A stretch of DNA of 3,405 nt from the sequence record JX625144; one strand, 5' to 3'. Source of the stretch: Enterobacteria phage M. Below the pieces are notes generated by a model. The model ran no database searches and was not told where the DNA came from. It saw only the letters and a list, made by a program, of their open reading frames with translations. The translations under genes and the position numbers were made by a program. Of the stretch, positions 1-3,405 are shown piece by piece. Position 1 is the first letter of the stretch, and the number at the start of each line of letters is the position of its first letter.

Positions 1-89
1 GAGGTGGGACGACCTCTCGGTCGTCCTATCTACACATAATGTGTAGGTCCCGTTAGGGCCTATGCTCCCTCACAATGGAGGTTCCATAG
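1..89 (+). other. 5' untranslated leader with two stem-loops: an 8-bp stem 7-14/19-26 (GGACGACC/GGUCGUCC, loop UCUC) and a 7-bp stem 30-36/40-46 (CUACACA/UGUGUAG, loop UAA)
   Basis: Perfect inverted repeats read directly from the sequence. The G-rich 5' end followed immediately by a stable hairpin is the usual levivirus 5' terminus (template for minus-strand 3' end). GGAGG at 76-80 lies 9 nt upstream of the first ATG. Confidence 0.6.
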
Positions 90-1277
90 ATGTATATTGA
101 TGTTACTTCCCCTGTGTCTGAGACATGGTCCGGTACGTGTACCGTCCATCGCCCTGCGGATAAAGGGGGACCTTACCAGAAGACTATCTCTGGGAAAGTG
201 ACGACTTTATCCTCATCGCGAGCTACTTCCTCGGGAAAGAAGGGAACTGTGGTTATTGCCGGTGAGACGATACCTTGGGCATACCCAAGGCCGTACTCAC
301 GTTGCATTACCCAGCGAACCCCCCTCGGAGGTAGTTTCGAGCTAGTTGTTGACGGTTATCCGGCGACTCTCTTTGGTCGTATACCATCGGAGACGATGGT
401 TACGCCTGGAGGTTCGTCTGTTACCATAAAGAGAATTCCTAATGTAACGGACTTCTCTGGTTTACCAACTATCTCAAGAAACGAACGATCGCGTAACTAT
501 GCGTCGTTCGCCGACTCGTTTAATGACGGGTCGGAACTCGCGAATGCTGCCCTTGAGTTTGGTGACAATATCGCTCTCCTCGCTAATTTAGCGACGAGCG
601 TTATGTACTTCTACCGCGGGGTACGACACGGGTCTATTTCTGATCTTAATCGTGCCTTCGGCGGAGGAAAGATTCGTAGTGTCTCTAAAAATGCGTCTTC
701 ACGCTACTTAGAGTATATCTACGGTATCCAACCCACTCTCGATGACATTCATTCGACCTTTGAGGTACTAAAGAATACTCCTCTGTCGAATCTCATTGCT
801 AGGCGAAAACGCATGTTTACGCTTGACCGTGAGTTCTCCGACGGTGGATTCCGCTTTAGTGGTAAGTTACATCACCAAGTTGGGTGTCATTATTGGTTTG
901 ACTCGCCTGAGCTTCATAATATGAGCTCATTGGGTCTTATCAATCCTGCACTCATTGCTTGGAATGCTGTACCTTACAGCTTCGTACTGGATTGGGTCCT
1001 ACCGATTGGTAGTCTCCTAAATTCGCTCACCGCATATGCGGGTGCGAACTTCATTTCCGGGTGGGATACTCTCTACCTGGAAGGAACCTGTACGTGTGCT
1101 CCTCGTTATTCGTCACTATCGGCCTCCTGGCCGACAGCGTCCTCTCTTATCACGATAAAAGCGATGCGTCGACAGGCCCTTGCTGGGTTTCCCCGGCCGT
1201 TGCCTTTCGTCAAAAATCCTTTATCGACCACTCACCTTGTAAACTTTGCCGCCATGTGGCGTCAGCGTTACAAATAA
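90..1277 (+). CDS. mat: Maturation (A / attachment) protein, 395 aa
   Basis: First long ORF at the 5' end of a levivirus-organised genome. ATG at 90 is preceded by GGAGG (76-80) with a 9-nt spacer; stop TAA at 1275-1277. Size (395 aa) is typical for levivirus maturation proteins. Assignment rests on gene order and size; I cannot verify homology by eye. Confidence 0.85.
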   Translation: MYIDVTSPVSETWSGTCTVHRPADKGGPYQKTISGKVTTLSSSRATSSGKKGTVVIAGETIPWAYPRPYSRCITQRTPLGGSFELVVDGYPATLFGRIPSETMVTPGGSSVTIKRIPNVTDFSGLPTISRNERSRNYASFADSFNDGSELANAALEFGDNIALLANLATSVMYFYRGVRHGSISDLNRAFGGGKIRSVSKNASSRYLEYIYGIQPTLDDIHSTFEVLKNTPLSNLIARRKRMFTLDREFSDGGFRFSGKLHHQVGCHYWFDSPELHNMSSLGLINPALIAWNAVPYSFVLDWVLPIGSLLNSLTAYAGANFISGWDTLYLEGTCTCAPRYSSLSASWPTASSLITIKAMRRQALAGFPRPLPFVKNPLSTTHLVNFAAMWRQRYK

Positions 1278-1304
1278 CCGGCTTTGCCGTCAAAGGTATT
1301 TATT

Positions 1305-1706
1305 ATGCCTCAGCTCCAACCGCTGGTCCTCAAAGACCGTGCAGCTACACCAAAAGATCGTACCTTCTCTCCTTTCAATATTGAAGGAGGCGTTGGCTAC
1401 CTTGTTGAACGTACAGGGATTCCTGCGGGCGATAACACGTTTTCCATCTCCAGCCGTAAAACCGCTGGCGGAAAATACCGTGCTACCATCAAATTGATGA
1501 TGCCCGTGGTAACGACCAACCAATCGGTCAATGGAGTTACGGTTGTAACTTCTGAACGAGTGGCGGTTGCTACTTTGGAATTCCAGTTTGACGCTCGCTC
1601 TACTGAGCAAGAGCGTAAAGACCTGGTTAGCCTGATTCAGAGTTCTCTGGACCCGGCTAAATCTTTAGTCAATGACGCTGTTGTCAAACTGGAAGGCGTA
1701 TACTAA
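1305..1706 (+). CDS. cp: Coat (capsid) protein, 133 aa
   Basis: ATG at 1305 with AAGG (1293-1296) 8 nt upstream; stop TAA at 1704-1706. The ORF track begins this frame at an in-frame TTG (1284), but the ATG with SD is the more plausible start. Length of 133 aa and central position are typical of levivirus coats. The sequence (MPQLQPLVLKDR...FQFDARSTEQERKDL...VVKLEGVY) resembles PRR1/Qβ-type coat proteins as I recall them, including the C-terminal Y. Confidence 0.92.
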   Translation: MPQLQPLVLKDRAATPKDRTFSPFNIEGGVGYLVERTGIPAGDNTFSISSRKTAGGKYRATIKLMMPVVTTNQSVNGVTVVTSERVAVATLEFQFDARSTEQERKDLVSLIQSSLDPAKSLVNDAVVKLEGVY

Positions 1707-1727
1707 GTATTCGCCCTTTTACCCATA

Positions 1728-1741
1728 ACATAGGAATAACC

Positions 1742-1745
<4 letters not shown>
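1728..1745 (+). promoter_or_regulatory. Putative translational operator hairpin spanning the replicase start codon (coat-protein binding site)
   Basis: ACAU(1728-1731) pairs with AUGU(1742-1745), A1732 is unpaired (bulge), GG(1733-1734) pairs with CC(1740-1741), loop AAUAA (1735-1739). The replicase AUG (1742-1744) sits in the 3' arm. The architecture mirrors the MS2 operator (ACAUGAGGAUUACCCAUGU: lower stem, bulged A, GG/CC, A-rich loop). Confidence 0.6.
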
Positions 1746-3304
<1,559 letters not shown>

Positions 3305-3405
3305 CACCAAACTCGCCCGCAAGGGTGCCCCTAACGGGGGGGGTCTCATCACTCCTGATGAGATTTTGTTGTTACGGTAGATTGCTATGCTACCGTAACA
3401 CCCCA
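3305..3405 (+). other. 3' untranslated region with stem-loops: a 5-bp stem with GCAA (GNRA) tetraloop at 3314-3327, an 8-bp stem 3344-3351/3356-3363 (loop CUCC), and a terminal 10-bp stem 3371-3380/3390-3399 (9-nt loop), followed by ACCCCA-3'
   Basis: Inverted repeats read directly: GUUACGGUAG/CUACCGUAAC, UCUCAUCA/UGAUGAGA, and CGCCC/GGGUG with one G-U pair. A 3' terminal hairpin followed by unpaired ...CCCA is the conserved levivirus 3' end recognised by the replicase. A G8 run at 3336-3343 also lies in this region. Confidence 0.7.

Follow-up and report, generated by a model that had tools for sequence, protein, structure and literature searches.

Phage M probably carries a compact four-hairpin 5' untranslated region headed by the canonical levivirus terminal hairpin

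Results and discussion

The phage M genome and the elements of its 5' end

Phage M is an RNA phage specific for IncM pili, and its 3405-nt genome (JX625144) was described by Rumnieks and Tars in 2012 (BMC Microbiol 12:277; PMC3561173). The stretch analyzed here, which we call the window, comprises the 3,405 nt of that record, numbered from the first nucleotide and read on the plus strand. A published primer, CTGGCGCCTTTGGTGGATAC, which PMC3561173 places at 'nucleotides 3072-3091', matches the window at 3072-3091, and IMG/VR contains an identical 3405-nt sequence. In a phage BLAST collection lacking the phage M record, a megablast search with the entire window returned no match, and the nearest replicases are those of PRR1 and PRRlime, at 48% identity. 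The gene order (maturation, coat, replicase) and the 3' end CACCCCA are those of a levivirus (Fiersviridae), the group in which a 5'-terminal hairpin is expected. The elements discussed below are collected in Table 1.

Table 1. Elements of the phage M leader, the three genes and the 3'-UTR hairpin complementary to hairpin 3
Feature	Position	Strand	Description
5'-terminal GAGGUG	1-6	+	in minimum free energy folds, nt 2-6 pair with 27-31 and extend the base of hairpin 1 by a stem that includes G.U pairs
Hairpin 1 core, GGACGACC/UCUC/GGUCGUCC	7-26	+	8 bp; -14.0 kcal/mol when folded alone
Contested segment UAUCU	27-31	+	partner of 2-6 in hairpin 1; alternatively, nt 28-31 join 45-48 in hairpin 2
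Hairpin 2, CUACACA/UAA/UGUGUAG	30-46	+	7 bp; can grow to 9 bp, then spanning 28-48
Hairpin 3, CCC GUUA GGG (CCCGUUAGGG)	49-58	+	extendable to 45-61
Hairpin 4	60-89	+	CUAUG (60-64)/CAUAG (85-89) and CCUC (68-71)/GAGG (78-81), from folds
Maturation gene	90-1277	+	ORF; protein identical to AFU61979.1; its start closes the 89-nt 5' UTR
Coat gene	1305-1706	+	ORF
Replicase gene	1742-3304	+	ORF; translation identical, residue for residue, to AFU61981.1 (Enterobacteria phage M)
3'-UTR hairpin, CCCC UAAC GGGG (CCCCUAACGGGG)	3328-3339	+	inner 10 nt (3329-3338) match the reverse complement of hairpin 3 exactly

The first 46 nt read GAGGUG GGACGACC UCUC GGUCGUCC UAU CUACACA UAA UGUGUAG. An initial annotation had drawn two perfect hairpins back to back in this stretch, 7-14/19-26 (8 bp, loop UCUC) and 30-36/40-46 (7 bp, loop UAA), and both are present as drawn, with every pair Watson-Crick and the loops as given. 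Searching the whole window with Rfam covariance models gave no match at E <= 1, and the levivirus leader is itself absent from Rfam (PMC4615214). A blastn search with nt 1-130 returned chance matches only.

Hairpin 1 is the terminal hairpin of the family

The 5' end of phage M is far more structured than its composition predicts. The minimum free energy of nt 1-46 is -25.7 kcal/mol, compared with -10.8 +/- 2.7 kcal/mol for shuffled sequence (z = -5.56; 0 of 200 dinucleotide shuffles as stable), and the fold of nt 1-130 is similarly exceptional (z = -4.65). Whatever the length of sequence folded, from 46 nt up to 800-nt windows, the core pairs of hairpin 1 have a probability of at least 0.99. 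Minimum free energy folds carry the stem beyond this core to 13 bp (2-14/19-31) by adding G6.U27, U5-A28, G4.U29, G3-C30 and A2-U31, which leaves G1 as the sole unpaired 5' nucleotide; folded alone, nt 2-31 reach -21.6 kcal/mol. We also considered whether ACCUC (12-16) could serve as an anti-Shine-Dalgarno element, and ruled this out because the segment is locked in the stem at a pair probability of 1.0.

For comparison, we folded the 5' ends of MS2, GA, Hgal1, C-1, PRR1, PP7, AP205 and Qbeta. A terminal hairpin of 10-14 bp beginning at nt 1-3 is present in eight of the nine isolates, M included, with a loop of 4 nt in seven of them and of 3 nt in Qbeta. In the seven isolates other than M that have it, this hairpin folds at about -16 to -22 kcal/mol; the 5' fold of GA is ambiguous, with a helix of ~12 bp from nt 1 set against another from nt 10 (-11.5 kcal/mol). 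Hairpin 1 of M, at 13 bp with a UCUC loop and -22.0 kcal/mol, is a stable GC-rich stem with a small loop and falls within the family range. It is also not new, as PMC3561173 already draws the terminal hairpin of M ('Phage M is no exception (Figure 3A)') and links it to replication. The view of the window as a levivirus genome in the initial annotation is supported, and its first stem is the hairpin that canonically opens such genomes.

The closest resemblance is to MS2. Its 5' hairpin (nt 1-28), GGGUGGGACCCC UUUC GGGGUCCUGCUC, looks homologous to GAGGUGGGACGACC UCUC GGUCGUCCUAUCU of M: both have 12-13 bp, of which two to three in the lower stem are G.U, a tetraloop of pyrimidines and a free energy near -22 kcal/mol. 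Set out by segment, the termini read G-A-GGUGGGAC-GACC-UCUC-GGUC-GUCCU in M and G-GGUGGGAC-CCC-UUUC-GGG-GUCCU in MS2.

The second nucleotide of the genome is anomalous

Phage M starts with GA, whereas all eight other isolates start with GG. The initial annotation had contrasted the M terminus with a typical GGG and doubted the first one or two nucleotides. Its premise holds only in part, as many leviviruses begin with GG alone (PRR1, Hgal1, GA, PP7, AP205). The doubt itself is reasonable but can be narrowed to nt 2, where an A is odd; M and MS2 can be aligned at their termini, which argues against lost upstream nucleotides. According to PMC3561173, the 5' end of M was read from dA-tailed first-strand cDNA clones, an experiment akin to the RACE that the initial annotation had suggested.

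Three comparisons single out the same position: the other isolates, the octamer shared with MS2, and the 3' end of M itself, where the complement of CACCCC(A) predicts a GGGGUG start. A G at nt 2 would give four 5' Gs mirroring the four 3' Cs, as the three and three of MS2 do. A2 could be a real variant, or it could be a reverse-transcription or cloning error at that nucleotide. Among the related contigs described below, none reaches nt 1-9 to provide an independent check. Either base can pair with U31, so the hairpin is unaffected.

A second, abutting hairpin is an ordinary arrangement

The back-to-back layout highlighted by the initial annotation recurs when related 5' ends are compared, with an adjoining second hairpin in four of the eight other isolates (PRR1, C-1, PP7 and AP205), and is therefore ordinary. 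Like M, these four phages have a GC-rich terminal hairpin followed by one or two more with almost no spacer. They lack sequence similarity to M in hairpins 2 and 3, and CCCGUUAGGG is absent from all four. PRR1 and C-1, together with Hgal1, are the isolates grouped with M in PMC3561173. Hairpin 1 is a published, family-wide 5' element and hairpin 2 an ordinary neighbor of it. The accessible portions of PMC3561173 name the terminal hairpin only; hairpin 2, the competition for nt 27-31 and the comparison with metagenomic relatives do not appear in them.

Hairpins 1 and 2 are predicted to compete for nt 27-31

Hairpin 2 is AU-rich and weak when folded alone (-6.1 to -8.5 kcal/mol), and it cannot coexist at full length with the extended form of its neighbor. 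The 13-bp hairpin 1 claims C30 and U31, so that hairpin 2 is cut to 5 bp (32-36/40-44). In the alternative state, hairpin 2 has 9 bp, with A28-U48 and U29.G47 added, and hairpin 1 has 8-9 bp. Over nt 1-62, the exact pairing drawn initially has an energy of -26.4 kcal/mol, compared with -29 to -34.3 kcal/mol for alternative folds, and both stem cores are common to all of these alternatives. The state with hairpin 1 extended and that with hairpin 2 extended lie within about 1-5 kcal/mol of each other, and the pair probabilities vary with context.

This dependence on context is strongest for chain length. Predicted occupancy of hairpin 2 is 0.99 at 46 nt, 0.09 at 95 nt and 0.9 at 130 nt, and its central pairs (33-36) have probabilities of 0.83-0.99 in every context save the 95-nt construct. 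In that construct, a rival helix between 41-47 and 59-65 (GUGUAGG with CCUAUGC) is predicted to outcompete hairpin 2, taking its 3' arm and extending hairpin 3.

Metagenomic relatives preserve the hairpins and vary their sequence

Protein searches and contig look-ups provided three groups of relatives. Eight M-like contigs encode proteins that share clusters of at least 90% identity with those of phage M. More distant are the group of Beihai levi-like virus 25 (contigs L024, L161 and L033), with a replicase ~51% identical to that of M, and, as two further lineages, the Logan contigs L159 and L160; replicase identity to M is ~48-52% across these more distant contigs. Pattern scans of IMG/VR and JGI metagenomes, using a motif of hairpin 3 with the Shine-Dalgarno sequence and GGTTCCCGTTAGGG, produced almost only chance matches to DNA phages, L033 being the useful one. 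Among 23 levivirus contigs of greater distance whose 5' ends we also folded, most are clearly truncated and uninformative.

Seven of the eight M-like contigs span the 5' region, starting at M positions 10, 11, 14, 25, 28, 48 and 52; the eighth, L023, begins inside the maturation gene. Contig ends should be read with care. The first 24 nt of L029 (Logan SRR24706582_38456) are Illumina adapter (...AGACGTGTGCTCTTCCGATCT), with phage sequence from M position 25, a warning against equating contig ends with genome ends. In the Beihai-25 group, L161 has an additional C ahead of the GGG that opens L024.

Four aligned M-like contigs differ from M in the 5' UTR at three positions (A36G, A39G and U40C), all at the apex of hairpin 2. 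A36G keeps its pair as G.U, A39G lies in the loop and U40C opens the closing pair; the lower six pairs are unchanged. In addition, L156 has a G for A at M position 12, 2 nt from the end of the contig.

In the more distant lineages, hairpin 1, a single U, hairpin 2 and hairpin 3 follow one another as they do in M. L024 reads G GGAACCUC UCUC GAGGUUCC U GCCGC UUUC GCGGU U CCCGUUAGGG, and L159 reads ...CUC GAGGUUCC U AGCUAGCG CUUG CGCUAGUU CCCGUUAGGG. Between M and the Beihai-25-like lineage, four of the eight core pairs of hairpin 1 show compensatory changes, none is broken and the UCUC loop is identical, within a comparison of few lineages. The slot of hairpin 2 is filled by a stem of 7-9 bp with a UAA loop in M, 5 bp with UUUC in L024, L161 and L033, and 8 bp with CUUG in L159. 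Hairpin 3 behaves differently: four lineages with replicase identities of only ~48-52% have exactly the same CCCGUUAGGG, while hairpins 1 and 2 change around it. It lies at 38-47 in L024, 33-42 in both L033 and L159, and 10-19 in L160; among the 5' ends of PRR1, C-1, Hgal1, MS2, GA, PP7 and AP205, it was not found.

In an N-padded structural alignment of these sequences (A3), pairing extends to 99.2% of cells, and both sides are altered in 12 of 20 pairs; none of 500 shuffles reaches the observed values, and slid alignments are 22-43% paired. The alignment covers three independent lineages only, and its construction by hand, with the hairpins as the guide, biases it toward structure, for hairpin 2 especially. 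With that bias in mind, the pattern of substitution indicates that selection maintains both hairpins 1 and 2.

These comparisons also bear on whether hairpin 2 has a function at all. The window contains 10 distinct perfect hairpins of at least 7 bp, compared with 1.3 expected from shuffles, and 2 of the 10 lie within the first 46 nt. In a genome so highly folded, a hairpin that reaches a mere -6.1 kcal/mol alone could be incidental and have no specific function. We regard this as scarcely credible, given that three sequence-unrelated lineages all fill the slot between hairpin 1 and the invariant hairpin 3, and that the changes in the M-like contigs spare the lower six pairs.

Hairpin 2 might instead be a packaging signal close to the 5' terminus, where the coat or maturation protein would make contact. 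Levivirus genomes contain many dispersed stem-loops that contact the coat protein, and hairpin 2 is small, exposed and conserved in position. This role nonetheless appears highly improbable. According to PMC3561173, operator binding critically depends on a purine left unpaired within the stem and on a loop A situated four nt ahead of the start codon. Hairpin 2 lacks these features, being a perfect 7-bp stem with a UAA triloop and no bulged purine. The loops UAA, UUUC and CUUG also differ among the relatives, which argues against sequence-specific recognition by a protein.

The leader of phage M differs from that of MS2

Downstream of hairpin 3, hairpin 4 contains the Shine-Dalgarno sequence of the maturation gene, GGAGG (77-81), which is paired in every fold. 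A rival of hairpin 4, pairing 77-82 with 105-110, is favored in longer constructs. L024 has a hairpin analogous to hairpin 4, with a lower stem of AUCG/CGAU instead.

Hairpin 2 could chiefly control translation of the maturation gene rather than replication. In MS2, a metastable hairpin shares 4 nt with the 5' hairpin on its 3' side, frees the 5' Gs and postpones the pairing that inhibits the Shine-Dalgarno sequence (PMC4615214). By analogy, hairpin 2 of M would form first on the nascent strand and then compete with the base of hairpin 1 (27-31) and the base of hairpin 3 (45-48), and the timetable of folding would set how long the Shine-Dalgarno sequence stays open. In the predicted folds, its topological relation to hairpin 1 matches that of the MS2 metastable hairpin, with nt 28-31 common to hairpin 2 and the extension of hairpin 1. 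The small energy gap between the competing states, the swings in hairpin 2 occupancy with chain length and the constant pairing of the Shine-Dalgarno sequence would all suit such a switch.

Other features argue against this account. The MS2 leader is 129 nt long and has a single-stranded upstream complementary sequence after the hairpin, a three-arm cloverleaf and long-distance pairing of the Shine-Dalgarno sequence (PMC4615214). In contrast, the M leader, at 89 nt, folds into four consecutive hairpins with neither an MS2-type cloverleaf nor long-distance pairing that would enclose one. No complement of the Shine-Dalgarno sequence, in hairpin 2 or elsewhere, was found in M 27-48; its partners are local (68-71 or 105-110). 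In addition, the rival helix 41-47/59-65 has a counterpart in L024 (GCGGU/AUCGC) and none in L159. The translational role is a prediction from in silico folds, and we judge it unlikely.

A proposed role in replication

The preferred reading, to which we assign a probability of roughly 80%, is that hairpin 1 is the canonical terminal hairpin and that, with the abutting, weaker hairpin 2 and hairpins 3 and 4, it makes up a compact four-hairpin 5' UTR that acts in replication by the mechanism proposed below. That the 5' element of leviviruses is needed for replication, as the initial annotation had supposed, has support from MS2. There, plus strands are made only if the minus strand carries, at its 3' end, the complement of the 5' UTR, whereas that of the other UTR can be dispensed with (PMC6847885). 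In the same cell-free system, a minimal 43-nt complement of the terminal hairpin works poorly, and maximal activity is obtained with the full 124 nt (PMC6847885). The difference between the 43-nt and 124-nt templates would agree with a contribution of hairpins 2 and 3 beside that of hairpin 1. By analogy with MS2 and Qbeta, we infer that hairpin 1 serves replication in phage M. A replication role would also be our inference for hairpin 2, which could equally act in folding, in control of maturation-gene translation or as a structural spacer.

In the mechanism we propose, hairpin 1 would close once about 30 nt of the plus strand have been made and would hinder annealing of product to template; that the hairpin helps to keep the strands single was proposed by Beekwilder et al. 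(1996), as cited in PMC3561173. Once closed, hairpin 1 would bury the 5' end apart from G1. The minus strand ends, on its 3' side, in the complements of hairpins 1-3, and these would be the region that the replicase needs in order to start plus strands. There, the G.U pairs of the lower stem would become C.A mismatches, leaving an 8-bp copy of hairpin 1 and a 3' end CCACCUC whose last 6 nt would be free for initiation. Hairpin 2 would be a structural member of this 5' domain, in which its shape and position would count and its sequence would not.

Free folds of the complementary strand are in line with such an asymmetry. In the complement of M, only the 8-bp core of hairpin 1 folds, and hairpin 2, being all Watson-Crick, forms fully. 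The terminal hairpin has -22.0 kcal/mol in the plus strand versus -15.9 kcal/mol in the minus strand of M, with 6 free 3' nt, and -21.5 versus -15.5 kcal/mol in MS2, with 5 free nt. The hairpins of PRR1 and PP7 are nearly symmetric between the two strands, so plus/minus asymmetry is no general rule. The anomalous second nucleotide also counts against the proposed mechanism, as a 5' GA implies a minus-strand 3' end of ...CUC(A), unlike the CC(A) of other leviviruses.

Beyond correct annotation, these results carry little weight, since hairpin 1 is published for M and universal in ssRNA phages. What they add is the conserved position of hairpin 2, the invariance of hairpin 3, the G.U-based asymmetry between plus and minus strands and the oddity at nt 2. 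These additions may be of use in building a phage M replicon and in a covariance model of Fiersviridae 5' leaders.

Complementarity between the ends and other long-range pairs

The complementarity between hairpin 3 (49-58) and the 3'-UTR hairpin (3329-3338) can be read in two ways: as a loop-loop contact between the 5' and 3' ends, or as the same hairpin presented near the 3' ends of both strands. CCCCUAACGGGG is invariant in the M-like contigs; L024 has CCCUC GAAA GAGGG in its place, which is not complementary to hairpin 3. Perfect inverted pairs of 10 nt number 6 in the whole genome, against about 5.5 expected by our own estimate (N^2/2 x 4^-10). With the pair count near chance and the homologous 3' hairpin of L024 non-complementary, we regard the 49-58/3329-3338 match as of doubtful significance.

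A more elaborate, dynamic leader would combine several of these elements: hairpin 2 and the base of hairpin 1 would form in alternation, hiding and exposing the 5' nucleotides as the MS2 metastable hairpin does, and hairpin 3 would contact CCCCUAACGGGG. If true, that contact would join the genome ends for the replicase. We consider this combination quite improbable.

Two further observations concern regions outside the leader. A segment early in the maturation gene (117-129, UCUGAGACAUGGU) is 92% complementary over 13 nt to 1739-1751 (ACCAUGUCUCGGA), which spans the replicase start and operator; judged by complementarity, this pairing might provide long-distance control of the replicase start. 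In the 3' UTR, close relatives differ from M by compensatory changes in a hairpin at 3344-3363 (UCUCAUCA CUCC UGAUGAGA), next to the invariant CCCCUAACGGGG: its arms read CUCACUA...UAGUGAG in L027 and CCCACUA...UAGUGGG in L023.

Follow-up and report, generated by a model that had tools for sequence, protein, structure and literature searches.

An alternative-frame open reading frame across the maturation–coat junction of phage M is very probably a chance opening and not a gene

Results

Genes and features of the window

Phage M depends on IncM plasmids for infection, and its genome is available as GenBank JX625144 (Rumnieks and Tars 2012, PMC3561173). The window, meaning the whole stretch of DNA that was analysed, is this genome of 3405 nt; one contig in IMG/VR is 100% identical to it, and the primer CTGGCGCCTTTGGTGGATAC, published for phage M (PMC3561173), is located at 3072–3091. 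The gene order is typical of a levivirus: mat, coat, replicase. The mat gene lies at 90–1277 on the plus strand and encodes the maturation protein of 395 aa, whose cluster contains a member annotated as the phage M maturation protein (PF03863). The coat gene follows at 1305–1706 on the plus strand (133 aa; PF01819 in the relatives described below), and the replicase gene occupies 1742–3304.

The lysis gene lysM (also sglM) is at 2991–3104 on the plus strand, starts with UUG, and encodes a 37-residue inhibitor of MurJ. It was mapped by expression to 2991–3104 and is lytic in E. coli, lysis being reported just for a clone spanning 2098–3129 (PMC3561173); the structure of LysM bound to MurJ has since been characterised (PMC12506998). 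Here lysM serves as the positive control.

The subject of this analysis is a candidate ORF at 1061–1384 on the plus strand, running from a GTG to the TGA at 1382–1384 and encoding 107 aa. It spans the final 72 codons of mat, the mat–coat spacer and the initial 26 codons of coat, which agrees with the preliminary description in that the 3' part overlaps the start of coat. That description also gave the coordinates, the GTG start, the length and a hydrophobic N-terminal stretch correctly, but its placing of the ORF in the +1 frame of mat was mistaken: taken modulo 3, mat and coat are both in frame 0 and the ORF is in frame 2, so that it lies in the +2 (equivalently −1) frame of both genes. The ORF occupies most of a longer run in frame 2, 123 codons without a stop (1013–1381, plus strand), flanked by TAG at 1010–1012 and by its own TGA. 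The same frame contains 29 stops within 44–1010, so the open run is locally conspicuous. It is the longest alternative-frame ORF in phage M, and is uninterrupted there.

There is no AUG inside the ORF, as had been stated, and one internal in-frame GUG, at 1094–1096 on the plus strand, is the sole start of the ORF with a Shine–Dalgarno (SD)-like motif. Initiation at GUG1094 would yield 96 aa in phage M. Two minus-strand ORFs, at 1106–1231 and 1290–1610, lie near the candidate; we know of no translation of levivirus minus strands.

Initiation context and RNA hairpins

The preliminary description found no SD sequence before GTG1061. This holds: the predicted duplex with the anti-SD sequence is just −2.8 kcal/mol, at the 40th percentile of NTG triplets in the genome, and opening the site is predicted to cost 14.8 kcal/mol, at the 90th percentile among 154 NTG triplets. 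GUG1061 thus lacks the legitimate SD sequence that is among the criteria of Chamakura et al. (2020) in screening for Sgl genes. What had been missed is the sequence GGAAGGA 8 nt upstream of GUG1094, which has an anti-SD duplex of −5.7 kcal/mol and reads GGAGGG in four non-redundant relatives (L004 and L006–L008); the opening energy at GUG1094 is 9.3 kcal/mol. For the UUG of lysM, the corresponding values are −6.0 and 6.5 kcal/mol, which place this start among the best 8% in strength of the SD and the best 4% in accessibility; no other start in the genome combines the two as well.

Both GUG1061 and the SD-like motif belong to one RNA hairpin of 14 bp at 1051–1085 on the plus strand, in which 1051–1065 pairs with 1072–1085 around a loop at 1066–1071. 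GUG1061 is in the 5' arm, and the GGAAGG at 1079–1084 is in the 3' arm. The hairpin is fully paired in seven sequences, and two of its pairs show compensatory changes between wobble positions: 1055/1082, from U-A to C-G, and 1058/1079, from C-G to U-A. Control pairings in slid registers gave no compensatory changes. The invariance of positions 1059–1078 is explained by this hairpin, which would bury GUG1061. A second hairpin is predicted over the stop codon of the ORF (1367–1392, plus strand; 1367–1375 pairs with 1383–1392), with compensatory wobble pairs at 1370/1388 and 1373/1385, and a third is predicted at the start of coat, where 1294–1299 pairs with 1305–1310 on the plus strand and holds the coat AUG. 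Nothing in Rfam matched at E ≤ 1.

Length of the open frame

At 107 codons from GTG1061 the ORF exceeds the minimum of 25 codons from ATG, GTG or TTG set for Sgl genes by Chamakura et al. (2020). This threshold is non-specific, being reached by 11 sense-strand alternative-frame ORFs of the phage M genome. The length expected by chance was obtained by shuffling synonymous codons inside each gene, which keeps both the proteins and the codon usage. In the shuffled genomes, the longest alternative-frame ORF was 85 ± 21 aa, with a genome-wide probability of 0.14 for 107 aa or more, and the longest stop-free run was 94 ± 21 codons, with a probability of 0.10 for at least 123 codons.

The open frame is less probable when only this site is considered (P = 0.008, conditional on both proteins, mat and coat). 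We rejected this value as evidence for a gene: the site was picked after the fact, and the fair test is therefore the genome-wide maximum, with its P of 0.10–0.14. The length of the candidate ORF is not beyond chance.

The hydrophobic stretch

The "TM-like" stretch NLYVCSSLFVTIGLLADSVLSY comprises residues 9–30 of the ORF (1085–1150, plus strand). Its highest Kyte–Doolittle mean over 19 residues (KD19) is 1.84 in phage M, as compared to 2.02 for LysM and 1.74 for the lysis protein L of MS2. Hydrophobic ORFs of 25 aa or more in alternative frames (KD19 ≥ 1.6) are common by chance: each shuffled genome has approximately 2.5 of them, as against four in the real one. Length and hydrophobicity taken together, with 107 aa or more and a KD19 no lower than 1.84, have P = 0.04 in the same null model.

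The origin of the stretch can be followed codon by codon. The mat protein here reads CTCAPRYSSLSASWPTASS, with many Ser (TCN), Cys (TGY), Tyr (TAY) and Trp (TGG) codons. The first position of the mat codons is therefore rich in T, and because this is the second position of the ORF codons, the ORF acquires NUN codons, specifying Leu, Phe, Val and Ile. The hydrophobic character is a side effect of a segment of mat rich in Ser, Cys, Tyr and Trp, an artefact of translating it in another frame.

In the relatives, the stretch is less hydrophobic. KD19 is 1.75 in L002 and 1.24–1.39 in the other five of the six non-redundant relatives, and in these five the stretch is more polar, having gained Asp, His or Arg: the homologous stretch reads VTVDHLADSV in L006–L008 and VTVGHLANSV in L004, and an Arg was acquired in L003. 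A predicted transmembrane domain is among the screening criteria for Sgl genes of Chamakura et al. (2020), although we note that such a domain is not universal among proven Sgls (PMC7693330).

Relatives of phage M and stop codons in the frame

Relatives were collected by a protein search with mat, which gave a cluster at ≥90% identity with six members besides phage M. The corresponding contigs, L002–L008, comprise six from Logan assemblies of read sets and one from a JGI metagenome; the M-like sets are SRR18186874, SRR23055105/6, SRR24706582, SRR17030294, SRR23314751 and JGI 3300066765. They are 89–90% identical to phage M in nucleotide sequence and approximately 96% identical in the mat protein, and have no indels in mat. 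Other searches gave little. The whole window gave no match by megablast in the phage collection, and tblastn with mat found only relatives at less than 30% identity, too distant for tests of the frame. The ORF product matched nothing in Pfam or PHROGs; a single match among 1.84 billion representatives (E = 2e-4) was to a tandem-repeat protein and was judged spurious. Scans of IMG/VR with the peptide and with 20-mers found phage M alone, and a 20-mer scan of JGI metagenome contigs found no match. In L009, a more distant relative whose mat is 32% identical, the mat/coat junction has no ORF on the sense strand that reaches 25 aa.

The frame is closed in most of the close relatives. Codon 50 of the ORF, at 1211–1213 on the plus strand, is CAA (Gln) in phage M, L006 and L008, and TAA in L002, L003, L004, L005 and L007. 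The stop, present in five of the seven relatives, comes from the wobble position of a Val codon in mat (GTC to GTT) and is silent in mat. In L004 and L005 there is in addition an insertion of 1 nt in the mat–coat spacer, which shifts the frame, and all the relatives have a TAA at 1376, two codons ahead of the stop used in phage M. Stops in relatives were what the preliminary description had said would count against the ORF. The frame is thus not one that stays open in close relatives, as an overlapping gene should. On a neighbor-joining tree, a stop is the most parsimonious state for the internal nodes at 1211; the open state (in phage M, and in L006 with L008) must then have arisen twice.

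We also counted the single-nucleotide routes to a stop that are silent in both mat and coat. Two of the 12 such routes in the ORF are realised, against a genome baseline of 48 of 232; stops build up in this frame at the neutral rate.

The first 50 codons of the ORF are open in all seven relatives, and both GUG1061 and GUG1094 are invariant. It could be argued from this that the gene is a shorter one: a conserved peptide of 39–50 aa, running from either GUG as far as the stop at 1211 or beyond (39 aa from GUG1094 in the relatives that carry the stop), functional in all M-like phages, with the 107 aa of phage M being read-on. The GGAGGG before GUG1094 in L004 and L006–L008 would fit with this. 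However, there are just three silent routes to a stop in these 50 codons, and the probability that none would be realised is 0.5, so that their openness is uninformative; the invariance at 1059–1078 is accounted for by the hairpin; and the only hydrophobic stretch of such a peptide gains charged residues. The peptide diverges by about 22–25%, as against about 4–5% for mat, and synonymous variation under 1086–1151 is at background, as shown below. We regard a functional short peptide as highly improbable.

The same data bear on a non-coding role for the frame, in which ribosomes would slip by −1 near the end of mat, read beyond the mat stop and over the start of coat, terminate at 1382, and thereby open the coat hairpin. 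In phage M the frame does form a bridge from mat, over its stop, to the AUG of coat, which is a matter of geometry alone, and the coat AUG is inside a predicted hairpin. The bridge is nevertheless abolished by the TAA at 1211 in five of the seven relatives and by the spacer indel in two, and no slippery site was identified. We give this explanation almost no credence.

Selection on the frame

The wobble position of mat is the first codon position of the ORF, and any coding constraint from the ORF should therefore show strongly at synonymous sites of mat. Compared pairwise, degenerate codons have a synonymous difference of 0.262 each in mat 90–1060, 0.186 in 1061–1274, and 0.228 in the TM-like part. 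Variable synonymous columns number 11 of 19 in the TM-like part, compared to 151 of 241 in the body of mat (p = 0.8), and 14 of 26 in 1062–1151 (p = 0.4). There is a modest overall reduction in 1062–1274 (26 of 60, p = 0.008), which comes from 1152–1274 (12 of 34, p = 0.003). This dip is downstream of the hydrophobic segment and is similar on either side of the stop found in the relatives. It leads to a near-invariant block at 1277–1357 on the plus strand, containing the mat stop, the spacer and coat codons 1–18, in which 79 of 81 nt are constant, equally in the three frames.

Dual coding was considered as the cause of the dip in 1062–1274 and was rejected: the TM-like part is spared, the dip straddles the stop, and it merges into the block at the coat start. 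Its position points instead to a constraint at the RNA level around the start of coat, and not to the candidate ORF.

The amino acid sequence in the frame of the ORF gives a similar result. Identity is 0.745–0.78, as compared to 0.713 ± 0.083 in windows of the +2 frame, 31% of which are at least as high. The candidate therefore shows neither the synonymous suppression nor the raised identity in its own frame that together identify an overlapping gene.

In the same test, lysM behaves as a gene. In L003 and L007, the two relatives whose contigs cover lysM, the UUG start and the 37 codons are kept, with an identity of 0.905. The synonymous difference in replicase is 0.043 under lysM and 0.262 elsewhere, a suppression of approximately sixfold, and variable replicase columns number 3 of 35 under lysM against 171 of 424 (p = 9e-5). 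A check of synonymous variation across relatives had been proposed in the preliminary description; it gives no suppression beneath the hydrophobic segment.

As an observation of wider use, a small set of relatives and a simple test at synonymous sites are enough to separate lysM from chance ORFs.

Comparison with known lysis proteins

The candidate resembles LysM in lying in an alternative frame inside a core gene, in starting at a codon other than AUG, and in having a hydrophobic stretch of approximately 19 residues. Unlike the candidate, LysM is lytic by experiment, is conserved, suppresses synonymous variation in replicase, and has the genome's best pairing of SD strength with accessibility. 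BLASTP gave no alignment between the two at E ≤ 100. The resemblance to L of MS2 is of the same kind, consisting of an overlapping frame, a hydrophobic domain, and a Leu-Ser (LS) dipeptide after the hydrophobic stretch (VLSY). The candidate differs in being at the mat/coat and not the coat/rep junction, and in having no basic N-terminal domain (it has one basic residue); the LS becomes FS or FP in L002 and L003, and there is no sequence similarity to L. Of the features by which MS2 L-like proteins are recognised (a basic N-terminus, a hydrophobic domain, a conserved LS and sequence similarity), the candidate does not show the set.

Leviviruses with second or cryptic sgl genes do exist (Chamakura et al. 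2020, PMC7693330). The candidate is like the cryptic sgl candidates of the Beihai9_2 type in having at least 25 codons and a hydrophobic segment, and in occurring alongside a functional sgl of the same levivirus (PMC7693330). The majority of such alternative-frame candidates were non-lytic when tested, and Beihai9_2 proved able to gain lytic function by laboratory evolution (PMC7693330), whereas the candidate ORF is interrupted in natural relatives.

This precedent suggests a further explanation, namely that the ORF encodes a cryptic or auxiliary lysis protein specific to phage M, a proto-gene of recent origin, translated from GUG1094 or from GUG1061 and inserted in the membrane via residues 10–28. 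The ORF is intact in phage M, its KD19 is near that of LysM and of L of MS2, GUG1094 has an SD-like sequence at a spacing of 8 nt, and the joint probability of its length and hydrophobicity is low. On the other hand, LysM is conserved and suffices to lyse E. coli, the frame carries no signature of selection, and hydrophobic alternative-frame ORFs are usual by chance; parsimony favours a stop at 1211 in the internal nodes, and the SD-like motif and GUG1061 form arms of one conserved hairpin. We consider such a lysis protein very unlikely. A similarly small chance is given to its most specific form, a young proto-sgl opened by one synonymous change, with a membrane-active product of 96–107 aa translated at a low level from GUG1094. 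If it were true, this would be the birth of a lysis gene de novo, caught in one lineage beside the established lysM.

Discussion

The frame of the candidate ORF is not conserved among M-like phages, its sequence changes at background rates, and the hairpin that contains its start covaries. We conclude that ORF 1061–1384 is very probably a chance open reading frame in the +2/−1 frame and not a gene, and we infer that it is not translated. "Probably spurious" was the judgement already made in the preliminary description, and the stops in relatives and the lack of synonymous suppression under the hydrophobic segment bear it out. What doubt remains is small in total, and comes from the ORF being intact and hydrophobic in phage M, from the SD-like motif before GUG1094, and from the precedent of cryptic sgl genes (PMC7693330).

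The frame is open in phage M because mat has few positions here that can form a stop, and because phage M has C at 1211. This position is the main one: a C gives the Val codon GTC in phage M, and the synonymous T of most relatives gives TAA. The working content of 1061–1384 is the C-terminus of mat, the mat–coat spacer, the initiation region of coat, and the conserved RNA hairpins, with lysis of the host by phage M presumably carried out by LysM from 2991–3104.

The outcome, one false candidate fewer for a lysis gene in a genome that is already well studied, matters little in itself. The relatives are of more general value. Seven natural M-like genomes, approximately 10% diverged from phage M, exist in public read sets, and they expose RNA hairpins with compensatory changes at wobble positions. 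They also indicate that the unusual position of lysM is common to the relatives, at least to the two that cover lysM, a comparison that was beyond the reach of the 2012 genome paper.

Relatives of phage M in public data

Public data contain seven M-like levivirus contigs, L002–L008, at a divergence from M of about 10%. Their sources are SRR18186874, SRR23055105/6, SRR24706582, SRR17030294, SRR23314751 and JGI 3300066765.

Alternative-frame ORFs in the coat and replicase genes

A UUG-initiated ORF of 83 codons lies at 1246–1497 (+), in the +1 frame of coat. In each of the five relatives covering this region the frame is open and its stop identical, and none of the 16 routes by which a stop could arise through a change silent in the overlapped gene has been realised (P about 0.025 against baseline). 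However, the ORF overlies the near-invariant RNA region around the coat start (1277–1357), and divergence in its downstream half is no different from background. No Shine–Dalgarno (SD) sequence precedes the UUG start; the Kyte–Doolittle 19-residue mean is 1.53.

The replicase gene contains an alternative-frame ORF of 98 codons at 1887–2183 (+). The frame is open in four relatives; its stop is absent from all four, and the ATG start of M is ACG in L002 and L003. Replicase synonymous variation falls to 0.09–0.14 at 2072–2206, with almost no variation across nucleotides 2085–2165. This stretch terminates at AGCAA (2167–2171), for which the genome paper (PMC3561173) proposes long-distance pseudoknot pairing with the 3′ U1 loop; the motif is kept in all relatives.

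Synonymous variation and RNA structure in the maturation and coat regions

Across the first 45 or so codons of the maturation gene, mat (90–224), synonymous variation is 0.05–0.09, compared to about 0.26, and there are no amino-acid changes among the relatives. This is consistent with the structured 5′ region by which mat translation is controlled in leviviruses. Further into mat, the adjacent wobble sites 1211 and 1214 co-vary perfectly: M, L006 and L008 read GTC AAA there, and all other relatives GTT AAG. This pattern conflicts with the tree for mat and points to homoplasy, to recombination or to an RNA contact.

Two hairpins carry compensatory changes. The first, a 14-bp hairpin inside mat (1051–1085, +), is supported by two wobble–wobble changes of this kind among close relatives and has an invariant loop, AUACUC; it is possibly a packaging or coat-binding stem-loop. 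The second spans coat codons 21–29 (1367–1392, +), where two pairs change in this way: 1370/1388 from U-A to C-G, and 1373/1385 from U-A to C-G in L002. In the mat–coat spacer, L004 and L005 have a 1-nt insertion (C) at 1300/1301, which falls within the predicted coat-start hairpin, in its loop, and lengthens the spacing between the coat SD and AUG.

Position and constraint of the lysis gene

In a more distant relative, the Logan contig L009, whose mat is 32% identical, a 34-residue ORF (MDIDVVGLYSLLENLQLMLLTFLEAIRSFLPEIS) is called in the coat–replicase gap (L009 1799–1903). It is a possible single-gene lysis gene, sited elsewhere than lysM, the lysis gene of M (2991–3104).

M was stated in the 2012 genome paper to be the only isolated IncM-specific RNA phage (PMC3561173), so that whether the unusual position of lysM is shared could not be asked at that time. 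The position is common to M, L003 and L007, which keep the UUG start and 37 codons, with 3–4 amino-acid changes in L003 and L007. Synonymous variation in the overlapping replicase gene is already suppressed some 50 nt ahead of the UUG of lysM (2942–3016), in a stretch that takes in the SD (GAGG) and the AU-rich hairpin at the start; between 2960 and 3010 only one site varies among four sequences. Suppression beginning this far upstream indicates that constraint on lysM extends to its initiation region as well as its coding part.

Follow-up and report, generated by a model that had tools for sequence, protein, structure and literature searches.

The replicase cistron of phage M begins inside a small hairpin, and the question raised by this locus is whether that hairpin is the site at which the coat protein binds and represses replicase translation. 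The window analyzed, i.e. the whole stretch of 3405 nt in record JX625144, represents the complete levivirus genome of this IncM-plasmid-specific ssRNA phage (genus Empivirus), and a contig identical to it was found in IMG/VR. Based on the sequence comparisons described below, positions 1728-1745 are predicted, with a probability of roughly 0.77, to be the coat-binding translational operator (TR) of phage M. The operator has already been known since the 2012 genome paper and its function is a well-supported prediction: Rumnieks & Tars 2012 (PMC3561173, Fig. 3B) displayed the hairpin as a prediction, inferred a mechanism like that of MS2, GA and PRR1, and grouped the M operator with those of PRR1, C-1, Hgal1 and MS2. 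A literature search for a coat-operator binding or repression experiment on phage M found none. Added here are the invariance of the operator in nine M-like metagenomic genomes, a covariance-model test and an analysis of coat residues. Modestly new among these are the M-like invariance and a lineage-specific Tyr85-to-Val replacement, which occurs together with a 5-nt loop and a shortened stem. If confirmed experimentally, this replacement would provide a data point on coat-operator co-evolution and possibly a further orthogonal RNA tag.

Genome layout and the hairpin at the replicase start

The genes relevant to the proposed regulation are arranged as follows.

90-1277, + strand: maturation gene
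1305-1706, + strand: coat protein gene, the presumed trans-acting repressor (translation identical to AFU61980.1)
1742-3304, + strand: replicase gene, the presumed regulated target (ATG at 1742; homology to PRR1 and other replicases)

Phage M has its published lysis gene at 2991-3104 on the + strand, within the replicase gene; it starts with UUG and encodes 37 aa (PMC3561173). Since this gene does not span the junction of coat and replicase, no coding constraint acts on the 5' arm of the operator, which in M is intergenic. In MS2, GA, PRR1, C-1 and Hgal1 the corresponding arm is under such constraint, the MS2 operator being overlapped by the lysis gene. The published primer CTGGCGCCTTTGGTGGATAC maps to 3072-3091, as stated in PMC3561173, and the U1 loop AUUGCUAUG is present, with the 3'-terminal hairpin U1 at 3368-3402 (+). 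An Rfam search of the genome returned no relevant family and only chance matches to mir-360 and snoR442, the former at 3368-3402 being discarded as spurious (18.8 bits vs a gathering score of 60).

The sequence of positions 1728-1745 is ACATAGGAATAACCATGT, also written ACAUAGGAAUAACCAUGU, and the following parts can be distinguished in and around it.

1728-1745, + strand: predicted operator (TR) hairpin ACAU-A-GG-AAUAA-CC-AUGU (sequence, MFE, pair probability, covariance model, PMC3561173 Fig. 3B)
1728-1731, + strand: 5' arm of the lower stem, ACAU, pairing with 1742-1745 (complementarity; invariant in the nine M-like genomes, non-coding, upstream of the Shine-Dalgarno)
1732, + strand: unpaired (bulged) A at -10 from the AUG (sequence and fold)
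1733-1741, + strand: upper stem GG/CC, 1733-1734 with 1740-1741, i.e. G1733-C1741 and G1734-C1740 (sequence and fold)
1735-1739, + strand: 5-nt loop AAUAA, with A1735 = -7, U1737 = -5, A1738 = -4 and A1739 = -3
1732-1735, + strand: putative Shine-Dalgarno-like AGGA, 6 nt before the AUG and within the hairpin (read from the sequence)
1742-1745, + strand: AUGU, the 3' arm of the lower stem, in which the replicase start codon occupies 1742-1744 (ORF 1742-3304)
1726-1746, + strand: 21-nt block invariant in ten M-like genomes (multiple comparison)

The start codon lies in the 3' arm and pairs with 1729-1731, while A1732 alone remains unpaired in the 5' arm, separated from the loop by two base pairs. 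Both elements had been proposed in an earlier, sequence-only reading of this DNA as an MS2-like operator geometry around the replicase AUG, and sequence and RNAfold agree on it: the bulge at -10 is on the 5' side and in the same register as in MS2. The upper stem is formed by G-9/G-8 with C-1/C-2 in M, compared with C-2/C-3 in MS2. Adenines occupy loop positions -4 (A1738) and -7 (A1735), as also noted in the genome paper (PMC3561173), and the loop of 5 nt has the length found in PRR1, not that of the 4-nt loop of MS2 and GA.

Folding of the 18-mer with RNAfold yielded exactly the predicted hairpin as MFE structure, and it was retained in 46-, 81- and 121-nt contexts, as the same reading had anticipated. 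Mean pair probabilities were 0.92, 0.90 and 0.77 with flanks of 50, 150 and 400 nt, respectively, compared with 0.95 for MS2 and about 0.9 for GA. The hairpin is thermodynamically marginal (-1.9 kcal/mol, z = -0.92, with 40 of 200 shuffles folding equally well), the operators of relatives ranging from -4.0 to -6.3 kcal/mol, and energy alone gives it no significance. In the whole-genome MFE the hairpin is absent, a long-range duplex being present there instead. An outer helix joining 1716-1723 with 1749-1755 in the 46-nt fold was rejected, as its 5' strand is the most variable stretch in the M-like genomes and the changes are uncompensated.

For the bare geometry (a lower stem of at least 4 bp, a bulged A, an upper stem of 2 bp and a 4- or 5-nt loop) the genome contains nine instances, while dinucleotide-shuffled sequences gave 5.0 +/- 2.2. 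Two instances remain in the strict form, in which the first and fourth loop bases must be A, where 0.30 would be expected, or about 9e-5 per position; the test of this form against the AUG was framed after the fact. Because the strict form is this rare, its coincidence with the replicase AUG is unlikely to be due to chance.

Conservation within the M-like clade and across genera

Clustering of coat proteins yielded 17 M-like sequences, from which nine genomes or genome fragments at 89-90% nucleotide identity were recovered. Across the resulting ten M-like sequences 22% of all columns are variable genome-wide, while none of the 18 columns of the hairpin (1728-1745) varies; the neighboring non-coding bases 1707-1727 have 11 variable columns out of 21 as well as an indel. 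Ranked by length, 1726-1746 is one of the top five invariant runs of the genome, and comparison of these sequences shows strong purifying selection on a mostly non-coding element. Part of this invariance could reflect the constraints of a ribosome-binding site. The conservation foreseen in the sequence-only reading was thus observed at 1726-1746, but the covariation it also looked for is missing within the M clade, because the hairpin does not vary there.

A broader comparison covered PRR1, PRRlime, Hgal1, C-1, MS2, GA, AVE017 and, from metagenomes, a dozen genomes encoding homologous coats. It used a relaxed motif in which the 3' arm contains the start codon and an upper stem of 2-4 bp stands above a bulged A. 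Of 21 related genomes, 11 (52%) carry this motif where the replicase start is annotated, compared with a rate of 3.6% at random positions or other AUGs in the same 21 genomes; the remaining ten lack it at the annotated start. Every cultured relative carries it (PRR1, PRRlime, Hgal1, C-1, MS2 and GA), whereas the more distant coat homologues L002-L004, L034, L036 and L038 exhibited no convincing operator at their called starts. A GG/CC upper stem is common to M, PRR1, Hgal1, C-1 (CCAUA-A-GG-GGUA-CC-UAUGG), MS2, GA and AVE017. The bulged A is located at -10 in M, MS2, GA, AVE017 and C-1 and at -11 in PRR1 and Hgal1, with the operators of PRR1, Hgal1, C-1, MS2 and GA each also allowing a valid shifted register. 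The pair directly below the bulge is G-C, A-U, C-G or U-A depending on the genus and is missing in M. The +4 pair is either A-U or C-G between genera in a structure-guided alignment, ten of the 21 relatives being without the motif. A MAFFT alignment of the operators that included M placed both M and Hgal1 in the wrong register and was left out of the pair counting.

A covariance model (R1) was built from the five operators of PRR1, C-1, MS2, GA and AVE017, leaving M out. Its top match in the M genome was 1728-1747 with 13.8 bits (E about 0.02), part of this score coming from the AUG and GGA that any replicase start might carry; the next match reached 9.2 bits. Alignment of M to the model required the deletion of one stem pair and the insertion of one loop base. 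In an 80-kb search of 23 genomes E rose to 0.45 for M and was 2.2 for Hgal1, so that this narrow model supports the ranking within the genome and not significance across genomes.

Closer examination of the individual operators revealed which features M shares with each of them. The MS2/R17 TR (ACAUG-A-GG-AUUA-CC-CAUGU) has the same bulge at -10 and the same G-9, G-8, A-7, U-5 and A-4, and likewise contains Shine-Dalgarno and AUG; it differs in its 4-nt instead of 5-nt loop, its lower stem of 5 instead of 4 bp and its energy of -5.3 compared with -1.9 kcal/mol. The operator of GA (group II; AACAUA-A-GG-AAAA-CC-UAUGUU), annotated in its GenBank record as a potential coat-protein binding site, resembles that of M in the A-rich loop, the tolerance of a purine at -5 and the bulge at -10, but has a 4-nt loop and a 6-bp lower stem. 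PRR1 (CCAUA-A-GG-AGCUA-CC-UAUGG) shares with M the hairpin at the AUG, the bulged A, GG/CC and a 5-nt loop starting with A. In M, however, the lower stem is 4 bp and without a pair between the bulge and the U:A(+1) pair, and the last loop base is preceded by an A instead of a pyrimidine (AAUAA vs AGCUA). Hgal1 (IncH; CAUC-A-GG-AUAAU-CC-GAUG) matches M in its 4-bp lower stem, bulged A, GG/CC and A-rich 5-nt loop, whose first and fourth bases are A, and differs by an extra C-G pair between the bulge and the AUG with the bulge at -11; an alternative fold with a 3-nt loop (GGA-UAA-UCC) is possible for it.

Operators of the Q-beta type consist of a stem of about 8 bp and a 3-nt loop with an adenine as main determinant, and those of the PP7 type have a 6-nt loop with a bulged purine four bp below. 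Both types were rejected for M: its loop is 5 nt and a 3-nt-loop fold is impossible, as A1735 and A1739 cannot pair, while its bulge lies two pairs below the loop and its coat is homologous to that of PRR1, not PP7. According to reviews, the PP7 type represents a distinct binding mode, and operator loops range from 3 to 6 nt.

Coat protein residues and loop recognition

The closest coat protein with a solved structure is that of PRR1 (2vf9/4ang), which is about 50% identical to the M coat (E 5e-36) and shares its pocket residues. A PRR1 coat-operator complex was reportedly described by Persson, Tars and Liljas in 2013, and such a complex is available as PDB 4ANG. Identity between the MS2 and M coats is only about 23%. 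In the alignment MS2 Val29, Thr45, Ser47, Arg49, Thr59 and Lys61 correspond to V29, S46, S48, R50, T60 and K62 of M, and in the columns of the adenine pocket and Arg49 the M residues are the majority state among 134 homologues. The Tyr85 column, in contrast, is Val87 (codon about 1566-1568) in M and in all 15 M-like coats, while 106 of the 134 homologues have Tyr or Phe there. The equivalent PRR1 residue is Tyr86, and GA keeps the Tyr as well; Hgal1 has Ile85, a coat without Tyr like that of M, and AVE017 has Thr. MS2 Asn87 is likewise replaced, by Thr in M. In MS2 the two recognized adenines hydrogen-bond to Thr45 and Ser47, and the base at -5 stacks on Tyr85 (PMC12803234). By this correspondence of residues the adenine pockets appear to be kept in the M lineage and the stacking platform lost.

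Loop recognition in M is probably a variant of the MS2 mode, because of the 5-nt loop, the missing pair below the bulge and the change of Tyr85 to Val. The suggestion in the sequence-only reading that the 5-nt loop implies a different coat-RNA recognition is reasonable in this light, with the loops of PRR1 (AGCUA) and Hgal1 (AUAAU) also being 5 nt long and Val standing in for Tyr85. A more specific version, in which a distinct mode combines the two retained pockets with Val for Tyr85, a 5-nt A-N-N-A-N loop and the loss of the pair below the bulge, is tentative and we regard it as possible but doubtful. The A-N-N-A-N loop is common to the M operator, Hgal1 and a second hairpin at 176-193 described below. 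If this version holds, the M coat and operator would be partly or fully orthogonal to the MS2 and PRR1 pairs and might serve as an RNA-tagging pair.

For the operator as such, binding, repression and the pocket register in M are what we infer by homology with MS2, GA and PRR1. Early in infection the weak hairpin, containing the Shine-Dalgarno AGGA and the AUG, would barely hinder ribosomes, leaving the ribosome-binding site usable. As coat dimers accumulate late in infection, one of them would bind the hairpin, the two symmetry-related adenine pockets of the dimer taking up the bulged A1732 and one adenine of the loop, A1738 or perhaps A1739. A1738 occupies position -4 as in MS2, where the genome paper also places it (PMC3561173), and matches the loop A of Hgal1 (AUAAU) and of the 176-193 hairpin (ACUAU); the alternative, A1739, is the last loop base as in PRR1 (AGCUA). 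Binding of the coat would stabilize the hairpin, block the 30S subunit and shut off replicase synthesis, and the complex would probably also act as a high-affinity nucleation or packaging site. The conservation of coat-mediated repression proposed from the sequence alone therefore finds computational support in the hairpins of relatives, the covariance-model match, the M-like invariance and the coat pocket residues.

Alternative explanations and other RNA elements

Several observations would also fit a hairpin that is nothing but part of the replicase ribosome-binding site, its weak structure tuning initiation without specific recognition by the coat. AGGA, the A-rich spacer and the AUG all fall within the invariant block, the stability is just -1.9 kcal/mol, and the intergenic region between the maturation and coat genes is likewise well kept, with 3 of 28 columns variable in the ten M-like sequences. 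In addition, reviews point out that operator binding is not universal in ssRNA phages: AP205 and Cb5 lack it, and for many MS2-like phages from metagenomes it is doubtful. Such an explanation does not, however, account for the ACAU arm, which is located upstream of the Shine-Dalgarno and is both invariant and exactly complementary to AUGU, nor for the fact that other genera, in which the sequence has changed, show the same complementarity together with a bulged A, nor for the retention of the adenine-pocket residues in the coat, and we consider it unlikely. An entirely functionless chance hairpin is favored by the z score of -0.92, with 40 of 200 shuffles doing equally well, and by the nine occurrences of the bare geometry where five are expected. 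It is at odds with the coincidence with the AUG, the frequency of 52% in relatives against a background of 3.6%, the invariance beside a highly variable stretch and the top covariance-model match, and its probability is close to negligible.

The replicase start could instead be controlled mainly by a long-distance duplex of 1739-1751 with 117-129, near the start of the maturation gene, that sequesters the AUG and makes the hairpin secondary. The replicase start of MS2 is under long-range control of this kind through the Min Jou interaction. In M the duplex comprises 13 bp (one G.U) and replaces the hairpin in the whole-genome MFE; its 8-bp core (1739-1746 with 122-129) is kept in four relatives, including an A-to-G change that keeps a U.G pair. 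Outside this core, however, uncompensated disruptions were observed in three of the four relatives, namely U1747C (C.A) in one and C1748A (A.G) in two, and U1761C (C.A) breaks the extension in all four. The whole-genome MFE is moreover unreliable, and local partition functions favor the hairpin (0.77-0.92). Primary control by this duplex is therefore quite improbable; the local hairpin and the duplex are not mutually exclusive. Finally, the hairpin might bind the coat and yet have been selected for capsid nucleation or genome packaging instead of repression, given that the operators of MS2 and Q-beta are at the same time the strongest packaging signals of these phages and that the hairpin at 176-193, alike in geometry and with a compensatory change, suggests dispersed coat-binding sites. 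A pure packaging signal would not need the position over Shine-Dalgarno and AUG that is conserved across genera, and repression and packaging coexist in MS2, making packaging as the sole selected function very unlikely.

The hairpin at 176-193 (+) is located in the maturation gene (CCAG-A-AG-ACUAU-CU-CUGG) and exhibits the operator geometry of 4 bp, bulged A, 2 bp and 5-nt loop. In the M-like genomes L024 and L025, G182 is changed to A together with C188 to U, a compensatory replacement of G-C by A-U at two third-codon positions, and the element is a candidate second coat-binding or packaging hairpin.

Three further elements were noted in the genome. The longest invariant run among the ten M-like genomes, 56 nt at 1302-1357 (+), extends over the start codon and first 17 codons of the coat gene and holds a predicted hairpin, and its invariance suggests an RNA-level constraint at the coat initiation region. 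A hairpin at 1694-1715 (+; GGCG-U-AUAC-UAA-GUAU-U-CGCC, -8.1 kcal/mol) presents the coat stop codon 1704-1706 in its triloop, and the structure is supported by its A1699-U1711 pair, replaced by G.U in L025-L027 and by G-C in L024; unlike in MS2, this region of M is without a lysis gene. The maturation gene also contains, at 273-291 (+), a perfect hairpin without a bulge (CCUUGGG-CAUA-CCCAAGG, -11.6 kcal/mol), in which relatives preserve the stem but vary at the second loop base (A, G or U), and which represents the second-best match to the operator model.

What the first reader, a model, noticed from the sequence alone, without database searches (positions are those of the whole stretch)
3305..3405. 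Highly structured 3' UTR: GNRA tetraloop hairpin, G8 tract, and terminal hairpin plus CCCA
The 101-nt 3' UTR contains three clean hairpins and an uninterrupted G8 run (3336-3343) flanked upstream by CCCC (3328-3331). The terminal 10-bp hairpin plus single-stranded ACCCCA is the expected replicase initiation site. The GCAA tetraloop and the G-run could take part in long-range interactions with internal replicase-binding sites, or the G-run could in part be a sequencing homopolymer artefact. A G8 homopolymer is unusual in a compact RNA genome.
Basis: seen in the sequence. Interest (0 to 1): 0.35.

Follow-up and report, generated by a model that had tools for sequence, protein, structure and literature searches.

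The report
Phage M 3' replication domain
This is the folded 3' end of the small RNA phage M, published in 2012; its run of eight G's is best explained as two four-base-pair helices lying end to end, one of which probably pairs with the terminal CCCC where copying starts.

Summary
The window is the complete 3405-nt genome of IncM-plasmid-specific RNA phage M. Its replicase is identical to AFU61981.1. Every detail I checked matches Rumnieks & Tars 2012 (PMC3561173).

The reported sequence features are all real. These are the GCAA hairpin, the G8 tract at 3336-3343, the CCCC at 3328-3331, a 7-bp hairpin, a 10-bp terminal hairpin and the ACCCCA tail.

The interpretation needs three corrections.
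1. There are four hairpins, not three (U4, U3, U2, U1). CCCC-UAAC-GGGG is hairpin U3.
2. G8 is the 3' arm of U3 plus the 5' arm of the closing helix "ld IX". In that helix, GGGG 3340-3343 pairs with the terminal CCCC 3401-3404. The 3' end is therefore predicted to be paired, not free.
3. G8 is not an artefact. Two independent metagenome assemblies about 10% diverged from M carry exactly G8. More distant lineages have a hairpin followed by GGGG at the same place.

U2 shows compensatory changes. U4, U3 and G8 are almost invariant in sequence.

This architecture is already published and is shared with phages Hgal1, C-1 and PRR1. It is an ordinary, known feature of low interest.

The parts
3263..3313 (+). 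R1, the extended hairpin at the end of the replicase gene. It contains the stop codon TAA 3302-3304. The apical 8 bp are 3280-3287 paired with 3292-3299, with loop UAAG. Its 3' arm is the first 9 nt of the UTR (3305-3313).
   Evidence: The MFE is the same in the 200-nt and 400-nt contexts. A3296 is G in the relatives, which gives a U.G pair and keeps the pairing.
3314..3327 (+). U4: a 5-bp hairpin, CGCCC/GGGUG, capped by the GNRA tetraloop GCAA (3319-3322).
   Evidence: Pair probability is about 0.8 in every context tested. G3315.U3326 becomes A-U in L001, L002 and L005. The loop is GUAA in L003, which is still GNRA.
3328..3339 (+). U3: CCCC (3328-3331), loop UAAC, GGGG (3336-3339). The GGGG arm is the first half of the G8 run.
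   Evidence: Present in the MFE, with probability 0.25-0.7 depending on context. It is invariant in the M-like contigs. Hairpins at the analogous position have stems that differ but still pair: L013 CCCUC GAAA GAGGG, L014 CCUCC GAAA GGAGG, L015 CCUGC GAGA GCAGG, and PRR1 CCC UCAC GGG.
3340..3343 (+). 5' arm of ld IX: GGGG, the second half of the G8 run. It is predicted to pair with C3401-3404 and so close the 3' domain.
   Evidence: Present in the MFE. Probability is 0.62 in register plus 0.19 shifted by one base in the local ensemble. GGGG directly follows the U3-like hairpin in L013, L014 and L015. Analogous helices with different sequences occur in Hgal1, C-1, PRR1, MS2 and Qbeta. The helix is published as ld IX (PMC3561173).
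3344..3363 (+). U2: a 7-bp hairpin, UCUCAUC/GAUGAGA, with loop ACUCCU.
   Evidence: Pair probability is about 1.0 in all contexts. Half of its positions (10 of 20) vary among M, L001 and L002, yet 100% of cells stay paired and two pairs show changes on both sides.
3364..3369 (+). Unpaired linker UUUUGU between U2 and U1. It occupies the place of hairpin V in other leviviruses.
   Evidence: Unpaired in the MFE and invariant in L001 and L002. Its equivalence to UAUAAACA (PRR1), UAUA (Hgal1) and UUAAU (C-1) is stated in PMC3561173 and is visible.
3370..3400 (+). U1: the terminal hairpin. It has 10 bp (3371-3380 with 3390-3399), a possible U3370-A3400 pair, and loop AUUGCUAUG (3381-3389) carrying the conserved GCU core.
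   Evidence: Pair probability is about 1.0 in all contexts. A GCU core is present in the U1 loops of PRR1, Hgal1, C-1, MS2 and Qbeta.
3401..3405 (+). The 3' terminus, CCCC-A. The CCCC is the 3' arm of ld IX. The last C is the first templating base and the final A is not copied.
   Evidence: One search gives A3405 as 99% unpaired and C3401-3404 as about 80% paired locally. The initiation rule (penultimate C, untemplated A) comes from Qbeta replicase structures reviewed in PMC4200798. Applying it to phage M is an inference.
2168..2172 (+). AGCAA in the replicase gene, the published candidate partner of U1-loop UUGCU (3382-3386) in a long-range pseudoknot.
   Evidence: Proposed in PMC3561173. It is conserved in all five M-like contigs. 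However, the genome holds 10 complements of 5 nt or more to this loop, and the candidate sites in other phages are not at the same alignment column. The test is inconclusive.

Best explanation
The region is the 3'-terminal replication domain of Enterobacteria phage M, a levivirus of the family Fiersviridae. From the end of the replicase gene the RNA folds into an unbroken series of helices: R1 (which holds the stop codon), U4 (GCAA tetraloop) and U3 (CCCC-UAAC-GGGG). A four-base-pair closing helix, ld IX, follows. In it GGGG 3340-3343 pairs with the terminal CCCC 3401-3404. This helix encloses U2, the unpaired linker UUUUGU and the terminal hairpin U1.

The G8 run is the 3' arm of U3 followed directly by the 5' arm of ld IX. 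Its length is set by two C4 tracts that each need four G's.

By analogy with Qbeta and MS2, the replicase starts minus-strand synthesis de novo with GTP opposite the last C, and the final A is added without a template. In the resting fold that C is paired, so ld IX has to open for initiation. This also limits premature or unspecific copying. U1 is the most conserved module. Its GCU-containing loop is the candidate for a long-range contact with the replicase-coding region. Its complement forms the 5' hairpin of the minus strand.

Shown here: the identity of the genome, the helices, their conservation or covariation, and the reality of G8.
Inferred: ld IX in vivo, the need for it to open, and every protein contact.
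For: Identity:
- The replicase is 100% identical to AFU61981.1/YP_007111575.1 of Enterobacteria phage M, carried on a 3405-nt contig.
- IMG/VR holds an identical 3405-nt contig.
- The gene order maturation protein, coat, replicase is confirmed by Pfam.
- Genome length, the UUG-started lysis ORF at 2991-3104, the U1 loop AUUGCUAUG, the linker UUUUGU and AGCAA about 1215 nt upstream all match PMC3561173.

Fold:
- The MFE reproduces U4, U3, ld IX, U2 and U1 with z = -5.5.
- U1 and U2 have probability about 1.0 and U4 about 0.8 in contexts from 101 nt to 1664 nt.
- In the local context the terminal C's pair with G3340-3343 at 0.62, and at 0.19 shifted by one base.

Comparative evidence:
- M-like contigs at 89-90% nucleotide identity keep G8 exactly.
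- U2 has two pairs changed on both sides and 100% of cells paired, against 31-58% when the partners are slid.
- Positions 3305-3343 have 1 variable site in 39, against 0.153 genome-wide and 0.377 at third codon positions.
- The next lineages, at about 50% replicase identity, have a hairpin whose stem differs but still pairs, followed by GGGG. This gives G7, G6 and G6 runs.
- In Hgal1 and C-1, U3 abuts the 5' arm of ld IX with no linker.
- Helices pairing the 3'-terminal residues with an upstream UTR stretch are predicted in every phage compared, with arms that differ in sequence: Hgal1 UGGUGG/CCACCA, C-1 UGG-U/A-CCA (the MFE extends the 5' arm to UGGUUGG), PRR1 GGAU/AUCC, MS2 GGG/CCC, Qbeta UGGGAGG/CCUCCCA.

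Mechanism: initiation at the penultimate C and untemplated A are taken from PMC4200798. The involvement of Hfq in Qbeta minus-strand synthesis is from PMC10610835.
Against: - ld IX is only 4 bp. Its predicted probability falls to about 0.4 with 100-300 nt of upstream context and to about 0 with 800 nt or more, where other G-rich partners compete.
- No M-like contig reaches the 3' arm of U1 or the terminal CCCC. ld IX and U1 therefore have no covariation test among close relatives.
- U3 and the G8 run never vary, so they say nothing for or against pairing within the M group.
- No probing or replication data exist for phage M.
- The roles of the replicase, host factors and the maturation protein are transferred from Qbeta and MS2.
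Confidence: 0.8

Rival explanations
1. The terminal ACCCCA is constitutively single-stranded as a ready initiation site. The G8 run, the GCAA loop or both are free to make long-range contacts with internal replicase-binding regions.
For: In folds with 800 nt or more of context the ld IX pairing disappears and the terminal C's are 30-65% unpaired or find other partners. Conserved C4 tracts exist elsewhere, at 109-112 and 1191-1194, and there is a C6 at 319-324 in phage M. Long-range contacts between the 3' UTR and internal sites are established for Qbeta (cited in PMC6847885).
Against: Local folds of all six phages compared pair the terminal C's with an upstream G-rich stretch of the same UTR. 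The sequences of those stretches differ but stay complementary. GGGG sits directly after the U3-like hairpin in three further lineages. The C6 tract is CTCCCC in L002 and L003. Global MFE predictions over more than 800 nt are unreliable for a 4-bp helix. The published model of phage M pairs the terminus.
Confidence: 0.12
2. The G8 run is wholly or partly a sequencing or cloning homopolymer artefact.
For: Homopolymers are error-prone, and G8 is the longest run in the genome. The contig L003 breaks exactly at the start of the run.
Against: Two independent short-read assemblies from different projects carry exactly eight G's in the same context. They are ENA ERZ781412 (NODE_2196, coverage 91.7 in its name) and JGI 3300066765, at 89-90% identity to M and to each other. 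Eight is also the number required by two C4 partners.
Confidence: 0.02
3. The G-run nucleates an RNA G-quadruplex that regulates replication or packaging.
For: There is a G8 run with a GGG tract 11 nt upstream (3323-3325).
Against: Four G-tracts are needed. Folding with quadruplex energies enabled returns the same hairpin structure and no quadruplex. The flanking C4 tracts provide strong Watson-Crick competitors.
Confidence: 0.02

Closest known systems
The 3' UTR of phage M itself, as described by Rumnieks & Tars 2012 (BMC Microbiol 12:277, PMC3561173, Fig. 3C)
   Same: It is the same molecule. That paper describes four hairpins U4, U3, U2 and U1, closure by ld IX, the U1 loop AUUGCUAUG, the linker UUUUGU and the candidate pseudoknot partner AGCAA about 1215 nt upstream. 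My folds reproduce this model.
   Different: Nothing structural differs. The additions here come from metagenomic relatives that did not exist in 2012: G8 confirmed independently, U2 covariation, GNRA retained in U4, and near-invariance of U4-U3-G8. The text I read does not mention the G8 run as such.
The 3' domains of the plasmid-specific leviviruses Hgal1 (IncH), C-1 (IncC) and PRR1 (IncP)
   Same: [quoted passage not shown] U3 abuts the 5' arm of ld IX with no linker in Hgal1 and C-1. The U1 loop carries a GCU core.
   Different: The ld IX arms have other sequences: UGGUGG/CCACCA in Hgal1, UGG-U/A-CCA (MFE 5' arm UGGUUGG) in C-1, and GGAU/AUCC in PRR1. None of them therefore forms a long G run. 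Their linkers are A-rich, whereas the linker in M has no A. Replicase identity to M is only 39-48%.
The Qbeta and MS2 3'-terminal domains
   Same: They show the same logic. The terminal CCC is paired with upstream G's of the UTR; the predicted probability is about 1.0 in Qbeta and 0.57 in MS2. Both have a terminal hairpin with a UGCUU-type loop. Initiation is de novo at the penultimate C and the 3' A is untemplated. Minus-strand synthesis depends on long-range RNA contacts and, in Qbeta, is modulated by Hfq.
   Different: MS2 has seven hairpins and an A-rich hairpin V. Qbeta and SP have three. M has four and no hairpin V. None of the functional experiments has been done on M.

Membership tests
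Levivirus (Fiersviridae) 3'-terminal replication domain | It lies between the replicase stop codon and the 3' end of a genome with the gene order maturation protein, coat, replicase. | tested here: met
   ORFs at 90-1277, 1305-1706 and 1742-3304 match Pfam Phage_mat-A, Levi_coat and RNA_replicase_B. The replicase is identical to that of phage M.
Levivirus (Fiersviridae) 3'-terminal replication domain | The genome ends in CC(C)A-3'. | tested here: met
   The window ends ...ACACCCCA. PRR1, Hgal1, C-1, MS2 and Qbeta end in CCA or CCCA.
Levivirus (Fiersviridae) 3'-terminal replication domain | Helix ld IX pairs the extreme 3' terminus with a stretch shortly after the replicase stop codon and so closes the domain. 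| tested here: inconclusive
   It is predicted in the MFE and is the majority state of the local ensemble. Equivalent helices with different arm sequences are predicted in five other phages. GGGG is conserved after U3 in three further lineages. However, the helix is lost in long-context folds, no close relative covers the 3' arm, and there are no probing data.
Levivirus (Fiersviridae) 3'-terminal replication domain | There is a stable terminal hairpin U1 whose loop holds the conserved (U/C)GCU(U) motif. | tested here: met
   A 10-bp stem with probability about 1.0. The loop AUUGCUAUG contains UGCU. Loops of the other phages are ACGCUUC, UCGCUUU, CCGCUUU, CUGCUUG and CUGCUUU.
Levivirus (Fiersviridae) 3'-terminal replication domain | The U1 loop forms a long-range pseudoknot with the replicase-coding region about 1.2 kb upstream (demonstrated only for Qbeta). 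| tested here: inconclusive
   AGCAA 2168-2172 is complementary to UUGCU and is conserved in the M-like contigs. But there are 10 complements of 5 nt or more in the genome. The sites in Hgal1 and MS2 lie 5-6 codons upstream in the alignment, and the Qbeta site lies elsewhere.
PRR1 / C-1 / Hgal1 / M subgroup of 3' UTR folds (PMC3561173) | [quoted passage not shown] | tested here: met
   Folds of M, Hgal1 and C-1 show exactly this. PRR1 shows it as a sub-optimal state with probability about 0.4.
GNRA tetraloop hairpin | A four-nucleotide loop G-N-R-A closed by a Watson-Crick pair. | tested here: met
   GCAA 3319-3322 is closed by C3318-G3323. The variant GUAA in L003 keeps the GNRA pattern.
GNRA tetraloop hairpin | The loop docks into a tetraloop receptor, a tertiary contact. 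| not testable with these tools
   No tool here predicts tertiary structure or receptors, and no cryo-EM model of phage M RNA is known to me.
RNA G-quadruplex | Four G-tracts able to stack into at least two tetrads and to out-compete duplex alternatives. | tested here: not met
   Folding with quadruplex energies enabled gives the same hairpin MFE and no quadruplex.
Any curated Rfam family | A covariance-model match. | tested here: not met
   No match with E <= 1 anywhere in the window. I found no match, which may simply mean the levivirus 3' domain is not curated in Rfam 15.

The most novel reading that the evidence does not exclude
The strictly conserved G8 may be a register-slipping switch rather than two static helices. 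Two C4 tracts (3328-3331 and 3401-3404) share one homopolymeric partner, so the 3' CCCC can slide along the run or be displaced by U3. The ensemble already shows a one-base-shifted register at 0.19. Such a switch would tune how often the initiation site is exposed. It could also explain why U4-U3-G8 is conserved at the sequence level (1 variable site in 39) while U2 drifts freely.
Probability: 0.1. Interest if true: 0.35.

Novelty: already known. Interest (0 to 1): 0.1.

Why it matters
It matters little beyond tidying the record. The 3' domain of phage M was published in 2012 and fits the general levivirus plan.

There are three small gains.
- M-like phages now exist in metagenomes as at least three lineages about 10% apart. 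This gives the first comparative support for parts of the published fold: covariation in U2, retention of GNRA in U4, and invariance of U3 and G8.
- The G8 run is real and has a simple structural explanation.
- The contrast between a hypervariable but always-paired U2 and a nearly invariant U4-U3-G8 block points to where a protein or tertiary contact is most likely to lie. That is useful to anyone designing phage M replicons or studying how the replicase recognises its template.

Tried and rejected
- Megablast of the whole window against the phage collection found nothing. The record appears to be absent there. Identity was instead established through the exact protein look-up.
- Rfam at E <= 1 gave no family.
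- The pattern AAGGGTGCCCCTAACGGG returned only the window itself from IMG/VR (L006). In the metagenome collection it returned two unrelated chance matches, L007 and L008.
- Extra look-ups with coat proteins, meant to find longer M-like contigs, gave nothing new.
- A profile-guided scan of IMG/VR returned 80 levivirus contigs. None ends in CCA, so all are truncated at the 3' end and cannot test ld IX.
- The U1-loop pseudoknot test was inconclusive. Five-nucleotide complements are too frequent (10 in the genome), and candidate sites in other phages do not line up at one alignment column.
- The G-quadruplex reading was rejected.
- Long-range pairing of G8 with the C6 tract at 319-324 was rejected as a conserved feature, because the relatives read CTCCCC there.
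- Klovins et al. 1998 (PMC1369672) is not held in the library. Statements about ld IX opening and Hfq-independent Qbeta mutants therefore rest on my own knowledge and on the reviews cited.

Full report
**What the window is**

The 3405-nt window carries three ORFs on the + strand, at 90-1277, 1305-1706 and 1742-3304. They match Pfam Phage_mat-A, Levi_coat and RNA_replicase_B. This is a complete ssRNA levivirus genome.

The replicase sequence is identical to AFU61981.1/YP_007111575.1, "replicase beta subunit [Enterobacteria phage M]", recorded on a 3405-nt contig. IMG/VR holds an identical 3405-nt contig.

Every specific detail in the phage M genome paper (Rumnieks & Tars 2012, PMC3561173) is found in the window:
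- the genome length of 3405 nt;
- a UUG-initiated lysis ORF at 2991-3104, with GAGG upstream;
- the U1 loop AUUGCUAUG;
- the unpaired stretch UUUUGU;
- AGCAA about 1215 nt upstream of the loop (2168-2172).

The phage BLAST collection does not contain this record. The nearest replicases there are PRR1 and PRRlime at 48% identity.

**Checking the observation**

- stop codon at 3302-3304, so the UTR is 3305-3405;
- the GCAA hairpin at 3314-3327;
- CCCC at 3328-3331;
- G8 at 3336-3343;
- a 7-bp hairpin at 3344-3363;
- a 10-bp hairpin at 3371-3399;
- the tail ACCCCA.

The 101 nt fold at -45.1 kcal/mol, against -28.2 +/- 3.1 for dinucleotide shuffles (z = -5.5, 0 of 200 shuffles as stable). A G8 run is expected 0.07 times per genome on both strands together.

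The minimum-energy structure has four hairpins plus a closing helix:
- U4, 3314-3327;
- U3, CCCC 3328-3331, loop UAAC, GGGG 3336-3339;
- the closing helix, GGGG 3340-3343 paired with CCCC 3401-3404;
- U2 (3344-3363), the linker 3364-3369 and U1 (3370-3400), all enclosed by that helix.

This is exactly the published model of U4, U3, ld IX, U2 and U1.

G8 is therefore 4 + 4: the 3' arm of U3 lying directly against the 5' arm of ld IX. The terminal CCCC is predicted to be paired. In the local ensemble C3401-3404 are about 80% paired, 0.62 in register and 0.19 shifted by one G, and only A3405 is free.

The first nine UTR nucleotides are not free either. They are the 3' arm of the extended R1 hairpin, 3263-3313, which contains the stop codon. 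R1, U4, U3, ld IX and U2 follow one another with no unpaired nucleotides between them.

**Robustness of the fold**

| Element | Predicted pair probability across contexts of 101, 201, 401, 801 and 1664 nt |
|---|---|
| U1, U2 | about 1.0 in all contexts |
| U4 | about 0.8 in all contexts |
| U3 | 0.25 to 0.7 |
| ld IX | 0.6 locally, about 0.4 with 100-300 nt more, about 0 with 800 nt or more |

A 4-bp helix that closes a multiloop is at the limit of what thermodynamic prediction can decide. The case for ld IX therefore rests mainly on comparison with other phages.

**Close relatives, which are new since 2012**

The 90%-identity cluster of the replicase contains five metagenomic members. Their contigs are L001 to L005. 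They are 89-90% identical to M at the nucleotide level and fall into two groups, L001/L003 and L002/L004/L005. The two groups are also about 10% apart from each other.

The findings from these contigs are:
- L001 (ENA ERZ781412) and L002 (JGI 3300066765) extend through the G run, and both read CCCCTAACGGGGGGGGT, which is exactly G8. The homopolymer-artefact reading is therefore refuted.
- L005 ends in a Nextera adapter after GGG, and L003 stops just before the run.
- In U2, 10 of 20 positions vary among the three lineages, yet all cells remain standard pairs. Two pairs change on both sides (U-A to C-G and C-G to U-A). When the partners are slid by one to three columns, only 31-58% of cells are paired.
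- In U4, G3315.U3326 becomes A-U. In L003 the loop GCAA becomes GUAA, which is still GNRA.
- The block 3305-3343 (R1 arm, U4, U3 and G8) has 1 variable site in 39. The genome-wide fraction is 0.153 and the fraction at third codon positions is 0.377; the binomial P is 0.012 against the genome mean.
- The linker and the start of U1 have 0 variable sites in 12.

U2 is therefore constrained only as a structure. U4, U3 and G8 are constrained as a sequence.

None of these contigs reaches the 3' arm of U1 or the terminus.

**More distant relatives**

The next lineages have replicase identities of 48-52%: L013, L014 and L015. Each has a hairpin directly followed by GGGG at the same place.

| Contig | Hairpin, then GGGG | Resulting G run |
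|---|---|---|
| L013 | CCCUC GAAA GAGGG, GGGG | G7 |
| L014 | CCUCC GAAA GGAGG, GGGG | G6 |
| L015 | CCUGC GAGA GCAGG, GGGG | G6 |

The hairpin stem differs between lineages but stays complementary, while the following GGGG is constant. That is what is expected if GGGG is the partner of a CCCC-A terminus.

Isolates with complete ends show the same design with other sequences.

| Phage | Terminal pairing (5' arm / 3' arm) | Note |
|---|---|---|
| Hgal1 | UGGUGG / CCACCA | Encloses U2, linker UAUA and U1 |
| C-1 | UGG-U / A-CCA (the MFE extends the 5' arm to UGGUUGG) | Linker UUAAU |
| PRR1 | GGAU / AUCC | Probability about 0.4, not in the MFE |
| MS2 | GGG / CCC | Probability 0.57 |
| Qbeta | UGGGAGG / CCUCCCA | Probability about 1.0 |

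Eighty further IMG/VR relatives were fetched. All lack a CCA end and could not be used.

**How it most likely works**

The following is established for Qbeta and MS2 and is inferred for M.
- The replicase initiates de novo with GTP opposite the penultimate C, and the terminal A is added without a template (PMC4200798).
- Minus-strand synthesis on the plus strand depends on internal sites and long-range RNA contacts with the 3' domain (PMC6847885).
- In Qbeta, minus-strand synthesis is modulated by Hfq (PMC10610835).

In M the initiating C's are held in ld IX in the resting fold, so the helix must open for initiation. G8 supplies both that helix and the neighbouring U3.

U1 is the conserved module, and its loop shares a GCU core with all the phages compared. 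Its proposed pseudoknot partner, AGCAA 2168-2172, is conserved in the M-like contigs. The test is weak, though. The genome has 10 complements of 5 nt or more to the loop, and the candidate sites in Hgal1, MS2, C-1 and Qbeta do not share one alignment column.

From my own knowledge of MS2 and Qbeta virion cryo-EM structures, the 3'-terminal stem-loop also contacts the maturation protein. The review read here says only that the last capsid-proximal stem-loop contacts the maturation protein and that the 3' end lies near it.

**Rejected readings**

- No G-quadruplex is predicted.
- The C6 tract at 319-324, the obvious long-range partner for G8, reads CTCCCC in the relatives.
- There is no Rfam match.

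**Verdict**

It is, however, the already published 3' domain of phage M, an ordinary member of the levivirus 3'-domain class and of the PRR1 / C-1 / Hgal1 / M subgroup.

Interest is low. The only modestly new material is the comparative support from metagenomic M-like phages.

Noticed in passing
window 3263-3313: The replicase stop codon (3302-3304) sits inside a long R1 hairpin whose 3' arm is the first 9 nt of the UTR. R1, U4, U3, ld IX and U2 abut with no unpaired linker, which suggests one continuous stack of helices.
   Followed up: partly
window 3305-3375 compared with L001 and L002: There is a sharp contrast in variability among three lineages about 10% apart. U4-U3-G8 has 1 variable site in 39, the linker and start of U1 have 0 in 12, and U2 has 10 in 20 while always staying paired. 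The invariant block may be a protein or tertiary contact site.
   Followed up: partly
window 1-30: The genome begins GAGGUGGGACGACC..., not with the GGG usual for leviviruses. The related contig L013 begins GGGAACC. The M-like contigs start at window positions 10-14, so they cannot confirm the 5' terminus.
   Followed up: no
window 2991-3104: A UUG-initiated 37-codon ORF lies inside the replicase gene in another frame. It is the experimentally verified lysis gene of phage M (PMC3561173). It is below the 40-aa cut-off I set for the ORF list.
   Followed up: partly
L005 1681-1700; L003 3' end: The Logan contig L005 ends in the Nextera adapter CTGTCTCTTATACACATCT immediately after the first G's of the run. 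L003 stops exactly before the run. Public assemblies of these phages are systematically truncated at the structured 3' end.
   Followed up: partly
L013 3397-3486, L014 3161-3223, L015 3671-3706: Uncultured lineages at about 50% replicase identity to M carry GNRA-capped hairpins (GAAA, GAAA, GAGA) directly followed by GGGG. In M the hairpin at that position has a UAAC loop, and the GNRA loop is on the preceding hairpin.
   Followed up: partly
window 2126-2210 and homologous regions: Complements to the U1 loops of Hgal1 (AAAGCGA), MS2 (CAAGCA) and C-1 (AGCGG) fall at the same replicase alignment column. This is 5-6 codons upstream of the AGCAA in M. It may hint at a conserved pseudoknot site that has shifted in M, or it may be chance.
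   Followed up: partly
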